Part shown: positions 1-64,000 of the stretch, piece after piece
How positions within the stretch are numbered: the stretch's first letter is position 1
How the letters are laid out: each line of letters opens with the position of its first letter
DNA from: Escherichia phage T4
Reading direction: 5' to 3' (one strand)
Sequence record: NC_000866.4
Length of the DNA: 64,000 bases
The notes under the pieces: model-generated
The model's input: the letters and a program-made list of their open reading frames with translations, nothing else
Databases searched by the model: none
What the model was told of the DNA's origin: nothing
Position numbers and translations under genes: made by a program

Positions 1-603
1 TTTTGCCCAAAGCAGAAGTTTATAATTTCCTGGTTGCATTTTCATATTTGCCATATTGATAATGAAATTAAATGTATTTTCACCATCATAATCACCAAGA
101 GTCAAAGAATATTTAACACGGGTCAGAGCAGAATCTTCTACTTTATTAAAACCGTTAATTACGATTTTACCTTCTTTTACCGTGATAGCAATTGTATCAA
201 TTTGCAGACCACGAGATACACGCAACAGCTGTTGAAGGTCTTCAGCTTTAATTTCAGTAACAGCAGATGCTACCGGGAATGGAATTGGTTTATTAGGAGC
301 AACTACTGTACTCGGATCGGCTGCTGGCCAAAAAATTGTTGAGCGGGCATCAGCAATTTTAATATTTCCATCTTCTGACTGGGAAATTTCTGCATCATCA
401 TTAACTAAAGACAGAATACCGAGAAAACCGTTCAAATCGTAAATTGCTACATCAAAATCAATAACGTCAGAAATATTTGCTTCCGCATAAGTTGTACCAT
501 TAACTGCGCGAGTCATAATAAATTGACCGGATTTAAGCATAATACCAGAGTTAATAGTAGCGAAATTTTTAAGCAGAGCAGTAGTATCTTTAGACAGTTT
601 CAT
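1..603 (-). CDS. 45: gp45 sliding clamp, partial (C-terminus beyond window start)
   Basis: Reverse translation from ATG at 601-603 reads MKLSKDTTALLKNFATINSGIMLKSGQFIM..., matching T4 gp45 from memory; runs off the window edge so absent from ORF track. Confidence 0.85.
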   Translation of the reverse strand, partial: MKLSKDTTALLKNFATINSGIMLKSGQFIMTRAVNGTTYAEANISDVIDFDVAIYDLNGFLGILSLVNDDAEISQSEDGNIKIADARSTIFWPAADPSTVVAPNKPIPFPVASAVTEIKAEDLQQLLRVSRGLQIDTIAITVKEGKIVINGFNKVEDSALTRVKYSLTLGDYDGENTFNFIINMANMKMQPGNYKLLLWAK

Positions 604-658
604 GTAATTTCCTTCAATTCAAATGAGATTTAATTTTATAACTAATTTAATAAAGCAA

Positions 659-1048
659 TTAACGATTAAAATCAGCCGCAATTGTTTCCGCAACAATTTG
701 AGCAGCAACAATTAGACGTTCATCTGCATTACCGCAATAATCATCTTCAAGGCGTTCACCACATGAAGTCATAATAAATTTAGCACCGGCGTTTAGGGAT
801 TCTGTAGTATGTTTGCGCATTAGTTCAATCCATTTATTACTTACTTCACGATCGATAGCTTCATAATACGCATGACGAGCAGGTGCAGATTTAATTTTGT
901 TCTGAATAACTTCCATTGCGTTATCAGAAAGAGACAAAACCCATGCTCGACGAATTTTATTTTGGTTTTGTGGATTTGATTCAGAACGCACGTGTTTTGG
1001 CTGAATATCTTTTACATCAACAGTATAATTCACAGTAATTTTAGTCAT
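659..1048 (-). CDS. rpbA: RNA polymerase binding protein RpbA
   Basis: 129 aa [17 protein letters not shown]...; size and position between 45 and 46 as in T4. Confidence 0.75.
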
Positions 1049-1057
1049 AATACACCT

Positions 1058-1246
1058 TTAGTCATAATAATCAGTAACAGTCCAAGCTTCATTTCTATTG
1101 GACATTATTTTTGTATATTCTGCTTTAAATGCATTCCTAAGCATAGATTCAGTAACTATATGCTCTTCATTAGAAAAATTATTTCTCAGAATATATCGTT
1201 TTATTTCAGGAATAGTTAATAGATGCTGTCCAGTTGAATATTCCAT
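1058..1246 (-). CDS. hypothetical protein (45.2-like)
   Basis: 62 aa ORF tiling minus strand upstream of rpbA. Confidence 0.5.
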   Translation of the reverse strand: MEYSTGQHLLTIPEIKRYILRNNFSNEEHIVTESMLRNAFKAEYTKIMSNRNEAWTVTDYYD

Positions 1247-1301
1247 GTTTTTCCTCCATAGAGATTATACTCTAATAAATTAAAGCATAATCTCTTATAA
1301 A

Positions 1302-2984
1302 TTAAACCATTACAGTAAATCGACCAACTTTCTTCATTTGAAGATGCTGACCATATTCTTGCGGGTCATGGTCTTTATGCGAAATTATAAAAACGTTAGT
1401 GTTTTTCATTGAATTTATAATATTAGCTACACCTTTAATACCTTCGGCATCAAATGACCCATCAAACACTTCATCAAGAATTAATGTACTAATACTAACA
1501 CCAGATACGATAGAAGCAATATCACGCCAAGTAAATAAAAGAGCAATATCGATTCGTGCCTTTTCACCTTCACTAAATGAAGCATAACTAAAATCTTCAC
1601 GACCACGGGATTTAATTGTCTCATTAAATTCTTCATCTAATGTAAACACATAATCCGCTTCCATTATTTTAAGATAATGGTTAATCTGCTTATTAAATAA
1701 TGGAATGTACTTTTTAATAATAGCACCTTTAATACCAGAATCTTTGAGCATATCAGTCAAAATTCCTCGGTGGTATTTTTCCATTACTAAATTAGTTTTT
1801 GTCTTAACAATTTTATCAAGTTCTTCTTGAAGCAGTGCTATTTCATCAGCATGGTCAATAAACTCAGAAGATGCTTTTTCTATAGCCGCTTTAACTTTTT
1901 TAGCTTTATCTACTGCTGCGATCAGAGATTGCTTTTTATTGCGAATATCATTTGCCAACGACTGCTGGGTTTTAATATTATCTCGGTATTCATCAACAAG
2001 AACTTTTAAATTATCACGATGTGTTGAAAGCTGTTCAAACGAATGTGTGCATTCAGAAACTTTATCTTTAATTTTAGAAACAACTTTATCACCGGAACTC
2101 AATTGTGACAAACAGGTTGGACATAATCCACCTTCGTGATACATATTAATGACTTTATTATACGAGTCAATTTTTGATTTAATTAAAAATGCTTCTTGAC
2201 CGATTTTATTAAATGCATCAGTCGGGTCTTCGTCCAAAACAATATTAACTAATCTTTCGTTAGCTTCTTCTATTTCCGATTTTAGCGTTCTAGCTTCTTT
2301 TGCCAAATCATCATACATATTTTGTAGACGAGTAAGGTTGTCACCCGTTAATTTTTTCTGGCGTTCAACATTATCATTATATATTTTAATTTGTTGGATA
2401 ATACTATCTTTTTTAACATCAAGCACTTGGTTCTGCGAATTTAATTCACGTATTAGTGCTTTATTAAGCTTATCCATTTCAGCTAATGTTCCTACCTCAA
2501 GCAGGTCTTCCACAAGCTTTCTTCGCGCAGGGGTCGACAAACCCATGAAAGGGGTATACCCTGCTGTACCAAGGACAACAATCTGCTTGAAACTGGCATA
2601 TGACATTCCGATAAGCTGTTCAAATTCTGCTTGGAAATCTTTACTGCTGGCAGATTCATTAAGACGTGTACCGTTAACGGTGATTTCGAAAACGTTTGGT
2701 TTTTGTCCTCTTTTGATATAGTACTTTTTCTCATCATATTCCATCCACAGTTCAACTAAAAGTTCTTTCTTATTTGTGCTGTTTATTAATTGACCTTTCT
2801 TTACATCGCGAAATGGCTTACCAAAAAGCCCAAATGTGATGGCTTCTAGCATAGTAGACTTACCACCGCCATTTCGTCCAGTAATAAGAGTTTTTTGAAC
2901 CTTATCTAATTGAATGTCAATCCCATTTTGACCAACTGACATTATATTTTTATATTTTACTCTATTAAGTTTAAAATTCTTCAC
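1302..2984 (-). CDS. 46: gp46 recombination nuclease subunit (Rad50/SbcC-like ATPase)
   Basis: 560 aa; Walker A GRNGGGKST; long coiled-coil; zinc hook CPTC; T4 gp46 length. Confidence 0.95.
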   Translation of the reverse strand: MKNFKLNRVKYKNIMSVGQNGIDIQLDKVQKTLITGRNGGGKSTMLEAITFGLFGKPFRDVKKGQLINSTNKKELLVELWMEYDEKKYYIKRGQKPNVFEITVNGTRLNESASSKDFQAEFEQLIGMSYASFKQIVVLGTAGYTPFMGLSTPARRKLVEDLLEVGTLAEMDKLNKALIRELNSQNQVLDVKKDSIIQQIKIYNDNVERQKKLTGDNLTRLQNMYDDLAKEARTLKSEIEEANERLVNIVLDEDPTDAFNKIGQEAFLIKSKIDSYNKVINMYHEGGLCPTCLSQLSSGDKVVSKIKDKVSECTHSFEQLSTHRDNLKVLVDEYRDNIKTQQSLANDIRNKKQSLIAAVDKAKKVKAAIEKASSEFIDHADEIALLQEELDKIVKTKTNLVMEKYHRGILTDMLKDSGIKGAIIKKYIPLFNKQINHYLKIMEADYVFTLDEEFNETIKSRGREDFSYASFSEGEKARIDIALLFTWRDIASIVSGVSISTLILDEVFDGSFDAEGIKGVANIINSMKNTNVFIISHKDHDPQEYGQHLQMKKVGRFTVMV

Positions 2985-3196
2985 AAAAGATTCCTTTTAA
3001 TGTATCTTTTAGACCATTCTATCATATCATCATAATCTAAAAAGTATTCATCAAATTCAGCCATGCAAACAACGCCTTGTGCTGTTTTTGATGTGATATA
3101 AATTATTCCAACATATCTAGAATCTTCTTCGGTATAATCAATATTTGCTATGAATTCATCATTAATGTCAAATGTCGAAAACTTCACAGTATGCAT
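2981..3196 (-). CDS. hypothetical protein (46.1-like)
   Basis: ORF track 2981..3244; start trimmed to ATG at 3194-3196 to limit overlap with next gene. Confidence 0.45.
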   Translation of the reverse strand: MHTVKFSTFDINDEFIANIDYTEEDSRYVGIIYITSKTAQGVVCMAEFDEYFLDYDDMIEWSKRYIKRNLL

Positions 3197-3431
3197 CCTT
3201 AATACAAGATACAGCCATATCTCGTAATGATTTAGGTGTGTCATTATCTAAAATGTTGAAGTTAAAAGATACAGCCCAGTCAGTGCAGACAGTAACCTTT
3301 TTAATACAATTATCTTCAACCTCTAACGGTTCAAACCAGTATTCAATAATTTCTTTATGACCAATATCATCTTTTACTTCACATTTAAAATGCTGACTCA
3401 TCATAACATTTTTAAATTCATCAAAAGTCAT
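3168..3431 (-). CDS. hypothetical protein (46.2-like)
   Basis: 87 aa ORF between 46 and 47. Confidence 0.5.
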   Translation of the reverse strand: MTFDEFKNVMMSQHFKCEVKDDIGHKEIIEYWFEPLEVEDNCIKKVTVCTDWAVSFNFNILDNDTPKSLRDMAVSCIKDAYCEVFDI

Positions 3432-4447
3432 TGTGTTGCCTCTACATATAGCTGATTTGCATATTGAATAAGTGCTTCACGGTCAGAATCAGTGATGTCT
3501 GGAATTGCATTAATATACTCTTCCATTAATGTCTGAAGCGATTGAACTTCAACTTCTTCACTGTCATCTGACTCGACAGAGTTATCAATCTTTGACACAA
3601 CTCGTAATGAATGCACAACTTTTTCTAGTTCAGATTCGAACTTCGTCAGATTTTTGTCTACTTCAGTTACTATAACACGTACTGATAGATTTGTAAAATC
3701 TTTATAGTCAATTTTTCCTTTAAATGGATAATGAATTCTACGATGCCAGGTAGTATTGTTTGGAATAAATTCCGTTCGTTCTGTTTCTGTATCAAACATC
3801 CAGAACCCACGAGGGTCATTCTCGTCACCTGCGGTTAGTGTCCATGGTGTCCCAATATATCTGACGTTTGCAGCCTCAGAAATAGTATGGAAGTGACCAG
3901 ACCACACTTCTTTATAAGTCTTAAGGAAATCGGGTTCAAGACCATGAGATTTCATTCCTTTATAAAAATAAAATCCATTCAGTTCCCAGTGACCAACACA
4001 AAAAGAAGCAGATGAAGTTTTGATATGCTCAAGAATTTCACCAGTATTTTCTTCGCACATCCAAGGAATCAAATCAATCAAACACCCGTCAAAATCTACT
4101 GTAGTAGGCTTATCATACACTTTAACATTAGGATATTTAGCCAAAAGCTCAGTAGAAGCATTTGGATGCATTACATTTTTATAGTGGAGATCGTGATTTC
4201 CTACAATAGTGTGTAATGTAATTCCAGCATCATCAAGCGTTTGAACTATTTCACGGGCAAACTCCATAGTTTTATGTGTGATCGCTTTTCGCACATCAAA
4301 AATATCACCGTATTGAATCCAGGTAGTAATTCCATTTTTCTTAGAATATTCTATCGCTTGCTTAATTCCATCAATTTGAATACCGCGAATCCACTCATCA
4401 TCAGCTTTAACGCCTAAATGCCAATCACCTAAATTTAAAATTTTCAT
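3428..4447 (-). CDS. 47: gp47 recombination nuclease subunit (Mre11/SbcD-like phosphoesterase)
   Basis: 339 aa; calcineurin-like motifs GDWHLG, GNHD, GHFH; adjacent to 46. Confidence 0.95.
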   Translation of the reverse strand: MKILNLGDWHLGVKADDEWIRGIQIDGIKQAIEYSKKNGITTWIQYGDIFDVRKAITHKTMEFAREIVQTLDDAGITLHTIVGNHDLHYKNVMHPNASTELLAKYPNVKVYDKPTTVDFDGCLIDLIPWMCEENTGEILEHIKTSSASFCVGHWELNGFYFYKGMKSHGLEPDFLKTYKEVWSGHFHTISEAANVRYIGTPWTLTAGDENDPRGFWMFDTETERTEFIPNNTTWHRRIHYPFKGKIDYKDFTNLSVRVIVTEVDKNLTKFESELEKVVHSLRVVSKIDNSVESDDSEEVEVQSLQTLMEEYINAIPDITDSDREALIQYANQLYVEATQ

Positions 4448-4603
4448 ATATCAAGAACCGTCATTGAAATGCAAAATAAAATTATTGAAATAAATCCATC
4501 TGGAGTGCTAAAGAACCCAATCCAACATGCTCTAGTGAATAGATAAAATGCAAGAAAAAGTATCACATATCCAAGAAATATCATTATATCAAACTCCGTA
4601 TAA

Positions 4604-4623
4604 AGCTAAAGGGCCGAAGCCCT
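4604..4623 (-). terminator. UUCG-loop hairpin after a-gt (possible terminator or RNA-stability element)
   Basis: Minus-strand agggcttcggccct directly after a-gt stop; weak U-tract. Confidence 0.4.
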
Positions 4624-5826
4624 TTATTTTGTAATAATGTCAAACTGTTCTTTAAAGCAGAAGCTTGAATCTTGATGCTGATACAAAAATTCATATGCTT
4701 TTTCTCGCTCACGGTCATAAAGAGCTCGGTCAGATGACAGTTCTTTAATACGTTCAAATGTTGATTCCATATCATTTTCATCAAACCAAATGATACCGCT
4801 ATCATGCGAGGTCAAAGGAGTATTATCAACACGGAATTTTAAATTTTCGCCAGTAGATTTCCAAAATACCGGAATTGTTCCACATGCACCAAGCTCGAGA
4901 TGAGTATATTCGAGTGAGCGTTGTAAGTATTTCTGGTTAAGTTTACTCAACTGATATCCAAAGCCAGATTTACTCATTCGTTCAAGCATTTCACTATTAA
5001 TATAACAATCTAGGATTTGTGCCGGTTGATTCGGCGCGAGATTCATTTTATCAATCTCACGATTACCGTAATATTCATACGGAATACCTTTTTCCTTAAT
5101 TGCAATAAAAGCAGGGGAACGTTCCAGACCTTCCATTACAGTGGATTTACCAGCAGGTTTTAAGAATTTTTCATGAAAATCAAACATCTGGTAAAAACCT
5201 TTCCATGTAGTCGTACGACCAATCCAACGGTTGATATTCATGTTAATTTCAGAAACATCTTTCCAATAAGTTGACCGAACCTTCACAATATCCATAGGAG
5301 GCTGAAAATTATATACTGTCGGTGCTTCTTCAATATCATCAAACAGAGAAACAGTTTCTGGATACCATTCTTTCATCAGAACTTTATTAAAATCACCATT
5401 ATCAGAATGGCTAAAAATAACATCAGCTCGACGAACAGTTTCTTCTAATCCCAAATTTCGACGCAAAGAAAGAACAGAATGATCATGCTGATAAACTACA
5501 ACACGAATAGAAGGTTTAATATTATCTAAAAGTTTTTTATAGTTATTAATCGTAGCTTCTTGAACGGAAGTAGCAGGAACAGAATTAATAATTAGAATAT
5601 CACAATCATTTACTAGCTTAAGTGCTTTATCGTATTCTTTAGCTAAAATAACTGGAATTGAAAATGATTTGTGGTCATGAGAACTTGTACGAGTAAATGA
5701 TTTATCTTTAGCATAAACCAAAGTTACTTCATGACCATTTTTAATAAACCAATCACGTTGCTCGAGTGAGAATTTTGTTACACCACAACCTTCAAGACCT
5801 CGAGCCATAAAAATGCAAATACGCAT
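4624..5826 (-). CDS. a-gt: DNA alpha-glucosyltransferase
   Basis: 400 aa ORF MRICIFMARGLEGCGVTKF...; T4 a-gt length and position after gene 47. Confidence 0.9.
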   Translation of the reverse strand: MRICIFMARGLEGCGVTKFSLEQRDWFIKNGHEVTLVYAKDKSFTRTSSHDHKSFSIPVILAKEYDKALKLVNDCDILIINSVPATSVQEATINNYKKLLDNIKPSIRVVVYQHDHSVLSLRRNLGLEETVRRADVIFSHSDNGDFNKVLMKEWYPETVSLFDDIEEAPTVYNFQPPMDIVKVRSTYWKDVSEINMNINRWIGRTTTWKGFYQMFDFHEKFLKPAGKSTVMEGLERSPAFIAIKEKGIPYEYYGNREIDKMNLAPNQPAQILDCYINSEMLERMSKSGFGYQLSKLNQKYLQRSLEYTHLELGACGTIPVFWKSTGENLKFRVDNTPLTSHDSGIIWFDENDMESTFERIKELSSDRALYDREREKAYEFLYQHQDSSFCFKEQFDIITK

Positions 5827-5884
5827 AGTTTTCCTCTTTTCATTTAATAAATCATGTAAATAATATTTTATTTTCTATAAAACG

Positions 5885-6679
5885 CTACGAATAGGCCCAA
5901 ACATATCCATAAGCAATTTTGCTTTTTCCAGATATGCACTTTTTAATATTAGACATGCATCCTTTAACGGATACAGCTGCGTCTTTAATTCTAGGAAATA
6001 CTCGTAATAATTTTCCAGTAGTATCATATTGAAATACTGGCACATTTCTTTTCTGAGTTATCCCACGTTTAGATTTAGACATTTTTTGTTTAGTTGCATT
6101 AGACATCCTAGAGGGCTTTCCTATGTTATCAGAATAATAATATTTCCATTGAAATCCTCCAGCGGTTTTCCTTTTACCATCTACACATTGTTTAATTGAA
6201 GTTGAACAGCTATATGACATATCTTCTGCAGCATCTGTAATACATCTATATTTGCGAATAAAATTTCCATTTAAATCATATTGATAAATTGGTTTTCCAG
6301 CATTTCGTCTAGCGTTAGACATGTATTTTTTATTATCATCATCTTTCCAGAACTCTTTCATGCTTTCCGATATTGAAGAAGATACAGCTGTTTTAATCCA
6401 TCCATACATTTTATTATTTAGTCTTGTTCCGTCAGAACTATAACACATCATACGAATAGCTAAAGCCAATTTAGGAAGTCTATAAATTTTAAATAATAAT
6501 AAATGCGCGGTAAAATGTTCTTCTGGTGTCAAAAGAACTAAATTAGTTTTATCATCTGTACCACCCATACATCTAGGAATTATATGATGTGTTTCAGTAT
6601 AGTATGTCAAAAGACTTTTATCATTGCCTCTGTTTAGTCCTTTTTCGATCAGTAAATTATATATGTTTAAATAATTCAT
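5885..6679 (-). CDS. mobB: HNH homing endonuclease (MobB-like)
   Basis: 264 aa; HNH motif HHIIPRCMGGTDDKTNLVLLTPEEHFTAH; free-standing between a-gt and 55. Confidence 0.8.
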   Translation of the reverse strand: MNYLNIYNLLIEKGLNRGNDKSLLTYYTETHHIIPRCMGGTDDKTNLVLLTPEEHFTAHLLLFKIYRLPKLALAIRMMCYSSDGTRLNNKMYGWIKTAVSSSISESMKEFWKDDDNKKYMSNARRNAGKPIYQYDLNGNFIRKYRCITDAAEDMSYSCSTSIKQCVDGKRKTAGGFQWKYYYSDNIGKPSRMSNATKQKMSKSKRGITQKRNVPVFQYDTTGKLLRVFPRIKDAAVSVKGCMSNIKKCISGKSKIAYGYVWAYS

Positions 6680-6730
6680 TTTAGTTTATTTTACCAAAAA
6701 ATTTATAAAGCAATATAGGAGCCGAAGCTC

Positions 6731-6922
6731 CTATCCACATAATACGCCATACAGAGGCTCGTTAGAACTTTTAAATTTTATGCGCTTATATGTTATAGTT
6801 CCTTCTGCTTTAGCTTTATCATGAGCCTCTTTAAAGCGTCTCATCATTTCCTCTCTAGAGGAACGAATTTTATTATAATCTATTTCAGAAGTCGGATGTT
6901 CATCTTTCACAGTTGCCACCAT
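6731..6922 (-). CDS. hypothetical small protein
   Basis: 63 aa minus-strand ORF in 55-distal cluster. Confidence 0.45.
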   Translation of the reverse strand: MVATVKDEHPTSEIDYNKIRSSREEMMRRFKEAHDKAKAEGTITYKRIKFKSSNEPLYGVLCG

Positions 6923-7113
6923 TTTTTGACTTGATAAGAATCAACCCACACTTTCATATTAGGGTCTGCTCTTACAATAGGAGGATTAACTTCTTTGATT
7001 GAACTATCACGGTATTCTTTTTCAGAAATTTTCACGCAAAGATGACCATTCAAAGATTCAGTAAATCCTGCATTAATTTTAAGACGCTTGAATTTTACGT
7101 GTGTAAGCATCAA
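6907..7113 (-). CDS. hypothetical small protein
   Basis: 68 aa minus-strand ORF. Confidence 0.45.
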   Translation of the reverse strand: MMLTHVKFKRLKINAGFTESLNGHLCVKISEKEYRDSSIKEVNPPIVRADPNMKVWVDSYQVKKWWQL

Positions 7114-7396
7114 TCATATCCTCAATCTGCGATCTAGTAGTCTTCCAAAGAATACTGATGAGTTCATCGTTATATGGCTGTTTTAGAATATCCCGACTTT
7201 TCTTGATAGCATATTCGTATTGAGCAAAATTATTATTTTCAGCTGCGATCTGAGCGTGCTTATAAAGACGATTCAGTTCGCGTTTGTTTTTAGACAATAA
7301 CTTATTTGCTTTTCTTTCTGCTTCAAGACGGTTCTTTTCTTCAATAGAAGAAATAAGCTTTTCCACTTCATCATTAATTTCGGGTTTATCAGTCAT
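7079..7396 (-). CDS. hypothetical protein (coiled-coil)
   Basis: 105 aa minus-strand ORF, charged helical composition. Confidence 0.5.
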   Translation of the reverse strand: MTDKPEINDEVEKLISSIEEKNRLEAERKANKLLSKNKRELNRLYKHAQIAAENNNFAQYEYAIKKSRDILKQPYNDELISILWKTTRSQIEDMIDAYTRKIQAS

Positions 7397-7397
7397 A

Positions 7398-7616
7398 TTA
7401 TTTCTCTAATATAAAATAAAAATCATCATCTGTTAAATGATACCGATAGTTTAATTCTACACCATTAGATTTAAAAGCGGTATCATACGGATTTTCTGGA
7501 TCAATATCAATGTCAAGAGCTAAAACTTCCCTGAGATACATTTTAAGTAAATAGGGAATAGCTTCAACTTCAGGTATTTCTTCCAAGAATCCGGAGAGGT
7601 TAATCGTTAGCCTCAT
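7398..7616 (-). CDS. hypothetical small protein
   Basis: ORF track 7398..7643; start trimmed to ATG 7614-7616. Confidence 0.45.
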
Positions 7617-8157
7617 ATAAAAAATCCAAACTAGGAGAATCATCTACAACACTTTTCTTTTCAGCCCCCGGTGTTCTATAGGTTGATTCTTCGTAATGCG
7701 TCATTTTATCATAGATGTCTTGAATAAAAGTTTCATCTACTAACGCAACCATATCGTCGTCACGGCTGTCATAGACATTGTGAACGAAGTAACTATATTT
7801 CTTTGCAACTTCCTTACGTTCTTTTTTAATACGTTGGACGAATGCATTAAAACAAGCTTGAGTTATATACGCATGTGGGTTTTTATATTTCGTTTCATCA
7901 AAATTGTGAAGCCCCTTAATAGAAGCTTCTATACCATCTGCAATCATTTCTTGTTTCCAAGACTGGGTGTATCCTGAAAAGTTGAAACGTTTAGATAAGC
8001 CTTCTGCAATAAGCATAATGGCTAATCCGATAGTATCATTCTGACGAACTACTTTATTTGGGTCTTTATTATTTGCTAATTCTGTTTTCCAATCAATAAT
8101 AGCTTGTAAAAGCTCTTTATTGTTTACGTAATTATATTTAGGCTTAGTTTCTGACAT
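7600..8157 (-). CDS. 55: gp55 late-transcription sigma factor
   Basis: Start trimmed to [20 protein letters not shown]... (185 aa), matching T4 gp55. Confidence 0.9.
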
Positions 8158-8192
8158 TTTCACCTCTTAGCTCAATTCATAGATCTATTATA

Positions 8193-8456
8193 TCATAATA
8201 TTTGAAGACCTATCTTAAAGCATAGAGGATGAATCAATTTCAAGCACTTCATCAGATTAGCCGCTCCAAGAGCTGCATCTAGTGAATCAAATTGGTCAAC
8301 ATATTCAATTAATTCGCCGTAATTAGCGTATAACCACCATTGGCTAAATTCATACTCAAGGATGAATCCATTTCCTTCAATTTGAGTTAAACCAATGCCA
8401 TTTGTATTTACTTCATACCCAGCGAGACGTAAATCGTTAATAAGAGCTTCGTTCAT
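8193..8456 (-). CDS. hypothetical protein (55.1-like)
   Basis: 87 aa minus-strand ORF. Confidence 0.5.
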   Translation of the reverse strand: MNEALINDLRLAGYEVNTNGIGLTQIEGNGFILEYEFSQWWLYANYGELIEYVDQFDSLDAALGAANLMKCLKLIHPLCFKIGLQIL

Positions 8457-8458
8457 AA

Positions 8459-8785
8459 TTATACCTTAGTAATTTTCAGGTCTGCAAATTTTTTCTTGCG
8501 TTGATTTTTCATGCGACGAATAGTTTTATCGGAAATTTCATGCTTTTGATAAGCTTTAGATTCTACACCAAAAGCTTTAACATCAAATTCTGACAAGATA
8601 TATTGAACCAACAATTCACGGACAGTATTGCGTCCAATCTTCTGATCATTCTGTTTCATCGTTTGATGAAGCTCTTTTTCCCATTTATCCAAAATTTGAG
8701 GAGTTACAATATCGCCTTTTTCTAGCAAAGAAACTACTTTATCATATGCGTAAGAATTGATGGCGTTTTTAATTTGAATAGTCAT
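8459..8785 (-). CDS. hypothetical protein (55.2-like)
   Basis: 108 aa minus-strand ORF. Confidence 0.55.
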   Translation of the reverse strand: MTIQIKNAINSYAYDKVVSLLEKGDIVTPQILDKWEKELHQTMKQNDQKIGRNTVRELLVQYILSEFDVKAFGVESKAYQKHEISDKTIRRMKNQRKKKFADLKITKV

Positions 8786-8798
8786 ACATTATCCTCAA

Positions 8799-9038
8799 TT
8801 ACGTTAAAATTTTATTATCCAAAAAGGCCGAAGCCCTTAGGCTAAACTTTTTGGCACCCTTCCAGCCTTCGTACATCATTGCGACTGACAATGACAAAGC
8901 TCCTTCACATGCTGCATACTTATTATTCCAGAACCAATTTAGAAAAACTTCATCCTCAATACCGTTGTGTTTCATGTTCTGGAAAAATTTGGCGCGTTCT
9001 TCAGCAATTCGCTGCGATAATTTAGATTCAGGATTCAT
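8799..9038 (-). CDS. hypothetical protein
   Basis: 79 aa minus-strand ORF. Confidence 0.5.
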   Translation of the reverse strand: MNPESKLSQRIAEERAKFFQNMKHNGIEDEVFLNWFWNNKYAACEGALSLSVAMMYEGWKGAKKFSLRASAFLDNKILT

Positions 9039-9177
9039 TTAAATTTCCCAATTGCCATTTTCATCAATAAATTTAATCCAGTCATTTACTGACCACTTGG
9101 TCGTATCGCCTTTTGGAGTAACATTTAAAGTGTATAGCCCTTGCTTAAAAAGCATGCGTTTGATATTCATATTTTCC

Positions 9178-9471
9178 TCAGCTGTAACGATAACACTCGT
9201 TTGATTTACGTTTAGCAACTCGTTGAGAAGTATTATAATCAAAATCATCATCAATGTAAACTGATTTTTTCAACTTTCTTACTTCACCGCGTAATTGACG
9301 ATTTAACTCATCTTTAACTTCTGAATCAATACCTTTCATTCTACGCCATTTATCTGAGCGAAAAATGTTTTCAACCATATCTTTATGACTTACCCCATCA
9401 GGAGCTTTACGCTTTCCGAAATAGTCATAATCACGCACTTTTAAGTCTTTACGACGATACGTTTTACCCAT
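9178..9471 (-). CDS. hypothetical basic protein
   Basis: ORF track 9178..9516; start trimmed to MGKTYRRKDL at 9469-9471. Confidence 0.4.
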   Translation of the reverse strand: MGKTYRRKDLKVRDYDYFGKRKAPDGVSHKDMVENIFRSDKWRRMKGIDSEVKDELNRQLRGEVRKLKKSVYIDDDFDYNTSQRVAKRKSNECYRYS

Positions 9472-9646
9472 GGAGTTTAATTTCCTTAGCAACTGAACTA
9501 AATACAGCACGATCACAAATCATACGTTTATGTAACTTGAGTATAAGATAGTAAACATCAAAACCATTTACATAAGTAACACGAACAACATTACCATTCA
9601 CGAGATAATACTGTCCCTTTTTAATCTCTTTATCAACCACAACCAT
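9464..9646 (-). CDS. hypothetical small protein
   Basis: 60 aa ORF directly downstream of early promoter at 9677-9706. Confidence 0.4.
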   Translation of the reverse strand: MVVVDKEIKKGQYYLVNGNVVRVTYVNGFDVYYLILKLHKRMICDRAVFSSVAKEIKLHG

Positions 9647-9676
9647 ATCAATTCCTCAAAGGTAATTCATATGTTA

Positions 9677-9706
9677 ATAATACCACGGTTTGAACTTGTT
9701 GTAAAC
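9677..9706 (-). promoter_or_regulatory. T4-type early promoter
   Basis: Minus strand GTTTAC, 18 bp spacer, TATTAT; A/T-rich upstream tract. Confidence 0.6.
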
Positions 9707-9782
9707 AACTTTGTGAAAAATATTTTAGGGAATGATAAGAAAGGAACGATAGCTTAGAATGGTAATATACAGAATGTGAGAA

Positions 9783-9800
9783 AGAAAGGCCCAGAGGGCC
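9783..9800 (-). terminator. hairpin after nrdH (possible terminator)
   Basis: GC-rich inverted repeat ggccc..gggcc directly after nrdH stop, followed by T/C-rich run on minus strand. Confidence 0.45.
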
Positions 9801-9804
9801 CGTC

Positions 9805-10113
9805 TTAATCTTCTATGATATCTCTATCATATCCAAGTGAAATGAGAGTTTCTTTGAAGTGTTTAATGTTCTTTTGTCTAGAATCATTAATGAAAATGAC
9901 TGGATAACGAATGTTAAGAGATGTGAATCCAGCGCGTTTAGCAAGAGATACAATCAGCGGACGATCATACTCAATCTTACCATTATTTGTAAGAACTTTA
10001 TAGAAAGTAAAAGGAGCATTGAGCTCCTTTAGAAGTTTTGTAACTGATTGACATCCAGGACAACGACCTACTTCATCTGGAATTCCATAGACTTCAATCT
10101 TATTTTGTTTCAC
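9805..10113 (-). CDS. nrdH: glutaredoxin-like protein NrdH
   Basis: 102 aa; redox motif CPGC near N-terminus; position upstream of nrdG. Confidence 0.8.
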   Translation of the reverse strand: MKQNKIEVYGIPDEVGRCPGCQSVTKLLKELNAPFTFYKVLTNNGKIEYDRPLIVSLAKRAGFTSLNIRYPVIFINDSRQKNIKHFKETLISLGYDRDIIED

Positions 10114-10115
10114 AA

Positions 10116-10328
10116 CTATTCCTTACTAAGAGCAGCATTCAGCTTGTTAGTAATTTTATCCAGACGCTCATTGAATTCACTAGAAGATAAGCCCTTTTCT
10201 GGAGAAATCAAACTAATCACGAAAAATATAGCAATAAAAGGAATAAGGAAAATAGCTCCAACTGCCATAAACAGAAAGAATGTTACAGTTGTAAGAAAAT
10301 CAGCTAAACCTTTACGAAATTTATACAT
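10116..10328 (-). CDS. hypothetical small membrane protein
   Basis: 70 aa with hydrophobic segment TVTFFLFMAVGAIFLIPFIAIFFVISL. Confidence 0.5.
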   Translation of the reverse strand: MYKFRKGLADFLTTVTFFLFMAVGAIFLIPFIAIFFVISLISPEKGLSSSEFNERLDKITNKLNAALSKE

Positions 10329-10445
10329 TTACATTTACCTTTAATTGATTAACCAAGCATTGATAAGCACTAAACTATACTGCGAATAAAATTCTGGACC
10401 AAAATGAAAATCATATCATTTATAGTATCCATAATGTAATTCAAT

Positions 10446-10916
10446 TTAATCATGTTTCCACACCCCATCGGTATTTGACCAAAGTCGCTGATTATCTGAT
10501 CCTCGCCACAGCTTTTTGGTCGGAAGATTTTTCTCATACTTCCCATCAATAATAACATCAACATATTTAAGCATTTCTAGTTGTTTAATATCTTCAAACT
10601 TATATCCTGTCCACAACCAGATATCTTTCTCCGGAAATCTTGCTTTAACCCAAGAAACTAAATTTGAAATCTCTTCTCGGTTCTGTGGATAAAGTGGGTC
10701 ACCGCCGGTTAAGGTAAGGCCTTGGATATACGATTTGCTTAAATGGGACGCAAGTTCTTTAACGGTATTCATAGTGAATAACTGTCCGTTACGAGCATTC
10801 CAAGTACTACGATTATAACAACCTTCGCATTTATGCAAACATCCAGTGACGAAGAGAACGACCCTACATCCAGGGCCGTTAACGAAATCGCATGGATAAA
10901 TTCTATCATAATTCAT
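10446..10916 (-). CDS. nrdG: anaerobic ribonucleotide reductase activating protein NrdG (radical SAM)
   Basis: Start trimmed to MNYDRIYPCDF; radical-SAM Cys cluster CLHKCEGCYN; 156 aa. Confidence 0.9.
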   Translation of the reverse strand: MNYDRIYPCDFVNGPGCRVVLFVTGCLHKCEGCYNRSTWNARNGQLFTMNTVKELASHLSKSYIQGLTLTGGDPLYPQNREEISNLVSWVKARFPEKDIWLWTGYKFEDIKQLEMLKYVDVIIDGKYEKNLPTKKLWRGSDNQRLWSNTDGVWKHD

Positions 10917-11538
10917 CTTTATATTTCCAAGTATATCCCTTATGAATAGATTGAATTCCTTTGCAACATTTATAAACAGCAGAATGAAAAAATCCTGCAT
11001 TTCTTATTTCAGTTGCTCCAGTTAGTTCTATTGTATTTCCGTCTGGTGAATAGCCAATAACCGTTTTGGTGTTAAAGCGATTTCTAGAACTATTTTTGAT
11101 ATGCTCTTTATGATTAGTAGACAAAGTTCTTCCTGTTAGCCCATCAGATATCCTTTTTCCAAAATCATCAGGAAGAGTTACTTTAGACCTAGCTATGCTC
11201 ATTAGCTTCTTAGTTTTATCGCTTCTTTTTGCGCCACGCTGATTTTCAAATTTCTTAGCTTTTGCATACGCGTATTGTGAAGAAGTAACTTTTCTATGCT
11301 TACTATTACTCATTATCCAATATGCATCATACATCTTTCCACCATATATTTTAGCCAATAAATGGTGAGCAGTATAGTGGGCCTTATAAGTTAAAAATAC
11401 TAAGTTGTCTAAATCATCTGAACCACCCATACTTCTTGGAATTATATGATGAAGTTCATACCCGGCTTTAGTTTGACGGGGCTTAGATGGGTGTTCAGCA
11501 GAATTAACTAGATTTGAATAGATTCTGTCATAATTCAT
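10906..11538 (-). CDS. mobC: HNH homing endonuclease (MobC-like)
   Basis: 210 aa; HNH motif HHIIPRSMGGSDDLDNLVFLTYKAHYTAH; between nrdG and nrdD. Confidence 0.8.
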   Translation of the reverse strand: MNYDRIYSNLVNSAEHPSKPRQTKAGYELHHIIPRSMGGSDDLDNLVFLTYKAHYTAHHLLAKIYGGKMYDAYWIMSNSKHRKVTSSQYAYAKAKKFENQRGAKRSDKTKKLMSIARSKVTLPDDFGKRISDGLTGRTLSTNHKEHIKNSSRNRFNTKTVIGYSPDGNTIELTGATEIRNAGFFHSAVYKCCKGIQSIHKGYTWKYKDEL

Positions 11539-12809
11539 TGGTGCTTAACCCTATGCATGATTTCTTTATTTTTACCGAGATTAAATCCGCGTTCGTTCGG
11601 ATTTCCCAAATAACCACATGTTCTTCTTATGGTATTCATCTTTTTAGGATCAGTTTCTCCACAAATAGAACAAACAAATCCGTTTTCAGTAGGAGTCATT
11701 TCATGGGTACTTCCACATGTAAAACATTTATCTACTGGCATATTAACACCAAAATAATCTAAATGCTGTGCAGCATAATCCCACACGGCCTCAAGACCTT
11801 TTAAGTTATTTTTCATATCAGGAAGTTCAACATAAGAAATGTGACCACCTGTCGCAATGAAATGATATGGCGCTTCACGAGAAATCTTTTCAAACGGAGT
11901 AATATTTTCTTCTACTGAAACATGGAAACTGTTAGTGTACCAGCCTTTATCGGTAACATCTTTTACGCTTCCATATTTTTCTGTATCGAGTTTACAGAAG
12001 CGATAACACAGGTTTTCAGCAGGAGTCGAATATAAACTAAAAGCAAATCCGGTTCTTTCAGTCCACTGTTTAAGATGAGCATTCATTTTAGTTAAAATTT
12101 CTCGTCCAATATCACGACCGACAAGAATATTCAATTCGTGAATACCAATGTATCCTAAAGACACTGAACTTCTACCGTTTTTAAATAACTCAATTATGTC
12201 GTCATCAGGTTTAAGACGAACCCCGAATGCACCTTCTTGGTAAAGAATAGGAGCAACAGTAGCTTTAACTCCTTTTAAGGAACTAATTCTACACATCAAA
12301 GCTTCAAAACATAAATCCATTCGTTCATTAAATAGCTCAACAAATTTCTGTTCATTGAACTGTGTTCCAATATAAGAATCTAACGCGATGCGAGGAAGAT
12401 TCAGTGTTACAACACCAAGATTATTGCGTCCATCAAGAATTTCATTGCCAGTCGAATCTTTCCATACGCTCAAGAAACTACGGCAACCCATCGGAGAAAC
12501 AGGAACAGATGAACCAGTGATAGCTTTATTGTTCTTAGCTGAAATAATATCAGGATACATCCTTTTGCTTGCGCACTCTAGAGCAAGCTGTTTAATATCA
12601 TAGTTCGGATCGTCTTTATAAAGATTAACACCTTCTTCAACGAACATAACAAGCTTAGGGAAAATAGGAGTTATCCCATCACGACCAAGACCTTTAATAC
12701 GATTTTTCAGAATTGCTTTCTGAATCATTCGTTCAGTCCAGTCAGTTCCCGTACCAAATGTAATTGTTACAAAAGGAGTCTGTCCGTTTGAACTGAATAA
12801 CGTGTTCAC
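11535..12809 (-). CDS. nrdD: anaerobic ribonucleotide reductase NrdD, exon 2 (C-terminal part)
   Basis: 424 aa ORF ending with glycyl-radical motif RRTCGYLG and Cys cluster CFTCG...CSICG; upstream boundary is the 3-prime splice site, not a start codon. Confidence 0.85.
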   Translation of the reverse strand: MNTLFSSNGQTPFVTITFGTGTDWTERMIQKAILKNRIKGLGRDGITPIFPKLVMFVEEGVNLYKDDPNYDIKQLALECASKRMYPDIISAKNNKAITGSSVPVSPMGCRSFLSVWKDSTGNEILDGRNNLGVVTLNLPRIALDSYIGTQFNEQKFVELFNERMDLCFEALMCRISSLKGVKATVAPILYQEGAFGVRLKPDDDIIELFKNGRSSVSLGYIGIHELNILVGRDIGREILTKMNAHLKQWTERTGFAFSLYSTPAENLCYRFCKLDTEKYGSVKDVTDKGWYTNSFHVSVEENITPFEKISREAPYHFIATGGHISYVELPDMKNNLKGLEAVWDYAAQHLDYFGVNMPVDKCFTCGSTHEMTPTENGFVCSICGETDPKKMNTIRRTCGYLGNPNERGFNLGKNKEIMHRVKHQ

Positions 12810-13845
12810 TTCATCAATGTGTTCAGTAGAGTTCGCTACTTCTCTACCCGTTTATATGAAACAATGTAATTTGGATAATTGTCATCTAAACACAAATCTT
12901 TAATACGACTTGGGTGGAGTTTTAAATCTTTAGCAGCATCCACAAATGATTTATAGATATTGTCATTTATTTTAACATATTCTGGGACGGGATGAATTGT
13001 TATTTTTATATCTATAACATTTGGATGATTACTAACCTGTTCTTCAGAGCATTTAAGAAATTTTGCAGCTGATTTAAAACTTCTAAATTTATTTCCGGAT
13101 TTTAAAGCTATAGAAACAGTCTTTTTAGCCGTTCTACTACCAATATTATTTTTAACATGAGCTTCACTTCTACTATTATTTTTATAATGCTCAATCAATT
13201 TCTCTCGTATCTTATCTTTATGTTTTAAAGATAAGATTTTACCTTTATGGGCATTACTAAGTTTTTGCTTATGTTCTTCTGAATCCGGATATTTGTTAAA
13301 TTTATATCCACCTATAGATTTATTAAGAATAAATTCGTTATTAAAATATTTCCTAATAAGCATTTCTTCATGTTTAAGGGCCGATTCATAAGAATCAAAA
13401 ACTTGAAGAATTATCCACTTAGCTTTATAATCTTTAAGCTTTTCTTTAACAAGCTTAGATGACGAATTGTATTCTTTCCAATTTGTATCTTTACCATATA
13501 TAGTTTTGAATTTTTTAAAACCTATATAAAAAGACTTATCAGGAAATCTTACCATATAGGTAAATGCTACAGAATTGGCAATTTTTAAGCTTTTTCTTAA
13601 TTTCCATTTCATCGTTTCACCTCGTATTCATATTTATACGAGGATAAACAGCTGCATGTCACCATGCAGTTCAGACTATATCTTCAACTCTTAGAGTTGT
13701 CTGCCGTTTCGGGTCGCTTGACCCTACTCCCTTACATTCATCAGGGATAGTCGTTGGGCATTTACAGCTACTGCTGATTTAGCAACGGATTGTCTCAGTG
13801 AGAGTTTCCCGTTTTAGGCAGATTTTACATGAGCTTGACTTACGT
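12810..13845 (-). mobile_element. group I self-splicing intron in nrdD carrying I-TevII (boundaries approximate)
   Basis: Non-coding structured GC-rich core 13613-13845 recalled as the T4 nrdD (sunY) intron; embedded GIY-YIG ORF; NrdD reading frame interrupted; exon totals 181+424 match the ~605 aa NrdD. Confidence 0.8.
12836..13612 (-). CDS. I-TevII: intron-encoded GIY-YIG homing endonuclease I-TevII
   Basis: 258 aa ORF MKWKLRKSLKIANSVAFTYMVRFPDKSFYIGFKKFKTIYG... inside the nrdD intron. Confidence 0.9.
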   Translation of the reverse strand: MKWKLRKSLKIANSVAFTYMVRFPDKSFYIGFKKFKTIYGKDTNWKEYNSSSKLVKEKLKDYKAKWIILQVFDSYESALKHEEMLIRKYFNNEFILNKSIGGYKFNKYPDSEEHKQKLSNAHKGKILSLKHKDKIREKLIEHYKNNSRSEAHVKNNIGSRTAKKTVSIALKSGNKFRSFKSAAKFLKCSEEQVSNHPNVIDIKITIHPVPEYVKINDNIYKSFVDAAKDLKLHPSRIKDLCLDDNYPNYIVSYKRVEK

Positions 13846-14385
13846 TAACTCATAAGCTTGGAATGCATCGTATACGTCTTTTTCTGTTTTAGATTGAGCA
13901 TAATTCAACGCATCAGCGATTTGCCATTTTTCTGCATCCTCAATATGTTTTGCATAGGTGCGTTTAACATAAGGAGAAAGTACTTTATCTACATTCGCAA
14001 AAGTCGTTCCGCCGTATTGGTGAGAAGCAACTTGCGCAGTAATTTGTGCCATAATTGCAGTAGCAACTCCAATTGATTTAGGAGTTTCAATCTGCGCATT
14101 ACCAAGCTTAAATCCGTTTTCAAGCATTCCTTTTAAATCTACTAAACAGCAATTAGTAAATGGAAGAGCAGGGGAATAATCAATATCATGCACGTGAATA
14201 ATTCCGCTTTCATGCGCTTTCATAATAAAAGACGGGACCATATTTTTGGCAATGTGTTTAGACACAATACCAGCCATAAGGTCCCGTTGAGTTGGAAAAA
14301 CACGAGAATCTTTATTAGCATTCTCGTTTAAAAGGTCTTTATTAGTTTTATGAATTAATCCTTCAATTTCTTTTTCAATTGTCAT
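13846..14385 (-). CDS. nrdD: anaerobic ribonucleotide reductase NrdD, exon 1 (N-terminal part)
   Basis: ORF MTIEKEIEGLIHKTNKDLLN... of ~180 aa; ORF-track stop at 13840-13842 lies inside the intron; exact splice site not determined. Confidence 0.85.
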
Positions 14386-14855
14386 TTTAAACTCTTTCTA
14401 AGCTGCTTCTTGAATGAAGCTATTAATTGTGTTTTGGTGTCAGATTCATTATATTCAAATCCTCTTTGAAGCATCTCGGCCATCATTTCCTCTTTTCCTA
14501 AACGAGAAAATTCCTTTGATTTATCTCCAACAAAGTTAGGGTGAATATTATTTTGGGTGTAATCGGATTTTAAATAAGTAAGTAAATTTTCTAACCATTC
14601 AAGATAATCAACACCTTGTCCCTTTAAGCCAGAACGATTAAATTTATGCTTCATTTGACCTTCTGCAGCATTGCATAGATTACAAAGCAATCCACGCACC
14701 TTTCCTGCTTTTGGTCCATTTAATTCATGGTCATGGTCGAGGTGATTAGCTTGAACATCAGGATTTAGTTCTCGTTGGCAAATTAAGCATTTACCGTTTT
14801 GTGCATCATAAAATTTCTGTTTTTCTTCTTTGTATAATTTGCCAGTCAATAACAT
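14382..14855 (-). CDS. 49: gp49 endonuclease VII (Holliday junction resolvase)
   Basis: 157 aa MLLTGKLYKEEKQKFYDAQNGKCLICQREL...; matches T4 endo VII. Confidence 0.95.
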   Translation of the reverse strand: MLLTGKLYKEEKQKFYDAQNGKCLICQRELNPDVQANHLDHDHELNGPKAGKVRGLLCNLCNAAEGQMKHKFNRSGLKGQGVDYLEWLENLLTYLKSDYTQNNIHPNFVGDKSKEFSRLGKEEMMAEMLQRGFEYNESDTKTQLIASFKKQLRKSLK

Positions 14856-14896
14856 AATAAACCCTTACCTTAAATAGATAAGGGTATTTATTATTT

Positions 14897-15382
14897 TCAA
14901 GTATTGTAAAACATTTGATGCAATCGCTTATATTGCTGAATCATTCGGTCAGAAAAAGAAATTTGAGTTTCAAGCCATTCAATGTACTCTGCGGCAGCTT
15001 GCATTAAATTTCCTTCATAGCCATCGTTATTTTCTTGTGCAGCTAATTTAGCTAATGCGTATGAAATACGTTCACCTTGAAAATCGGCTTTAGGCTTCTG
15101 AACAACTTGATTAGTTCGCTCTACAACTTCTTCAATTTCGCCATTTTCTACTGATTCAGTATTCCACAAACACCAATACGTAATTGGCTTATCGTAGATG
15201 TTAATAATCTTTCCATCAGAAAGTTCAATTTCAATAATTCCAGTGTCAGGCTCTATATCATCTTCACATTCTTTTACAAGTTCACGAACTTTAAAGACAG
15301 TACCTGCACTAAGTTCCGGCCAGTAATTACACAGCCCTGTATCAGCACGATTAATTCTAAACCATTTATCTACTGTAATCAT
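14897..15382 (-). CDS. pin: PinA-like inhibitor of host Lon protease
   Basis: Start trimmed to MITVDKWF (161 aa); position after gene 49. Confidence 0.7.
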   Translation of the reverse strand: MITVDKWFRINRADTGLCNYWPELSAGTVFKVRELVKECEDDIEPDTGIIEIELSDGKIINIYDKPITYWCLWNTESVENGEIEEVVERTNQVVQKPKADFQGERISYALAKLAAQENNDGYEGNLMQAAAEYIEWLETQISFSDRMIQQYKRLHQMFYNT

Positions 15383-15505
15383 GTCCCATCTCCATATCAA
15401 TTAAGTCATTTATCGTTGGTTCATTATACACCGTTTCTTCATCAGTGTAAACCGGTTCTTCCGGCTCTGGCTCTACAGTTTCCCATCTAGCCGCCCACCA
15501 AGGTT

Positions 15506-15826
15506 TTATAGCGTAATCCATTCTCGTACTGTCTGAGTTACTACACGTTCTCGAAGCTCAACCAGTTCAACAGTAGGAACTGCATAATACCAGTCAGAAT
15601 GGTAAGAACCTGAGCGAGATTCATTTACAGCCACATGTACATTATGTTTTGGACTAAAATAAACACACTGACGATATTGGCATTTACCATCTTGCACCCA
15701 GTCTTCTATTTCGATAGGTTTAAGATAGTCGGAAAAATCGAAATCATAGTTTTCCGAAAATGCATCATGGTCTTCAATGATTTCGCTCAGAACTGCATCA
15801 ACATCTAATTTATTTTCAATATTCAT
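15506..15826 (-). CDS. hypothetical protein (49.1-like)
   Basis: 106 aa acidic ORF. Confidence 0.5.
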   Translation of the reverse strand: MNIENKLDVDAVLSEIIEDHDAFSENYDFDFSDYLKPIEIEDWVQDGKCQYRQCVYFSPKHNVHVAVNESRSGSYHSDWYYAVPTVELVELRERVVTQTVREWITL

Positions 15827-16131
15827 TTTTCACACCACCAACTGCTTACTTCAAAATCGGGTTCGCCATGTTCCCAGAACCAGGGGCCGATAGGAATCCA
15901 CTTACCTTCATCGGTGACGTCATATTCTTCGGATTTAAGCCCAACGTATCGCCATTCGACTTCATAAGCGGTACCACCGATTACAACTGTGTTCTCGCCA
16001 TACGGGTTAGACACAACAAAGTCTATACCTTCTGCTTTAGCTAACCAAATCATGTATTCATAGAGTTTATATTCCAGGTCGCCTTCTGTTCCATCGCCTA
16101 GAAAAATAATTTGTTCATTTAATTCTATCAT
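15823..16131 (-). CDS. hypothetical protein (49.2-like)
   Basis: 102 aa ORF, stop overlapping nrdC start. Confidence 0.5.
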   Translation of the reverse strand: MIELNEQIIFLGDGTEGDLEYKLYEYMIWLAKAEGIDFVVSNPYGENTVVIGGTAYEVEWRYVGLKSEEYDVTDEGKWIPIGPWFWEHGEPDFEVSSWWCEK

Positions 16132-16391
16132 TTAAAGTATTCCCGCAATTGGTCAAATCCACCAATATGACTTCCATCAGGAGCAAATACCTGAGGCATT
16201 GTTAAGCCGATTTGAGTATCACGACCTAGTTTAGTCAGAAGCTCAGCAATTTTCTCATCATCAAAAACACCTTTTTCCGGCATAATGTTGATAAATTCAA
16301 ACGGCTGTTTCTTCACAGTCAAAAGACGTTTTGCATTATCGCAATACACACATTTATGAATGTTGCTATCATAACCATATACTTTAAACAT
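16128..16391 (-). CDS. nrdC: thioredoxin/glutaredoxin NrdC
   Basis: 87 aa MFKVYGYDSNIHKCVYCDNAKRLL...; CVYC redox motif. Confidence 0.9.
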   Translation of the reverse strand: MFKVYGYDSNIHKCVYCDNAKRLLTVKKQPFEFINIMPEKGVFDDEKIAELLTKLGRDTQIGLTMPQVFAPDGSHIGGFDQLREYFK

Positions 16392-16392
16392 A

Positions 16393-16635
16393 TTATTCCT
16401 TAATTCCTAGTACTTGTTTAAAAGTCTCGTCGTAATCAAGACTTTGGCCCGTTTGTTCTTTATGCTTGTATATAATATCACTTACTTCTGATAGCATATT
16501 TTTATATGAACGAGTTAAAGCAGATTTAAGCACGCTGTATCTATCAGGAAATTTACCGTGTTCATTATAATAAGCTATTGCTAATTCACGGACTGCCTTT
16601 TCAGCAGTCTCCATATATTCTTTACGCTTTGTCAT
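16393..16635 (-). CDS. hypothetical protein (nrdC.1-like)
   Basis: ORF track 16393..16776; start trimmed to [13 protein letters not shown]. Confidence 0.5.
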
Positions 16636-16936
16636 TTTCTTCTCGGTCAAATCGGTGTTTACAATGGCGACATTTATAACGAAGATTATTAGTCTGCCAA
16701 TGGACCAATTGCACCTGTTCAGTTCCACATTCAGGGCAATTAGGAACGTTTTTAGAAGCCCTTTCGCGACGTTCAACCATGACCATTACAGAATCCCAAT
16801 TAACAGGAGGGCTATAATCATCACAACCATAAATCTTTCCACGCATTTCCAGATCGTCTTCTTCACCAGCCATAATAATTTTAATTAGACTAGAATTACT
16901 TGAAGCTGCAATGTCTTCTAATAGACGCTTTTTCAT
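16622..16936 (-). CDS. zinc-ribbon protein (nrdC.2-like)
   Basis: 104 aa; CPECG...CRHCKH four-Cys motif. Confidence 0.55.
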
Positions 16937-17859
16937 TTCAATACCTCAATAGCATTACGTAAACCATTTGCTTTGGCGGTTAAATCCTTAAGAACTTTAG
17001 TATGCTCTTCAATCTGTTTTTCAACTTCAATCAAACGGGTACTGAGATATTCGCGTTCTTCTTTCATAGTATCATTCCCATGATTGGGCTTTGGCGTAGG
17101 TTTAAATTTATTAGGGTCCTTTAACTTAATAACAACTTTAGTTTCAAACAGTGAAAGACCATAATTCGTATTATCATCAAAGGATTCAACTACGTCCATT
17201 TTAGACAATAACGTACGAAGTTTATAAGTCAAAGAACGAATCGTTTTATTATGTTTATTAGCTTCACATGGTTTCATATATGGAAGATTTTTATATATTT
17301 CATGCGGAGCACAAACAATAATTAACAATTCAAATGGTCCATTCTGAGATGATGGAATGAATTTAGCCGTAACCCAATCTTTTACATTTACATTAATAGT
17401 ACGATCATCGCCATGACAAAACAGTCTACGAGAATGCTTAAAAAGCATATTCACATTATTATTAAATTCGTGTGAAAACTCACTGGCAAATTTTTCTTTA
17501 CTATCTTTAGAAAACCATTCTTCTAAATAAGTTCTTTTCACGTCGTTAATAATATTAAATGTAACAACATTATCATTTGATACATTAGTCTCAATGTAGC
17601 TTGGATACATAAATTTTTTAACATTATTAACAGCTATCACAGAAGATAGTAATCGGGAACGTTTGAACCACTCGAGCAAAGAACCAAGAGAATGTGAATA
17701 CGCATTTTGTGTATCTTTACAAATATGGTTTTCCCATCCAATATAGTCTAAAAAATCACGAAGAATATTATTGATTACTTCTCTATGTCCTTTCTGATAA
17801 TCACGATGTTTAGTAATAAGACTGTCAAAATAATCAATATAATGTTTACGAGTTTTCAT
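16933..17859 (-). CDS. hypothetical protein with C-terminal coiled coil (nrdC.3-like)
   Basis: 308 aa; first of three consecutive proteins of similar architecture. Confidence 0.6.
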   Translation of the reverse strand: MKTRKHYIDYFDSLITKHRDYQKGHREVINNILRDFLDYIGWENHICKDTQNAYSHSLGSLLEWFKRSRLLSSVIAVNNVKKFMYPSYIETNVSNDNVVTFNIINDVKRTYLEEWFSKDSKEKFASEFSHEFNNNVNMLFKHSRRLFCHGDDRTINVNVKDWVTAKFIPSSQNGPFELLIIVCAPHEIYKNLPYMKPCEANKHNKTIRSLTYKLRTLLSKMDVVESFDDNTNYGLSLFETKVVIKLKDPNKFKPTPKPNHGNDTMKEEREYLSTRLIEVEKQIEEHTKVLKDLTAKANGLRNAIEVLK

Positions 17860-17913
17860 GTTCTTCTCACTTGGTTAATGATTTATACTCCGAGCCATCC
17901 TTGGCTTTAAATT

Positions 17914-18915
17914 TTACTTAATTAACTGCAAAGCTTGTTCTAGACGATCAAGACGATTAACGGATTCTTCCCAAATCTTTTTAGCCTGCTCATATTCTTT
18001 CTGCGCTTTATTAGAAATTTCTAGAACTTCTTTATAAGCTTTTTCTAGTGCAATAACTTCTGGACGAATTTCTATCGGTTCAGGTGAATCATCAAGACAT
18101 TCCATTAGTTCCTCAAGGGTAGTTTCTTCTTTAGGAGTATTCACAATTTCATCACATTTTTGTTGGTAAATTTCTTTACTAGTAGGTGAATAAGCACATT
18201 TCACTTCACGAAGGCTAATTACGAGTTTATATCCTTCCCAACCGCATATATTCTTAAAAGGATATGTATGAATATTTTCTACTGTTTCCATACAAAGTAA
18301 TGCGGTCTCTAATTGACGAGTTATAGTGCTAGCAATTGAGAAAAATTTATTAATATTCTTTTGGTTAGTTTCTGGTGTAAAAAATCCATAATTCACAAAA
18401 ATAGATACTTTATTTTTATCAAGTTCATATTCTTTTATGATAATCATATCAGAAGCCAAAGGATGAATTTGACGATAATCGCCATAACATAATTTAGAAG
18501 CTGATTTTAGAATTTGCTTCTTGAAAAGTCTGAAATTACTAATCCAACGACGAGTAAAAATATTCTCAGGGTCTTCTTTATTATTGAGATGATAAGAATT
18601 AACATCACCGAACCAATTATATCCTACTACATCTTTAGTTCGTTTAATTTCTTTCCCAAAATTACCAAGAATATCCCGATTAACCAAATATGAAAGAAGA
18701 CGAGACTCTTTAAAGGTTTTCTTGATAACATCTTTATCTACACGGCTAGAAATTTTACGAATTTCATGAATAAATTTAGTAGAAGAAACAATACTTGCAT
18801 CAACACTATTGAGCCACTGATTGATAATAGAAAGAACGCTATTTTGGCCAAACATCGGTATAGCTTTATCATCAATAACGCTATTGAATGATTTGATATA
18901 TTCGTTACGAGTCAT
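17914..18915 (-). CDS. hypothetical protein with C-terminal coiled coil (nrdC.4-like)
   Basis: Start trimmed to MTRNEYIKSF downstream of early promoter 18944-18973. Confidence 0.6.
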   Translation of the reverse strand: MTRNEYIKSFNSVIDDKAIPMFGQNSVLSIINQWLNSVDASIVSSTKFIHEIRKISSRVDKDVIKKTFKESRLLSYLVNRDILGNFGKEIKRTKDVVGYNWFGDVNSYHLNNKEDPENIFTRRWISNFRLFKKQILKSASKLCYGDYRQIHPLASDMIIIKEYELDKNKVSIFVNYGFFTPETNQKNINKFFSIASTITRQLETALLCMETVENIHTYPFKNICGWEGYKLVISLREVKCAYSPTSKEIYQQKCDEIVNTPKEETTLEELMECLDDSPEPIEIRPEVIALEKAYKEVLEISNKAQKEYEQAKKIWEESVNRLDRLEQALQLIK

Positions 18916-18943
18916 ATTAATCTCCTCAGTAGAAAGTAAGAAC

Positions 18944-18973
18944 ATTATACCACATCCTTGTGGCAAAGTAAAC
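18944..18973 (-). promoter_or_regulatory. T4-type early promoter
   Basis: Minus strand GTTTAC-18-TATAAT upstream of nrdC.4-like ORF. Confidence 0.65.
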
Positions 18974-19995
18974 TAGTTCAGTGCATTTAGTGCATTGTTC
19001 AGTTTAGAACGTTGCTTTGTCAGATTTTGAACCCTTGACTGAGCTTGTTCTAACGCCTTTTCAGCTTCTAGCACTTCATTGGTCGCTTTAACTAATTCAG
19101 CATCTACTGCCTTAAGAGACTTCTCAATCGCATCCGCGTGCCATTTTTCAACAGGTTTAAGACTTGGATTTTCAACAGGAAGAAAATTCACTTTATTGAA
19201 TTTCCATGCATCTTTATTACCTGAGCTATACATCCAAAATTTAGGATCGTTTGATAAGTAATTAGATAAATTTAAGTTATCTTGCACTTCTTGCTTTTTC
19301 TCTTGTGTGACTTCGTCCTTTCTCAAAAATTCATATTTAAATGAAACGATCATATCAAGTTCATATGATGTTGTATCTAACTTAAATCGTTCAAAACGAG
19401 GTAAAATCTTAGATTGAACAGCAGCAACAACATCCATATACTTAAATGCTTCTGTCAACTGCGATTTAAGGCATTCGCAAATTGAAAGAGAATTTTTTGT
19501 ATTAGGTTTAAAGCTAATTCGTGCAGTTCTATTATTTTCTTTTAACGGTCTTACTTCCATCTGAAGAGTATAACCATCAAATTTCAGATTCTTTAAGTTA
19601 ATGTCAGAGCCTTTTAATCGACTAGCAGTAGACAAAATTTGCTTTAATTGTCTACGGAACAGAGCAATAAATCTCCATTCAATACGATAATGATTTGGAT
19701 TGAAAAATCCAGATGATAAATCGACCTTACTTTGACCAACGCCTTGAACAAATAGAGGATTTTTATAATCAATAGTTTTACAGAAATCGGTGAGCTGTTC
19801 ACGAGCAGTCATTTGAGTAATATACCCTGCTTTACTAAAATTACGCACCCATTCACTGCTATTCGTATACTTAAAGTGATGAATAACACGATTAACTTTA
19901 TCAGGGTCTAAATTATTTTCACACAAAAATGTCATAACATCACGAGTATAGCTGGCATTACGAACCATATCTTCAATTTGAGAACGAGTTTTCAT
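18973..19995 (-). CDS. hypothetical protein with C-terminal coiled coil (nrdC.5-like)
   Basis: 340 aa ORF. Confidence 0.6.
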   Translation of the reverse strand: MKTRSQIEDMVRNASYTRDVMTFLCENNLDPDKVNRVIHHFKYTNSSEWVRNFSKAGYITQMTAREQLTDFCKTIDYKNPLFVQGVGQSKVDLSSGFFNPNHYRIEWRFIALFRRQLKQILSTASRLKGSDINLKNLKFDGYTLQMEVRPLKENNRTARISFKPNTKNSLSICECLKSQLTEAFKYMDVVAAVQSKILPRFERFKLDTTSYELDMIVSFKYEFLRKDEVTQEKKQEVQDNLNLSNYLSNDPKFWMYSSGNKDAWKFNKVNFLPVENPSLKPVEKWHADAIEKSLKAVDAELVKATNEVLEAEKALEQAQSRVQNLTKQRSKLNNALNALN

Positions 19996-20065
19996 GGTGT
20001 TCCTTAAGATTTAAGTAAATCAACAATTTTAATTAACTTTTCACGCTCAGATTTAGCTTTACTAC

Positions 20066-20917
20066 TCAATCCAGATAGTCTGAAAATTTCATCATCATAT
20101 TGTTGAATAGAAATATCAGCTCTTCAATTTGCTTATTAAAATAATCAATTTGTTCAGAATGTTTTTCGTTACTACGAACTGGTACAGGTTTTGTAGGCAA
20201 TTTAGTTGAACTGGATTCATTCGGGCGATAAATTAAAATGCAATTTGAACCAATCGGGCATTTAGCACCAGATGAATATTCTAACGTTCCAGCTTCTTTT
20301 AAAACTTCAAAAGCTAAACAGAGATGATGCCCCATATTAACATAATCAGTAGAGCGAGCTCTGATGTAATAATCATCTCCACGAGTGCTAAATTTAAAGC
20401 ATTTAAGGTCTTCTGTATTATTAGTTTTAAAAATCATTTGTTTATCTAGACCTTTAGCCAATCGAGCACCTAATGCTAATAATCGTCGTTGATTTTCCCA
20501 CAAATCTGCGATCATTTGGTCAAATGATAATTTCGGCATTAGCCGACCATAAAGGTCATATCCTTTATTATAATTGCGAAGGATTTCACTCGCATTAATA
20601 CGAGACAACGCTCCAATTTTATTAAGGGCTTTCATAATACGATTAGATAAACTCATTCCAGACCCGTTTGTTCGCTGTAAATGTTTTTCTAATCCAAATC
20701 CAATATCAACTTTAAATTTATCTAAAATTTCAGCATGAACATCTCTGTCAATAACATTCAAATCCAAAGTTGGGTTAAATCTATGAAAAAATTTATCTGG
20801 CTCTCCACGACGTAAAACAGTCCATTCATTCATCATTTTTTTATTAACTAAAGATTTAATTACTGCGTTGACATTATTAATTACTACTGACATATTTTCC
20901 TCACTCAATTTTACCAA
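20066..20917 (-). CDS. hypothetical protein (nrdC.6-like)
   Basis: 283 aa ORF. Confidence 0.6.
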   Translation of the reverse strand: MVKLSEENMSVVINNVNAVIKSLVNKKMMNEWTVLRRGEPDKFFHRFNPTLDLNVIDRDVHAEILDKFKVDIGFGLEKHLQRTNGSGMSLSNRIMKALNKIGALSRINASEILRNYNKGYDLYGRLMPKLSFDQMIADLWENQRRLLALGARLAKGLDKQMIFKTNNTEDLKCFKFSTRGDDYYIRARSTDYVNMGHHLCLAFEVLKEAGTLEYSSGAKCPIGSNCILIYRPNESSSTKLPTKPVPVRSNEKHSEQIDYFNKQIEELIFLFNNMMMKFSDYLD

Positions 20918-21302
20918 TTACGCGGAATAAGATTGAACAGACTATATAAGTACCACATATAGATTGAACTAATGCCATTCCAAAGAACCAAACAATATTA
21001 TCAAACCATGTCTGTTTTACGTCGAAAGGACGTAAACTTACAGTAATATTATCACCTTTTTCTATTGAAGAATACGTCTCTGGGGAAATATATTCACTAA
21101 ATCTATAACCGTCTTTGAGTTCATATACAGCAATAAACGATAAACTAGACCCCTTTCCTTGAGTTCCTGTAAGGGTATTAACTACAGTAACATCATAATC
21201 TTTATAATGCATATAATCATTAATTGCGTAATAACCATATGCAATTACTATACATAAACAACATATCAATAAATTCAATCTTTTAATTATCAACTGTTTC
21301 AT
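20901..21302 (-). CDS. hypothetical membrane protein (nrdC.7-like)
   Basis: 133 aa with N- and C-terminal hydrophobic helices. Confidence 0.55.
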   Translation of the reverse strand: MKQLIIKRLNLLICCLCIVIAYGYYAINDYMHYKDYDVTVVNTLTGTQGKGSSLSFIAVYELKDGYRFSEYISPETYSSIEKGDNITVSLRPFDVKQTWFDNIVWFFGMALVQSICGTYIVCSILFRVIGKIE

Positions 21303-21357
21303 AATAATCTCAATTAAAAGGGCTTAGAACCATTATACCATCCTTGGTATAAAGCGG

Positions 21358-21885
21358 TTATGCGAGTACCGTATTTAACCGTTCTTCAAACTTCCGAAGA
21401 GTGTTCTGGCGTTCAGCTCTTTGCTTTTTGTAAGTTTCAATACGCTCTGAAATGAGAGTGTATCGTTCATTTACTGATTCTTTCATAAAATCAGGAATTT
21501 CTCGAGAAGCTTTAATCTCGTCAAATTTATCAATAACAGCTTGCTCTTCAGCAATTAAGTTATCATACATCAAAATATCTTTCTTGATGAACTCAATATC
21601 TTCTTGAGTTACACGAGATAATTTAGATGCTTTATCCTTTTTGTACTGTTCGTTAGTATCACGAGACCAGTGTAATGTACGATTTTTATTCGTATTCTTG
21701 TAAATTTCTACAATACCAATCTCATCGATAATAACGATCCAATTCCAACGGGATTTGTAAATTTGTCCTCCATTAACAGTGATTTCACCTCCGATTGAGA
21801 TGTCATTAAAGAACTTGCTTTGTGCTTCTGATTTAAATTTACCATCGTTGTAATTTACCAGGTTGAAAATATCTTTAGCGTTCAT
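21358..21885 (-). CDS. hypothetical protein (nrdC.8-like)
   Basis: Start trimmed to MNAKDIF preceded by GGAGG; ORF track extension covers promoter and 5-prime UTR. Confidence 0.55.
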   Translation of the reverse strand: MNAKDIFNLVNYNDGKFKSEAQSKFFNDISIGGEITVNGGQIYKSRWNWIVIIDEIGIVEIYKNTNKNRTLHWSRDTNEQYKKDKASKLSRVTQEDIEFIKKDILMYDNLIAEEQAVIDKFDEIKASREIPDFMKESVNERYTLISERIETYKKQRAERQNTLRKFEERLNTVLA

Positions 21886-21913
21886 TTTGTGTTCCTCCGT
21901 AGTTGATAGTTGT

Positions 21914-21943
21914 ATAGTACCACAGAGGAACGGTCTTGTAAAC
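21914..21943 (-). promoter_or_regulatory. T4-type early promoter with conserved downstream block
   Basis: Minus strand GTTTAC-18-TACTAT followed by acaactatcaactac and GGAGG. Confidence 0.65.
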
Positions 21944-21945
21944 AA

Positions 21946-22260
21946 CTAAAAGAAACTTCTTTCACAATTTTTTCCACTGAACCAAGCGCTCACTGCTTTC
22001 TTAGTTTCAGGAGCAGTGTTATCCATAAACCATTCAAAGGCAGCCTTTTTATGATTCTGGAGGGCTTCTCGGGCTTTAATCTGCTCACGGTCTATTAACA
22101 CTAACATATGAGCCTTTCTTGTCACCAGGGGCTTCTTATGATTTTTTGAATACTCCCAATCATTTGTCCATCGCATCGTTGTTGCGAATTGAAATACAGC
22201 TTCTTTAATCTTAGTTTCGTAAATTTCACGAGCCTTTGAGTATAACATCATTACCTCCAT
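21946..22260 (-). CDS. hypothetical protein (nrdC.9-like)
   Basis: 104 aa ORF. Confidence 0.5.
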   Translation of the reverse strand: MEVMMLYSKAREIYETKIKEAVFQFATTMRWTNDWEYSKNHKKPLVTRKAHMLVLIDREQIKAREALQNHKKAAFEWFMDNTAPETKKAVSAWFSGKNCERSFF

Positions 22261-22342
22261 TTACCAGTTTAATTCTAGTCATCTTTTTGATGGCAGTCCA
22301 TATAATCTATTTCTGAACTGCCTTTTTGTCTTAGAAGGCCTC

Positions 22343-23320
22343 TTATGAATTTATTTCAGAAGAGTAACCCGTAGCGATTTCTTCCCAACCGTTTTTGTCG
22401 GTCATAATAAAGTCAGCAAGATAAAGTGCAGTACGCAGTGAAACATTACGTAAACGGTTAACATTGACTTTCATCCATGATAATGCTTTATAAGTTTCTT
22501 CATCAGAAAGACCACGCTTTTGCATCATGTCGGTTGAAAGAATAACATCTTCAACCCTGACCATAATTTCTTCATTAGTGTGAACACCCAAATCCAAATA
22601 AACTGAGCGGGACACTAATGCTTGTAAATGTGGAGCAAGTTTAGTACCACGGTCTAATTCGCGGTCAATGTCAACGTTTGTGATAAAAACAATTGTTCCT
22701 TTAAATTCGAGCTCACGCTCAATGCCTTTTTCTTCTAAGTAAGAAGATGCAGTGCTCCAGCAGACTTTACGGGTCTCTCCAGTGTCCAGAGCAGCTTTCA
22801 GAAGATTAAGAATGTCCATATCAGAGAAAACATCCACATCATCAATCAAAAGGACAGAATTCTCTTCACGATTATTCCAAAGCTGTTCATAAAGACCGAT
22901 ACCAGAGATTTTACCGTTAATGCTTTTATACTCAATGTATCCAATATCATTTGCTTTATTCAAAGCTTTATCTAAAGAATATGTTTTACCAATACCCGCC
23001 GCACCAGAGATAATTAATGAACGAATATTTCCGTTAATAATACCATTCGTCATCATTCCCATAACATTAAATCTTTTATTAATGCGGGTTTTCATATCTT
23101 CATATGATTCTTTAACTTCTTCAACTTTTACACCATCATATGAAATGTCTGATTTGTAAACCCAAACACCGCGACGTTTACCGTCAATTTCAACAAAAAC
23201 TTTACCATCTCCTTGTGCATCTACCGGAGCATTATCAGGGAACCATTCACCTAAGAGCTCAAAAGTTCCAGAGATTTCTTTACCGAAGTACATACCCTTA
23301 TTGATAGTTACAGTTTTCAT
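22343..23320 (-). CDS. P-loop ATPase, AAA-like (nrdC.10-like)
   Basis: Walker A GAAGIGKT and Walker B VLLIDDVD; start trimmed to MKTVTINKG. Confidence 0.7.
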   Translation of the reverse strand: MKTVTINKGMYFGKEISGTFELLGEWFPDNAPVDAQGDGKVFVEIDGKRRGVWVYKSDISYDGVKVEEVKESYEDMKTRINKRFNVMGMMTNGIINGNIRSLIISGAAGIGKTYSLDKALNKANDIGYIEYKSINGKISGIGLYEQLWNNREENSVLLIDDVDVFSDMDILNLLKAALDTGETRKVCWSTASSYLEEKGIERELEFKGTIVFITNVDIDRELDRGTKLAPHLQALVSRSVYLDLGVHTNEEIMVRVEDVILSTDMMQKRGLSDEETYKALSWMKVNVNRLRNVSLRTALYLADFIMTDKNGWEEIATGYSSEINS

Positions 23321-23354
23321 TTTATTCTCCAAATCCGTATCAGTTGATAGTTGT

Positions 23355-23384
23355 ATAGTACCATAAAGCTTTATGCTTGTAAAC
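23355..23384 (-). promoter_or_regulatory. T4-type early promoter with conserved downstream block
   Basis: Minus strand GTTTAC-18-TACTAT; preceded by terminator and A/T-rich UP-like tract. Confidence 0.65.
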
Positions 23385-23406
23385 CGTTTTGTGAAAAAAT
23401 TTTGAA

Positions 23407-23432
23407 ATAAAAAAGGGAGCCCGAAGGCTCCC
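23407..23432 (-). terminator. rho-independent terminator after nrdC.11-like gene
   Basis: Minus-strand gggagccttcgggctccc hairpin followed by TTTTTT. Confidence 0.7.
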
Positions 23433-23434
23433 TA

Positions 23435-24445
23435 TCATTTATAATAACTTCGATGGTTTTCAAGATAAACCCTCTCAAGGAAGTCATCCCAGAAACTCAT
23501 GTCTACTTTTTGCTGCATACCGTTCTTAGAAGCTTCAGTAGATGCTGCTTCTACTTGATCGACCACATCTTCCAAAAACTCTTGAACGGTTTTAAATGGA
23601 TGCTTACCCAACTTCACGTCGAGAATAAATGGAGCATCTTGGAGTGGATAAACCAAGTCACCAGTTTTGTAAATTTCCAATAGTTGAAGTCCACCACGAC
23701 AAGCATGGCTCAGAGCTTTCCAGTCAATGCCTTCATTGGCTTCGGCCTTACGAGCACGTTCGCCGTATTCAGCATCTAATTTGTTCAGTGACTGCTTAAG
23801 CTCAATAAGAGAAAGCGTTGTCTGATATTTACGACCCAACACTGTGTAAAACGTTTGTGGGCCTGTTTTCTCATGATTATGGAACACCCATTCACAGAAT
23901 TCGTTTTCTGGAAGACGATGCTTAATATCTTCAACTTTAGTACGACGCTGCTTAATGGAACCATCTTCTTGGTAATCAACCCATTGCTCAGGGATTTGAT
24001 TAACTACTTTCAATACATCGCGTAATGCAGCCAAACGAGAACCCTTGACGCCGTATTTAGAAGCTTGCTTGCGGACATATCCTAAATATGATTTCATGTT
24101 AGTCGTATAAAAACGAGAACGGTTGTCTTGAATAAACTTCCAAACATCAGGCAAATCGGATTTAACCACTAGTTCAGGTGGAGTGTGAAGCATATCCAAT
24201 GCTACAGGTTCACCATCTGCTGCTAATTTAAAGAAATACTTAAGACTATACAATTCGTGGTCAATATTATCTTTAGTGTTTTTAGATGATGTGTTGTTGG
24301 TATTTTTACTCATGTGCTCTTTGACGTTTCCAATAAGAATATCGCGAGCAGGAGGAACAAAGATTTCTTTAAAATCTACATCAGATTCTGGAGTAGAAGT
24401 TCCATAAAGATGACTACCAAAATAAGACTTAACTACAGTTTTCAT
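23435..24445 (-). CDS. putative nucleotidyltransferase-fold protein (nrdC.11-like)
   Basis: N-terminal GS-x10-DVDF resembling the pol-beta type nucleotidyltransferase signature; start trimmed to MKTVVKSYFGS. Confidence 0.55.
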   Translation of the reverse strand: MKTVVKSYFGSHLYGTSTPESDVDFKEIFVPPARDILIGNVKEHMSKNTNNTSSKNTKDNIDHELYSLKYFFKLAADGEPVALDMLHTPPELVVKSDLPDVWKFIQDNRSRFYTTNMKSYLGYVRKQASKYGVKGSRLAALRDVLKVVNQIPEQWVDYQEDGSIKQRRTKVEDIKHRLPENEFCEWVFHNHEKTGPQTFYTVLGRKYQTTLSLIELKQSLNKLDAEYGERARKAEANEGIDWKALSHACRGGLQLLEIYKTGDLVYPLQDAPFILDVKLGKHPFKTVQEFLEDVVDQVEAASTEASKNGMQQKVDMSFWDDFLERVYLENHRSYYK

Positions 24446-25208
24446 TATTAGACCTTTCATAATCTTCATTAAATTGTACAATCAATCGATGATAATTAGA
24501 TTTTGGATATCCTAATTTACTTATATAAGTTCCGAATGACCCACGTTTAGGTCTATTTAATTTAATCCATAACTTATAAAGTAAGTCATAGTCTTGCCAA
24601 TGTTTACCAGTTCTTTGTCTAATTTTAGATGAATTTGATTGTTTCTTTTTAGCTTCAAAATTATTCAAAGATTTTTTGACTGCAGCAGAGTGTTTTTCTT
24701 TAACTCCCGGTCGTTTAAAAGCAGCTTTCACCCCTTTAGATATTTTTTCTTTAACTTCCGGTTTGTTTTGTGCTTCTAACTGGGATTCTGAAATTTTAGC
24801 CCTTATTTCAGGAAGACTTAATGTTATCGAACGTTTTTCTCTGTATTCATTAGACTTCCACATTTCTTTCATTGTATTAGAATGTATTTTTGAAAATTTT
24901 TCTCTAACTAACTGATATCCTCTTGAAGTTAATTTGAGATTTCTTCCTAAAGAATCTTCTCCAAAATTATAAAATGACCACCATGCATAAATTAATCCAG
25001 GCGAATTGTAATGAATTTTAGCTAAAAGCCAATGGGCTATAAAATGCTCTCTAGCTGTTAATAAAACTAGATTATCAGAATCATCATTACCACCAATACA
25101 AGATGGAATAATATGATGCTTTTCCGTATAAAAATTTAATTTAGATTTATCTAATTTTCTGAGTTTTCCTTTCTTAATTAAATTATTATATACTTTAGTA
25201 TAATTCAT
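24429..25208 (-). CDS. mobD: HNH homing endonuclease (MobD-like)
   Basis: 259 aa; HNH motif HHIIPSCIGGNDDSDNLVLLTAREHFIAH. Confidence 0.8.
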   Translation of the reverse strand: MNYTKVYNNLIKKGKLRKLDKSKLNFYTEKHHIIPSCIGGNDDSDNLVLLTAREHFIAHWLLAKIHYNSPGLIYAWWSFYNFGEDSLGRNLKLTSRGYQLVREKFSKIHSNTMKEMWKSNEYREKRSITLSLPEIRAKISESQLEAQNKPEVKEKISKGVKAAFKRPGVKEKHSAAVKKSLNNFEAKKKQSNSSKIRQRTGKHWQDYDLLYKLWIKLNRPKRGSFGTYISKLGYPKSNYHRLIVQFNEDYERSNNENCS

Positions 25209-25282
25209 TGGTTCTTCGTCTCATTTAATTTTGCTTTGCATTTATAACACATGTCTGTTCCACTTGAAATAAACATATTTCC

Positions 25283-25828
25283 TCACTTTGAAATCATAGT
25301 TGGAATAACAGAATCAAGATAAGTCTTTAGTGCAATAGCTTCCTCTTTCTTTAATGTAATGATATGTGATCGAAAATCATCAATTTGACGAATAGATACT
25401 ACATCTCCCTCTTCATAGCATTTTGAAACATTTAAAATAGTTTCATCATTCTGATTACAGGAGTTAGTAATAATAGCATTACATTTTTTAAACCATTTTA
25501 AATTATGTTTTCTTTTAGTAGAATCATAAAAATATTTAATGTTAGTTATAAAATTATCCCAATTATTAATTGATAAGCACATTGACTCGCTTTTAATATT
25601 AAATCCTGGGCATGAAGAATAAAAATGAATTTTATGCTCATCATTAATGCTTACAATTTTATCAGTGTAAGCATATTCAATTTGGGTTAAACGAACAATT
25701 TCGCTAGGCGTAAAATATAACATGTCATCTTCTTGCGTCAAACGATACATGTTATTTACTTTTTCTATAGCCAATTCACCAAAAAGTGGACTAACTTCTA
25801 ATACTAGTCGTTTCGCCTCGCTCATCAT
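25283..25828 (-). CDS. hypothetical protein (mobD.1-like)
   Basis: 181 aa ORF downstream of early promoter 25961-25990. Confidence 0.55.
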   Translation of the reverse strand: MMSEAKRLVLEVSPLFGELAIEKVNNMYRLTQEDDMLYFTPSEIVRLTQIEYAYTDKIVSINDEHKIHFYSSCPGFNIKSESMCLSINNWDNFITNIKYFYDSTKRKHNLKWFKKCNAIITNSCNQNDETILNVSKCYEEGDVVSIRQIDDFRSHIITLKKEEAIALKTYLDSVIPTMISK

Positions 25829-25960
25829 TACATACTCCTCTGAATCATATTAATAATGTTATTCACCAGATTATAAGTAAACATTGGGTAATTATATTGA
25901 ATCATCACATATATAACAAACAAAACTTTCATTCTCTTCTCCTTGGCAGTTGACAAGATT

Positions 25961-25990
25961 ACTATACCATAATCTTGTCAACTTGTAAAC
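25961..25990 (-). promoter_or_regulatory. T4-type early promoter inside 12-bp inverted repeat
   Basis: Minus strand GTTTAC-18-TATAGT; dyad ttgacaagatta/taatcttgtcaa at 25950-25981. Confidence 0.55.
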
Positions 25991-26154
25991 CATTAAATGA
26001 CGTTTTCGATAAAATTTTGAAGCTTTGTATGAGCATCAACCATGATTTTCATTTCTTCCTTGGAAAAGCTGTGCCTCTTTCCCGAGAAGAACATTCATAG
26101 TCAGAAACTGCATTAGCATATTCTTCAATTAGCTTCATTAAAAACATCTGTTTT

Positions 26155-26349
26155 TCAGTTTTCATTATTCCACCTAATCATTTCAAGATATTGAACTAAC
26201 TTAGCTTTGGATTTATCCAAATCCCTTTTAGCTGCTTCTATACCGTCGTATGAATATCCTTCACAATGCTCAACTGCTAATTGATATGAATCTATTTCAA
26301 TATCATGCGCTAATTTAATGATTTTTTCAAACTGTTCGCGTGTTAGCAT
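26155..26349 (-). CDS. hypothetical small protein
   Basis: 64 aa ORF. Confidence 0.45.
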   Translation of the reverse strand: MLTREQFEKIIKLAHDIEIDSYQLAVEHCEGYSYDGIEAAKRDLDKSKAKLVQYLEMIRWNNEN

Positions 26350-26351
26350 AC

Positions 26352-26570
26352 TTAAACTCTCGTATTATGATCGATAATTTCATCAAGAAACATATCTAAC
26401 GCTTCTACAGCATTATTAACTTTAGCTTCAAATTCTTCAATACCTGATAAGGCAAAGTTAATGCGTTCCTCATCTGCTTTACGAATTAAAGCTACCAATT
26501 CCTTAATTTTATCCGCTTGTTCGATACTAATCATTATTCCACCACATATGAAAGAGAGAATATTGCACAC
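26352..26570 (-). CDS. hypothetical small protein
   Basis: 72 aa ORF. Confidence 0.45.
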
Positions 26571-26722
26571 GCCATGTGAGTTGCAACTTCATCACACATA
26601 TTATAACGTTTCTTAAGAAGTTCTACAAGTTCTTCACTAGTAACTTCATCCATGTCGACGAAAAAATCACCATTAATGATGACGTAGATATTTCCTTCTT
26701 GATTGAGTGCTTCAATTTTCAT
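26534..26722 (-). CDS. hypothetical small protein
   Basis: Start trimmed to [11 protein letters not shown] downstream of early promoter 26751-26780. Confidence 0.45.
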
Positions 26723-26750
26723 GATGTTCTCCTCTTTATCCGATGGTTGT

Positions 26751-26780
26751 ATAGTACCACAGCTCAAACGGAAAGTAAAC
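26751..26780 (-). promoter_or_regulatory. T4-type early promoter
   Basis: Minus strand GTTTAC-18-TACTAT immediately after terminator 26791-26814. Confidence 0.65.
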
Positions 26781-26790
26781 CGGTAAAATG

Positions 26791-26814
26791 AAAAAAAGTC
26801 TCCCGAAGGAGACT
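26791..26814 (-). terminator. rho-independent terminator after rI.-1-like gene
   Basis: Minus-strand agtctccttcgggagact hairpin followed by TTTTTTT. Confidence 0.7.
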
Positions 26815-26818
26815 AATG

Positions 26819-27205
26819 TTATTCGAGGGAAAGAAGATACTTACTCTGGTAAAACATTCCAGTAATATCATCTATCGTGCTTTGGATGGCTGGAGGCATT
26901 TCTTTATAAATGCTGTTAGATTGGTCTAGTATGCGATCAATCATTTTAATTGTGTCGGTAGGAAGTTTACTGGCATCTGGAATTGAAGGCGTGTATTTTC
27001 GACCAGAATACCCCAAATATTGCTCACCAAATTTATCAATCAAATCTGGCAACTCGGAAAAAATAAAATCGTATGCTTTGTGTCTAGCATAACTTTTAGT
27101 TTCAAAATGTGCAGAATGAAAATAAGCTTGTGCAGCCATTAATAAACCTAAGTATTCATCTGCCTTTGAAGGTTTTCCACTTTGTGAAAAGTCGCTGAAT
27201 TTCAT
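26819..27205 (-). CDS. hypothetical protein (rI.-1-like)
   Basis: 128 aa ORF immediately downstream of rI. Confidence 0.55.
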   Translation of the reverse strand: MKFSDFSQSGKPSKADEYLGLLMAAQAYFHSAHFETKSYARHKAYDFIFSELPDLIDKFGEQYLGYSGRKYTPSIPDASKLPTDTIKMIDRILDQSNSIYKEMPPAIQSTIDDITGMFYQSKYLLSLE

Positions 27206-27495
27206 TCAGTCTCCAATTTAATGTTCATAATTCTAGCGTATGATTGTGCCATCTCCGCGCCTCGCTCTATACATTCAAAATCAGAAGAGCACGGGTCATT
27301 TTTATAGGTCGTTCTCATAAAACTATAGAATTGTTCAGACGATTCTACGCTTTTATTTTCAAAAAGCATATAAACGTGCCTAATACCAGATTCCATAAAT
27401 TTATCAAAATGAGGATCGACATTCGCTTCAATCGATGGAGATAAAACAAATGACAATCCTAGCATGGCAAAAAGTGCTGTTGCTTTTAAGGCCAT
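27202..27495 (-). CDS. rI: lysis inhibition regulator rI
   Basis: 97 aa with N-terminal signal/anchor MALKATALFAMLGLSFVLSPSIEA; matches T4 RI. Confidence 0.85.
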   Translation of the reverse strand: MALKATALFAMLGLSFVLSPSIEANVDPHFDKFMESGIRHVYMLFENKSVESSEQFYSFMRTTYKNDPCSSDFECIERGAEMAQSYARIMNIKLETE

Positions 27496-27507
27496 AAAGG
27501 CCTCCTA

Positions 27508-27720
27508 TCATTTTTGTCCTGTATTTACTTTGTGCCGATGCACGGCCTTAACTTTATCAAGGTATTTTTCAAAATTTCGCAATCTAGTATAGTCTGCCGG
27601 AGATTGGTTGAGTGATACTTCTCGACGCAAAGCTGAAATGATATTTCCAACTTCCCTACGAATTTCATCTAATTGAAGAACAGTAAGATTGCGAAGTTGC
27701 TTTTCAGTTAATTGTAGCAT
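27508..27720 (-). CDS. hypothetical protein (rI.1-like)
   Basis: 70 aa ORF. Confidence 0.5.
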
Positions 27721-27762
27721 ATATACCCCTTTAGTTAGATAAACCTATTTATAACTTTTGCA

Positions 27763-28344
27763 CTAACCGAGCTTTTTAGTTAATTCATTCCAATGTTTTC
27801 TACACAAAGAAACATAAATTTCATCACCAATACAAATTTGATTACCTTCTTTAACTGGTGTTCCATCTTCCATTAATCGAGCTGTCATAATCGCTTTTTT
27901 ACCACAATGACAAACTGCTTTTAGTTCAATAAGTTTATCTGCAATCGCTAAAAGTTCTTTAGAACCTTCAAATAATTTTCCAGCGAAATCAGTCCTTAGC
28001 CCATAAGCCATAACAGGAACATTATATGTATCAACAATTCGGCTCAATTGATGCACCTGTTCAGTTTTTAAAAACTGAGCTTCATCTACAAATACGCAAT
28101 GAATATCTTTTTGTGCTTCAGCCCATTTATAGAACTCGAAAATATCCATATCATCTGTAATAATATTCGCTTCCTGCTTAATTCCAATGCGAGAAACGAC
28201 TTCACAGACAGAATCGCGAGTATCAATAGCAGGCTTAAGAACTAATACACTCATTCCACGTTCTTTATAATTATGTGCAGCAATCAAAAGAGAAGCAGAT
28301 TTTCCAGCATTCATTGCTGCATAAGTAAAAATTAAACTCGCCAT
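27763..28344 (-). CDS. tk: thymidine kinase
   Basis: 193 aa; P-loop AAMNAGKSASLL; Zn-binding Cys pairs near C-terminus. Confidence 0.95.
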   Translation of the reverse strand: MASLIFTYAAMNAGKSASLLIAAHNYKERGMSVLVLKPAIDTRDSVCEVVSRIGIKQEANIITDDMDIFEFYKWAEAQKDIHCVFVDEAQFLKTEQVHQLSRIVDTYNVPVMAYGLRTDFAGKLFEGSKELLAIADKLIELKAVCHCGKKAIMTARLMEDGTPVKEGNQICIGDEIYVSLCRKHWNELTKKLG

Positions 28345-28345
28345 C

Positions 28346-28534
28346 TTAGTCCTTAGTTAAATTTTCTAAATATGTTTCTAAATCATTTTCAGCTTTATCG
28401 ATAGATTTTACTAATTCGTAATATGTTTCGGCATCTCCATATTCAGAAGATATTTCAAAAGACAAATCCTTTTCTAAACTAATAATTTCACCAACTAAAA
28501 ATAATATTTCGTTCTTTTGTTCGCGAGTAATCAT
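28346..28534 (-). CDS. hypothetical small acidic protein (tk.1-like)
   Basis: 62 aa ORF. Confidence 0.45.
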   Translation of the reverse strand: MITREQKNEILFLVGEIISLEKDLSFEISSEYGDAETYYELVKSIDKAENDLETYLENLTKD

Positions 28535-28722
28535 AAGGAATTTATATAATCAATGAGTTCTTGTTCTTTATTATCGAATTCTTTAGAAAGTTCTTCGTAC
28601 TCGTTTGCGCTAAAAGGACCGCATTCATTACAAACTTTTTCCAATTCACTATTTTTATCCATAACTTCGTGGATAAGAGAAAAGAGTGTGTCTTTTTGTT
28701 CTTTGCTTAAACTCATAACCAT
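28531..28722 (-). CDS. hypothetical small acidic protein (tk.2-like)
   Basis: 63 aa ORF; similar composition to tk.1, possible tandem paralogs. Confidence 0.45.
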   Translation of the reverse strand: MVMSLSKEQKDTLFSLIHEVMDKNSELEKVCNECGPFSANEYEELSKEFDNKEQELIDYINSL

Positions 28723-28940
28723 GTCACCTTTAAGCAGTATTCTTCTACATGCTGTTTACGACCTTTCTTATCAATAAAGGTATATTCAACGAATGTTCCA
28801 ATGTAGTCTTTATCTACATCATGTGGACTATTAATTGGACATTTAGTGCGACAAATGCGTTCCCATTGACGAATAATTACTGCCTTATTCTTTGGGTCAT
28901 ATGGATGTGGATAATGTATATTCATAATAATGGTTCCCAA
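28713..28940 (-). CDS. hypothetical protein (tk.3-like)
   Basis: 75 aa ORF. Confidence 0.5.
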   Translation of the reverse strand: MGTIIMNIHYPHPYDPKNKAVIIRQWERICRTKCPINSPHDVDKDYIGTFVEYTFIDKKGRKQHVEEYCLKVTWL

Positions 28941-29389
28941 TCAACAATCACAATTTCTAATTTAGAGGAATATGTATCTAAAATCCCCTCAATAATATCC
29001 CAGTTCCCTTTACCTATGCCTGCACCAATCCTAGGCATATAGATTGTAGGTTTAATCAGTTTATTTTCACCAAACTCATTTAATTCTAACATACAATTCA
29101 TTAAAGCGGAATACTCAAAATTTGGCCCTGGTTGAAATTGAGTATAAAGATTGAAGCAGTAAGCTTTATGAGTCCTAAAGTATTTTTCATAGACTGAGTA
29201 AGAACCGAGTTTAGTTACATCACCCCATTCAGTCTGTAATTTATCAGCTTCCAAAATTTTAGGGAAAGCTTTGGTTAATTGACCCGCTACGCCTGAACCC
29301 ATAGTATGAAAACAATTACATCCATGTGCAATATTTTTACCTTCAGCGAAAAGGGCGACAATATCGCCCTTGATATATTTTACAATCAT
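28922..29389 (-). CDS. macro-domain protein (tk.4-like)
   Basis: 155 aa; macro-domain-like motifs NIAHGCNCFHTMGSGVAGQL and PRIGAGIGKGNW. Confidence 0.7.
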   Translation of the reverse strand: MIVKYIKGDIVALFAEGKNIAHGCNCFHTMGSGVAGQLTKAFPKILEADKLQTEWGDVTKLGSYSVYEKYFRTHKAYCFNLYTQFQPGPNFEYSALMNCMLELNEFGENKLIKPTIYMPRIGAGIGKGNWDIIEGILDTYSSKLEIVIVDWEPLL

Positions 29390-29733
29390 CTAGTACTCAA
29401 TCCTCGATTATAAGAATCTACCAAACGGTCAACCATTGAATGACAAGCGGCTTTATCTTTCTCCTCCGCAACTGAACATTCTAAGGTATTCCACTTTTTA
29501 GCATATCGTTTTAACAATGTATCGTTTTTGTATCTGCTTGATTTATCTCTTTCTCCGTCTTTATATGCATATATTAATTTCTGTGCAAATTCAGCTTGGC
29601 ATGCCTTATTTTTCCCACAATAATCTGCCGCAGTGCGGTTTACATATTCTCTAATTTCAGTATATGATGTATCTGCTGACGCAGAAGCAGAAAATGAAAT
29701 TAATCCTATACATAAAACCAAAATTTTAGTCAT
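29386..29733 (-). CDS. vs: Vs, valyl-tRNA synthetase modifier
   Basis: 115 aa with signal-like N-terminus; size and position as T4 vs. Confidence 0.7.
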   Translation of the reverse strand: MTKILVLCIGLISFSASASADTSYTEIREYVNRTAADYCGKNKACQAEFAQKLIYAYKDGERDKSSRYKNDTLLKRYAKKWNTLECSVAEEKDKAACHSMVDRLVDSYNRGLSTR

Positions 29734-30271
29734 TTACTATTTCCAAAAGTTTATTATTTTTAAGGTAATTAGCCTTTTCTAGGACTTCAGAAGCATATTT
29801 AGAACCTGCTTTAACATTCCATCCCGAATTATAAGAGGATATTGCTTTTCTTATATCGCCCTTATGTATATTTAACCAATAAGAAAGTTCAATGTACGCC
29901 CAGGAAGCTGAATTGGATCGTTTATTCAACATTCTTTTTATTTCAGCATCGGTCATATTATAACCAAGTTCCTTAACTCTTGCTCGCATAGTAGGCAAAT
30001 AATTTTGGAACATTCCGTAGGCGTGATGCTTTGGTTTAGATTTTAAATTAACTCCGCCAGAGCTTTCTTGCCATAAAATGGCAGCCATTATATGACCTAA
30101 TCCGCTCTTGTGGATATTTTTGTGTGTTTTATATTTTCCATCCTTAGAAAATTGTTCCCCGAATTGATACGCGTAACGCATGTTATCGAGTTGGACATTA
30201 CTGAAAGTATGCTCGGAGCTATGTGCCATCATTGAAATGGCCAATAGACCAGCGAGTAGTGCTTTTCTCAT
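29726..30271 (-). CDS. secreted lytic-transglycosylase-like protein (vs.1-like)
   Basis: Signal peptide MRKALLAGLLAISMMAHS; SLT-like ES...GxxQ...SSYNSG motifs. Confidence 0.65.
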   Translation of the reverse strand: MRKALLAGLLAISMMAHSSEHTFSNVQLDNMRYAYQFGEQFSKDGKYKTHKNIHKSGLGHIMAAILWQESSGGVNLKSKPKHHAYGMFQNYLPTMRARVKELGYNMTDAEIKRMLNKRSNSASWAYIELSYWLNIHKGDIRKAISSYNSGWNVKAGSKYASEVLEKANYLKNNKLLEIVND

Positions 30272-30278
30272 GCTTACC

Positions 30279-30740
30279 TCATTGAGTTTTAATTACTGCT
30301 TTAGAAGCCTTTCCTGGTAAACGACGACTGTTGATAATTGCCATCCTACATTGAAGTGACGGGTCTTTGAACTTCTCGTTAGGTTTACAAACTGTAAATC
30401 CAAGCCAAAGATTTCCATCTGTGATTTCTAAACGTCCAGGACGATATTCAACCCCATCAATAAAATCCTCGTCAATGTCAGGACGCGGAGGCATACTCAG
30501 GAATTCATTAACTTCTAAAACATGGTCTTTTATTTTATGGAATAATTCAAAAACGTATGTCTCATCAATCTCCCGTTGAATTGCGCGATCAAGAAGATGT
30601 TGAGAATATTTTAGATGAAACGATGAGACTCCTGCTGCTTTTGATGCCTCACGAATCTCATTGTTAATTTGACGAAACTCCGACTCAAAGTGACGACGAA
30701 GCTTATTTCGACGGATAAAAACTTCTGTATTGATAGTCAT
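30279..30740 (-). CDS. regB: RegB site-specific endoribonuclease
   Basis: 153 aa; position and size as T4 regB; early promoter directly upstream. Confidence 0.85.
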   Translation of the reverse strand: MTINTEVFIRRNKLRRHFESEFRQINNEIREASKAAGVSSFHLKYSQHLLDRAIQREIDETYVFELFHKIKDHVLEVNEFLSMPPRPDIDEDFIDGVEYRPGRLEITDGNLWLGFTVCKPNEKFKDPSLQCRMAIINSRRLPGKASKAVIKTQ

Positions 30741-30767
30741 GTTATTCTCCTCTTAACTGATAGAAAA

Positions 30768-30797
30768 ATTATACCACAGTCAAGAGGAAAAGTAAAC
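30768..30797 (-). promoter_or_regulatory. T4-type early promoter of regB
   Basis: Minus strand GTTTAC-18-TATAAT then GAGGAG and regB ATG. Confidence 0.7.
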
Positions 30798-30799
30798 AG

Positions 30800-31120
30800 T
30801 TATTCTTTAAATCTAATCAATTTATTCATAGACTTTGAAACTTCGGCACGAACCTCATGTAGATTTTTGAGCTGTTCAAGACGCTGCGTATAGTAAGCAA
30901 TTTCATCTTCTTCGAGACAGTCCTGCGAATCTTCTTTAAGATAACGTGCATAGTCCTGGAAAGCGTTACGGACTACTTCCTGGAAGTCATCAAGACTTTG
31001 AATTTTCTTAGGAGCAACAGATACACGACGAGGGGCAGTATAATACTCATAACCAAACCCTGCGCTTAATTGAGCCATTAGTATTTTTCCTCTGGTTGGA
31101 ACACTGCACGACAAGCCCAC
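30800..31120 (-). CDS. hypothetical protein (vs.3-like)
   Basis: 106 aa ORF. Confidence 0.5.
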
Positions 31121-31380
31121 ATACTGGCTTCTTTGAGTTTCGTTTTAGCAATAGTTAACTGATCGAGACTTTCAGCATAATTCTTCGCGAATTCACAGTC
31201 TTCGCAATTATCTAGTGCTTCCCAGAATTCATCATATAAAGCATCAAAGATAAGTCCTAAACGAACTTCAGCGTCTTTAATAGCATTTACTTTACCGATT
31301 TTCTCTTCAGTATGTGGTTTATAACCCTTAATATCTTCAATCATATTTGACTTCCTCACCAGTACATAATACGTATTCAA
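31078..31380 (-). CDS. acb2: Vs.4-like protein, probable Acb2 cyclic-oligonucleotide sponge (anti-CBASS)
   Basis: About 90-100 aa ORF at the vs.4 position; T4 Vs.4 is the described Acb2; true start may be internal (MIEDIKGY). Confidence 0.6.
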
Positions 31381-31556
31381 CTAAACGAATAGGTTCATGA
31401 ATGCCATAGCCTTGAACAGAAATTTCTGTCGTAGGATAAATTCCATCAATATCACCCATATTCCACGCTTCATTAAATTGCTGTTCGCCTGAGTTACTAA
31501 ACCACTCGCGAAAGCATTTAGCACATCTTCAGAACCTTCAATAATTATCTTTGCCA

Positions 31557-31919
31557 TTACAAACTTTCAGTAAAGGTACGAGCGATAACGTCGCGCTGCT
31601 GTTCCGGAGTCAGAGAGTTAAAGCGAACTGCATAACCGGATACACGGATGGTCAGCTGCGGATATTTTTCCGGATGCTTAACTGCATCTTCCAGAGTTTC
31701 ATGACGCAGAACGTTAACGTTCAGGTGTTGACCACCTTCAATTTTAACTGTAGGTTGTGGCTCAATTTCAATTTCACGGGCATGCAAACCATAGAAAATT
31801 TCTGGGTCTACAAAAGAGTCCTCTTTAAAGGTTTTAGAGACAATAATTCGTGCTTGAATACCATCTTCAAAATAAATAGTACCTTTATGTGTGCCTTCAA
31901 GAATTTGATATGCTTTCAT
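31557..31919 (-). CDS. glycyl-radical spare-part protein (GrcA/YfiD-like, vs.6-like)
   Basis: 120 aa; C-terminus [59 protein letters not shown] carries glycyl-radical motif RVSGYA. Confidence 0.8.
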
Positions 31920-31926
31920 ATAAACC

Positions 31927-32307
31927 TCAATTAGAAAATAAATTTATCCAAGATTGTTCTTTAATTAAAAATGGCTCAGAATCATATGCCATTAAACTTT
32001 GCGTAATTAATCCTTTAAAAGGTCCATCAATAAATTCCATGGTAAAATATGGAATTTTATTCATTAGCCGTGCATTAGGAGCAGTGCACAAAACTCTGCA
32101 TCCTTTGAATACGCCTTTTTGTAATTTGTATTGCTTGGGATAAAATTCGCTCAAAATGTTATTTTTTGCCAAAATTTCAAAATGATTCACCAATTTATTT
32201 TTAATAGTTTTTGGCGAAAAATAAAGATATTCGAAAAGCTGAGTGTCTGTCATCATTGCATTCCGATTACGAAAAACTGTGGACGAGTAATACCACCAAT
32301 GCAACAT
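31927..32307 (-). CDS. hypothetical protein (vs.7-like)
   Basis: 126 aa ORF. Confidence 0.5.
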
Positions 32308-32912
32308 TTACTATTACAGCAGTAGTGTACGGTGTCAATATGGACACTATAAATCTTATCCATATCAGGAGATTTGACAGGCTCATCAATTATATACAAA
32401 ATTCGCGAAAGCTTTAAACCTCTGAACTTGCTTCCTTTATTACCAATAAAACTGCGTACAGAATCAGTAAATAAACGAAAACGTATATCATCATTAGAAT
32501 AACGCGAAAATTCCTTTTTGATGTTATTTGCAGAAATTTTAGCATAAGCTGAAGTATTAGAAAGAACAATAACTGTTCCGCCATCATACAACCAATTAGC
32601 AGCAAAGTTAGTCACAGCAATTGATTTACCGGATTGACGTCCACCATCTAGTCGAAGTGTACAATACTGTTTAAGTAAGTCTTCAAATGGCGGGATATAT
32701 TCGTTTTTACAAATTTCTTCTACTCTAGCATCAGAATGGTGTGTAAAAGCATTCATCAGGGATAGATAAGGACCAGTTAAAAATGTTCTCATTTCTTCTC
32801 TATAAGCTCTATAAGTTTGGGCCATTCCGTGGCACATGAATTGTCCATTTCTGTATTTACCCATTACCGCGCTTGGGCTCGACCTTATTACAGGTTGGCG
32901 GGAATCCCTCAT
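32253..32912 (-). CDS. hypothetical P-loop protein (vs.8-like)
   Basis: 219 aa; Walker A-like GGRQSGKS; start probably over-extended. Confidence 0.5.
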   Translation of the reverse strand: MRDSRQPVIRSSPSAVMGKYRNGQFMCHGMAQTYRAYREEMRTFLTGPYLSLMNAFTHHSDARVEEICKNEYIPPFEDLLKQYCTLRLDGGRQSGKSIAVTNFAANWLYDGGTVIVLSNTSAYAKISANNIKKEFSRYSNDDIRFRLFTDSVRSFIGNKGSKFRGLKLSRILYIIDEPVKSPDMDKIYSVHIDTVHYCCNSKCCIGGITRPQFFVIGMQ

Positions 32913-32938
32913 ATAATCATGAGGTCCAGGTTGTTCCC

Positions 32939-33355
32939 TTATGCATAAATCGCCTTACCGTAGTATTTGTACCAAGTAGGACGTTGTGCAATTTTTTCAT
33001 CTAAACGAGCTTGTGATATAGCAATAGAAGCTTCATGGGGAATATAATCACCACGGAATTCCTGAGGAATATCACTAATATCCTGGACTGTAGTATCCTT
33101 GATATTAAAACCACGTTTTAAACATTCAGCTATAAGCTCAATTTGACGTTTACGTAAGAACTCGAGCTTATCGTAAAAGAATGTAACATGACCTGCGCCA
33201 AGGATAAAAGTAGGACTGATTTTAAAATCACGAACACGTTTACCGTTAGCAACATGCTTACGAACTGCACCAAAAACACGCGGCAATTCACGATATTCAG
33301 CCATTAAGTGTTGGTCAGCCAATTCAGATACTAAAGTAAGGTTGATACGAGTCAT
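32939..33355 (-). CDS. denV: endonuclease V (pyrimidine dimer DNA glycosylase)
   Basis: 138 aa [28 protein letters not shown]...; matches T4 endo V. Confidence 0.95.
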
Positions 33356-33385
33356 TTTAGTGTTCTCCTGTAGTTGATAGGTCTA

Positions 33386-33414
33386 TAGTATCATACCTAC
33401 AGGAGATGTAAACT
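33386..33414 (-). promoter_or_regulatory. T4-type early promoter of denV
   Basis: Minus strand GTTTAC-17-TACTAT. Confidence 0.65.
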
Positions 33415-33415
33415 G

Positions 33416-33718
33416 TTATTTATCTTTAATTGCTTTAGCTGCTTCGATAGCCGCTTGCTGAAGGTCATCCATAGACATGCCGAACTTAGAAGCAAAGTTA
33501 TCAATTTTCTTTTCGACGGCATTCAAAGGCTTGGCCTGTTTACCTTCATTAGCGCCAGGAAGAGCGAGAATACGCTCTCTGTCAATATAAAGGCTTACAA
33601 GTTTCTTACGGTCTTTATCGGGCAAATCATGAAATGAATGGGCCTTTTTATTTACAGCGGCTTCTAATTTACCTGCGCCCACTCGCGCTTCGGCAATAAA
33701 TTCTTGATATGTTTTCAT
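33416..33718 (-). CDS. ipII: internal protein II
   Basis: 100 aa; N-terminus MKTYQEFIAEA shared with ipIII (capsid targeting sequence). Confidence 0.85.
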   Translation of the reverse strand: MKTYQEFIAEARVGAGKLEAAVNKKAHSFHDLPDKDRKKLVSLYIDRERILALPGANEGKQAKPLNAVEKKIDNFASKFGMSMDDLQQAAIEAAKAIKDK

Positions 33719-33769
33719 ATGTTTCCTTTAAATGTAAATATTTTTATTATTCTATCCTAGAATTGTGAT

Positions 33770-33799
33770 AATATATTCACAATTCTAGGAGTTGTAAAC
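33770..33799 (-). promoter_or_regulatory. T4-type early promoter of ipII
   Basis: Minus strand GTTTAC-18-TATATT; -10 sits between 12-bp inverted repeats 33757-33788. Confidence 0.65.
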
Positions 33800-33833
33800 T
33801 GCTTTTATTTAAGCGTCCCAAGTATAAGCTTTA

Positions 33834-34415
33834 TTAAGAATTACCACGGGCTGCATTAGCAACGGCGTAAGCGTACTGAATATTAGCGTCTTTAAACTTA
33901 CCTTTAGAGGTATCTATTTCTGCCTTAAAGCCGCCTTTAGTCATAACATCGGCAAATTCTTTACGGAAAGCCATTGCATCAAGACCTTTCCATGATGATT
34001 TATGCTTGGCAAATTCAAGACCTGCGAAGTTGACAGCTTTAGCCAATTTATTATCAATGACCCATTTACCGGCTTTAGGCACAAACTTCGGGCCTTTCTG
34101 TTTAGAGAACAGTTTTAAATTCCAGCGGCGAAGGTCTGCATCAGCTTTAACAAATTCTGAGTCTAAGTTACTAGCAACAACATCTTCAATATGAGCAAAT
34201 TTAAGTCCGTCAACTTCAATATTTAAATCGGTACGCCAGCGAAGTCCTTCCCAAGCGAAGGCTTTAAAGTCGGAAGCCTTTGTAGCTAAGTACCGTTCAA
34301 TAGGAGCTGTTTTAGGGTCAAAGCCGTTTCCTGATCGGTAGGTCCACTCATCTTTGTTAATGCCTTTGGCCTTTACTACAGAAGCTTCGGCAATAAATTC
34401 TTGATATGTTTTCAT
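33834..34415 (-). CDS. ipIII: internal protein III
   Basis: 193 aa; N-terminus MKTYQEFIAEA. Confidence 0.85.
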   Translation of the reverse strand: MKTYQEFIAEASVVKAKGINKDEWTYRSGNGFDPKTAPIERYLATKASDFKAFAWEGLRWRTDLNIEVDGLKFAHIEDVVASNLDSEFVKADADLRRWNLKLFSKQKGPKFVPKAGKWVIDNKLAKAVNFAGLEFAKHKSSWKGLDAMAFRKEFADVMTKGGFKAEIDTSKGKFKDANIQYAYAVANAARGNS

Positions 34416-34468
34416 ATGTTTCCTTTAAATATTTTAATTAGTAATTGTCTATTCAAGTAATTGTGAAT

Positions 34469-34498
34469 ATACTATCACAATTCCAAGAGAAAGTAAAC
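34469..34498 (-). promoter_or_regulatory. T4-type early promoter of ipIII
   Basis: Minus strand GTTTAC-18-TAGTAT; -10 sits between 8-bp inverted repeats 34459-34482. Confidence 0.65.
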
Positions 34499-34502
34499 AG
34501 CT

Positions 34503-35490
<988 letters not shown>

Positions 35491-35651
35491 TCAGTGATAA
35501 AGTTATTTAAATTTTGAGCATATTTCTTTTCATCAAAAATCTTTTGCTGTCTGCGTAACCGCCATGGCATTTCAATGAACATACGCCATATCCCTAGATA
35601 ATACCGCTGCTGTAAAAATATTAACAAGTATAGTTAAAAGAATCCAATCGC

Positions 35652-35960
35652 CTATTCTGTCCATTGGATTTTTATAAAAAAGTAAAATACGAATGATGAT
35701 ATAGGAAGACTAATGATATACCACAGAAGAACCTTCTTATCTGTGAACCAATCAGCATTCGTTAACTTAGCGCGACCATTTTGAATACACACGAATTTAT
35801 CATCTGTTACAGTAAATGGCTTAGCTGCTTGATATCCCATTCTAAACTCCCTAATTAATCGTTTCTTTGTATCTTCGGAACAACCATTCCAATCAACTCT
35901 ATCAACTGGAATGCCATCATCCCCATCATCTAAATCATACCAGCGAGTTTTTAAAATCAT
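35652..35960 (-). CDS. hypothetical protein with C-terminal membrane anchor (e.2-like)
   Basis: 102 aa ORF. Confidence 0.5.
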   Translation of the reverse strand: MILKTRWYDLDDGDDGIPVDRVDWNGCSEDTKKRLIREFRMGYQAAKPFTVTDDKFVCIQNGRAKLTNADWFTDKKVLLWYIISLPISSFVFYFFIKIQWTE

Positions 35961-36319
35961 TTAATTTTCCTGCAATCAATCACAAACTCTTTCATTGATT
36001 CATTTTCAATATAAGACATGTAGCTATTATATTCTTTTAATTGTATTTTGTAATCCTTTTTTCTTTGCCAATTTATTTTAAAATTATCATAATGAAAATA
36101 TAAAATGATACCAAAGAATGAAAACAATGAAATAATTTTAGTATAACAAAGCTCGCTCCAAACTTCTATTATATCTACTGTACCACTGATTTTTAAAATA
36201 AAACAGTCAATTAATAGTCCAATAAGACTACCTGTAAGAGCTGCAGCCAACGCCACAGCAAAAATTAAAAATGACTCAGAAAACGAATATTTGACTTTAT
36301 TTAGCTTTGGCTTTTGCAT
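35957..36319 (-). CDS. hypothetical membrane protein (e.3-like)
   Basis: 120 aa with two hydrophobic helices. Confidence 0.5.
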   Translation of the reverse strand: MQKPKLNKVKYSFSESFLIFAVALAAALTGSLIGLLIDCFILKISGTVDIIEVWSELCYTKIISLFSFFGIILYFHYDNFKINWQRKKDYKIQLKEYNSYMSYIENESMKEFVIDCRKIK

Positions 36320-36714
36320 CGTGATTCCTTAACAAATTTCATAATTTCATTAAATTCATACTCAGCAAGTTTAAGCTGGTGTTCCTTTTTAATCTTTTTG
36401 CACTGGGCTTTCCAATCACGTACGCGTTTACGATAATGTCTTCCTTGATACCAGTATCCTATCCAATTTACGGGTACTAATAAAAATGGAACTACCAATG
36501 GAAGAGTTAGCATTAACATAATTATTACGCCAGAATCAATATCAGTCATAACATCTAAAACACCTCCAATAATCAATAGAATTACAAATGATATAGCTAT
36601 CACAGGACCTATTAATACATCAGTAGAAATTATCTGGCGCTTTAATTCATACTTCAAAGGTTTACTTGGAAGGTATAGTGATGGCTTTGACATATTCTCT
36701 ACATTCCTTAACAA
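36301..36714 (-). CDS. hypothetical membrane protein (e.4-like)
   Basis: 137 aa with two hydrophobic helices. Confidence 0.5.
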   Translation of the reverse strand: MLRNVENMSKPSLYLPSKPLKYELKRQIISTDVLIGPVIAISFVILLIIGGVLDVMTDIDSGVIIMLMLTLPLVVPFLLVPVNWIGYWYQGRHYRKRVRDWKAQCKKIKKEHQLKLAEYEFNEIMKFVKESRCKSQS

Positions 36715-37270
36715 ATTTTTCTAGTAATAAATCACTTTCAAAATTAGGATTTTCCACTAATTTATCAAAAAGATCATCAACAATATTCAAGATATTTCTT
36801 TTACTAAGAATACGTTTATTTTCATGCTTCGTTTCAGAATCAACTATAAGAGTAAAGAAATATTTCTTTCCCTGAAATTTTACCGTAGTATCAATATAAA
36901 ATAAATTTGACTTTTGTAAATTACGTTTAAACCATGCGTCACTTAAACTATAAACACCGAGATAATCAAAATCGTCGTTTAAATAACAAACTGACCATTC
37001 AGGAGAAATGAAATCAGTAAATTCAACATCAAAATCACATGTCAATGAATGAATTGATTCAATACTGTTAATAAGTATTCCAGGACGTATTAAAGACTTT
37101 TTACCTCTGGAAAATCTTCCAGAAAGACTTTCATCAGTTTCATATGAAGAACCCCAATAATAATTACGTCCTTTTGCCATATGTTTAAGAGCATTTAGTA
37201 ATTGGTCTGGAACATCAACGTGTCTTTGGAACTCTTCAAACATTGAATTGAAATCACTTTGCATTTTCAT
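36662..37270 (-). CDS. hypothetical protein (e.5-like)
   Basis: 202 aa ORF. Confidence 0.5.
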   Translation of the reverse strand: MKMQSDFNSMFEEFQRHVDVPDQLLNALKHMAKGRNYYWGSSYETDESLSGRFSRGKKSLIRPGILINSIESIHSLTCDFDVEFTDFISPEWSVCYLNDDFDYLGVYSLSDAWFKRNLQKSNLFYIDTTVKFQGKKYFFTLIVDSETKHENKRILSKRNILNIVDDLFDKLVENPNFESDLLLEKFVKECREYVKAITIPSK

Positions 37271-37311
37271 TCCTATTTACTCCAAGTAATAGGGGCCGAA
37301 GCCCCTTATCA

Positions 37312-37905
37312 TTATTTCAGAGAATTAATATATTCCTGAACATCGGCAGAGGTAGTTTCAACCCCAGAAATATTACCATTAAAGGTTTCAACTCGAGCAA
37401 GAGTATCTTCAATATCAACCTTAGTCAGTGCTGCAATTTCAACTACATCATCAGCAGTACTAATTCCAAGGGCATTTGCTGCACGAGTTTCACGGATATA
37501 TTCCAATTTAACTGCAAGTTCTTGGCGAGCATCATCTAACTCAACTACTTTCTTGGCGATTTCAATTCGCATTTCAGCATAACCATCAGCTTTAGTAGTC
37601 AGCTGTTCAGCTGTTCGACGATATAGCAAGCCGAGTTTAGCATGCATTGTTACATCTTGACCTTCGGAAAGAAGCTTGCGAATTTCACGCTCTTTTGATT
37701 CGGCCTGTTTATTCTTTTCAACAATAAGTTCACGAATACGTTTTTCTTCATTAATAGATTTAACAGAAGCAGTTTTTAGGTCTTTAATTTTATCAAGTAG
37801 TTTTGCTGCTGCAGCAGTATACTGTTCTTCAACAGATAGATTTTTAGCCATTGCAGAACCAAGTTTAGTGCGAATAAACTCAACAATTTTCTTCAGTGTG
37901 TTCAT
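37312..37905 (-). CDS. coiled-coil protein, possibly PspA/IM30-like (e.6-like)
   Basis: 197 aa, long heptad-rich helices; PspA similarity is an impression, not verified. Confidence 0.5.
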
Positions 37906-37937
37906 AGTATTTCCTTAGGTTGGTATAATTAGATAAT

Positions 37938-37967
37938 ATAATATCACGTTTCTAATAGATTGTAAAC
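37938..37967 (-). promoter_or_regulatory. T4-type early promoter
   Basis: Minus strand GTTTAC-18-TATTAT upstream of e.6-like ORF. Confidence 0.6.
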
Positions 37968-38303
37968 TTATTCTTCGTCTAGCTCGTCGATAAAGGCGTT
38001 GATGGCCTCGATAATGGCATCATTGATAGCCAATAAAATAAAATCATCGTCAGTACCTTTAGAAGATTCTAAAGCATTGATATATGCTTGGTTGACGAGT
38101 TCCCAAGCCTTTTTAAAATAAGGAGCTTCATCATCAGGACAAATATCCCGCACGCCTTCAAAGATACGTTTGGCATAATCTAACACCCATTGTACAGGCA
38201 TGTTTTGAGAACGTTCGTTAAACTCTTTAAAGTCCTTAGATTCAAAAAGCTCTTCAGGATAATTATTTCTATTACAAAAAGCTTTACTAAAGTTACGTTT
38301 CAT
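37968..38303 (-). CDS. hypothetical acidic protein (e.7-like)
   Basis: 111 aa ORF downstream of early promoter 38330-38359. Confidence 0.5.
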   Translation of the reverse strand: MKRNFSKAFCNRNNYPEELFESKDFKEFNERSQNMPVQWVLDYAKRIFEGVRDICPDDEAPYFKKAWELVNQAYINALESSKGTDDDFILLAINDAIIEAINAFIDELDEE

Positions 38304-38329
38304 AATGTTTTCCTCATTTGTATAGGCTC

Positions 38330-38359
38330 ATAATATCTCAATCATCAGCCTATGTAAAC
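38330..38359 (-). promoter_or_regulatory. T4-type early promoter
   Basis: Minus strand GTTTAC-18-TATTAT upstream of e.7-like ORF. Confidence 0.6.
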
Positions 38360-38623
38360 TTATTTCATATTATTGAAATATTCTTCTGCGATTTCGTCGT
38401 TATCATGGTAAACTTTAGAAGACAGTTTAACATAACTTTCAGCAGTGAACATGTTAATCACAACCTTTACAGTATACCACTGACCGTCTTCATTACCCAT
38501 TACTGCGTAAGTTTCAAACATCGGATGGTCAGGACCGATAACTTTAATATCATTCACCGTACGACCGAAATCTTCTGAAACACATTTCATAAAGAAGTTG
38601 AAAAGTTCACCGTAATTATCCAT
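38360..38623 (-). CDS. hypothetical protein (e.8-like)
   Basis: Start trimmed to MDNYGELF downstream of early promoter 38667-38696. Confidence 0.5.
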   Translation of the reverse strand: MDNYGELFNFFMKCVSEDFGRTVNDIKVIGPDHPMFETYAVMGNEDGQWYTVKVVINMFTAESYVKLSSKVYHDNDEIAEEYFNNMK

Positions 38624-38666
38624 TTTATTCTCCAAGTTATTTTCTGTATCAGTAGTTGATAGTTGT

Positions 38667-38696
38667 ATAGTACCATGGAAGAACAAGGATGTAAAC
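38667..38696 (-). promoter_or_regulatory. T4-type early promoter with conserved downstream block
   Basis: Minus strand GTTTAC-18-TACTAT followed by acaactatcaactac. Confidence 0.65.
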
Positions 38697-38825
38697 AGTT
38701 TTGTGAAAAAATTTTTAAAAAGTTTTAGGGAATTCTAGGGCGGAGAGGGGCAATTAAAAGATAGGATAATATATTATAAAGGGTATAAACTAAATGATGC
38801 CTAGAGAGGTCTGGAAAGGCTTAGA

Positions 38826-38857
38826 TACCAAAAAGCCCCAACCTTTCGGTCGGGGCT
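38826..38857 (-). terminator. rho-independent terminator closing the tRNA / small-RNA cluster
   Basis: Minus-strand agccccgaccgaaaggttggggct hairpin followed by TTTTT. Confidence 0.7.
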
Positions 38858-38864
38858 AACCGTT

Positions 38865-39180
38865 GCGGCAACCTTGTCGGGGTTCCACCTGCCAAGGCAA
38901 GTGTTTGTACGAAACGCCGGGATTCGAACCCGGTTATTAAGTAGTTGACGCTACTCAATATTTTTAAAAGGCCATATCTCAACCATATCCGAACGTTCCG
39001 TCAAAAACGCTACTCGGCTTACGGCAAAGATATTTCCTCGAATCGATAATTTGGTGCGCCGTTTCTGCTGTGATGTAAGAGGGCATCAATAAACGCAAAG
39101 ATTATTAACGCAATTCCTTACTCAGGGAACCATCAGTCCGACGACTTACCGGTAGCGACCCGGTTTCTCATTTGGTATCC
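38865..39180 (-). ncRNA. stable small RNAs of the tRNA cluster (T4 species 1 / species 2-like), boundaries approximate
   Basis: No ORF; tRNA-like T-arm ccgggttcgaatcccgg and an encoded ...gcgcacca 3-prime end; lies between tRNA-Arg and the cluster terminator, as T4 rnaC/rnaD. Confidence 0.5.
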
Positions 39181-39182
39181 CG

Positions 39183-39257
39183 CCCTGGGATCGAACCAGG
39201 ACCGCAAACTTAGAAGGATCGTATGCTATCCATTACACCAGCGGGACGTAATTTAAA
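39183..39257 (-). tRNA. tRNA-Arg: tRNA-Arg (anticodon UCU)
   Basis: Minus-strand gtcccgctggtgtaatggatagcatacgatccttctaagtttgcggtcctggttcgatcccagggcgggatacca; cloverleaf, encoded CCA. Confidence 0.85.
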
Positions 39258-39918
39258 ATTTCATTTTTCGACCTTTAAACCATCCTTCTGGAATTGGGTC
39301 AGTTTTCTTAATACGTTTAGAAACTTTTTCATCTAATGAATGAATCCACATCATACCGAATTGGGAATTCTTTTCACCTTTCTGGTGATTATTTTTGGCG
39401 TGAGATTCTTTCATTTTATTAATAGTTTCAGGAGTATGATGCTTATTTAGAAATCTGCTATTATTTAAAAATTTTTCCCTGTATTCAGGAGTTGACCACA
39501 AACGTTTAAATACATTTGAACCAATTTTACGATATTTTTCTTGAAGTAAAATATCATTTTCAAAACGTGACTTAAACGATTTAGCTCCTTTTAAGCTAGC
39601 ATCTTTCTTCTGGTTTAGCATTCCAGGAATATTTACATGATCCCATCCACCTTCACCGCCAAGTTTTAAATTATACACATCTGGTCTATTTAAAAACTCT
39701 TCTGTGACAATATTTTTCTCGGCTTCAAGCATAGATTCTTTATCGTCAAAATACTCTAATATTTCTTTAGAAAAATTTTCTATACCATATTTATCTTGGG
39801 CTCTTTTTAATAATTTACCAGAACCCATATATCCATCATCTAAATTTTCGGTAGAATGCACACCAATATAAATTTTATTATTAATTTTATTTGTTATTTT
39901 ATAAGTGTAATAGAACAT
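39253..39918 (-). CDS. segB: GIY-YIG homing endonuclease SegB
   Basis: 221 aa; YYTYKITNKINNKIYIGVHS...GYMGSG; embedded in the tRNA cluster as in T4. Confidence 0.85.
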   Translation of the reverse strand: MFYYTYKITNKINNKIYIGVHSTENLDDGYMGSGKLLKRAQDKYGIENFSKEILEYFDDKESMLEAEKNIVTEEFLNRPDVYNLKLGGEGGWDHVNIPGMLNQKKDASLKGAKSFKSRFENDILLQEKYRKIGSNVFKRLWSTPEYREKFLNNSRFLNKHHTPETINKMKESHAKNNHQKGEKNSQFGMMWIHSLDEKVSKRIKKTDPIPEGWFKGRKMKF

Positions 39919-39959
39919 AAATATCTCCTATTTCTAAGAGTATTTATGTTCTCAAAATA

Positions 39960-40033
39960 TGACCCAGACCAGATTTGAACTGGTAACCTTTCCCTTATGA
40001 GGGGACTGCTGCTAACCATTGAGCTACAGGGCC
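39960..40033 (-). tRNA. tRNA-Ile: tRNA-Ile (anticodon CAU type)
   Basis: Minus-strand ggccctgtagctcaatggttagcagcagtcccctcataaggg...ggttcaaatc...; anticodon loop ctcataa. Confidence 0.75.
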
Positions 40034-40034
40034 T

Positions 40035-40110
40035 TGGTGCTGATTGACGGAATCGAACCGCCGACATCCTCATTACAAGTGAGGTGCTCTACCTACTGAG
40101 CTAAATCAGC
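40035..40110 (-). tRNA. tRNA-Thr: tRNA-Thr (anticodon UGU)
   Basis: Minus-strand gctgatttagctcagtaggtagagcacctcacttgtaatgagg...ggttcgattcc...aatcagcacca. Confidence 0.85.
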
Positions 40111-40117
40111 AAAATTA

Positions 40118-40204
40118 CGGAGGCGATAGGATTTGAACCTATGAGTCGCCGGAGCGACTGCCGGTTTTCAAGACCGGTGCATTAAACCACTCTGCCACGC
40201 CTCC
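40118..40204 (-). tRNA. tRNA-Ser: tRNA-Ser (anticodon UGA), long variable arm
   Basis: Minus-strand ggaggcgtggcagagtggtttaatgcaccggtcttgaaaaccgg...ggttcaaatcctatcgcctcc. Confidence 0.85.
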
Positions 40205-40206
40205 AG

Positions 40207-40280
40207 TCTCCATACAAGGATTTGAACCTTGGACCTCCTGATCCCAAATCAGGCGCTCTACCAAACTGAGCTACACGGAG
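40207..40280 (-). tRNA. tRNA-Pro: tRNA-Pro (anticodon UGG)
   Basis: Minus-strand ctccgtgtagctcagtttggtagagcgcctgatttgggatcagg...ggttcaaatcc. Confidence 0.85.
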
Positions 40281-40290
40281 TAAATTAAAT

Positions 40291-40364
<74 letters not shown>

Positions 40365-40369
40365 AAATT

Positions 40370-40456
40370 TGGTGCGAGAAGTGGGACTCGAACCCACAAG
40401 GAAATCATTCCGCAGCATTTTAAGTGCTGTGCCTTTACCAATTTGACCATTCTCGC
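40370..40456 (-). tRNA. tRNA-Leu: tRNA-Leu (anticodon UAA), long variable arm
   Basis: Minus-strand gcgagaatggtcaaattggtaaaggcacagcacttaaaatgctg...gggttcgagtcccacttctcgcacca. Confidence 0.85.
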
Positions 40457-40457
40457 G

Positions 40458-40530
40458 CTGGGAATAAAGGACTCGAACCTTTGCATCTAGCAGTCAAAGT
40501 GCTATGCCTTACCAACTTGGCTAATTCCCA
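40458..40530 (-). tRNA. tRNA-Gln: tRNA-Gln (anticodon UUG)
   Basis: Minus-strand tgggaattagccaagttggtaaggcatagcactttgactgctag...ggttcgagtcctttattccca. Confidence 0.85.
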
Positions 40531-40627
40531 ATTATTAACAAAGGCTCTCTAACAAGAACCCTTGATGATAGAGGGTATTAATCAGTGCGGTATGAGTTAA
40601 TAATAACAAATAATTCTTAAAGCATAT

Positions 40628-40921
40628 TTACCATTTATGATGATACGTATTTACGATACATTCAAGACCCAAAGGATTCTTGAAAATATCATATTCAAGA
40701 GGACCTTTTTCTGTTTCAATAAAGAAATCAAAATTTACTGTATTAAATTTACGGTCTTCCTTTACTAATTTAACTTGAGAAGATGAACGATCAATGTAAA
40801 CCTTTTCAACTTCAAAACACGTTAAAATGCCATAATCATCAATCAAGGCTTTAGCTGCTTCTTGATCATATTTATATCCATTTTCAACGGATGATACTTT
40901 CGCATAAAGAATCATCATCAA
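40628..40921 (-). CDS. hypothetical protein (tRNA.2-like)
   Basis: 97 aa ORF upstream of tRNA cluster. Confidence 0.5.
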   Translation of the reverse strand: MMMILYAKVSSVENGYKYDQEAAKALIDDYGILTCFEVEKVYIDRSSSQVKLVKEDRKFNTVNFDFFIETEKGPLEYDIFKNPLGLECIVNTYHHKW

Positions 40922-41328
40922 CCTCTATCAACAATAGCATGAGTATGGGCATTTACGATTTGCCACCAGTCGAAACGATTGGAACCATAATCTGGTTTAT
41001 TTTCATTTTCTTTAATGATATCACGCAGTTTATCTTCTGTTTCAGCATACGCAATTAAATCATCATATCCACCACAAGGATAATAATTATCACCTGCGAA
41101 TAAAAGAAAATTTACCTTAGATGGATTTACGTAATAATGGTCTTTAGGATATTTAGTTCCTCTCCAATCAGTTACTTCAACATAACGGTAAGAAAATCCA
41201 TTTTTACTTTCAATCCAACTCCACGCTTCAAAAGGAGTATTAAAAACTTTATCAGGTATTAAATTACCTTCAAAATGAGAAGGATTTGCATAATCCCCGG
41301 CATAAACATAATATTCGTTAATACTCAT
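40918..41328 (-). CDS. hypothetical protein (tRNA.3-like)
   Basis: 136 aa ORF. Confidence 0.5.
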   Translation of the reverse strand: MSINEYYVYAGDYANPSHFEGNLIPDKVFNTPFEAWSWIESKNGFSYRYVEVTDWRGTKYPKDHYYVNPSKVNFLLFAGDNYYPCGGYDDLIAYAETEDKLRDIIKENENKPDYGSNRFDWWQIVNAHTHAIVDRG

Positions 41329-41514
41329 TTATTCACCTTTAGAAATTTTATCCATAACGATAGCAATTAAACCAATTAAAAATGCTACTACAAGTGAAAA
41401 CACATTTTCTGCTGTAGTTAATAATCCGCATATAAATCCAACAAACATTGAAAAACTAAAAGCAGAAGCAGAAATTGCAATAGCAACATTTCGAATTAAT
41501 TCACAGCGTTTCAT
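41329..41514 (-). CDS. hypothetical small membrane protein (tRNA.4-like)
   Basis: 61 aa, two hydrophobic helices; downstream of early promoter 41543-41572. Confidence 0.5.
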   Translation of the reverse strand: MKRCELIRNVAIAISASAFSFSMFVGFICGLLTTAENVFSLVVAFLIGLIAIVMDKISKGE

Positions 41515-41542
41515 TTTATTCTCCTCAGTAGTTGATAGGGTA

Positions 41543-41572
41543 ATAGTATCACAGCTAAAACCCTATGTAAAC
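41543..41572 (-). promoter_or_regulatory. T4-type early promoter
   Basis: Minus strand GTTTAC-18-TACTAT upstream of tRNA.4-like ORF. Confidence 0.65.
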
Positions 41573-41590
41573 AACTTTGTGAAATATTTA

Positions 41591-41878
41591 TTACAAAAGA
41601 TTTTTAGCAATAATCTTGAGATGTGCCGCAGAAATGTGTTTAGCTTTAAACAACGCAGTTTCTTCAGCAGGAGAGATAACGATTGTAGCACCATCCTTTT
41701 TAGCAGACCACCCATCACCTAGGTAAACAGTACCTTTGATTTCTTCGCCATCAACCAGACTAATCATTGGTTTACCTTCTCGTCCTTTATTTGCTTTAAT
41801 AACTTCAGAAGTAAGAGTAGCTTCGGTAATGGTAGAAACCGGGGTAGTTGTAGAAGTAAATTCTTTAAATGTTTTCAT
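41591..41878 (-). CDS. ipI: internal protein I (IPI), injected anti-restriction protein
   Basis: 95 aa MKTFKEFTSTTTPVSTITEA...; capsid targeting N-terminus like ipII/ipIII. Confidence 0.85.
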   Translation of the reverse strand: MKTFKEFTSTTTPVSTITEATLTSEVIKANKGREGKPMISLVDGEEIKGTVYLGDGWSAKKDGATIVISPAEETALFKAKHISAAHLKIIAKNLL

Positions 41879-41909
41879 TTTTATTTTCCTAATTAATTTT
41901 GATGAGGTA

Positions 41910-41939
41910 ATAGTATCACTACCTCATCAGTATGTAAAC
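41910..41939 (-). promoter_or_regulatory. T4-type early promoter of ipI
   Basis: Minus strand GTTTAC-18-TACTAT; -10 sits between 9-bp inverted repeats gatgaggta/tacctcatc. Confidence 0.65.
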
Positions 41940-41951
41940 AACTTTGTGAAA

Positions 41952-42648
<697 letters not shown>

Positions 42649-42649
<1 letters not shown>

Positions 42650-43374
42650 TATAGTACCTTTAGTGTATTTTTAATTTTAGAAAAAAGTTCTTCAAGAGAA
42701 CCATCGTTTGTAATTACTAAATCGCCATCACGAATTGGCAATCCAGCTTCTGTAATATGTGTATCATTGGATTTTTGACCAGGACGAACTACATGAATTA
42801 CTGTAGCACCCATCGCCCTAGCCGCATCCATTTCATGATCTTGACGGGTATCAGGAACGATATAATAATCATAACCTGAGTTAAATTTATCAAGATAATC
42901 TAAAGCAAATAATTTTACCCAGTACATGCGGTCGAAGTTATTAACAATCAAATCCGTACCTAGGGCTTGCATCAGACGACGGACTGACCATTGATCTTCA
43001 ATATTATTTATAACGTCAGTAATCTTATTAAATGCTACGAAATTAACTGATTCTTTTCCTTCGTCATCAAAAACAAACACACCTTTAATTGGGCTTTTAC
43101 CATTAAGATAACAAAATGCTTGTTCCATAATCGTGATTACTTCTAATTTAGTCAGATTTAAATTAGTCTCACGATCATAGTCAATTCCTTCAAACTCTTT
43201 ACGAGTTAAGCAAGGATAGTCAGTGTTTGCTGCAAATACTCCCCATGCATAAGCCAATGCATCCTTAATAGGACCAGCAAGTTGGTATTTAACTGCAGAA
43301 TAATTGCTCATGATAAAATCAGCAGTAGTATCTTTTCCACTACGCTTTACACCGCTTAAAAAGATTAGTTTCAT
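42649..43374 (-). CDS. 1: gp1 deoxynucleoside monophosphate kinase
   Basis: Start trimmed to MKLIFLSGVKRSGKDTTADF (241 aa); P-loop. Confidence 0.9.
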
Positions 43375-43423
43375 GTGTTTCTCCTCAAATTTAATTAAGA
43401 TTATAACACACAAAACTGAAGCA

Positions 43424-43954
43424 TTAAACTTCTGCTATAATTTTACCATCTTTTTCTACTTGAAAATAGGTGTAAGGAATTGTTGCAGTACATACTAAAG
43501 CCGGGTCTGAATCTTCCGTGTAGCTAAATTCTACTTCAGATAGGTCAGAAACCCAAGGCTTATAAAAATTTATTGACATCACGATTTCAGTTTTGCTATT
43601 ATCTAAGATGTAAAGCGTAATGTACTCAGGACCTGTTTTTTGGGCAGTATTTTCACCTGTAAGATAGTTGCTAGTTCCTAGCATCCATTCATACATTCCT
43701 ATCCACGACTTAAGTTCTTCATCAACTATAAATCTCACAATGAGTGGATCATACTCAAATGTAACACCTGGACGTTGTGCTCGGCCCAGTCCAAACGGCC
43801 CAGTCACGGTATCAGTAACAGGTATTCTAATTCCTGGAATAGGAACTGACTGAGCATTTAAAGTAAAAGCAGATGTAGTATTACTATGTGGTATTGATAC
43901 TACAAAGTTAGTTGTATTTGCTTGGTTAAAAATTTGTTGCAGAGCTTGCGACAT
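43424..43954 (-). CDS. 3: gp3 tail completion / sheath stabiliser
   Basis: Track ORF starts at TTG 44033-44035; trimmed to MSQALQQIF (176 aa). Confidence 0.85.
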   Translation of the reverse strand: MSQALQQIFNQANTTNFVVSIPHSNTTSAFTLNAQSVPIPGIRIPVTDTVTGPFGLGRAQRPGVTFEYDPLIVRFIVDEELKSWIGMYEWMLGTSNYLTGENTAQKTGPEYITLYILDNSKTEIVMSINFYKPWVSDLSEVEFSYTEDSDPALVCTATIPYTYFQVEKDGKIIAEV

Positions 43955-44060
43955 ATATTCCTCATAATGCTTTATAACTGTTGGTGGTATAATGGGTCTA
44001 AGTCCCTTCCATTCAATTCCATTTAGAACAAACAACAGAAAAGAATGGAAGATAATAGAA

Positions 44061-44885
44061 TTAGATATTTGACCAGACTTTGTTTGCAGAGAAACGTTTT
44101 CCTTTTGAAACGAACTGCTGAAGTGGCATCAACACAACGTTCGCCCAGTCTTTCGGGGCGATTTCAACAAGGCTACCCATAATATTACCAGGTATATATG
44201 CCTTAATCATTTGGTCTGCACCCCTAAATCCTTTCACTTGACTCCAATCAATTTTTAATTTCGTTTTATTAGTAATAGTAGGTGTATTTGCATATTGCTT
44301 TAAAAGCTCTTCTAGGAATTGCTGACGAGCTTTAGGTGGAATATAGTGCAAGTTTAATCCGTACATTAAATTATGCTTACCTAAACCAAGGTAAATTATC
44401 AAAGGAAATTTATCCCAGTAAGGAAGAGTTTCCTTGTGTTTAGCATCATAAGCAAAAGCATATATTCGTCCCGGCTGCGGGCGAACAACTTTATGTCCTT
44501 TTACTTGCTTAATAGTTTCAGCAAACCACTTTCTGGTTTTATTATTAATTGCTGCGCCTTCATTACGAATTTTATCACGCAATGTTTGTCTGAATGAATT
44601 TATCATAAGCAGTTGTCTTTCTTGCTTATTGAGTTTATTCATTGGTTTTGATTCAAGTTTTTGAATCTTTTCAGCCGTTTTAATTCCTGAAGCATATTTT
44701 GACATTGCTGAAGTAAACGTAGAGTATTTGATTCCTCTTTCTTCAGCAAATTGCTTTCCTGTCATTCCTTTTGCTTTGGCCTTTTTATATTCAAGACCTA
44801 TCTGAATCCATTTCTTTTCGTTTAATGATTGCTTAACCTTTGGAACTTGGGGAGTGCTTTCATTAATTATTTGAAAAATAGCCAT
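44061..44885 (-). CDS. 2: gp2 DNA end protector protein
   Basis: 274 aa [16 protein letters not shown]...; T4 order 3-2-4. Confidence 0.85.
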
Positions 44886-45337
44886 TATGCCCCCTTAAAG
44901 CCAAGAGCTCGTAATCCATCTTCTGTTAGAATTCTAAATTTTATTCCACGCTTTTCAGCTAAAGATTGTGCTGCTTTCCATTTGTCAGTGTTCACAGACC
45001 AGGTATAAATTTCATTCATAAATCTTTTCTTCGCTGCGGTCGTTAGATGTGCTGGTTTAACTGGTGGTTGTGTTTCTTTTTTAGGTTTTATTTCAATAAA
45101 AAATTCTTGTCCAGAAGAATCTTTCATCCAAATATCCATGAAGTATCTACGTTTTTTCCCTTCTGCATTACAAAAATAAGGAATTACTGCTGTTTCACTA
45201 CCCCATGCAATAATTTCTGGATTTTTATCTAACCATTCAAAAAAGAATTTTTCCCAATTTGATCTATACGTAATTTTTTTAGGGTCACCTCTATACTTTG
45301 ATATATTTTTAGGAACCCATTTTCCAGAATATGCCAT
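44885..45337 (-). CDS. 4: gp4 head completion protein
   Basis: 150 aa; late promoter immediately upstream. Confidence 0.8.
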
Positions 45338-45348
45338 TGGATTCTCCT

Positions 45349-45356
45349 TATAAATA
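45349..45356 (+). promoter_or_regulatory. late promoter TATAAATA for gene 53
   Basis: Exact TATAAATA 29 bp upstream of gene 53 ATG. Confidence 0.7.
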
Positions 45357-45363
45357 GATAATA

Positions 45364-45371
45364 TATTTATA
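45364..45371 (-). promoter_or_regulatory. late promoter TATAAATA for gene 4
   Basis: Exact TATAAATA on minus strand upstream of gene 4; divergent partner of the gene 53 promoter. Confidence 0.7.
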
Positions 45372-45384
45372 AACAGGAGGGCCC

Positions 45385-45975
45385 ATGCTCTTTACATTTT
45401 TTGATCCGATTGAATATGCGGCCAAAACGGTGAATAAAAACGCGCCGACTATTCCTATGACAGATATTTTTAGAAACTATAAAGACTATTTTAAACGCGC
45501 TCTTGCGGGATACCGCTTACGTACTTATTATATTAAAGGTTCACCACGCCCGGAAGAATTAGCAAATGCTATATATGGAAATCCACAGCTGTATTGGGTT
45601 TTATTGATGTGTAATGATAATTATGACCCGTATTATGGATGGATTACTTCGCAAGAAGCTGCTTATCAAGCATCTATACAAAAATACAAAAACGTAGGTG
45701 GAGACCAAATAGTATATCATGTGAATGAGAACGGTGAAAAATTTTATAATTTAATATCATACGATGATAATCCATATGTTTGGTATGATAAAGGCGATAA
45801 AGCTAGAAAATATCCTCAATATGAAGGAGCGCTTGCTGCGGTCGATACGTATGAAGCTGCTGTTCTTGAAAATGAAAAACTTCGTCAAATAAAAATAATA
45901 GCAAAATCAGACATCAATTCATTTATGAACGACCTTATACGTATAATGGAGAAATCTTATGGAAATGATAAGTAA
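45385..45975 (+). CDS. 53: gp53 baseplate wedge protein
   Basis: 196 aa; late promoter TATAAATA at 45349-45356; precedes gene 5. Confidence 0.85.
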   Translation: MLFTFFDPIEYAAKTVNKNAPTIPMTDIFRNYKDYFKRALAGYRLRTYYIKGSPRPEELANAIYGNPQLYWVLLMCNDNYDPYYGWITSQEAAYQASIQKYKNVGGDQIVYHVNENGEKFYNLISYDDNPYVWYDKGDKARKYPQYEGALAAVDTYEAAVLENEKLRQIKIIAKSDINSFMNDLIRIMEKSYGNDK

Positions 45976-47686
45976 TAACCTTAATTGGTTTGTCGGTGTT
46001 GTTGAAGATAGAATGGACCCATTAAAATTAGGTCGTGTTCGTGTTCGTGTGGTTGGTCTGCATCCACCTCAAAGAGCACAAGGTGATGTAATGGGTATTC
46101 CAACTGAAAAATTACCATGGATGTCAGTTATTCAACCTATAACTTCTGCAGCAATGTCTGGAATTGGAGGTTCTGTTACTGGACCAGTAGAAGGAACTAG
46201 AGTTTATGGTCATTTTTTAGACAAATGGAAAACTAATGGAATTGTCCTTGGCACGTATGGTGGAATAGTTCGCGAAAAACCGAATAGACTTGAAGGATTT
46301 TCTGACCCAACTGGGCAGTATCCTAGACGTTTAGGAAATGATACTAACGTACTAAACCAAGGTGGAGAAGTAGGATATGATTCGTCTTCTAACGTTATCC
46401 AAGATAGTAACTTAGACACCGCAATAAATCCCGATGATAGACCGCTATCAGAGATTCCGACCGATGATAATCCAAATATGTCAATGGCTGAAATGCTTCG
46501 CCGTGATGAAGGATTAAGATTAAAAGTTTATTGGGATACCGAAGGATATCCGACAATTGGTATTGGTCATCTTATCATGAAGCAGCCAGTTCGTGATATG
46601 GCTCAAATTAATAAAGTTTTATCAAAACAAGTTGGTCGTGAAATTACAGGAAATCCAGGTTCTATTACAATGGAAGAGGCGACGACTTTATTTGAGCGTG
46701 ATTTGGCTGATATGCAACGGGACATTAAATCACATTCTAAAGTAGGACCAGTCTGGCAAGCTGTCAACCGTTCTCGTCAAATGGCGTTAGAAAATATGGC
46801 ATTTCAGATGGGTGTTGGTGGTGTAGCTAAATTTAACACAATGTTAACTGCTATGTTAGCAGGAGATTGGGAAAAAGCGTATAAAGCCGGTCGTGATTCA
46901 TTGTGGTATCAACAAACAAAAGGCCGTGCATCCCGTGTTACCATGATTATTCTTACGGGGAATTTGGAATCATATGGTGTTGAAGTGAAAACCCCAGCTA
47001 GGTCTCTATCAGCAATGGCTGCTACTGTAGCTAAATCTTCTGACCCTGCTGACCCTCCTATTCCAAATGACTCGAGAATTTTATTCAAAGAACCAGTTTC
47101 TTCATATAAAGGTGAATATCCTTATGTGCATACAATGGAAACTGAAAGCGGACATATTCAGGAATTTGATGATACCCCTGGGCAAGAACGATATAGATTA
47201 GTTCATCCAACTGGAACTTATGAAGAAGTATCACCATCAGGAAGAAGAACAAGAAAAACTGTTGATAATTTGTATGATATAACCAATGCTGATGGTAATT
47301 TTTTGGTAGCCGGTGATAAAAAGACTAACGTCGGTGGTTCAGAAATTTATTATAACATGGATAATCGTTTACATCAAATCGATGGAAGCAATACAATATT
47401 TGTACGTGGAGACGAAACGAAAACTGTTGAAGGTAATGGAACTATCCTAGTTAAAGGTAATGTTACTATTATAGTTGAAGGTAATGCTGACATTACAGTT
47501 AAAGGAGATGCTACCACTTTAGTTGAAGGAAATCAAACTAACACAGTAAATGGAAATCTTTCTTGGAAAGTTGCCGGGACAGTTGATTGGGATGTCGGTG
47601 GTGATTGGACAGAAAAAATGGCATCTATGAGTTCTATTTCATCTGGTCAATACACAATTGATGGATCGAGGATTGACATTGGCTAA
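45959..47686 (+). CDS. 5: gp5 baseplate hub / cell-puncturing device with lysozyme domain
   Basis: 575 aa; internal lysozyme domain MAEMLRRDEGLRLKVYWDTEGYPTIGIGHL paralogous to e; C-terminal VxGxxxxx beta-helix repeats. Confidence 0.95.
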   Translation: MEMISNNLNWFVGVVEDRMDPLKLGRVRVRVVGLHPPQRAQGDVMGIPTEKLPWMSVIQPITSAAMSGIGGSVTGPVEGTRVYGHFLDKWKTNGIVLGTYGGIVREKPNRLEGFSDPTGQYPRRLGNDTNVLNQGGEVGYDSSSNVIQDSNLDTAINPDDRPLSEIPTDDNPNMSMAEMLRRDEGLRLKVYWDTEGYPTIGIGHLIMKQPVRDMAQINKVLSKQVGREITGNPGSITMEEATTLFERDLADMQRDIKSHSKVGPVWQAVNRSRQMALENMAFQMGVGGVAKFNTMLTAMLAGDWEKAYKAGRDSLWYQQTKGRASRVTMIILTGNLESYGVEVKTPARSLSAMAATVAKSSDPADPPIPNDSRILFKEPVSSYKGEYPYVHTMETESGHIQEFDDTPGQERYRLVHPTGTYEEVSPSGRRTRKTVDNLYDITNADGNFLVAGDKKTNVGGSEIYYNMDNRLHQIDGSNTIFVRGDETKTVEGNGTILVKGNVTIIVEGNADITVKGDATTLVEGNQTNTVNGNLSWKVAGTVDWDVGGDWTEKMASMSSISSGQYTIDGSRIDIG

Positions 47687-48215
47687 TATACTTCCAATGA
47701 GCGCTGATTTAGGAGAATCCATGGAAGGTTCTTCTATCGACGTCACCTTTACCGCTCAATTAGAAACAGGTGAAACGTTAGTATCTATAAATATAACTAG
47801 TTACGAAGAAACTCCTGGGGTTTTAGTAGAAGAAAATCGCTTATATGGAACATATGAATCTGTATTTGGTTTCGGAAATGACGCGTTGAAATATCGTTTA
47901 GGCGATGAATTTAAAACTGCTGCTTCATGGGAAGAACTTCCTACTGATTCTGATACTCAGTTGTATTTGTGGAAAGCTCCTCAAAACCTCCAGAAGACAT
48001 TCACTTACGAAGTAACATTAATATATGACTACCAAGAACAAAGTGAATCTGGGGGTTCTGGCAGTAATTCTAGGTCATCTTCTGATACTACTGAACCGAC
48101 AGATCCTCCTGCTCCAGTAAGAAAAACTCTAGTTAAAAATTATACTAAAACTATAGTTGGAAATTGGAGTCGTTGGGCTAATAAACTGAGAAAATATGCC
48201 TATGCAAGACCATAA
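47658..48215 (+). CDS. 5.1: gp5.1-like protein
   Basis: ORF following gene 5; start uncertain. Confidence 0.55.
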   Translation: MMDRGLTLANILPMSADLGESMEGSSIDVTFTAQLETGETLVSINITSYEETPGVLVEENRLYGTYESVFGFGNDALKYRLGDEFKTAASWEELPTDSDTQLYLWKAPQNLQKTFTYEVTLIYDYQEQSESGGSGSNSRSSSDTTEPTDPPAPVRKTLVKNYTKTIVGNWSRWANKLRKYAYARP

Positions 48216-48791
48216 ATATTTTTATTTGTATTCAATAACTAATAAAACAACAGAAAAAATTTATGTAGGCGTCCACAAAACTTCAAATTTGGATGATGGG
48301 TATATGGGTTCTGGCGTTGCCATTAAAAATGCCATTAAAAAATATGGCATAGATAATTTTTATAAGCATATTATAAAATTCTTTGAATCTGAAAAAGCTA
48401 TGTATGACGCAGAGGCAGAAATAGTCACAGAGGAATTTGTTAAATCTAAGAAAACTTATAATATGAAACTAGGCGGTATCGGTGGCTTCCCAAAACATAA
48501 CACAGCGGGTGCTAAAAATGGATTTTACGGTAAATCTCATTCGCGTGAAACTAGATTGAAAATTAGCATTAAATCGTCTAGAAAAAGAGGGCCTAGAGGG
48601 CTAGAGGTAAAACTCTGAAGATGTGTGGCGCCAATAACCCAAGGTATGGCAAAATAGCCCCTAATGCTAAATCTGTTATTATCAACGGCGTTTTATATAA
48701 AAGTATTAAAATCGCAGCTAAAGCTCTTAATATAAATTATAGTACCTTAAAGGGGCGAGTTAAAGCGGGGTATTATAAATGTCAGGATTAA
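48196..48791 (+). pseudogene. segC: GIY-YIG homing endonuclease SegC-like, split by frameshift
   Basis: 140 aa GIY-YIG N-terminal ORF ends at TGA 48616-48618; C-terminal DNA-binding-like segment continues in the +2 frame to 48791; 8-bp direct repeat ctagaggg/ctagaggt at the junction. Confidence 0.7.
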
Positions 48792-49072
48792 GTTATGATA
48801 AGTGTGTTACTGCTGGCCATGAAGCGTGGCCTCCAACAGTTGTGAATGCTACACAAAGTAAAGTATTCACTGGAGGAATTGCTGTTCTCGTAGCAGGCGA
48901 TCCAATTACAGAACATACAGAAATTAAAAAGCCGTATGAAACACATGGCGGAGTGACACAACCTAGAACTTCTAAGGTATATGTCACTGGAAAGAAAGCT
49001 GTTCAAATGGCTGATCCAATATCATGCGGTGATACTGTGGCTCAGGCATCATCTAAAGTATTCATTAAATAG
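48779..49072 (+). CDS. 5.4: gp5.4 PAAR-repeat spike tip protein
   Basis: 97 aa [30 protein letters not shown]... Confidence 0.8.
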
Positions 49073-49080
49073 GATTTAAA

Positions 49081-51063
49081 ATGGCAAATACCCCTGTAAA
49101 TTATCAATTAACAAGAACAGCAAATGCTATTCCCGAGATATTCGTCGGGGGTACATTTGCTGAAATAAAACAAAACCTCATTGAATGGCTTAATGGCCAA
49201 AATGAATTTTTGGATTATGATTTTGAAGGCTCAAGATTAAACGTTCTGTGTGACCTTTTAGCTTATAATACATTATACATTCAGCAGTTTGGTAATGCTG
49301 CTGTGTATGAAAGCTTTATGCGTACTGCTAACTTACGAAGTTCAGTTGTTCAAGCTGCACAAGATAACGGATATTTACCTACTTCAAAATCCGCTGCGCA
49401 GACCGAAATTATGTTAACATGCACTGACGCATTGAATAGGAATTACATTACTATTCCTCGCGGAACTCGCTTTTTAGCATATGCAAAAGATACTTCTGTT
49501 AATCCATATAACTTCGTTTCTAGGGAAGACGTTATTGCTATTCGTGATAAAAATAACCAATATTTTCCGCGTTTAAAATTGGCCCAGGGACGTATAGTAA
49601 GAACTGAAATCATTTATGATAAATTAACACCTATTATCATTTATGATAAAAATATTGATAGAAACCAGGTTAAATTATACGTTGATGGAGCGGAATGGAT
49701 TAACTGGACGAGAAAGTCAATGGTTCATGCTGGTTCAACATCAACGATTTACTATATGCGTGAAACTATTGATGGAAACACTGAATTCTATTTTGGTGAA
49801 GGTGAAATTTCTGTTAATGCTTCTGAAGGAGCTTTGACCGCTAATTATATCGGAGGTCTTAAACCTACTCAGAACTCTACGATTGTTATTGAGTACATTA
49901 GTACTAATGGTGCTGACGCGAACGGAGCAGTCGGATTTTCATACGCAGATACATTAACAAATATAACTGTCATCAATATTAATGAAAATCCAAACGATGA
50001 TCCAGATTTTGTTGGGGCAGATGGAGGCGGTGATCCAGAAGATATTGAGCGTATTCGCGAATTGGGTACTATTAAACGCGAAACCCAACAACGATGCGTA
50101 ACTGCGACTGACTATGATACATTCGTTTCAGAGAGATTTGGTTCTATTATTCAAGCTGTTCAGACTTTCACTGATTCTACTAAACCTGGGTATGCATTTA
50201 TTGCTGCTAAACCTAAATCAGGATTGTATTTAACTACCGTACAGCGTGAAGATATTAAAAATTATCTCAAAGACTATAATTTAGCTCCTATTACGCCATC
50301 AATTATTTCTCCTAATTATCTTTTTATTAAGACTAATTTAAAAGTCACATATGCTTTAAATAAACTGCAAGAATCCGAACAGTGGCTTGAAGGTCAAATA
50401 ATTGATAAAATAGATCGCTATTATACCGAAGATGTAGAAATTTTTAACTCGTCTTTCGCTAAATCTAAGATGTTGACATATGTAGATGATGCAGATCATT
50501 CTGTCATTGGTTCATCAGCGACTATTCAAATGGTTCGTGAAGTACAAAACTTCTATAAAACGCCTGAAGCGGGTATTAAATACAATAATCAAATAAAAGA
50601 TCGTTCTATGGAATCTAATACGTTTTCATTTAATTCTGGACGAAAGGTTGTAAATCCTGATACTGGTTTAGAAGAAGATGTATTATATGACGTTCGTATA
50701 GTATCAACAGACCGAGATTCTAAAGGAATTGGTAAAGTTATTATTGGTCCATTTGCTTCTGGCGATGTTACAGAAAATGAAAACATTCAGCCGTATACAG
50801 GCAACGATTTTAACAAATTAGCAAATTCTGATGGACGCGACAAATACTATGTTATCGGTGAAATAAATTATCCAGCTGATGTGATTTATTGGAATATCGC
50901 TAAAATTAATTTAACATCTGAAAAATTTGAAGTTCAGACCATTGAATTATATTCTGACCCAACCGATGATGTTATCTTTACTCGCGATGGTTCACTGATT
51001 GTATTTGAAAATGACTTACGTCCACAATACTTAACTATCGATTTGGAGCCTATATCACAATGA
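49081..51063 (+). CDS. 6: gp6 baseplate wedge protein
   Basis: 660 aa; T4 size and order. Confidence 0.9.
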   Translation: MANTPVNYQLTRTANAIPEIFVGGTFAEIKQNLIEWLNGQNEFLDYDFEGSRLNVLCDLLAYNTLYIQQFGNAAVYESFMRTANLRSSVVQAAQDNGYLPTSKSAAQTEIMLTCTDALNRNYITIPRGTRFLAYAKDTSVNPYNFVSREDVIAIRDKNNQYFPRLKLAQGRIVRTEIIYDKLTPIIIYDKNIDRNQVKLYVDGAEWINWTRKSMVHAGSTSTIYYMRETIDGNTEFYFGEGEISVNASEGALTANYIGGLKPTQNSTIVIEYISTNGADANGAVGFSYADTLTNITVININENPNDDPDFVGADGGGDPEDIERIRELGTIKRETQQRCVTATDYDTFVSERFGSIIQAVQTFTDSTKPGYAFIAAKPKSGLYLTTVQREDIKNYLKDYNLAPITPSIISPNYLFIKTNLKVTYALNKLQESEQWLEGQIIDKIDRYYTEDVEIFNSSFAKSKMLTYVDDADHSVIGSSATIQMVREVQNFYKTPEAGIKYNNQIKDRSMESNTFSFNSGRKVVNPDTGLEEDVLYDVRIVSTDRDSKGIGKVIIGPFASGDVTENENIQPYTGNDFNKLANSDGRDKYYVIGEINYPADVIYWNIAKINLTSEKFEVQTIELYSDPTDDVIFTRDGSLIVFENDLRPQYLTIDLEPISQ

Positions 51064-54000
51064 CAGTAAAAGCACCTTCAGTCACTAGTCTCAGAATTTC
51101 CAAGTTATCCGCAAATCAGGTGCAAGTACGCTGGGATGACGTTGGTGCTAATTTCTACTATTTTGTAGAAATCGCTGAGACAAAAACAAACTCGGGGGAA
51201 AATCTCCCGAGTAATCAATATCGTTGGATTAATTTAGGATATACAGCAAATAATAGTTTCTTTTTTGATGATGCTGATCCATTAACAACATACATTATTA
51301 GAGTAGCCACAGCTGCGCAAGATTTTGAGCAGTCTGATTGGATTTATACCGAAGAGTTTGAAACTTTTGCTACAAATGCTTATACATTTCAAAACATGAT
51401 TGAAATGCAATTAGCCAATAAATTCATTCAGGAAAAATTTACTCTTAATAATTCTGATTATGTTAATTTTAATAATGATACTATAATGGCTGCATTGATG
51501 AATGAATCATTCCAATTCAGCCCATCGTATGTTGATGTTTCATCAATAAGTAATTTTATTATTGGTGAAAATGAGTATCATGAAATACAAGGTTCTATTC
51601 AGCAAGTATGTAAGGATATTAACCGAGTTTATTTGATGGAATCAGAAGGAATTCTATATCTTTTTGAGCGCTATCAACCTGTAGTTAAAGTATCCAATGA
51701 TAAAGGACAAACCTGGAAAGCTGTAAAGCTCTTCAATGACCGTGTAGGATATCCTTTATCTAAGACAGTATATTACCAATCTGCGAACACAACATACGTT
51801 CTAGGATACGACAAGATTTTCTATGGCCGCAAATCTACTGATGTTAGATGGTCAGCCGATGATGTCAGATTTAGTTCTCAGGATATAACATTTGCTAAAC
51901 TTGGCGACCAATTACATCTAGGATTTGATGTAGAAATTTTTGCCACTTACGCGACTTTACCAGCGAATGTATACCGCATTGCAGAAGCTATTACTTGCAC
52001 CGATGATTACATTTACGTTGTCGCCAGAGACAAAGTTAGATACATAAAAACGAGTAATGCACTTATAGATTTTGATCCATTATCTCCAACATATTCGGAA
52101 AGACTTTTTGAACCTGATACCATGACTATAACCGGAAATCCTAAAGCAGTATGCTATAAAATGGATTCTATCTGTGATAAAGTTTTTGCTCTTATTATTG
52201 GTGAAGTTGAAACATTAAATGCTAATCCTAGAACATCAAAAATAATTGATTCCGCTGATAAAGGAATATATGTTTTAAATCATGACGAAAAAACATGGAA
52301 AAGAGTTTTTGGTAATACCGAAGAAGAAAGAAGACGTATTCAACCCGGATATGCGAATATGTCAACTGACGGTAAATTAGTTTCTCTGTCTTCGAGTAAT
52401 TTTAAATTTTTAAGTGATAATGTTGTTAATGACCCTGAAACTGCAGCAAAATATCAGTTAATTGGCGCTGTTAAATATGAATTTCCTCGTGAATGGTTAG
52501 CTGATAAGCATTATCATATGATGGCATTTATAGCGGATGAAACATCTGATTGGGAGACTTTTACTCCTCAACCAATGAAATACTACGCAGAACCATTCTT
52601 TAACTGGTCTAAAAAATCTAACACACGTTGTTGGATAAACAACTCTGATAGAGCTGTGGTAGTTTATGCTGATTTAAAATACACTAAAGTTATAGAAAAT
52701 ATTCCGGAAACATCACCAGATAGATTAGTTCATGAATACTGGGATGATGGTGATTGCACTATAGTAATGCCAAATGTCAAATTCACTGGATTTAAAAAAT
52801 ACGCATCAGGAATGCTTTTCTATAAAGCCTCCGGTGAAATAATTTCTTACTATGATTTTAACTATCGTGTGAGAGATACAGTAGAAATTATTTGGAAGCC
52901 AACTGAAGTATTTTTAAAAGCATTTTTACAAAACCAAGAGCATGAGACTCCTTGGTCACCAGAAGAAGAGCGTGGATTAGCTGACCCTGATTTAAGACCA
53001 TTAATTGGCACAATGATGCCTGATTCTTATTTGTTACAGGATTCGAATTTTGAGGCATTTTGCGAAGCATATATTCAGTATCTTTCTGATGGATATGGAA
53101 CTCAATACAATAATTTACGAAATTTAATTCGTAACCAATATCCACGAGAAGAGCACGCATGGGAATATTTGTGGTCAGAGATATATAAAAGAAACATTTA
53201 TTTAAATGCTGATAAACGCGATGCTGTTGCGAGATTCTTTGAATCACGTAGCTATGATTTTTATTCTACTAAAGGAATTGAAGCATCATACAAGTTTCTT
53301 TTTAAAGTTCTTTATAATGAAGAAGTTGAAATTGAAATTGAATCTGGGGCTGGTACTGAATATGATATAATCGTTCAATCTGATTCTTTGACTGAAGATT
53401 TAGTAGGACAAACGATTTATACGGCAACAGGAAGATGTAATGTTACTTATATAGAAAGAAGCTATTCTAATGGTAAATTGCAATGGACCGTAACTATTCA
53501 TAATCTTTTGGGACGATTAATTGCTGGTCAAGAAGTTAAAGCAGAAAGACTCCCTAGTTTTGAAGGCGAAATTATTCGTGGGGTTAAAGGAAAGGATTTG
53601 CTTCAAAACAATATAGACTATATTAATAGAAGTAGATCATACTATGTAATGAAAATTAAATCCAATTTACCTTCTTCCCGCTGGAAATCTGACGTTATTC
53701 GTTTTGTTCATCCAGTAGGATTTGGATTTATAGCAATTACCCTTTTAACAATGTTTATTAATGTTGGTTTAACTCTTAAACATACAGAGACTATAATTAA
53801 TAAATACAAAAACTATAAATGGGATTCTGGATTGCCTACTGAATATGCCGACAGAATAGCTAAATTAACTCCAACCGGTGAAATTGAGCATGATTCAGTA
53901 ACAGGCGAAGCAATTTATGAGCCTGGCCCAATGGCTGGTGTAAAATATCCTCTTCCTGATGACTATAATGCTGAAAATAATAATTCAATATTTCAAGGTC

Positions 54001-54158
54001 AATTGCCGTCTGAACGACGTAAATTAATGAGTCCTTTATTTGATGCATCTGGAACAACATTTGCGCAATTTAGAGATTTAGTTAATAAACGTCTAAAAGA
54101 TAATATAGGAAATCCAAGAGACCCTGAAAATCCAACACAGGTTAAAATAGATGAATGA
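51060..54158 (+). CDS. 7: gp7 baseplate wedge protein
   Basis: 1032 aa; start overlaps gene 6 stop. Confidence 0.9.
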   Translation: MTVKAPSVTSLRISKLSANQVQVRWDDVGANFYYFVEIAETKTNSGENLPSNQYRWINLGYTANNSFFFDDADPLTTYIIRVATAAQDFEQSDWIYTEEFETFATNAYTFQNMIEMQLANKFIQEKFTLNNSDYVNFNNDTIMAALMNESFQFSPSYVDVSSISNFIIGENEYHEIQGSIQQVCKDINRVYLMESEGILYLFERYQPVVKVSNDKGQTWKAVKLFNDRVGYPLSKTVYYQSANTTYVLGYDKIFYGRKSTDVRWSADDVRFSSQDITFAKLGDQLHLGFDVEIFATYATLPANVYRIAEAITCTDDYIYVVARDKVRYIKTSNALIDFDPLSPTYSERLFEPDTMTITGNPKAVCYKMDSICDKVFALIIGEVETLNANPRTSKIIDSADKGIYVLNHDEKTWKRVFGNTEEERRRIQPGYANMSTDGKLVSLSSSNFKFLSDNVVNDPETAAKYQLIGAVKYEFPREWLADKHYHMMAFIADETSDWETFTPQPMKYYAEPFFNWSKKSNTRCWINNSDRAVVVYADLKYTKVIENIPETSPDRLVHEYWDDGDCTIVMPNVKFTGFKKYASGMLFYKASGEIISYYDFNYRVRDTVEIIWKPTEVFLKAFLQNQEHETPWSPEEERGLADPDLRPLIGTMMPDSYLLQDSNFEAFCEAYIQYLSDGYGTQYNNLRNLIRNQYPREEHAWEYLWSEIYKRNIYLNADKRDAVARFFESRSYDFYSTKGIEASYKFLFKVLYNEEVEIEIESGAGTEYDIIVQSDSLTEDLVGQTIYTATGRCNVTYIERSYSNGKLQWTVTIHNLLGRLIAGQEVKAERLPSFEGEIIRGVKGKDLLQNNIDYINRSRSYYVMKIKSNLPSSRWKSDVIRFVHPVGFGFIAITLLTMFINVGLTLKHTETIINKYKNYKWDSGLPTEYADRIAKLTPTGEIEHDSVTGEAIYEPGPMAGVKYPLPDDYNAENNNSIFQGQLPSERRKLMSPLFDASGTTFAQFRDLVNKRLKDNIGNPRDPENPTQVKIDE

Positions 54159-55155
54159 TTCAAGTGTTATCTATCGTGCGATAGTTACTTCAAAATTTAG
54201 AACAGAAAAAATGTTGAATTTTTATAATTCAATTGGAAGTGGTCCGGATAAAAACACTATCTTTATCACATTTGGAAGATCAGAACCGTGGTCATCAAAT
54301 GAAAATGAGGTGGGCTTTGCCCCACCTTATCCAACCGATTCTGTATTAGGCGTAACTGACATGTGGACGCATATGATGGGAACAGTAAAAGTTCTTCCAT
54401 CAATGCTTGATGCTGTTATTCCTCGCAGAGATTGGGGAGATACTAGATATCCGGATCCATACACATTTAGAATTAACGATATTGTAGTGTGTAACTCAGC
54501 TCCTTACAACGCTACTGAATCAGGCGCTGGTTGGTTAGTGTATCGTTGTTTAGATGTTCCTGATACCGGAATGTGTTCAATAGCATCTTTAACTGATAAA
54601 GATGAATGCCTTAAGTTAGGTGGAAAATGGACTCCTTCTGCTAGGTCAATGACTCCGCCTGAAGGTCGAGGAGATGCTGAAGGAACAATTGAACCCGGAG
54701 ACGGGTATGTGTGGGAATATCTATTTGAGATTCCGCCTGATGTATCTATAAATAGATGCACGAATGAATATATCGTGGTTCCTTGGCCTGAGGAATTAAA
54801 AGAAGACCCGACTAGATGGGGATATGAAGATAATCTCACTTGGCAACAAGATGATTTTGGATTAATTTACCGTGTTAAGGCAAATACTATCCGTTTTAAA
54901 GCATATTTAGATTCAGTTTATTTTCCTGAAGCTGCATTACCAGGAAATAAAGGATTTAGACAAATATCAATAATCACGAATCCTCTTGAAGCTAAAGCTC
55001 ATCCAAATGACCCAAACGTTAAAGCTGAAAAGGATTATTATGACCCAGAAGATTTAATGAGGCATTCGGGTGAAATGATTTATATGGAAAATAGGCCACC
55101 TATTATTATGGCAATGGATCAAACAGAAGAAATCAATATTCTGTTTACATTTTAA
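54151..55155 (+). CDS. 8: gp8 baseplate wedge protein
   Basis: 334 aa. Confidence 0.9.
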   Translation: MNDSSVIYRAIVTSKFRTEKMLNFYNSIGSGPDKNTIFITFGRSEPWSSNENEVGFAPPYPTDSVLGVTDMWTHMMGTVKVLPSMLDAVIPRRDWGDTRYPDPYTFRINDIVVCNSAPYNATESGAGWLVYRCLDVPDTGMCSIASLTDKDECLKLGGKWTPSARSMTPPEGRGDAEGTIEPGDGYVWEYLFEIPPDVSINRCTNEYIVVPWPEELKEDPTRWGYEDNLTWQQDDFGLIYRVKANTIRFKAYLDSVYFPEAALPGNKGFRQISIITNPLEAKAHPNDPNVKAEKDYYDPEDLMRHSGEMIYMENRPPIIMAMDQTEEINILFTF

Positions 55156-55160
55156 ATTAA

Positions 55161-55184
55161 GGGAGCCCATGGGCTCCCTTTTTC
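55161..55184 (+). terminator. rho-independent terminator after gene 8
   Basis: Hairpin gggagcccatgggctccc followed by TTTTT. Confidence 0.7.
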
Positions 55185-55186
55185 TT

Positions 55187-55194
55187 TATAAATA
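55187..55194 (+). promoter_or_regulatory. late promoter TATAAATA for gene 9
   Basis: Exact TATAAATA between gene 8 terminator and gene 9 start. Confidence 0.7.
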
Positions 55195-55218
55195 CTATAA
55201 ACTCATAAGGAAACCGCT

Positions 55219-56085
55219 ATGTTCATTCAAGAACCAAAGAAATTGATTGATACCGGCGAAATTGGTAACGCTTCTACTGGTGATATCTTATTCGACGGTG
55301 GTAATAAAATTAATAGTGATTTTAACGCAATTTATAATGCGTTTGGCGATCAGCGTAAAATGGCAGTAGCAAATGGCACTGGAGCAGATGGTCAAATTAT
55401 CCATGCTACTGGATATTATCAAAAACACTCTATTACAGAGTACGCAACTCCAGTGAAAGTTGGCACTAGACATGATATTGATACCTCTACTGTAGGTGTT
55501 AAAGTTATCATTGAAAGAGGCGAACTCGGCGATTGTGTTGAATTCATTAACTCTAATGGATCAATATCAGTTACTAATCCTTTGACAATTCAAGCTATTG
55601 ATTCAATTAAAGGTGTTTCAGGTAATTTAGTAGTAACTAGCCCATATAGTAAAGTTACTTTACGCTGTATTTCATCTGATAATTCTACGTCGGTTTGGAA
55701 TTATTCTATTGAAAGTATGTTTGGACAAAAGGAATCACCAGCTGAAGGTACATGGAATATTTCTACATCTGGATCAGTTGACATTCCATTATTTCATCGT
55801 ACTGAATACAATATGGCTAAATTGCTAGTTACGTGCCAATCGGTAGATGGAAGAAAAATTAAAACAGCAGAAATAAATATTCTTGTGGATACTGTTAATT
55901 CAGAGGTAATTTCTTCTGAATATGCTGTCATGCGAGTTGGGAATGAAACCGAAGAAGACGAAATCGCTAATATTGCATTTAGTATTAAAGAAAATTATGT
56001 AACGGCGACTATAAGTTCTTCAACTGTCGGTATGAGAGCAGCAGTTAAAGTTATCGCTACGCAGAAAATCGGGGTGGCTCAATAA
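55219..56085 (+). CDS. 9: gp9 baseplate protein (long tail fibre socket)
   Basis: 288 aa; own late promoter and upstream terminator. Confidence 0.9.
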   Translation: MFIQEPKKLIDTGEIGNASTGDILFDGGNKINSDFNAIYNAFGDQRKMAVANGTGADGQIIHATGYYQKHSITEYATPVKVGTRHDIDTSTVGVKVIIERGELGDCVEFINSNGSISVTNPLTIQAIDSIKGVSGNLVVTSPYSKVTLRCISSDNSTSVWNYSIESMFGQKESPAEGTWNISTSGSVDIPLFHRTEYNMAKLLVTCQSVDGRKIKTAEINILVDTVNSEVISSEYAVMRVGNETEEDEIANIAFSIKENYVTATISSSTVGMRAAVKVIATQKIGVAQ

Positions 56086-57893
56086 TGAAACAAAATATTA
56101 ATATCGGTAATGTTGTAGATGATGGTACCGGTGACTACCTGCGTAAAGGTGGTATAAAAATAAATGAAAACTTTGATGAGCTTTATTATGAACTCGGTGA
56201 TGGTGATGTTCCATATTCAGCCGGTGCCTGGAAAACTTATAATGCTTCATCAGGACAAACATTAACAGCAGAATGGGGAAAATCATACGCTATTAATACA
56301 TCTTCTGGAAGAGTGACTATAAATCTTCCAAAGGGTACAGTTAATGATTACAACAAGGTAATTAGAGCTAGAGACGTATTTGCTACATGGAACGTCAACC
56401 CAGTTACACTAGTAGCTGCTTCCGGCGATACGATTAAAGGGTCTGCAGTACCAGTTGAAATTAATGTTCGATTCAGCGATTTAGAACTAGTGTATTGTGC
56501 CCCAGGACGTTGGGAATATGTCAAAAATAAACAAATTGACAAAATTACCAGTTCAGACATTAGTAATGTAGCTCGCAAAGAATTTTTAGTTGAAGTTCAA
56601 GGACAAACAGACTTTTTAGATGTTTTCCGTGGAACTAGTTATAATGTAAATAACATCAGAGTAAAACATCGTGGTAACGAATTGTATTACGGCGATGTGT
56701 TTAGCGAAAACAGCGATTTTGGCTCTCCAGGCGAAAATGAAGGAGAACTGGTTCCTCTTGATGGATTTAACATTCGATTAAGACAGCCTTGTAATATTGG
56801 TGACACTGTTCAAATTGAAACATTTATGGATGGTGTATCACAGTGGAGAAGTTCATATACAAGACGTCAAATTAGATTGTTAGATTCAAAATTAACGTCA
56901 AAAACTTCTTTAGAAGGAAGCATTTACGTTACTGATTTATCAACAATGAAATCAATTCCATTTTCTGCTTTTGGATTAATTCCAGGAGAACCTATTAATC
57001 CTAACTCTCTTGAGGTTCGTTTTAACGGGATTTTACAGGAATTGGCTGGCACAGTTGGAATGCCATTATTTCATTGTGTTGGTGCCGATTCAGACGATGA
57101 AGTAGAATGCTCTGTTTTAGGTGGAACTTGGGAACAATCTCATACCGATTATTCAGTTGAAACTGATGAAAACGGCATACCAGAAATTTTACATTTCGAT
57201 AGCGTATTTGAGCATGGTGACATTATCAATATCACCTGGTTTAATAATGATTTGGGTACATTATTAACAAAAGATGAGATTATTGATGAAACTGATAATC
57301 TCTATGTATCGCAAGGACCTGGAGTAGATATTTCTGGTGATGTAAATTTAACAGACTTCGATAAAATTGGTTGGCCAAATGTAGAAGCAGTTCAATCTTA
57401 TCAACGCGCATTTAATGCTGTTTCAAATATCTTTGATACGATTTATCCTATTGGAACTATATATGAAAACGCTGTTAATCCAAATAACCCTGTTACATAT
57501 ATGGGATTCGGCTCATGGAAATTATTTGGGCAAGGAAAAGTTTTAGTTGGATGGAATGAAGATATTTCGGACCCTAACTTTGCTCTAAATAACAACGATT
57601 TAGATTCGGGTGGAAATCCTTCACATACCGCAGGTGGAACAGGTGGTTCTACTTCTGTTACATTGGAAAATGCTAATCTTCCTGCAACTGAAACAGATGA
57701 AGAAGTTCTAATAGTTGATGAAAATGGATCAGTCATTGTTGGTGGGTGTCAATACGATCCAGATGAATCCGGTCCAATTTACACTAAATACCGTGAAGCT
57801 AAAGCATCTACTAACTCTACTCACACTCCGCCAACATCAATAACTAACATTCAACCATATATTACAGTTTATCGTTGGATAAGGATTGCATAA
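56085..57893 (+). CDS. 10: gp10 baseplate wedge protein
   Basis: 602 aa. Confidence 0.9.
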
Positions 57894-58552
57894 TGAGTTT
57901 ACTTAATAATAAAGCGGGAGTTATTTCCCGCTTAGCCGATTTTCTTGGTTTTAGACCTAAAACTGGCGACATTGATGTAATGAATCGTCAATCAGTCGGG
58001 TCAGTGACAATATCTCAATTAGCGAAAGGATTTTATGAACCAAACATAGAATCAGCTATTAATGACGTTCATAATTTTTCTATAAAAGACGTTGGCACAA
58101 TTATTACTAATAAAACTGGTGTTTCTCCTGAGGGTGTTTCTCAAACTGATTATTGGGCATTTTCTGGAACTGTAACAGACGATTCTCTTCCTCCGGGTTC
58201 TCCTATTACGGTATTAGTATTTGGTCTTCCAGTTTCAGCAACAACTGGAATGACGGCAATTGAGTTTGTTGCAAAAGTTCGCGTTGCACTACAAGAAGCT
58301 ATTGCGTCATTTACTGCTATCAATTCATATAAAGACCATCCAACTGATGGTAGTAAATTAGAAGTTACTTATTTAGATAATCAAAAACATGTATTAAGCA
58401 CATATTCTACATATGGAATAACTATTTCCCAAGAAATTATATCTGAGTCTAAGCCTGGCTATGGTACATGGAATTTATTGGGCGCACAAACTGTAACTTT
58501 AGATAATCAGCAGACTCCTACAGTATTTTATCATTTTGAGAGAACAGCATGA
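57893..58552 (+). CDS. 11: gp11 baseplate wedge protein
   Basis: Start trimmed to [10 protein letters not shown] (219 aa), ATG overlapping gene 10 stop. Confidence 0.9.
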
Positions 58553-60132
58553 GTAATAATACATATCAACACGTTTCTAATGAATCTCGTTATGTAAAAT
58601 TTGATCCTACCGATACGAATTTTCCACCGGAGATTACTGATGTTCACGCTGCTATAGCAGCCATTTCTCCTGCTGGAGTAAATGGAGTTCCTGATGCATC
58701 GTCAACAACAAAGGGAATTCTATTTATTCCCACTGAACAGGAAGTTATAGATGGAACTAATAATACCAAAGCAGTTACACCAGCAACGTTGGCAACAAGA
58801 TTATCTTATCCAAATGCAACTGAAACTGTTTACGGATTAACAAGATATTCAACCAATGATGAAGCCATTGCCGGAGTTAATAATGAATCTTCTATAACTC
58901 CAGCTAAATTTACTGTCGCCCTTAATAATGCGTTTGAAACGCGAGTTTCAACTGAATCCTCAAATGGTGTTATTAAAATTTCATCTCTACCGCAAGCATT
59001 AGCTGGTGCAGATGATACTACTGCAATGACTCCATTAAAAACACAGCAGTTAGCTATTAAATTAATTGCGCAAATTGCTCCTTCTGAAACCACAGCTACC
59101 GAATCGGACCAAGGTGTTGTTCAATTAGCAACAGTAGCGCAGGTTCGTCAGGGAACTTTAAGAGAAGGCTATGCAATTTCTCCTTATACGTTTATGAATT
59201 CATCTTCTACTGAAGAATATAAAGGCGTAATTAAATTAGGAACACAATCAGAAGTTAACTCGAATAATGCTTCTGTTGCGGTTACTGGCGCAACTCTTAA
59301 TGGTCGTGGTTCTACGACGTCAATGAGAGGCGTAGTTAAATTAACTACAACCGCCGGTTCACAGAGTGGAGGCGATGCTTCATCAGCCTTAGCTTGGAAT
59401 GCTGACGTTATCCAGCAAAGAGGTGGTCAAATTATCTATGGAACACTCCGCATTGAAGACACATTTACAATAGCTAATGGTGGAGCAAATATTACGGGTA
59501 CCGTCAGAATGACTGGCGGTTATATTCAAGGTAACCGCATCGTAACACAAAATGAAATTGATAGAACTATTCCTGTCGGAGCTATTATGATGTGGGCCGC
59601 TGATAGTCTTCCTAGTGATGCTTGGCGCTTCTGCCATGGTGGAACTGTTTCAGCGTCAGATTGTCCATTATATGCTTCTAGAATTGGAACAAGATATGGC
59701 GGAAACCCATCAAATCCTGGATTGCCTGACATGCGTGGTCTTTTTGTTCGTGGTTCTGGTCGTGGTTCTCACTTAACAAATCCAAATGTTAATGGTAATG
59801 ACCAATTTGGTAAACCTAGATTAGGTGTAGGTTGTACCGGTGGATATGTTGGTGAAGTACAGATACAACAGATGTCTTATCATAAACATGCTGGTGGATT
59901 TGGTGAGCATGATGATCTGGGGGCATTCGGTAATACCCGTAGATCAAATTTTGTTGGTACACGTAAAGGACTTGACTGGGATAACCGTTCATACTTCACC
60001 AATGACGGATATGAAATTGACCCAGAATCACAACGAAATTCCAAATATACATTAAATCGTCCTGAATTAATTGGAAATGAAACACGTCCATGGAACATTT
60101 CTTTAAACTACATAATTAAGGTAAAAGAATGA
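58549..60132 (+). CDS. 12: gp12 short tail fibre
   Basis: 527 aa. Confidence 0.9.
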
Positions 60133-61592
60133 CAGATATTGTACTGAATGACTTACCATTCGTTGACGGCCCTCCTGCAGAGGGCCAGAGCCGCATTTCC
60201 TGGATTAAAAACGGCGAAGAAATATTAGGAGCTGACACACAGTATGGAAGTGAAGGCTCAATGAATAGACCTACGGTTTCTGTACTAAGAAATGTTGAAG
60301 TTCTTGATAAAAACATTGGAATACTTAAAACATCTTTAGAAACCGCAAATAGTGATATTAAAACAATTCAGGGCATCTTAGATGTATCTGGTGATATTGA
60401 AGCTTTGGCCCAAATAGGTATCAATAAAAAGGATATTTCTGACCTCAAAACGCTAACCAGTGAACACACAGAAATATTAAATGGAACTAATAATACGGTT
60501 GACAGTATTCTTGCCGATATTGGTCCATTTAACGCCGAGGCCAACTCTGTATACAGAACGATCAGAAATGATTTACTGTGGATAAAGCGTGAACTTGGAC
60601 AATACACTGGTCAAGATATTAATGGTCTTCCTGTTGTAGGAAATCCTAGTAGTGGAATGAAGCATCGCATTATTAATAATACTGATGTCATCACTTCGCA
60701 GGGAATACGTTTAAGCGAATTAGAAACAAAATTTATTGAATCTGATGTAGGTTCTTTGACCATTGAAGTTGGTAATCTTCGTGAAGAGCTTGGACCGAAA
60801 CCACCATCATTTTCACAGAACGTTTATAGTCGTTTAAATGAAATTGACACTAAACAGACAACAGTTGAGTCTGACATTAGTGCTATTAAGACCTCAATAG
60901 GATATCCAGGAAATAATTCGATTATCACGAGTGTTAATACAAACACTGATAATATTGCATCTATTAATTTAGAGCTAAATCAAAGTGGAGGTATTAAACA
61001 GCGTTTAACCGTTATTGAAACTTCCATTGGTTCAGATGATATTCCTTCGAGTATTAAAGGTCAAATCAAAGATAATACAACTTCAATCGAATCTCTAAAT
61101 GGAATCGTCGGTGAAAACACTTCATCTGGCTTAAGAGCGAATGTTTCATGGTTAAACCAAATTGTTGGAACTGATTCTAGCGGTGGACAACCTTCTCCTC
61201 CTGGGTCTCTTTTAAACCGAGTTTCTACAATTGAAACTTCTGTTTCAGGCTTGAATAACGCTGTTCAAAACCTACAAGTAGAGATTGGTAATAACAGCGC
61301 AGGAATTAAAGGGCAAGTTGTAGCGTTAAATACTTTAGTAAATGGAACTAATCCAAACGGTTCAACTGTTGAAGAGCGCGGATTAACCAATTCAATAAAA
61401 GCTAACGAAACTAACATTGCATCAGTTACACAAGAAGTGAATACAGCTAAAGGCAATATATCTTCTTTACAAGGTGATGTTCAAGCTCTCCAAGAAGCCG
61501 GTTATATTCCTGAAGCTCCAAGAGATGGGCAAGCTTACGTTCGTAAAGATGGCGAATGGGTATTCCTTTCTACCTTTTTATCACCAGCATAA
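60129..61592 (+). CDS. wac: fibritin (whisker antigen control)
   Basis: 487 aa coiled-coil with C-terminal foldon [27 protein letters not shown]. Confidence 0.92.
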
Positions 61593-61595
61593 CAT

Positions 61596-61611
61596 GGGGC
61601 CGCAAGGCCCC
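61596..61611 (+). terminator. stable hairpin between wac and 13 (weak terminator or RNA-stability element)
   Basis: ggggccgcaaggcccc hairpin; no clear U-run. Confidence 0.45.
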
Positions 61612-61623
61612 AAAGGATTTTAA

Positions 61624-63325
<1,702 letters not shown>

Positions 63326-63366
63326 TAAATATTATAAACTAATTAAAGCCCGGATTAGGAGAAGTC

Positions 63367-64000
63367 ATGTTTGGTTATTTTTATAATTCGTCTTTTAGAC
63401 GATATGCTACCTTGATGGGCGATTTGTTTTCAAATATCCAAATCAAACGTCAGTTAGAATCTGGTGATAAGTTTATACGTGTTCCTATTACGTATGCATC
63501 AAAGGAACACTTTATGATGAAATTGAATAAATGGACATCAATAAATTCACAAGAAGATGTAGCTAAAGTTGAAACTATTCTACCTCGTATAAATTTACAT
63601 TTAGTTGATTTTAGCTATAATGCTCCATTTAAAACAAACATTTTAAATCAGAATTTACTGCAAAAAGGTGCAACTTCTGTAGTATCGCAGTATAATCCAT
63701 CTCCTATTAAAATGATTTATGAATTGAGTATCTTTACTCGCTATGAAGATGATATGTTTCAAATAGTTGAACAGATTCTTCCATATTTTCAACCTCATTT
63801 TAATACAACTATGTACGAGCAGTTTGGAAATGATATTCCATTTAAAAGGGATATTAAAATTGTACTGATGTCTGCTGCTATAGACGAAGCTATAGATGGG
63901 GATAATTTATCTCGTCGTAGAATTGAATGGTCATTAACATTTGAAGTAAATGGATGGATGTATCCTCCAGTAGATGATGCAGAAGGATTAATTCGTACTA
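63367..64000 (+). CDS. 15: gp15 tail sheath stabiliser / connector, partial (runs off window end)
   Basis: ATG at 63367; MFGYFYNSSFRRYATLMGDLFSNIQIKRQ... continues to window end. Confidence 0.85.
   Translation, partial: MFGYFYNSSFRRYATLMGDLFSNIQIKRQLESGDKFIRVPITYASKEHFMMKLNKWTSINSQEDVAKVETILPRINLHLVDFSYNAPFKTNILNQNLLQKGATSVVSQYNPSPIKMIYELSIFTRYEDDMFQIVEQILPYFQPHFNTTMYEQFGNDIPFKRDIKIVLMSAAIDEAIDGDNLSRRRIEWSLTFEVNGWMYPPVDDAEGLIRT

Follow-up and report, generated by a model that had tools for sequence, protein, structure and literature searches.

The early gene vs.4 (acb2) of bacteriophage T4: its start codon, its neighbours and the cyclic-dinucleotide sponge that it encodes

The 64,000-nucleotide stretch of DNA analysed here (the window; sequence record NC_000866.4) is bacteriophage T4, at genome positions of roughly 32-96 kb. 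The 2 kb at either end match T4 with 100% identity, at ~31,988 and ~95,979 of the resequenced genome (T4T). The gene of interest, vs.4, lies in a run of genes read from the minus strand, and the features that bear on its identity, its boundaries and its context are as follows.

29386..29733, minus strand: vs, part of the gene run
29726..30271, minus strand: vs.1, part of the gene run
30279..30740, minus strand: regB, part of the gene run
30740..30798, minus strand: strong RNA hairpin that separates vs.3 from regB (-23.1 kcal/mol, z = -4.75)
30800..31078, minus strand: vs.3, encoding TadIV-1, 92 aa, ATG at 31078..31076
31078..31344, minus strand: vs.4 (acb2) coding sequence of 88 codons, from its ATG (31344..31342) to its TAA stop (31080..31078)
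31345..31380, minus strand: 12-codon extension from a TTG, outside the vs.4 gene
31351..31357, minus strand: Shine-Dalgarno sequence GAGGAAG, as read from the sequence
31381..31557, minus strand: vs.5 as the window reads, 58 aa
31337..31557, minus strand: vs.5 with a missing base restored, 73 aa, ending at 31337 by alignment to T4T
31557..31919, minus strand: vs.6, a GrcA-like glycyl-radical cofactor gene (Pfam Gly_radical, 65.1 bits against a cut-off of 22.2)
31927..32256, minus strand: vs.7, annotated at 109 aa, with a mechanical ORF that reaches 32307
32253..32912, minus strand: mechanical ORF that contains vs.8, whose annotated start lies a few codons downstream
32939..33355, minus strand: denV, part of the gene run
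41952..42410, minus strand: acb1 (57B), Pfam PF23474 Acb1 at 202.7 bits, identical to gp57B of T4T

The product of vs.4, MIEDIKGY...QPEEKY, is an 88-residue protein of 10.2 kDa with a pI of 4.7, and a PDB search shows that it matches entry 7UQ2, 'Vs.4', at 88/88 residues (E = 1.9e-57). Because the product is identical to a solved protein, the assignment goes beyond mere family membership: this is T4 Vs.4/Acb2 itself, the T4 founding member and one of the two proteins that define the Acb2 family. Its sole Pfam match is to the Acb2/Tad1 hairpin (PF24729, Acb2_Tad1_hairpin), at 71.4 bits against a gathering cut-off of 27 bits and over profile positions 1-58 of 58. The product also matches PHROG 717 (113.6 bits, E = 2.3e-32), the group by which Jenson et al. 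defined Vs.4 homologues (PMC10097602). Similarity to the Acb2 of Pseudomonas phage PaMx33 (PDB 8H2J/8IXZ) is full-length but weak (E ~0.03 in the PDB search), and the phmmer alignment to that protein recovers the published residue pairs (Y11=Y8, K26=K23, R67=D61, T74=T68). The preliminary description of this DNA had named the product as T4 Vs.4, the Acb2 sponge, and had proposed two checks, alignment to Vs.4/Acb2 and binding of 3',3'-cGAMP by the purified protein; both are already in print for this sequence (PMC10097602, PMC10312549). The identification is borne out by the alignment, and the similarity to Acb2 is clearly significant.

The residues to which published work assigns a role are all in register. 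Those that contact cGAMP (Y8, H11, K23, R79 and F82), those at the hexamer interface (L29, F33, A66, A73 and A77) and those mutated in the original screen (T12, L60 and S74) are each present, and we found no difference from T4 Vs.4 at ligand or hexamer residues of the 88-residue product. Four residues, G7, Y8, K23 and R79, are invariant in an alignment of five sequences that includes PaMx33 Acb2. In the published structures Y8 and F82 stack on the bases, and H11, K23 and R79 contribute hydrogen bonds or salt bridges (PMC10097602, PMC10312549). Six copies of a 10.2-kDa chain give a calculated hexamer mass of ~61 kDa, to be set beside the published species of 59-62 kDa (PMC10097602).

In the literature vs.4 and acb2 are treated as one gene, and sequestration of cGAMP has been reported for the identical protein (PMC10097602; PMC12657218). 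The gene emerged from a T4 mutagenesis screen by Jenson et al., who found that its knockout costs the phage ~50-fold in titre on a Cap2-defective type II CBASS, that the protein binds 3',3'-cGAMP with a Kd of ~30 nM, that the hexamer holds three cGAMP molecules at its dimer interfaces, and that the activation of CapV by cGAMP is blocked by the protein, with pocket and interface mutants failing to do so (PMC10097602). Cao et al. measured a Kd of ~84 nM for the same ligand and observed no binding of cA3 or cAAG; a D61R mutant likewise failed to bind cA3, the absence of trinucleotide binding even in that mutant being ascribed to an unkinked pocket helix (PMC10312549). Where the preliminary description spoke of a cyclic-oligonucleotide sponge, the word sponge therefore stands, and the ligands narrow to dinucleotides.

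Taken together, these observations lead us to conclude, with a probability of about 0.97, that 31078..31344 is the T4 early gene vs.4 (acb2), which encodes a hexameric cyclic-dinucleotide sponge that blocks CBASS activation. Both the identification and the function were already known, and they add no new biology. The hexamer, its stoichiometry and affinities and the anti-CBASS and Panoptes phenotypes have been published for the identical protein, and should carry over to the product encoded here by virtue of sequence identity. In the mechanism that this work supports, the helical-hairpin protein would assemble as a hexamer with three pockets at its dimer interfaces, each accepting one cyclic dinucleotide. 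Within a pocket, Y8 and F82 would stack on the purine bases of the ligand while Y8, H11, K23 and R79 supply hydrogen bonds or salt bridges. Binding 3',3'-cGAMP at nanomolar affinity and leaving it uncleaved would hold free cGAMP under the threshold of CBASS effectors such as the phospholipase CapV, and with the effector unactivated the infected cell would avoid suicide and allow T4 to complete its cycle.

It is possible to read the same protein more broadly, as a general cyclic-dinucleotide sponge whose effect on fitness depends on the defences of the host, a benefit against CBASS and a liability against Panoptes. T4 Acb2 and PaMx33 Acb2 have the same broad range of dinucleotide ligands (PMC10312549). 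Sullivan et al. found that loss-of-function mutants of T4 in acb2/vs.4 escape Panoptes, that the protein binds the decoy 2',3'-c-di-AMP with a Kd of ~62 nM, that it is both required and sufficient for triggering the defence, and that Y8A and F82C abolish this effect (PMC12657218). Binding of a broad range of dinucleotides that includes 2',3'-c-di-AMP makes T4 Acb2 the trigger of this decoy-nucleotide defence. A disrupted allele in phage T2 fits the same reading. In the T2 gene (NC_054931) two base pairs are deleted at codon 8, a site corresponding to window positions 31323-31324, so that the ATG frame reads MIEDIKG-stop, and the annotated T2 vs.4 ORF begins 4 nt downstream, at a TTG, and is without Y8; the T2 acb2 mutation is mentioned in the Panoptes paper (PMC12657218). 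We consider the odds of this broader reading to be even. It extends the main explanation without contradicting it, and it leaves the identity of the gene unchanged.

The anti-CBASS sponge gene of our main reading has a well-marked start. An ORF at 31078-31380 had been reported from this DNA, and it is present at exactly those coordinates: in the ORF listing it runs along the minus strand for 100 aa from a TTG and ends in ...QPEEKY. The same account suggested that the true start might be the internal MIEDIKGY, and this proved correct. The true coding sequence of vs.4 is 31078..31344, from the ATG, and the 100-aa form is a mechanical maximum only. Upstream of the ATG stands GAGGAAG, with eight nucleotides between its GAGGA core and the start codon (AGTCAAAT). 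In the older T4 record X04567, 31351..31356 is annotated as the potential rRNA binding site of ORF 62.5 and 31078..31344 as 'ORF 62.5 (AA 1-88)', and T4T carries the identical coding sequence under the name vs.4. A tblastn search with the vs.4 product found homologues in 1,234 phage records, and nearly all of the homologues among the matches listed begin at query residue 1 or 2. Judged from these homologues and from its identity to a solved protein, vs.4 is a genuine gene, and a chance ORF is ruled out.

That the protein might instead be the 100-aa form, initiated at the TTG at 31380, is very improbable. In its favour, translation is permitted to begin at a TTG, and no stop interrupts the frame from 31380. 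However, this TTG is merely the first start codon past the stop of the upstream ORF (31381-31383), which it directly follows, and it lacks the Shine-Dalgarno sequence that the ATG possesses. The stretch 31345..31380 codes in the resequenced T4 for the C-terminus of Vs.5 in another frame, as alignment to T4T shows. Homologues from three diverged phages have annotated starts that line up with M1 of the 88-aa form. Published residue numbers all fit the 88-aa numbering, and the crystallised functional protein comprises residues 1-88 (PMC10097602). We therefore dropped the TTG in favour of the ATG at 31344, and the usable gene model for vs.4 ends at 31344, not at 31380.

Relatives beyond T4 and T2 bear on the start codon as well. 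In Enterobacter phage vB_EkoM5VN (395-676) and Klebsiella phage KpnM6E1 (395-676) the Acb2 homologue comes directly after grcA. In these Pseudotevenvirus and Jiaodavirus relatives vs.5 is absent and the start of the Acb2 homologue overlaps the grcA stop; since this is so for two homologue starts, an N-terminal extension is not conserved. No vs.3 is annotated in KpnM6E1, and a 66-aa ORF lies downstream of the Acb2 homologue in vB_EkoM5VN. Across the Acb2 homologues the N-terminal ~37 and C-terminal ~20 residues are nearly invariant, and the middle (T4 residues ~38-62) varies in sequence as well as in length. The preliminary description had placed vs.4 between vs.3 and the GrcA-like gene. The vs.3 side of this is right; the upstream neighbour in T4 is vs.5, and not the GrcA-like vs.6, direct adjacency to grcA being confined to the more distant relatives.

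The spurious extension appears to have its origin in the source of the sequence. Positions 30700-32000 are 100% identical to X04567 in a nucleotide comparison, a 1986 record entitled 'Bacteriophage T4 DNA for 58.3 to 65.5 kb early region', while complete T4 genomes are 99.6-99.7% identical to the same segment, with a one-base difference in length. Compared base by base, 30700-32000 departs from T4T at four places, three of which lie upstream of vs.4 in vs.5 and vs.6. The remaining one, a TA/AT swap at 31370-31371, falls within the 36 nt directly 5' of the vs.4 ATG. A T/C difference at 31702 exchanges H73R in Vs.6. After 31507 the window lacks a G (CTCG-CGAAA, against CTCGGCGAAA in T4T), and the base that is extra relative to the window is present in T2 also. 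To judge by these comparisons, the absent base is most likely a legacy sequencing error from 1986 that has been carried into the window sequence. Its loss leaves vs.5 frameshifted and truncated, and creates the spurious TTG extension of vs.4. This matters to anyone planning constructs or knockouts from the window sequence.

With the base restored, vs.5 overlaps the start of vs.4 by 8 nt (ATGATTGA). The 73-aa Vs.5 matches PHROG 1986 over its whole length (148.5 bits), and the 58-aa form matches profile positions 1-29 only, at 25.7 bits. In a Pfam scan of the neighbours, vs.6 alone gave a significant match: neither Vs.5 nor Vs.7 had any, and Vs.3 and Vs.8 fell below the cut-offs. The GrcA-like call for vs.6 agrees with the annotations of matching records. 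A PDB search with Vs.5 gave nothing of note; a match to SurE (E = 0.0086) we judged to be due to chance. Vs.5 is a small uncharacterised protein within a run of anti-defence genes.

The weakest of the alternatives, that the vs.4 product neutralises cGAMP enzymatically in the manner of the nuclease Acb1, is scarcely credible: T4 does encode such an enzyme (57B/Acb1, at 41952..42410), but the vs.4 product has no nuclease or 2H-phosphoesterase signature beside its single Acb2/Tad1 hairpin, cGAMP is intact in the crystal structure (PMC10097602), and HPLC shows that digestion of T4 Acb2 with proteinase K releases the nucleotide intact (PMC12657218). The mechanism is stoichiometric sequestration, with catalysis excluded by the published experiments on the identical protein.

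Immediately downstream, the ATG of vs.3 overlaps the TAA stop of vs.4 as TAATG (junction CCAGAGGAAAAATACTAATGGCT). The Vs.3 protein matches PDB entry 9WIW (phmmer, E = 2.6e-37), and T4 Vs.3 was reported in 2026 as TadIV-1, a sponge for N7-cADPR that overcomes type IV Thoeris (PMC13243611). Acb2 and TadIV-1, two unrelated sponges for immune signals, are stop-to-start neighbours. Because of the stop/start overlap, deletions and insertions in acb2, and the T2 frameshift, could affect the expression of TadIV-1, which is worth controlling for in defence assays with acb2 lesions.

Beyond vs.3, the hairpin at 30740..30798 folds better than any of 200 shuffles (0/200). Its loop contains TATAAT, within a promoter-like site at 30796..30768, and its 3' arm contains the Shine-Dalgarno sequence of regB (AAGAGGAG), just ahead of the regB ATG at 30740. 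In X04567 the hairpin is marked as inverted repeat D-D' and a potential terminator, and no U-run follows the stem. The vs.7-vs.3 gene run probably has its 3' boundary here. In scans of 30500-33600, promoter-like sites numbered 10, where 10.7 were expected, and terminator-like sites 2, where 1.8 were expected, counts that contribute no evidence of their own. Two of the promoter matches coincide with sites annotated in X04567, at 32418..32389 upstream of vs.7 and at 30796..30768 upstream of regB. The promoter scan being uninformative, the transcription unit follows the old annotation only. We infer that vs.4 is co-transcribed and translationally coupled with vs.5 and vs.3.

It is tempting to speculate further that vs.5, acb2 (vs.4) and tadIV-1 (vs.3) form one translationally chained anti-defence cassette. 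The idea springs from the two overlaps, the 8 nt of vs.5/vs.4 in the corrected sequence and the TAATG of vs.4/vs.3, and we consider it doubtful. The region of the vs.3 ribosome-binding site, folded over 31045-31165 on the minus strand, gives -24.6 kcal/mol (z = 0.05). This is no unusual structure, and it lends no support to an obligatory translational coupling of vs.3 to vs.4. If the cassette were real, acb2 lesions would be polar on the output of TadIV-1. Phage T2 encodes a functional TadIV-1 and is nevertheless sensitive to type IV Thoeris, a puzzle for which the authors tentatively suggest 'insufficient expression' (PMC13243611); T2 Vs.3 is identical to T4 Vs.3 at 91/92 residues. In such a cassette, a polar loss of TadIV-1 through the T2 acb2 frameshift could explain that sensitivity. 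The same argument would make the 73-aa Vs.5 a candidate for a third anti-defence protein.

Among known systems the closest is T4 Vs.4/Acb2 itself (PDB 7UQ2), to which the protein, at 88/88 residues, the gene position and the start codon are all identical. The gene shows no differences, and it is the flanking DNA of the window that follows the 1986 X04567 record. Tad1 (Thoeris anti-defence 1) has a hairpin domain in common with T4 Vs.4, captured by the same Pfam model. The signals that Tad1 chiefly sequesters are the gcADPR signals of Thoeris, and in the literature we found no report of T4 Vs.4 binding these. Tad1 has been described as likewise a multi-ligand sponge (PMC10680739).

PaMx33 Acb2 shares with the T4 protein the PF24729 fold family, the mechanism of a hexamer with three cyclic dinucleotides and the Tyr/Lys pair (Y11/K26, equivalent to Y8/K23), at an identity of ~24-27%. 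It differs in a second pocket, formed with R67/T74, that binds cA3 at nanomolar affinity, whereas T4 Acb2 has D61/T68 at these positions, an unkinked helix and no cA3 binding (PMC10312549). The Arg/Thr pair of the second pocket marks a broad-spectrum subgroup of Acb2 proteins (PaMx33 and JBD67, for example) and is missing in T4, where the alignment places D61/T68. These residues and the lack of cA3 binding make T4 Acb2 a dinucleotide-only member of the family.

The remaining comparisons are with other proteins of T4. TadIV-1 resembles Acb2 as a small two-helix nucleotide sponge, encoded by a gene that is joined to vs.4 by a stop/start overlap, but it has no sequence relationship to Acb2, and it forms a dimer, has a flexible N-terminal pocket and is specific for N7-cADPR. 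Acb1 (gp57B), the second anti-CBASS gene of T4, targets the same class of signal as Acb2; however, its product is an enzyme that degrades cyclic nucleotides and no sponge, with a fold unrelated to that of Acb2 (PF23474). Both anti-CBASS genes of T4, acb2 and acb1 (57B), lie inside the one window.

Follow-up and report, generated by a model that had tools for sequence, protein, structure and literature searches.

The vs.8 locus and its start codon

The stretch of DNA analysed here (the window, 64,000 nucleotides) is from bacteriophage T4, and the open reading frame at 32253-32912 on its minus strand, which starts with ATG and encodes 219 amino acids exactly as originally listed, is gene vs.8. 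Bases 32100-33000 are 100% identical to X04567, a T4 record from 1986, and 98.9% identical to modern T4 genomes. The window differs from the latter by a 9-bp tandem duplication, shared with X04567, and by one T/C exchange besides, both located within the supposed N-terminal extension of the gene product. Because the duplication is absent from modern T4 genomes, vs.8 is annotated there with 216 instead of 219 aa. The long form is the one annotated for T4 in GenBank. At the level of genes, the following features are found:

32253-32792, minus strand: most likely true coding sequence of vs.8, 179 aa, from the ATG at 32790-32792 (M41) to the TGA stop codon at 32253-32255
32254-32256, minus strand: start codon of vs.7, overlapping the vs.8 stop codon (ATGA)
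32793-32938, minus strand: structured, GC-rich 5' leader of 146 nt between the denV stop codon and the vs.8 start, formerly read as codons 1-40
32798-32815, minus strand: 9-bp tandem duplication (CTTATAGAG, twice), present in the window and X04567 and absent from modern T4 genomes

The gene is located directly 3' of denV (stop codon at 32939-32941) on the same strand. The original placement upstream of denV therefore has to be reversed, as both genes are encoded on the minus strand and vs.8 lies downstream in the direction of transcription; it is 'upstream' in plus-strand coordinates only. Downstream of vs.8, the genes vs.7, vs.6 (with a glycyl-radical domain), vs.5, vs.4, vs.3 and regB follow in this order. 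The gene product of vs.4 matches the Pfam family Acb2_Tad1_hairpin, and we take it to be the anti-CBASS protein Acb2. Nearby vs.3 encodes the type IV Thoeris inhibitor TadIV-1 (PMC13243611). Where the context was readable, vs.8 is found in T4-like phages between a block of lysozyme, ip and denV genes and a block of Acb2, regB and vs genes. The 4-nt overlap of vs.8 and vs.7 is also found in a related locus (L007). Since the gene 3' of vs.8 in phage STML-198 is unrelated to vs.7, an obligate pair of both proteins is unlikely; together with the different neighbour of the vs.8 homologue in a distant locus (L009), this speaks against Vs.7 as an obligate partner. In a scan of positions 31800-33500, no terminator was detected, and the 7 promoter-like sites found there agree with the number expected by chance (6.8).

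The start of the frame had been suspected to be over-extended, and rightly so. Homologues of Vs.8 retrieved from two very large protein collections comprise 173-181 aa and start with a methionine equivalent to M41. PHROG 1488, the Vs.8 family, which is matched by all 48 family members, aligns with residues 43-219 of the reading frame over profile positions 2-177 of 177 (E 6.6e-79). Six relatives (L011, L014, L015, L023, L024 and L076) have the frame closed 0-4 codons before the M41 equivalent, and in the near-identical L024, L076 and Ozark a TAG codon is located three codons 5' of M41, where T4 differs by a single base. The proposed check for a ribosome-binding site also pointed to M41, just before which a purine-rich, Shine-Dalgarno-like tract is present in all lineages. 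The annotated ATG (32910-32912), on the other hand, is base-paired in a hairpin and replaced by GTG in Ozark-type phages. Based on the span of PHROG 1488, the starts of the homologues, the upstream stop codons, the paired ATG and the Shine-Dalgarno-like tract, the product of vs.8 is most likely the 179-aa protein starting at the ATG at 32792. That T4 itself makes the long protein of 219 aa (216 aa in modern genomes), either from the ATG at 32912 or from an internal ATG (M17, M26 or M30), would agree with the frame being open in T4 and with the 194-196-aa forms chosen by gene callers in some relatives. It is nevertheless highly unlikely, given the TAG codon one base away from the T4 sequence, the paired and exchangeable ATG and the tract preceding M41; moreover, the extension tolerates a 9-bp indel, and its conservation pattern fits paired RNA and not codons.

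Motifs, predicted fold and relatives of Vs.8

Four sequence elements of Vs.8 were relevant for its classification:

32622-32645, minus strand: Walker A (P-loop) GGRQSGKS with the terminase-typical Arg-Gln, aligned to gp17 residues 160-167 (hhalign)
32418-32423, minus strand: invariant Arg-Gly R124-G125 (FRG; 179-aa numbering), aligned to gp17 R245-G246 (VRG)
32379-32402, minus strand: Walker B and catalytic carboxylate ILYIIDEP (D136-E137), aligned to D255-E256 of gp17 (MIYIDE)
32256-32276, minus strand: C-terminal strand FFVIGMQ (strand 172-178 of the model), in which F173, G177 and Q179 are invariant

The GGRQSGKS motif, already recognised in the original prediction, is present at residues 90-97 of the reading frame. 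As DGGRQSGK[ST] is invariant in 19 out of 19 homologues, and the arginine and glycine of Walker A and their flanks are conserved to at least 90% among 48 sequences with identities down to about 20%, the Gx4GK[ST] match is not due to chance. In a few very distant family members, the Walker A lysine is replaced by histidine. No further NTPase motif had been seen by eye; however, a Walker B motif with a catalytic glutamate is present, in which I134, I135, E137 and P138 are invariant and D136 is conserved to at least 90%. The invariant Arg-Gly precedes the catalytic glutamate by 13 residues, and R124 is a candidate arginine finger. In terminases and packaging ATPases, trans-acting arginine fingers are located in loops ahead of the Walker B strand, and an arginine in the P-loop is a recognised hallmark of these enzymes (PMC5727402). 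A second arginine, R113, is also invariant in the family alignment. From the order of the secondary structure elements, FFVIGMQ appears to occupy the position of terminase/helicase motif III (IIITTTP in gp17), a correspondence which lies beyond the hhalign match, as the latter ends at gp17 residue 276.

The P-loop fold on which the original prediction had been made to depend is indeed predicted. The AlphaFold model of Vs.8 shows a five-stranded P-loop fold in a three-layer α/β arrangement with a parallel sheet, as expected for ASCE ATPases, and both the Walker A motif GxxxxGK[ST] and Walker B with the catalytic glutamate, characteristic of ASCE P-loop NTPases, are found. Vs.8 should thus bind Mg-ATP and probably hydrolyse it. 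Database searches were less informative. No match to Vs.8 was obtained in NCBIfam or, above the cut-off, in Pfam; Toxin_19 (Pfam) was rejected as a chance match to a T4-specific, cysteine-rich loop of low confidence (157-177). PADLOC gave weak matches to PtuA and HerA only (E 0.01-0.03), and sequence and profile searches of the PDB gave insignificant matches only, in which a DNA translocase coupling protein was aligned with the Walker B region. Foldseek matches in the PDB were generic ASCE proteins with a non-discriminating TM of about 0.45. Predicted structures of small uncharacterised proteins of many large and jumbo phages resemble the Vs.8 model at a TM of 0.5-0.7.

A link to the large terminase was obtained by comparing profiles. 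The 48-member Vs.8 profile was aligned by hhalign with a profile of the N-domain of T4-like large terminases at a probability of 97.6% (E 3.6e-12), pairing GGRQSGKS with LSRQLGKT and FRGLKLSRILYIIDEP with VRGNSFAMIYIDEC. The terminase-type Arg-Gln of the P-loop (R52, Q53) is conserved in the Vs.8 family. PHROG 2 (terminase) is matched by 27 of the 48 members, with a best E of 3.9e-8 over approximately 100 residues, and Pfam Terminase_6N by 19 of 48, always under the cut-off (best E 6.8e-5); T4 Vs.8 itself misses the family threshold with 12.7 bits (cut-off 22). Pairwise BLASTP of Vs.8 and gp17 was discarded, its top HSP being mis-registered and the Walker A HSP having an E of 0.30. By these profile comparisons we show Vs.8 to be a homologue of the ATPase core of the T4-type large terminase gp17, whose N-terminal ATPase subdomain I is its closest known counterpart. 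It would correspond to the ATP-binding and -hydrolysing part of gp17 (roughly residues 141-288), binding Mg-ATP by the P-loop and hydrolysing it with E137, possibly as an oligomer in which the arginine is supplied in trans by the neighbouring subunit.

The two proteins share the Arg-Gln of the P-loop, the Arg-Gly ahead of Walker B, and Walker B with its glutamate. In contrast to gp17 (610 aa; PDB 2O0H, 3CPE), the 179-aa Vs.8 has no counterpart of the N-terminal region (gp17 residues 1-140) or the conserved adenine-binding glutamine, and it ends at FFVIGMQ, without a lid subdomain and without the C-terminal RNase H-like nuclease domain. Its G-M-Q stands where gp17 has the TTT coupling motif. 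Since the lid, nuclease and portal-binding parts are missing, Vs.8 cannot package DNA, and on its own it is incapable of DNA translocation or cutting. The T4 genes 16, 17 and 20 are located at 96.2-102.8 kb, about 33 kb away from vs.8, which lies among early genes at 64.2-64.9 kb. Of the features which define a large terminase (TerL), homology to the ATPase core is found in Vs.8, while the family threshold is missed and the lid with its [ST][ST][TP] motif, the nuclease and the adjacency to small terminase and portal genes are absent. Vs.8 therefore resembles the terminase ATPase core but fails several of the tests for membership in the large terminases.

Other known ATPases are less similar. 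The packaging ATPase gp16 of phi29 (N-terminal domain, PDB 5HD9; Foldseek TM about 0.46) is, like Vs.8, a small ASCE protein of the packaging type without a nuclease. Unlike Vs.8, it belongs to a HerA/FtsK-like branch and has a C-terminal domain; together with pRNA it acts on the portal, and packaging depends on it. To our knowledge, no link of Vs.8 to pRNA, portal or packaging has been described. SF2 helicases (DEAD-box proteins, RIG-I, Mfd, RecG) contain two RecA-like domains, whereas a single domain is seen in the Vs.8 model, with neither RecA2 nor an inter-domain ATP site. The helicase motifs Q, Ia, Ib, III (SAT) and VI are absent from the alignment, and Walker A bears the Arg-Gln of terminases instead.

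The structured leader of vs.8 and its core

The 146 nt between denV and M41 are better conserved than the coding sequence. Among phages with Vs.8 proteins only 39-46% identical, nucleotide identity is about 0.70 in the leader compared to about 0.60 in the coding sequence, and a 32-nt block of the leader is almost invariant. Within the leader, three elements were assigned:

32907-32924, minus strand: hairpin CCUCAU-GAUUAU-AUGAGG with the annotated ATG (32910-32912) paired in its 3' arm, from sequence and fold
32858-32900, minus strand: 43-nt core, consisting of P2 closing P3 (ACCU-GUAAUA-AGGU), GAGC-NNNN-GNGC and a conserved GGUAA-N-G
32821-32833, minus strand: hairpin P5 (GCCA-CGGAA-UGGC) with GGA in the loop, three pairs of which are found in 31 of 31 sequences

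The helices were read from an anchor-based alignment of 31 distinct T4-like leaders. Compensatory changes which keep the pairing are found in P1 (GGGAA/UUCCC in T4; AAGCUA/UAGCUU, AAAGGC/GCCUUU or AAAGA/UCUUU elsewhere), P1b (GAACG/CGUCC and GAACA/UGUUC), P2 (CCC/GGG, CUGG/CCAG and UCCA/UGGG), P3 (ACCU/AGGU and GCCU/AGGC) and P5 (GCCA/UGGC and GUCA/UGAC). For P5 this is one compensatory change, from C-G to U-A in L007 (GUCA-UGGA-UGAC). In Ozark-type phages, the hairpin around the annotated start is kept despite the exchange of ATG for GTG. RNAalifold applied to a plain MAFFT alignment proposed a different pairing (CUGUA/UGCGG and GGU-CGA-GCC); the P3 hairpin was preferred because of a double change from A-U to G-C in L005 and L020 and an 8-bp P3 in the second copy of L073. 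ARAGORN detected no tRNA or tmRNA in the leader. No relevant match was found in Rfam 15 with the T4 leader (E<=10), six related loci (E<=1) or Kagunavirus (E<=10). The matches seen in Kagunavirus were weak and all located over the 3' terminator region.

Altogether, the 146-nt stretch is probably a conserved structured RNA leader and not a series of N-terminal codons, and it would probably either control the translation of vs.8 or be a functional RNA itself. Like structured 5' leaders and translational operators of T4 mRNAs, it is a conserved folded RNA directly 5' of a start codon, and its core is similar to small junction-type aptamers in being compact, with invariant junction nucleotides and a covarying closing helix. 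The core differs from these in that it has no match in Rfam 15 and occurs beyond T4-like phages, apparently in stand-alone transcripts. We know of no ligand or binding protein for it.

With a covariance model (R1), one copy of the core was found in the window (66 bits, E 1.9e-21; next best 9.9 bits), and altogether 50 copies were obtained from 48 sources. The three inner pairs of P2 are formed in all 38 distinct sequences of the model-based alignment (A7), by three to five pair types each, although such paired-cell counts are somewhat inflated, as the P2 register (with or without a bulged G) was chosen for maximal pairing and the model-fitted alignment likewise leans towards structure. In A7, P2 covariation amounts to 0.351 compared to 0.113 in shuffled alignments (reached by 0 of 500) and at most 0.072 in slid registers; in a hand-registered alignment, the values are 0.405 and 0.135. 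The P2 sequence changes completely between lineages while the pairing stays, the number of independent lineages being modest. The hairpin drawn for GAGC-NNNN-GNGC is unsupported by covariation.

Outside T4-like phages, the core is found in Kagunavirus fEg-Eco19 and phage Ivi, where it is located in the gap after the endolysin gene, between promoter-like hexamers recognised by eye and a hairpin with U-run resembling an intrinsic terminator, and accompanied by a CU-rich AUCACCUCCU tract. This unit looks, on the nucleotide sequence, like a stand-alone small RNA. Further copies, each with its own P2 sequence, are present in L055, in contigs of approximately 39, 46-70, 75 and 85-140 kb and in a jumbo contig of 371 kb. 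The exact core pattern was not found in 100,044 bacterial and archaeal genomes, nor was the L055 element in E. coli genomes, and no description of the core was retrieved from the literature, which was searched for sequence strings as well as for small RNAs of T4.

The conserved stretch 5' of vs.8 might alternatively be an element acting at the DNA level, for example a site bound by a protein or a recombination cassette by which modules are shuffled. Its 5' edge falls on the breakpoint at which another gene replaces denV, an ip-like gene is inserted within the stretch in four loci (L022, L084, L119 and L198) with duplication of the P5 segment, and some phages carry tandem copies. In addition, the folding energy of the T4 leader alone is no better than that of shuffled sequences (z = -0.24). 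We nevertheless regard a DNA element as quite improbable in view of the P2 covariation and the inner pairs kept throughout, and of the Kagunavirus core lying between promoter-like and terminator-like sequences. Furthermore, G-U pairs in P2 occur on the sense strand only, where the other strand would have A-C mismatches, which argues for an element at the level of RNA.

The 43-nt core may represent a new class of phage RNA, either an aptamer for a ligand or protein or a small-RNA module, common to T4-like phages, Kagunavirus-like siphophages and the phage contigs of approximately 46-70, 85-140 and 371 kb; in T4 it would gate Vs.8 production or yield a stable RNA. This reading is put forward tentatively and with more doubt than confidence. 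In its boldest version, Vs.8 and the core RNA may together form an RNA-dependent ATPase engaged in an immunity conflict. With good confidence, but short of certainty, we explain the locus as a whole by a 179-aa stand-alone terminase-type ATPase core of the ASCE class preceded by a structured RNA leader. What is new, and most worth following up, is this leader RNA: for four decades, the annotation of the best-studied phage has included 40 codons which are probably structured RNA instead, with a core common to unrelated phages. If functional, this would be a new phage RNA element amenable to easy genetic tests in T4.

Possible roles of Vs.8

Vs.8 was recently identified by screening T4 proteins with AlphaFold 3 against the defence protein EcAvs2, and co-expression of vs.8 with EcAvs2 was toxic (bioRxiv 10.64898/2026.04.30.721860, May 2026). 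The authors of this preprint describe Walker A and B motifs in Vs.8 and its homology to the ATPase of the T4 terminase, and propose that non-terminase activators may be anti-defence proteins. According to this toxicity and the AlphaFold 3 model, the ATP-loaded, terminase-like face of Vs.8 would be recognised as a ligand by the terminase sensor EcAvs2. As a finding, the protein is thus an ordinary one, already described in outline and independently confirmed here. New are the corrected start of the 179-aa product, the conservation of the full catalytic set and the purifying selection, all of which matter for expressing or deleting vs.8.

In view of the anti-defence genes vs.3 (TadIV-1) and vs.4 (Acb2) located in the same block as vs.8, a role in the conflict between phage and host immunity, either as a terminase look-alike or as an ATPase acting on a host factor, is our leading guess, held at somewhat less than even confidence. 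As a special case of it, Vs.8 might primarily be an anti-defence decoy, an early ATP-loaded mimic which occupies Avs1-3, Upx or other sensors without a productive outcome, or titrates them before the real terminase appears. The terminase-like surface with its predicted seat in the EcAvs2 pocket, the gene block and the lack of every packaging part are in line with such a decoy, and the anti-defence idea was raised in the preprint as well (bioRxiv 10.64898/2026.04.30.721860). The sole experiment reported, however, shows activation of EcAvs2 (toxicity) and not inhibition, and a decoy activating Avs2 would be self-defeating. Moreover, the strict conservation of the catalytic glutamate and the Arg-Gly exceeds the needs of a passive mimic and argues for real chemistry. 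A pure, non-catalytic decoy, which counts as a sub-case within the share given to the immunity role, therefore seems rather unlikely to us. The same conservation, with all catalytic residues and the candidate arginine finger invariant under strong purifying selection, would suit a working oligomeric ATPase unrelated to immunity, acting on a nucleic acid or protein in early infection, alone or with the product of a neighbouring gene. Many large and jumbo phages encode small stand-alone ATPases whose predicted fold is similar, and the overlap of the vs.8 stop with the vs.7 start suggests coupled translation. On the other hand, the 179 aa contain no evident substrate-binding domain, and conservation of the vs.7 partner does not extend to STML-198 or L009. 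In addition, a search of 1.84 billion representatives outlines a very narrow family, with 50 clusters at E<=0.001 which consist of small stand-alone proteins throughout, so that such an enzyme is possible but doubtful.

A functionless, decaying fragment of a duplicated terminase gene would explain the truncation of Vs.8 compared to the large terminase and would fit a hyperplastic region in which denV, the ip genes and other neighbours are gained and lost. Such decay is ruled out by the median dN/dS of 0.10 over 49 informative pairs. In addition, homologues from several T4-like genera retain the length and the motifs even at about 40% identity, and the gene keeps its position and is preceded by a conserved leader of its own, which leaves the fragment close to refuted. 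As a stand-alone terminase ATPase core maintained by selection within an anti-defence block, Vs.8 offers a handle on the co-evolution of phages and terminase-sensing immunity (Avs, Upx). Ksap1 and Ksap2, non-terminase activators of Avs2, are, like Vs.8, small, lineage-restricted phage proteins with a terminase-ATPase-like core of sheet and helices, and among these activators, Vs.8 alone has detectable sequence homology to terminases together with Walker A and B (bioRxiv 10.64898/2026.04.30.721860).

The structured leader upstream of vs.8 and its distribution

Codons 1 to 40 of vs.8, as annotated, coincide with a conserved, structured RNA leader. A covarying helix closes the core of this leader, which is 43 nt long and is also present in Kagunavirus, in several further phage lineages and in one jumbo-phage contig.

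32793-32938 (core 32858-32900), minus strand: structured RNA leader, conserved and GC-rich
L017 5095-5248, L029 9023-9177 and L073 (T4-like contigs): RNA core in tandem before vs.8, the two copies having diverged
L201 1470-1660 (Kagunavirus fEg-Eco19) and L200 1500-1695 (phage Ivi): RNA core unit

The leader RNA has no match in Rfam, and the exact core pattern was not found in any of 100,044 bacterial and archaeal genomes. Part of the T4-like phages carry the core twice upstream of vs.8. In the second copy of L017, L029 and L073, a simple hairpin with the loop CGC takes the place of the GAGC-NNNN-GNGC segment, and in L073 helix P3 of this copy is lengthened to 8 bp.

In fEg-Eco19 and Ivi, the RNA core occupies the gap behind the endolysin gene. 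It is flanked by promoter-like hexamers, which were read by eye, and by a hairpin with U-run resembling an intrinsic terminator. The unit contains AUCACCUCCU, which is identical to the 3' end of the 16S rRNA. It has the appearance of an independent small RNA carrying an anti-Shine-Dalgarno seed.

Differences between the window and modern T4 sequences

At the vs.8 leader (32798-32815 and 32818), the window has the sequence of the T4 record X04567 from 1986. Compared to modern T4 genomes, it contains a 9-bp tandem duplication at 32798-32815 and a T/C difference at 32818, which brings the annotated Vs.8 to 219 aa here, against 216 aa in modern T4. The duplication and the base change reflect either an old sequencing difference or a strain difference. 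The vs.5 frame also deviates.

31336-31557, minus strand: vs.5 frame, 222 nt in the modern T4 annotation

This frame is interrupted by a stop in the window, and X04567 has a shorter ORF of 58 aa (62.7) at this position. The stop is probably a further discrepancy of the old sequence.

Gene replacement at the leader and the neighbouring genes

Four T4-like contigs (L022, L084, L119 and L198) harbor an extra gene between the leader and vs.8, and the P5 hairpin segment is present as a duplicate before vs.8. The inserted gene begins with MKTYKEFITEAK, and this N-terminus resembles the N-termini of IpII and IpIII, two internal proteins of T4. Given this insertion and the duplication of P5, the leader therefore also marks a junction for gene-module swaps. 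On the denV side, an unrelated gene, named 'internal virion protein' in sister records, takes the place of denV in Ozark-type phages. Similarity between Ozark and T4 returns at the start of the leader, no more than a few bases from the stop codon of the upstream gene.

L003 2334-2807 (phage Ozark), corresponding to 32939-33355 in the window: denV replacement
31557-31919, minus strand: vs.6, Pfam Gly_radical (E 9.6e-18)
31081-31344, minus strand: vs.4, Acb2_Tad1_hairpin (E 7e-20)
30803-31078, minus strand: vs.3, TadIV-1 according to the literature

The glycyl-radical domain of Vs.6 is C-terminal. The protein resembles a small glycyl-radical module that stands on its own, and is taken to be a spare-part protein. 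A glycyl-radical gene (217 aa) is also located two genes upstream of the vs.8 homologue in the distant phage L009. Since Vs.4 matches Acb2_Tad1_hairpin and vs.3 is reported to encode TadIV-1, an inhibitor of type IV Thoeris (PMC13243611), the vs.8 block includes two anti-defence genes.

Variants, names and similar folds of Vs.8

Two distant Vs.8-like proteins (P0065 and P0067) have GH instead of GK in Walker A, and the Glu that follows Walker B is missing from both; these proteins may be inactive derivatives. Some database entries (P0005, P0006) name Vs.8 homologues 'endoribonuclease', a name without any support in the sequence, which looks like annotation spill-over from the nearby regB. Among the predicted structures in BFVD, uncharacterised proteins of 140-175 aa from many large and jumbo phages, for example phiRSL1, 201phi2-1, PhiPA3, EL, phiAS5 and Acinetobacter phage 133, resemble the Vs.8 model in fold (TM 0.5-0.7). 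These matches between models hint at a broader set of putative stand-alone mini ATPases.

Follow-up and report, generated by a model that had tools for sequence, protein, structure and literature searches.

We confirmed that several early promoters of phage T4 have genuine inverted repeats about their −10 boxes, and that these repeats are non-random and maintained by compensatory mutations. Judging from their sequence, these dyads probably, on balance, form the stem-loop part of early promoter plus stem-loop cassettes, a T-even analogue of the PeSL (promoter-early stem-loop) cassettes of T4-type phages (Arbiol et al. 2010, PMC2839356; Comeau et al. 2014, PMC4122927), with an RNA hairpin that would form in transcripts initiated upstream and would act as a boundary in one of two classes of dyad (class A). 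The feature itself was already known, from repeats annotated in GenBank record X04567 in 1986 and from the PeSL papers of 2010 and 2014, and is here consolidated and quantified.

Inverted repeats at T4 early promoters

The window, the whole 64 kb stretch of T4 DNA that was analysed, carries the ip genes on the minus strand, and when read on that strand each of the four loops of the dyads at the ipII, ipIII, ipI and mobD.2 promoters holds the −10 hexamer of a GTTTAC-N17-TAnnnT early promoter. The ipII dyad (33755..33790, minus strand) consists of the 14-bp perfect arms TCCTAGAATTGTGA and TCACAATTCTAGGA on either side of the loop aTATATTa, which corresponds to the −10 box; its inner arms are ctagaattgtga (33757-33768) and tcacaattctag (33777-33788), separated by N8, and the promoter lies at 33770..33799 (minus strand; GTTTAC, N17, TATATT). 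At ipIII (34459..34482, minus strand), the 8-bp arms AATTGTGA and TCACAATT enclose the loop TAGTATat (aattgtga at 34459-34466, N8, tcacaatt at 34475-34482) of the promoter at 34469..34498 (minus strand; GTTTAC, N17, TAGTAT). The ipI dyad (41900..41929, minus strand) has the 10-bp perfect arms TGATGAGGTA and TACCTCATCA around the loop gtgaTACTAT, with gatgaggta (41901-41909), N10 and tacctcatc (41920-41928) as inner arms, and its promoter is located at 41910..41939 (minus strand; GTTTAC, N17, TACTAT). Finally, the mobD.2 dyad (25948..25983, minus strand) has the 14-bp arms AGTTGACAAGATTA and TAATCTTGTCAACT around the loop tggTATAG, with the inner arms ttgacaagatta (25950-25961) and taatcttgtcaa (25970-25981) separated by N8; it belongs to the promoter at 25961..25990 (minus strand; GTTTAC, N17, TATAGT), and its 3′ end is 4 nt before the Shine-Dalgarno sequence.

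The preliminary description of this DNA had listed these four dyads as flanking or overlapping the −10 element, and all four are present where it placed them, with the −10 box bracketed at each site. Its arm lengths need revision, as the dyads exist but those at ipII and mobD.2 are longer than was claimed (14 bp each), and the 9-bp ipI arms are present but the end given for them, 41929, is one base beyond such arms and fits the true 10-bp arms (41900-41929). The −10 and −35 signals of these promoters are annotated in GenBank records X04567 and U76612, with those of mobD.2 in U76612. An AT-rich upstream sequence followed by GTTTAC, N17, (TG)n and TAnnAT was found at 4/4 sites, and each of the four dyads lies between genes in a plastic region, ahead of a small gene with its Shine-Dalgarno sequence and start codon.

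A scan of the whole 64 kb for perfect inverted repeats (arms of at least 10 bp, loops of 3–20 nt) returned five distinct loci, of which three were centred on early-promoter −10 boxes, and no other short-loop perfect inverted repeat in the 64 kb is as long as the 14-bp dyads of ipII and mobD.2. Folding of the RNA gave z-scores of −7.1 (ipII), −6.2 (mobD.2), −3.5 (ipI) and −2.7 (ipIII) against dinucleotide shuffles, with predicted energies of −12 to −23 kcal/mol for the −10-enclosing hairpins (−20.4 kcal/mol for ipII). The spacer was complementary to the sequence downstream of the −10 box, with a perfect run of at least 7 bp, at 10/15 intergenic T4 early promoters, compared with 7% of random genomic positions and 3% when halves were swapped between promoters (permutation p<5e-5); 5/15 early promoters were without any dyad. 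The same pattern was found in 71 non-redundant non-T4 promoters of related phages (cognate −13.3 versus swap −9.7 kcal/mol, p<5e-5).

Read-through transcripts and two classes of dyad

Transcription is predicted to start approximately 7 nt after the −10 box, inside the 3′ arm, with the 5′ arm in the promoter spacer. In the proposed layout, the −10 hexamer would fall in the loop or at the beginning of the 3′ arm, and the 3′ arm would supply the first transcribed bases. A transcript from the own promoter would contain only the 3′ arm and be unstructured, whereas a transcript from an upstream promoter would contain both arms and fold into a stable hairpin; since both arms are found only in read-through RNA, the hairpin would mark an RNA by its start point. 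The earlier statement that no RNA hairpin forms at these sites is therefore correct for the own transcript, which lacks the 5′ arm, but does not extend to read-through RNA from closely spaced upstream promoters, in which we infer that the hairpin forms in vivo.

The dyads fall into two classes, with arms that hug the −10 box in class A (ipII, ipIII, ipI and mobD.2) and a 3′ arm that is the Shine-Dalgarno sequence in class B (denV and two others). Further class A dyads were detected on the minus strand at 38322..38353 (ATAGGCT, N18, AGCCTAT around TATTAT; promoter P38335), where an A-T pair is replaced by G-C in orthologues (ATGGGCTCAT/ATGAGCCCAT), which is a compensatory change, and at 41535..41566 (ATAGGGT, N18, ACCCTAT around TACTAT), where the same gene in L009 has an 11-bp dyad, TAGATAGGGTA/TACCCTATCTA. 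A weak class A dyad is located at 37928..37956 (minus strand; ATTAGA, N17, TCTAAT around TATTAT), and the orthologous promoter in LHE83 and L014 has the unrelated arms GAGGACA/TGTCCTC with an 8-nt loop. The predicted energy for opening the ribosome binding site (RBS) changed by only +0.3 to +1.9 kcal/mol with the class A hairpins of ipII, ipIII, ipI and mobD.2, and on this basis masking of the RBS was rejected for these four dyads.

In the class B hairpin of denV (33364..33406, minus strand), annotated in X04567 as 'imp. inverted repeat C/C'', the spacer sequence TCTCCTGTAG pairs with CTACAGGAGA, the Shine-Dalgarno sequence, and opening the RBS is predicted to cost 7.5 kcal/mol more in read-through transcripts than in those from the own promoter. 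At the promoter at 30773 (hairpin 30745..30791, minus strand), TTTTCCTCTTGACTG pairs with the Shine-Dalgarno sequence CAGTTAAGAGGAGAA via two G:U pairs among others (sense MFE −24.3, antisense −14.0; change in RBS opening cost in read-through RNA +12.9 kcal/mol), and the LHE83 orthologue has TCTCCTCA/TGAGGAGA. Similarly, at the promoter at 21919 (hairpin 21891..21931, minus strand), GTTCCTCTGT pairs with the Shine-Dalgarno sequence ACGGAGGAAC (sense MFE −27.6, antisense −15.8; change in RBS opening cost +13.5 kcal/mol), with CTCCAGTAG/CTACTGGAG in LHE83. Folding of class B hairpins was far better in the sense than in the antisense orientation, and the orthologues differ in sequence and retain the pairing of spacer and Shine-Dalgarno sequence. 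With the Shine-Dalgarno sequence in the 3′ arm, translation from read-through RNA is predicted to be poor for denV and for the genes behind the promoters at 30773 and 21919; this RNA should also be resistant to RegB, because structure inhibits RegB.

Translational masking by a hairpin that contains the promoter has been described for the T4 genes e, soc, 49 and I-TevI (PMC3014915). There, too, the promoter lies inside the hairpin, the 5′ arm is missing from the own transcript and folding is restricted to RNA initiated upstream, and the class B hairpins sequester the Shine-Dalgarno sequence likewise. The two systems differ in that late promoters delay expression in the known cases, whereas the promoters described here are early, and in that class A dyads leave the RBS uncovered.

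Pairing and arm sequence at orthologous promoters

Conservation of the arms at orthologous promoters had been suggested as a check on the dyads, and gave a split result: the symmetry has been selected via compensatory changes, but the arm sequence changes and the ipII cassette is absent in three genera. For mobD.2, 98% of the cells in an alignment of 11 phages were paired, compared with 22–64% in slid controls, and the helix showed compensatory double changes at four pairs, spanning orthologues of 72% identity, as well as two pairs which are G:U in 8/11 sequences. At the promoter after gene 57B, which is syntenic with the ipI promoter, five genera (Tequatrovirus, Mosigvirus, Dhakavirus and Jiaodavirus among them) show a hairpin that extends across the −10 box, with differing arms (GATGAGGTA, ATGGGGT, AGGATGATGG, AGGTCTATAG and GGGTTGTAGTA) in shifted register; most imperfections in these hairpins are sense-strand G:U pairs, and a single consensus structure for the family was ruled out by the register shifts between genera. 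The ipIII dyad is present as the variant TCATAATT in phi25-307, where pairing is kept via G:U, and as degraded variants in Dhakavirus. The complete ipII promoter-plus-dyad cassette of ~75 bp is missing from the ipIII-ipII junction of C6, phi25-307 and LHE83, which represent three other genera. This argues for conservation of structure rather than sequence at orthologous promoters, and the combination of arms that differ between promoters with pairing that is kept in orthologues points away from a sequence-specific operator and towards a nucleic-acid hairpin.

No Rfam family covers the dyad sites, with tRNAs and a group I intron as the only matches, and a scan of IMG/VR with a 17-nt AT-rich pattern was mostly unspecific and gave only 4 useful loci. 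Within individual families (mobD.2, the post-57B promoter and two class B hairpins), G:U pairs show a leaning towards the sense strand.

It had been suggested that the dyads could be operators for a dimeric regulator or cruciform-prone DNA, and we consider such a role at the DNA level, which might be linked to early shut-off or alter promoter activity, very unlikely. In its favour, the symmetry is perfect with the −10 box at its centre, the arms fold as single-stranded DNA at −5.8 to −13 kcal/mol, and covariation alone would fit a hairpin of either DNA or RNA. When interior wobbles were counted systematically, there were 8 G:U versus 7 A:C, which is no significant bias and does not separate RNA from DNA pairing statistically, and there was no overall asymmetry between sense and antisense folding energy over 89 promoters. 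Reviews describe early-promoter shut-off as mechanistically unexplained (PMC2988021, PMC3014915), yet they have early promoters shut off as a class, and 5/15 have no dyad.

An operator fails on the variability of the sites, as there is no common half-site among the arms CTAGAATTGTGA, GATGAGGTA, TTGACAAGATTA, ATAGGCT and ATAGGGT, which are unrelated; only the paralogous ipII and ipIII arms share AATTGTGA/TCACAATT. Loops range from 8 to 18 nt and the dyads are not in a constant register with the −10 box, orthologues swap arm sequence by compensatory replacement with the pairing left intact, and the ipII cassette is dispensed with in three genera. Nothing favours a cruciform or DNA hairpin either. 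In related promoters, the partner of this spacer region is the Shine-Dalgarno sequence, an RNA element, and the spacers between the arms are 8–10 nt, a length which disfavours cruciform extrusion; T4 DNA also carries glucosyl-hydroxymethylcytosine. The shared ipII/ipIII arms presumably resemble lac-operator half-sites and the TGTGA/TCACA half-sites of CRP, for which the consensus is TGTGA-N6-TCACA. A CRP site was rejected, as the half-sites at ipII and ipIII are 8 nt apart (TGTGA-N8-TCACA), no other dyad contains the motif, and phi25-307 has TCATA, which breaks the motif and keeps a G:U pair; we judged the resemblance to be coincidental or derived from the TGn element of the promoter.

Termination, boundaries and mobile cassettes

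The ipII ('inverted repeat B/B''), ipIII ('inverted repeat A/A'') and denV repeats were annotated in X04567 as putative stem-loop terminators which overlap the −10 box of the next gene. The dyads would then be canonical terminators of the upstream gene, with RNA polymerase released at the hairpin, and in line with this they form stable hairpins directly after that gene, dyad-bearing T4 promoters have no canonical terminators upstream, and a single phi1 PeSL stem-loop by itself behaved like a strong terminator in a reporter assay, reducing expression as strongly as rrnB T1 (PMC2839356, PMC4122927). However, the stems are AT-rich and lack a U-tract, with 0–3 T in the 8 nt after each stem versus at least 5 T in the corresponding 8 nt of the true terminators in the window, which have GC stems, UUCG or GAAA loops and T-runs, and a terminator scan called four true terminators and none of the dyads. 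Canonical terminator identity was rejected for lack of U-tracts, which also makes efficient intrinsic termination unlikely, and we give the terminator explanation as a whole only a small chance.

Canonical terminators were present within 185 nt upstream of 4/5 T4 promoters without a dyad versus 0/10 with a dyad, an association found post hoc (Fisher estimate ~0.004). In a wider set of 86 promoters, the negative association was seen at the strongest threshold only (0/26 versus 10/60, p = 0.03), and it was absent among the non-T4 promoters. This hints that the dyads may substitute for upstream terminators, a pattern which is striking in T4 and replicates only weakly in the wider set.

For class A, with its unmasked RBS, we infer that the hairpin may be a boundary element for the upstream unit that differs from a canonical U-tract terminator, either attenuating or pausing read-through or stopping 3′ exonucleolytic decay after processing. 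In E. coli operons, REP-type intercistronic stabiliser hairpins are barriers to 3′ decay, and the T4 hairpins resemble these in the lack of a U-tract, in their position between cistrons and in that they could shield upstream mRNA from 3′ exonucleases; they differ in having no sequence relation to REP and in being embedded in a promoter. No 3′-end or Term-seq map of T4 was found in the literature.

If the dyads do act as RNA hairpins, T4 would insulate its densely packed early genes through promoters that are each enclosed in a hairpin, and the handling of RNA according to its start point would be a compact regulatory logic, with a bearing on the sharp stop of early expression. A more speculative and rather doubtful extension is a genome-wide 'transcript-origin filter' in T-even phages, in which early genes are translated, stabilised or RegB-targeted efficiently from own-promoter RNA only, with read-through silenced or bounded. 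Expression of these genes would then collapse once early promoters stop firing, despite continuing transcription, and this would partly account for the sudden fall in early protein synthesis, which still lacks an explanation. It is less likely still that the dyads are DNA-level targets of a hypothetical structure-specific shut-off factor.

The closest known systems are the PeSL cassettes, in which overlap of the stem-loop with the −10 box is common and defines a subclass (PMC2839356, PMC4122927), and Arbiol et al. called the elements of the T-even IP locus PeSL analogues with AT-rich stems, not homologues (PMC2839356). In both, the intergenic cassette opens with an AT-rich region, continues with a strong early promoter and a stem-loop and ends with the Shine-Dalgarno sequence and start codon, and both have −10-overlapping stem-loops in hyperplastic regions beside small ORFs, with indels and chimeras. 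Differences are found in the stems, which are AT-rich and diverse in sequence in T4 and G/C-rich polyG/polyC in PeSLs of the RB49/phi1 type, in the promoter, which is GTTTAC, TGn, TAnnAT in T4 and near-perfect sigma-70 (TTGACA/TATAAT) in PeSLs, and in terminator activity, which was reported for one phi1 PeSL and is putative for the T4 stems. Furthermore, the 2014 paper draws the PST/T4 stem-loops just upstream of the promoter, whereas the dyads described here enclose the −10 box. The four dyads thus share with PeSLs an early sigma-70-type promoter, a promoter stem-loop, the intergenic position and the coincidence with indels and exchange, and lack the polyG/polyC stem and TTGACA/TATAAT promoter expected of RB49/phi1-type homologues, their −35 box being GTTTAC. 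The elements of the IP locus were reportedly also the subject of work by Repoila et al. in 1994.

The proposed cassettes would separate small early genes from one another where T4-type genomes are plastic. A rival view is that the dyads are a functionless by-product, either quasi-palindromes perfected by template switching in replication or passengers of mobile promoter cassettes spreading by recombination. T4 is a classical case of templated quasi-palindrome correction, and the two flawless 14-mers suggest a recent origin or correction; in addition, the ipII cassette behaves as an indel, the dyad is lost in some orthologues, chimeric and tandem-duplicated cassettes exist and there is no G:U bias. 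We nevertheless think a by-product improbable, as the enrichment is specific to promoters rather than genome-wide, five genera have independently acquired pairing by unrelated arms at one syntenic promoter, compensatory changes extend across the 72%-identical mobD.2 orthologues, and the class B 3′ arm lies systematically on the Shine-Dalgarno sequence. Under the favoured interpretation, as stem-loop parts of early promoter cassettes, the dyads would also provide patches of homology for swapping accessory genes, such as those of the injected internal proteins, and for the shuffling of hyperplastic regions; conserved cassettes that serve as recombination points would explain the indels and chimeric promoters. 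Chimeric arm combinations were found in L015, where dyads are degraded or absent, and L031 has a tandem duplication of the cassette.

Inverted repeats at early promoters of T4

The database sequences X04567 (the T4 58.3-65.5 kb early region) and U76612 were 100% identical to window positions 33400-34700 and 25000-27000, respectively. The minus strand is the coding strand for e, ipIII, ipII, denV, ipI and mobD.2, and the promoters are therefore to be read as the reverse complement. On this strand, all four inverted repeats (dyads) of the preliminary description were found in the window sequence where it had placed them, at ipII (33755-33790), mobD.2 (25948-25983), ipI (41900-41929, 10-bp arms) and ipIII (34459-34482, 8-bp arms), although those at ipII and mobD.2 extend further than described earlier, with 14-bp perfect arms each. 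Each dyad encloses the -10 hexamer of a promoter of the typical T4 early type, GTTTAC, N17, TAnnnT, often with a TGn element, and the -10 and -35 signals at these sites are annotated in GenBank, which bears out the proposed bracketing of the -10 element. A perfect inverted repeat with arms of ≥10 bp and a 3-20-nt loop occurs at five distinct loci in the whole window, three of which are promoter dyads, including the two longest. Folded as RNA, the dyads gave -20.4 kcal/mol for ipII (z-score -7.1), -12.3 kcal/mol for ipIII (z-score -2.7), -17.4 kcal/mol for ipI (z-score -3.5) and -22.8 kcal/mol for mobD.2 (z-score -6.2).

Entry X04567 (1986) annotates 'inverted repeat A/A'' (ipIII), 'B/B'' (ipII) and 'C/C'' (denV) as putative stem-loops that potentially terminate the gene before them, the -10 box of the next gene lying between the arms. 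Arbiol et al. (PMC2839356) recognised the IP-locus elements of T-even phages that Repoila et al. 1994 had seen as analogues of promoter-early stem-loop (PeSL) cassettes, with weaker, AT-rich stems compared with those of PeSLs, and Comeau et al. 2014 (PMC4122927) extended PeSLs to the PST/T4 pair. The observation is thus already known, and what is new here is its quantification, the covariation evidence, the division into two classes and the rejection of an operator reading.

Complementarity between the spacer (-38 to -13) and the downstream region (-6 to +36) was scored for 15 intergenic minus-strand early promoters of T4 that have a Shine-Dalgarno sequence and start codon downstream. In 10/15, 7 or more consecutive bp were perfectly complementary, versus 7% for random positions in the genome and 3% after the upstream and downstream halves had been swapped between promoters (permutation test, 0/20,000), and the swap control indicates that complementarity is specific to each promoter rather than a product of the promoter consensus. 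For 71 non-redundant (<85% identity) promoters of other T4-like phages, from LHE83 and the IMG/VR loci, cognate halves gave -13.3 kcal/mol versus -9.7 kcal/mol for swapped halves (permutation, 0/20,000).

In class A (ipII, mobD.2, ipI, ipIII, and three promoters whose -10 boxes lie at 38335, 41548 and 37943) the -10 box is closely flanked by the arms and the loop is 8-18 nt long, while class B (denV and the 30773 and 21919 promoters) has a loop of 23-27 nt, and the Shine-Dalgarno sequence is itself the 3' arm. Opening the ribosome binding site in class B is predicted to cost 7.5 to 13.5 kcal/mol more in read-through than in promoter-initiated transcripts; for the first four class A dyads this increase is only 0.3 to 1.9 kcal/mol. 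In two class B hairpins, G:U pairs make the sense strand fold much more stably than the antisense strand (-27.6 vs -15.8 and -24.3 vs -14.0).

Pairing in related phages

At orthologous promoters, where the preliminary description looked to conserved arms, pairing is often kept while the arm sequences change, and some dyads are degraded or absent. The mobD.2 helix has standard pairs in 98% of cells of an 11-phage alignment versus 22-64% in slid controls, with compensatory double changes at four pairs, all in the 72%-identical PTE-Eco05; in 8/11 sequences, two substitutions of A by G in the 5' arm produce sense-strand G:U pairs. At the ipI position, the first promoter after gene 57B, a hairpin spans the -10 box in eight phages (T4, PD112, FriedrichMiescher, TB004, RB69, SHSML-52-1, EcoM_005 and KpV477) from four named genera, five genera being sampled in all; these hairpins have unrelated arm sequences and shifting register, and their imperfections are mostly G:U pairs. 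Orthologues of the 38335 promoter replace A-T by G-C in the dyad, the arms are completely different in the orthologue of the 37943 promoter, and the LHE83 class B orthologues have other sequences with pairing to the Shine-Dalgarno sequence retained. This covariation shows selection on pairing, and does not tell apart which molecule pairs.

In Dhakavirus the 3' arm of the ipIII-type promoter is degraded, in phi25-307 pairing of the ipIII-type copy is maintained via G:U, and other ipIII homologues have an unrelated promoter with no clear dyad. In its 5' half, the T4 ipII promoter matches the ipIII promoter of Dhakavirus. The ipIII-ipII junction of C6, phi25-307 and LHE83 (compared using loci L060, L061 and L003) is without the ~75-bp ipII promoter-plus-dyad cassette, with ipII ~40 bp after ipIII and no promoter between; the cassette (window 33790-33840) is either an insertion in T4 or was lost in these phages. 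IMG/VR loci L038-L043, from another T4-like lineage, have IP-gene promoters with a different -35 region and the dyad GATGGGATAA-N11-TTATCCCATC around TATAAT, with an A·C mismatch in one copy, and the putative promoter/dyad architecture which they show is the same in this further lineage.

Operator, terminator and hairpin readings

The suggestion that the dyads are operator sites for a dimeric regulator was rejected, as the promoters share no common arm sequence, spacing and register vary, and orthologues swap sequence yet keep pairing. The TGTGA-N8-TCACA and lac-like appearance is confined to the paralogous ipII and ipIII promoters and is disrupted in phi25-307. The ipII/ipIII arms AATTGTGA/TCACAATT (33760-33785, 34459-34482) equal lac-operator half-sites, and TGTGA-N8-TCACA resembles CRP half-sites at non-canonical spacing, a likeness that the TGn element of the promoter probably produces by chance.

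A canonical intrinsic terminator was likewise rejected, since no dyad has a U-tract and none was called in the terminator scan. True terminators were called by the scan at 23414-23433, 26797-26814 and 38834-38857, and by a separate script at 9787-9801 (all minus strand), and these four have GC stems, T-runs and tetraloops that are mostly UUCG or GAAA. They lie 40-185 nt upstream of 4/5 dyad-less T4 promoters versus 0/10 with a dyad, an exclusion noticed post hoc which in the wider promoter set replicates only at the strongest threshold, and which suggests that dyads and true terminators are alternative means of handling incoming transcripts.

We lean slightly towards an RNA hairpin acting on read-through transcripts, as the class B 3' arm sits on an RNA signal, sense-strand G:U intermediates occur in several families, and the T4 precedent of promoters within hairpins (e, soc, 49, I-TevI) acts at the RNA level; however, a systematic wobble count was balanced (8 vs 7) and no global strand asymmetry was seen. 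Such a hairpin would arise only in RNA initiated upstream, and would cover the Shine-Dalgarno sequence in class B, while in class A it may delimit the upstream unit, either attenuating read-through into the next gene or acting as a barrier to decay; its exact role is proposed more tentatively than the hairpin. Cruciform-prone DNA, also suggested in the preliminary description, is disfavoured by the 8-10-nt spacers, although the arms do fold as single-stranded DNA (-5.8 to -13 kcal/mol). Since early-promoter shut-off is still unexplained according to reviews (PMC2988021, PMC3014915), a role of the dyads at the DNA level, for instance in this shut-off, keeps a small probability, and the finding some residual interest.

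Cassette families and other inverted repeats

The repeated cassettes may double as recombination joints. Chimeric arm combinations and one tandem duplication were present in the IMG/VR loci: on T4-like contigs (L015 3480-3900, L031 ~100-200), chimeric IP promoters combine the 5' arm of one family with the 3' arm of another, as in L015, so that the dyad is broken, and TACTATTACCTCATCAA is tandemly duplicated in L031. Both are consistent with recombination inside cassettes. An upstream block, TTCACAAAGTTG, is conserved before GTTTACA of several early promoters, among them ipI, 41548 and 9682 (41939-41950, 41572-41583, 9706-9717 and similar sites), with variants at 38672 and 23360, and a downstream block TACTATacaactatcaactac recurs among early promoters, which places the promoters in repeated cassette families ~70 bp long. 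The spacer of the 23360 promoter contains a self-palindrome, ATAAAGCTTTAT, and that of the early promoter whose -10 box is at 18949 wholly contains a small hairpin, CCACA-agga-TGTGG (18950-18967, minus strand), which overlaps the TGn element and is a different PeSL positional subclass.

Immediately after the tRNA cluster, a 12-bp perfect inverted repeat, AGAACATAAATA-N17-TATTTATGTTCT (39912-39952, minus strand), has an AGGAGA Shine-Dalgarno sequence in its loop and the ATG of an ORF in its 3' arm. The ORF, starting MFYYTYKITNKIN, resembles segB, a GIY-YIG homing endonuclease, and the repeat appears to be the segB start-site-masking hairpin mentioned in PMC3014915. A further 12-bp perfect inverted repeat, atcttatcttta-N5-taaagataagat (13209-13237), is located in an apparent coding stretch, as judged by eye, ~400 bp from a group I intron at 13652-13883 (Rfam RF00028, 105 bits).

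Follow-up and report, generated by a model that had tools for sequence, protein, structure and literature searches.

PspA ('phage shock protein A'), named for its induction by a phage protein, represents the bacterial branch of the ESCRT-III superfamily of membrane-remodelling proteins. In E. coli, it operates as a peripheral inner-membrane effector together with small integral membrane partners, and the Psp system is expressed under the control of sigma-54 and PspF. A second member of the same superfamily, Vipp1/IM30 (Synechocystis sll0617; PDB 7o3w, 6zvr, 8qfv), is found in cyanobacteria and chloroplasts. In Bacillus subtilis, the gene of the PspA homolog LiaH adjoins that of a small multi-TM protein that anchors LiaH to the membrane, as described in an evolutionary survey of PSP systems whose coverage does not extend to phages (PMC11237479). 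Regarding phages, a Kuttervirus member of the protein family phrog_1203 has been assigned to PspA by HHpred (Gendre et al. 2022, PMC9409062), and one GenBank record names its copy of this family 'PspA/IM30 family protein'. Searches of the literature on T4 e.6, on its UniProt entry P39224, or on phage-encoded PspA found nothing on T4.

The window analysed here is a 64-kb stretch of DNA that corresponds to phage T4 (99.8% identity to HM137666). It contains gene e.6, which belongs to phrog_1203 and, in our assessment, very probably encodes a strongly diverged homolog of the PspA/IM30(Vipp1)/ESCRT-III superfamily. A preliminary description of this DNA had located a 202 aa protein and a 197 aa protein between nudE and the tRNA cluster, and these are e.5 and e.6, which lie there together with e.3; the group is flanked by e.2 and, at its opposite end, by e.7, e.8, rnaC, and rnaD (Table 1). 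The same description had received an impression of a PspA/IM30-like character from the 197 aa protein, and this impression is now backed by a bridge through Ackermannviridae proteins, by profile searches with controls, by hhalign, and by AF2 and Foldseek.

Table 1. Features of the e.2-e.6 region of phage T4 (positions are those of the 64-kb window)
Feature	Position	Strand	Description
e.6	37312-37905	minus	197 aa (ORF and annotation); very probably a divergent PspA/IM30(Vipp1)/ESCRT-III-superfamily protein
e.6, residues 3-22	37840-37899	minus	Predicted N-terminal amphipathic helix, equivalent of PspA/Vipp1 helix a0; aligns with Vipp1 residues 1-24
e.6, residues 25-145	37471-37833	minus	Long helical hairpin, predicted as two helices (25-80 and 86-145) joined by a turn (81-85); equivalent of ESCRT-III-fold a1 and a2/3
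e.6 early promoter	37938-37967	minus	Sigma-70-type: GTTTACA, 17 nt spacer, TATTAT; TG immediately 5' of the -10 hexamer
GC-rich hairpin	37291-37306	minus	AGGGGC-UUCG-GCCCCU, between e.6 and e.5; putative stem_loop in L13089
e.5	36662-37270	minus	202 aa soluble alpha/beta protein, immediately 3' of e.6; tail FVKECR at 36698-36715
e.4	36301-36693	minus	130 aa from ATG at 36693; N-in/C-in two-TM protein, e.3 paralog; variant tail FVKESRC at 36316-36336
e.3	35957-36319	minus	120 aa; N-in/C-in two-TM protein, e.4 paralog; tail FVIDCR at 35969-35986
e.2 region	35472-35960	minus	Broken in T4: e.2a 35652-35960, e.2b 35472-35582; tail FITECR at 35484-35501
nudE	35035-35490		Flanks the region on one side
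tRNA cluster	39173-40530		Flanks the region on the other side

The relationship of e.6 to this superfamily is established through intermediates. In BLASTP, T4 e.6 aligns with the Ackermannviridae protein P0068 over 194 residues at 25% identity and with a single gap (E=1e-13), and a search of 1.84 billion proteins with a profile of T4-proximal e.6 sequences (A1) retrieves P0066 (E~3e-21) and P0068 (E~3e-20), each matched along its full length. The Pfam family PF04012 PspA_IM30 has a threshold of 33.9 bits, which is exceeded by P0068 with 39.0 bits (E 8.9e-10) and by P0066 with 35.1 bits; the matches of P0069, P0067, and P0062 are collinear and sub-threshold. Through P0068 and P0066, e.6 belongs to the PF04012 family by transitive homology, as judged from these sequence comparisons. 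Whereas the PspA signal left in the Ackermannviridae proteins suffices for Pfam, that of T4 e.6 does not; e.6 gives no PF04012 match even at E<=1 and stays below the gathering score of 33.9 bits. Scans of T4 e.3, e.4, e.5, and e.6 against Pfam, PHROGs, and NCBIfam returned only PHROGs of 'unknown function' and noise, and pairwise BLASTP against E. coli PspA was non-significant for both e.6 and P0068.

Profile comparisons reach the same superfamily. When a diverse alignment of the e.6 family that includes distant members from an exhaustive search (A2) was compared with PDB sequences, Vipp1/PspA accounted for eight of the best nine matches (E=1e-4, positions 1-146 vs 1-147), with a score of 28.0 bits against Vipp1 and a maximum of 11.3 among 4,500 shuffles that preserved composition, heptads, or blocks. 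The A1 profile scored 12.0 bits against Vipp1, a value that 0/4,500 shuffles equalled, and in the PDB comparison it matched Vipp1 only at E about 1, while its comparison with E. coli PspA was non-significant. The distant members were needed to make the link to Vipp1/PspA. Moreover, hhalign aligned the e.6 family with enterobacterial PspA over 170 columns at E=6e-5 (reversed control 0.19), while the match to E. coli PspA alone was weak (5.5 bits, p about 0.001-0.003). Snf7 (PF03357) was absent from the 25 families most often matched when 38 e.6-family members were scanned at E<=10, nor did it turn up when 21 members were scanned one by one at E<=1.

The predicted structure of e.6 agrees with this assignment. 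The preliminary description had called the 197 aa protein heptad-rich and coiled-coil, and the AF2 model is indeed almost wholly helical, with helices at residues 3-22, 25-80, 86-145, 151-160, 166-172, and 186-196 that include a long antiparallel hairpin (pLDDT 80-95; below 50 at the ends). The order of these elements, a0 followed by the long a1-a2/3 hairpin and short C-terminal helices, is that of the superfamily, and the hairpin aligns collinearly to Vipp1 and to PF04012 positions 2-146. A Foldseek search of the PDB with this model gave Vipp1 as all eight best matches (prob 1.0, TM 0.42-0.51), followed by CdvB2. The preliminary description had held that a predicted structure lacking a PspA/ESCRT-III-like fold would speak against the resemblance; helix order and Foldseek ranking both fall on the side of such a fold. 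The putative a0 helix has a hydrophobic moment of 0.45 (0.49 in PspA and 0.61 in Vipp1) and a net charge of +3, and its moment is equalled by 6.8% of shuffles and its pLDDT is <50.

Vipp1 is thus the best match of e.6 in both profile and Foldseek searches, with an alignment from residue 1 to about 146 that spans a0 and the a1-a2/3 hairpin. Beyond the hairpin, a loop containing LG and a helix with an aromatic residue (ARVETF in e.6, AFERME in Vipp1) look equivalent, on a reading of the sequences and the hhalign match to ARFESF in PspA. However, e.6 is shorter than Vipp1 (197 vs 267 aa), lacks the C-terminal a6 extension, shares only ~17% identity with it, and is encoded by a virulent enterobacterial phage without a thylakoid context. 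With E. coli PspA, e.6 shares the Pfam family by transitive homology and similar helix boundaries, the hairpin of PDB 4WHE lying at about 25-85 and 90-144, compared with 25-80 and 86-145 in e.6. In both systems the PspA-like effector goes together with small inner-membrane proteins. Nevertheless, the direct similarity is non-significant, e.6 is driven by a phage early promoter instead of sigma-54/PspF, and the partners are unrelated: e.3, e.4, and e.5 gave no Pfam or NCBIfam match to PspB, PspC, PspF, LiaI/LiaF, or Toastrack families. The closest functional analogy to e.6 plus e.4/e.3 is the LiaH-LiaI pair, from which T4 differs in its gene order, in having e.5, which lacks a counterpart there, and in that e.3/e.4, with two TM segments each, do not detectably resemble the LiaI-LiaF-TM domain. 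Compared with eukaryotic and archaeal ESCRT-III (Snf7, CHMP1, CdvB2), whose partners are recognized through MIM-MIT, e.6 carries no Snf7 Pfam signal and has no Vps4-like ATPase nearby, and the motif of those systems resides on the ESCRT-III subunit itself, whereas in T4 a conserved tail is found on the neighbour proteins.

Gene e.6 has its own early promoter, which is recognized by a consensus scan, by reading of the sequence, and by the -35/-10 signals annotated in the original T4 record L13089, and which is followed by an AAGGA Shine-Dalgarno site, likewise read from the sequence. Early promoters had been ascribed to each region of the group in the preliminary description; good matches do occur 5' of e.6, e.7, and e.8, and this part stands, but L13089 annotates promoters solely at these three genes, besides a stem-loop 3' of e.6, and none elsewhere. 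This intergenic hairpin is possibly a partial terminator or an mRNA-stability element. Downstream, e.5, e.4, e.3, and e.2 overlap by 32, 19, and 4 nt, and by their sequence arrangement look like a single translationally coupled unit that would be reached by read-through from the e.6 promoter. According to supplementary data of a published study (PMC9697503), early RNA and protein of e.6, e.5, e.4, and e.3 are detected in infected cells, the proteins of the group appearing at differing times. CRISPRi-ART gave no phenotype, and e.6 is dispensable in a laboratory host.

The downstream partner genes e.5, e.4, and e.3 belong to phage-specific families (phrog_2330, 2604, and 2607). The pair of small membrane proteins that had been described as 120 and 137 aa holds for the two hydrophobic segments of each (19-37 and 57-75 in e.3, 31-49 and 60-78 in e.4) and for the length of e.3, but not for that of e.4: the 137-aa ORF is a TTG-extended form of e.4, the homologs of which have 130-131 aa, and the PHROG match begins at residue 8 of the ORF. 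The topology check that had been suggested for these proteins gives a charge distribution corresponding to N-in/C-in for both. BLASTP between e.3 and e.4 (E=0.002), the cross-match of e.3 to the PHROG of e.4, and the convergence of iterative searches from either protein on 46 shared matches (of 49 and 47) show at the sequence level that the two are paralogs. In close relatives, the broken e.2 of T4 is intact and encodes a 162-aa two-TM protein. The iterative e.2 search does not converge (88 matches and still growing), and a paralogy of e.2 with e.3/e.4 is not claimed, the common features being the tail and two TM segments; e.2 probably belongs with the other tail-bearing proteins.

Within the window, a C-terminal tail of the form F(I/V)xxCR is confined to e.5, e.3, e.2, and, as a variant, e.4. 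Among homologs, F[VIL]xxCR occurs in 37/44 proteins of the e.5 type, 33/44 of the e.2 type, and 12/50 of the e.3/e.4 type (plus close variants), and in 0/654 opposite-strand ORFs used as a control. The codons that encode it vary synonymously, and comparison of these sequences shows that the tail is conserved at the protein level. An origin of the tail as a ribosome-binding-site artefact of overlapping genes was considered and rejected as the main cause on account of the synonymous codons, an SD-like 4-mer in only 19/109 cases, and a varying distance to the next start codon. AGG/AGA Arg codons are enriched in the tail, and thus some contribution of ribosome binding sites is possible. In other phages, more small ORFs with the same tail are present kilobases away from e.6.

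The arrangement was compared across 40 related phage loci, collected with the A1 profile. An e.5 homolog lies directly 3' of e.6 in 39-40/40 of them, down to ~50% e.6 identity, and the e.3/e.4 family comes next in 32-34/40 and is missing in 6-8/40, gene content 3' of e.5 being highly variable between phages. True e.6 homologs are also the Ackermannviridae members of phrog_1203 (Salmonella phage SeF3a Gp_125, vB_SentM_sal1 'PspA/IM30 family protein', and Klebsiella phage T751 T751_00030), although their gene is located between gene 41 and DNA ligase (uvsX-41...ligase) instead of between e and the tRNAs. The genes that follow the PspA-like gene there encode membrane or small proteins in which an analogous motif lies near the C-terminus: in four loci, I[ILV]xxAR occurs only in genes just 3' of the PspA-like gene (6/78 vs 0/89). 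These downstream genes show no homology to e.5, e.4, or e.3 by BLASTP or family HMMs, and the tail motif alone is common to them. On balance, e.6 and its downstream genes are slightly better read as a single functional module than as separate genes.

A PspA relative, a conserved partner, and small membrane proteins with a common tail indicate that T4 probably comes equipped with a kit of its own for the care of the host's inner membrane. Host transcription is shut off by T4, and because of this the sigma-54-dependent Psp response of the host would not be inducible; the phage would supply e.6 as an effector in its place. With its predicted N-terminal amphipathic helix, the e.6 protein may attach to the inner membrane from the cytoplasmic side, and its helical hairpin may mediate polymerization; less proton leakage would result, and the membrane would stay energised during DNA injection, superinfection, holin accumulation, or the action of membrane-targeting host defences. 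The cytoplasmic F(I/V)xxCR tail could serve as a common docking peptide of the downstream proteins. The two-TM proteins would then be anchors or sensors in the membrane, and e.5 would be a soluble adaptor or regulator, in roles likened to those of PspB/PspC for PspA and of LiaI for LiaH. A role in superinfection exclusion, which the preliminary description had suggested, met with no evidence in either direction. A phage-borne, diverged e.6 with its own early promoter, read-through genes, and a role in such a kit is the best explanation, which we hold to be somewhat better than an even guess. The maintenance of membrane and PMF as worded above is more tentative and falls short of an even chance, membrane binding, polymerisation, the target of the tail, and the physiological role all being derived by inference.

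Other readings differ in what they leave standing. If e.6 were a generic antiparallel coiled-coil hairpin, its resemblance to PspA/Vipp1 would be convergent or compositional, but this is highly improbable given that two family members exceed a curated Pfam threshold, that the alignments start at residue 1, run collinearly over >140 residues, and take in the non-coiled a0, that no shuffle comes near the real score and the reversed control fails, that the eight best Foldseek matches are all Vipp1, and that there is an independent HHpred call for the same PHROG. Slightly less probable still is a mimicry of the host system, in which e.6 would bind PspF or PspB/PspC, or co-polymerise with host PspA, in order to silence or hijack the stress response. 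The hairpin region of PspA is its partner-binding region, and the common superfamily, this same region in e.6, and early expression would suit such a role; however, the family is far nearer to cyanobacterial Vipp1 than to enterobacterial PspA (28.0 vs 5.5 bits, pairwise comparisons being non-significant), which argues against recent mimicry, and the shut-off of host transcription makes an antagonist of PspF redundant.

Two further readings accept the homology of e.6 and are considered unlikely, though clearly less so than the former ones. According to one of them, e.5, e.4, and e.3 have no connection with e.6 beyond their place in the same hyperplastic region, which is made up of small early genes, and the tail stems from common descent through local duplication or is a signal that does not concern e.6, for instance a tag for degradation or targeting. 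The loci without e.3/e.4-type genes, the variable content 3' of e.5, the differing times of protein appearance, the hairpin between e.6 and e.5, the tail-bearing ORFs far from e.6 in other phages, and the CRISPRi-ART result all fit this reading, while the near-invariant adjacency of e.5 to e.6 down to ~50% e.6 identity speaks against it, as does an analogous tail right after the PspA-like gene of Ackermannviridae despite another location and proteins otherwise not detectably related. The other, about equally doubtful, differs from the best explanation in purpose alone: a PspA-like e.6 would blunt abortive-infection effectors that depolarise or perforate the inner membrane (Rex-like, AbiZ-like, transmembrane CBASS/retron effectors, bacterial gasdermins), or act as a decoy in PspA-linked immunity. 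T4 rII mutants are excluded by Rex despite carrying e.6, and e.6 is thus insufficient against Rex; moreover, its presence in 1,105 phage records with a stable sequence length is better suited to housekeeping in infection than to an arms race. Counter-defence is nevertheless favoured by the early, accessory, and dispensable nature of e.6, typical of anti-defence genes, and by the high variability downstream of it. Gendre et al. 2022 (PMC9409062) suggested an anti-Abi role of the Kuttervirus homolog, and a Bacillus CBASS cyclase, according to a preprint (bioRxiv 10.1101/2023.09.29.560134), is kept inactive by a conjugation that is specific for PspA, and infection releases it.

New in the present analysis are the e.6-e.5 adjacency, the paralogy and topology of e.3/e.4, the common tail, and the analogous tail of Ackermannviridae. 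A suggestion made in 2022 for a single Salmonella phage is extended to two whole phage families, and T4 genes e.2 through e.6, listed as 'unknown' in recent T4 omics and CRISPRi tables, are given a testable function. On the reading of e.6 as part of an inner-membrane kit, the best-studied virulent phage and >1,100 sequenced relatives carry their own diverged copy of PspA, expressed early and accompanied by a conserved partner and membrane proteins, and this offers a candidate answer to how the membrane of the infected cell stays energised after injection and superinfection and during lysis inhibition under host shut-off. The tail may represent a new kind of motif by which bacterial ESCRT-III-like proteins recognize partners, and if the function of e.6 is protection against membrane-targeting defences, it would constitute a new class of anti-defence mechanism. 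A bolder proposal, which we regard as speculative and rather unlikely as a whole, is that T4-like phages and Ackermannviridae possess a self-contained membrane-maintenance system of the ESCRT-III type, in which the e.6 polymer would be recruited or regulated by a hitherto undescribed, near-C-terminal docking tail of the form hydrophobic-hydrophobic-x-x-(C/A)-R on changing adaptors (soluble e.5, two-TM e.4, e.3, and e.2), its selected role being to seal the inner membrane against injection damage and pore-forming or depolarising abortive-infection effectors. If true, this system would be the bacterial-virus counterpart of the ESCRT-III machinery that repairs gasdermin pores in animal cells.

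Taken alone, T4 e.6 has zero matches in Pfam and NCBIfam, and in PHROGs it falls only into phrog_1203, labelled 'unknown function'. When 1.84 billion representative proteins were searched exhaustively with a profile, it fell into a tight family made up of 45 clusters, each of ~200 aa. Among 38 diverse members, five match PF04012 (PspA_IM30), from residue 2-7 through model position 142-158: the Ackermannviridae homologs P0068 (39.0 bits, E 8.9e-10) and P0066 (35.1 bits) above the curated threshold of 33.9 bits, and three further members below it. These bridging proteins are found at full length by the T4-proximal profile with E ~1e-20, and plain BLASTP aligns T4 e.6 with P0068 over 194 residues with one gap and 25% identity (E=1e-13). 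Judged by these alignments, the PF04012-matching Ackermannviridae proteins are true e.6 homologs; they occur in Kuttervirus and Taipeivirus, where their genes lie between gene 41 and DNA ligase.

When the diverse family profile, which includes distant members, was compared with all PDB sequences, Vipp1/PspA made up eight of the nine best matches (E 1e-4 to 4e-3), with positions 1-146 aligned to 1-147 of Vipp1/PspA; prefoldin appeared at E=9e-4 in the same search. Since coiled coils inflate such profile scores, an empirical null of 4,500 shuffles (full, heptad-phase-preserving and 7-residue-block) was run. Synechocystis Vipp1(1-149) reaches 28.0 bits with the diverse family profile, against a shuffle maximum of 11.3 (n=4,500), and 12.0 bits with the T4-proximal profile alone, a score reached by 0/4,500 shuffles. 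Moreover, in hhalign the comparison with enterobacterial PspA covers 170 columns at E=6e-5 (reversed control: 0.19, 23 columns). The AF2 model of e.6 (pLDDT 74.6) contains helices at 3-22, 25-80, 86-145, 151-160, 166-172 and 186-196, in the order a0, long hairpin and short C-terminal helices, and Foldseek gives Vipp1 the first eight places among its PDB matches, with archaeal CdvB2 next. The PspA/IM30-like character of the 197-aa coiled-coil protein, until now an impression, is thus supported by the bridging homologs in Pfam, the profile match to Vipp1, hhalign and a predicted helix order like that of PspA/ESCRT-III. Homology of e.6 to PspA/IM30 is very probable and we consider it solid, while mere analogy to PspA/Vipp1 is quite unlikely.

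Over the 4.3 kb surrounding these genes the sequence shares 99.8% identity with T4 records, and the window is phage T4. The genes e.3-e.6 are flanked by nudE on one side, where e.2 lies, and by the tRNA cluster on the other, where e.7, e.8, rnaC and rnaD lie. This location and the sizes of e.3, e.5 and e.6 in the preliminary description agree with the annotation. Of the small membrane-protein pair, the 120-aa member (e.3) stands, whereas the 137-aa member is a TTG-extended ORF of e.4, whose annotated length agrees with homologs and with the PHROG alignment.

Features of the e.2-e.8 region and its surroundings in the T4 window
Feature	Position	Strand	Length	Remark
T4 lysozyme	34503-34997			ORF
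e.2	35472-35960	minus		broken in T4
e.3	35957-36319	minus	120 aa	ORF + annotation
e.4	start 36693	minus	130 aa	annotated ATG start
e.5	36662-37270	minus	202 aa	
Hairpin	37291-37306	minus		GGGGC-UUCG-GCCCC
e.6	37312-37905	minus	197 aa	
e.7	37968-38303			own early-promoter match
e.8	38360-38623			own early-promoter match
tRNA	39960-40033	minus		anticodon CAT

Early promoters had been proposed for each region, which holds for e.6, e.7 and e.8 but not for the rest: good matches lie upstream of these three genes only, and in L13089 ('msp1-msp8'), the original T4 record, they are the only ones with annotated -35/-10 signals; a stem-loop after e.6 is annotated as well. In the series e.5, e.4, e.3, e.2, neighbouring reading frames share 32, 19 and 4 nt, and these four genes appear to form a single translationally coupled unit. 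The 41-nt e.6-e.5 gap contains a perfect tetraloop stem followed only by a weak U-tract (UAUUACUU); this hairpin may reduce read-through or make the e.6 message more stable, and could be linked to the differing protein timing of e.6 and e.5/e.4. Upstream of e.6, e.7 and e.8 are poorly conserved (detected in 9/40 and 12/40 related loci), and against Pfam e.7 gives only a weak, non-significant match to an Imm5-like immunity protein (E=0.077). The tRNA in the table is tRNA-Met according to ARAGORN and tRNA-Ile according to the T4 record, a known ambiguity and no anomaly, because CAU anticodons read Ile once lysidine-modified.

Iterated HMM searches of the ORFs in 40 related IMG/VR loci place an e.5 homolog as the first ORF downstream of e.6 in 39-40/40, down to ~50% e.6 identity; occasionally it is duplicated. 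HMM drift is unlikely here, because nearly all matches sit directly after e.6 or as a tandem copy beside that position; a looser threshold also matched three small ORFs ~2 kb further downstream. Proteins of the e.3/e.4 type follow e.5 in one to three copies in 32-34/40 loci. On sequence comparison e.3 and e.4 are paralogs: BLASTP aligns them over their full length (E=0.002), e.3 cross-matches the PHROG of e.4, and independent iterative searches with each retrieve a common set (49 and 47 members, 46 of them in both). For both, the predicted topology is N-in/C-in: the N-terminus is basic, the periplasmic loop is acidic, and the cytoplasmic tail, ~45-50 residues long, is again basic. Aeromonas-type phages of ~230 kb (L029:6628-7927, L040:6651-7932, L041:6650-7923) carry a tandem e.5 duplication after e.6, with no e.3/e.4-type membrane protein within 3 kb after the copies. 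Elsewhere, the e.5 ORF is split (L006:6636-7251, L033:6656-7179) and e.6 is split in two (L044:5998-6586) or N-terminally truncated (L028:6193-6552); these interruptions, in some metagenomic or phage genomes, may reflect occasional loss or assembly error.

The T4 proteins e.5 (...KFVKECREYV...), e.3 (...EFVIDCRKIK) and e.4 (...KFVKESRCK...) end in a shared tail, also carried by the C-terminal end of the e.2b fragment, and in the 64-kb window this tail is confined to these four consecutive genes. Across related loci, F[VIL]xxCR occurs in the C-terminal 30 residues of 37/44 e.5-type, 33/44 e.2-type and 12/50 e.3/e.4-type proteins, most others of the last type having variants such as FIKECK or FIKNVRRK, compared with 27/1212 other same-strand ORFs (additional small ORFs from this cluster) and 0/654 on the opposite strand. 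Synonymous codons vary freely in the tail (Cys is TGC 61 times and TGT 48 times, Arg uses all six codons, and Phe is TTT or TTC), and an SD-like 4-mer is present in only 19/109 instances, which points to selection on the protein and not mainly on a ribosome-binding site serving the following gene; AGG/AGA enrichment leaves room for a minor contribution of such a site. In L040 and L041 the tail Arg of the e.5 copies is replaced (FINYCIV, FVEYCIE, FVNYCIV, FVDYCVA); in L029 it is kept (FIKECR, FVNECR). Other T4-like phages (L011-L036) encode, ~2-3.5 kb downstream of e.6, small ORFs of 72-162 aa without TM segments that end in the F(I/L)xxCR tail as FLEYCRS, FIKYCRGKHVS, FIRMCRKN or FIMQCRMRK (e.g., L011:9143-9472, L025:8665-8952, L033:7828-8235), and thus the tail-bearing set extends beyond e.2-e.5 in both number and variety.

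In close relatives intact e.2 encodes 162 aa (compare L005:4227-4715). In T4 an A-run has lost 1 nt (A6 to A5), which creates e.2a, of 102 aa and with only one TM left; ~75 nt downstream the window also has a +1 insertion (TTATCTAGGG vs TTATCT-GGG), absent from T4T (L001), that restores the original frame, so that stop codons lie between the two changes. The break may be explained by accessory-gene decay, by variation in the strain or its sequencing, or by a slippery site.

In infected cells, e.3, e.4, e.5 and e.6 all yield early RNA and detectable protein, early for e.4 and e.5, middle for e.6 and late for e.3 (PMC9697503 supplements). Knock-down of e.2 through e.8 has no fitness effect in a laboratory host (PMC11879866 supplements), which fits a conditional role; the sensitivity of this screen is limited, since lysozyme e likewise scored 'Not Fit'.

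Our leading, inferred reading is that e.6 serves membrane maintenance. Because T4 shuts off host transcription, the cell has no means of inducing its sigma-54/PspF-dependent Psp response; e.6, from its own early promoter, would be a phage substitute for the Psp effector. It would attach to the inner membrane via a0 and polymerise via the hairpin, so limiting proton leak. The two-TM proteins would anchor it or sense the membrane state, e.5 would be a soluble adaptor, and all of these would dock through their common cytoplasmic tail. This arrangement would be analogous to PspB/C-PspA and LiaI-LiaH (PMC11237479).

It is possible, though rather unlikely, that the membrane activity was selected mainly as a counter-defence against membrane-depolarising abortive infection, as put forward for the Kuttervirus protein by Gendre et al. 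(PMC9409062), or that e.6 serves as a decoy where CBASS regulation is linked to PspA; that e.6 is a mimic disabling the host Psp system is very improbable. A PspA-like e.6 without any real module is likewise doubtful. In four Ackermannviridae loci the genes following the PspA-like gene lack detectable homology to e.5, e.4 and e.3, yet those right after it carry an analogous near-C-terminal I[ILV]xxAR, found in 6/78 same-strand ORFs, all of them these downstream genes, and in 0/89 on the opposite strand. Hence, as far as sequences tell, a PspA-like gene with proteins bearing a hydrophobic-hydrophobic-x-x-(C/A)-R tail is conserved in two phage families, although gene location and the remaining protein sequence differ; this is the best evidence for a functional module, with a putative docking role for the tail.

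The PspA family and its kinship with ESCRT-III are well known (PMC8281802 and related papers). There is one earlier proposal of a phage-encoded PspA homolog; it concerns a Kuttervirus protein in phrog_1203, the PHROG that also holds T4 e.6, and treats this protein as peculiar to that phage (PMC9409062). One GenBank record is labelled 'PspA/IM30 family protein', and the T4 omics and CRISPRi tables of 2022 and 2025 list e.6 as unknown (PMC9697503, PMC11879866 supplements). GenBank names e.6 'hypothetical' or, unsupported, 'host specificity protein'; the latter, on many e.6-homolog records (GenBank/UniRef), finds no support in sequence or structure analysis and looks like a propagated annotation error. 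Our literature search found no paper tying T4 e.6 to PspA. As far as we can tell, the family assignment of T4 e.6, its presence in 1,105 phage records, the e.6-e.5 pair, the e.3/e.4 paralogy and the common tail motif are new relative to the searched literature, and the e.6 system sits in the most tractable phage.
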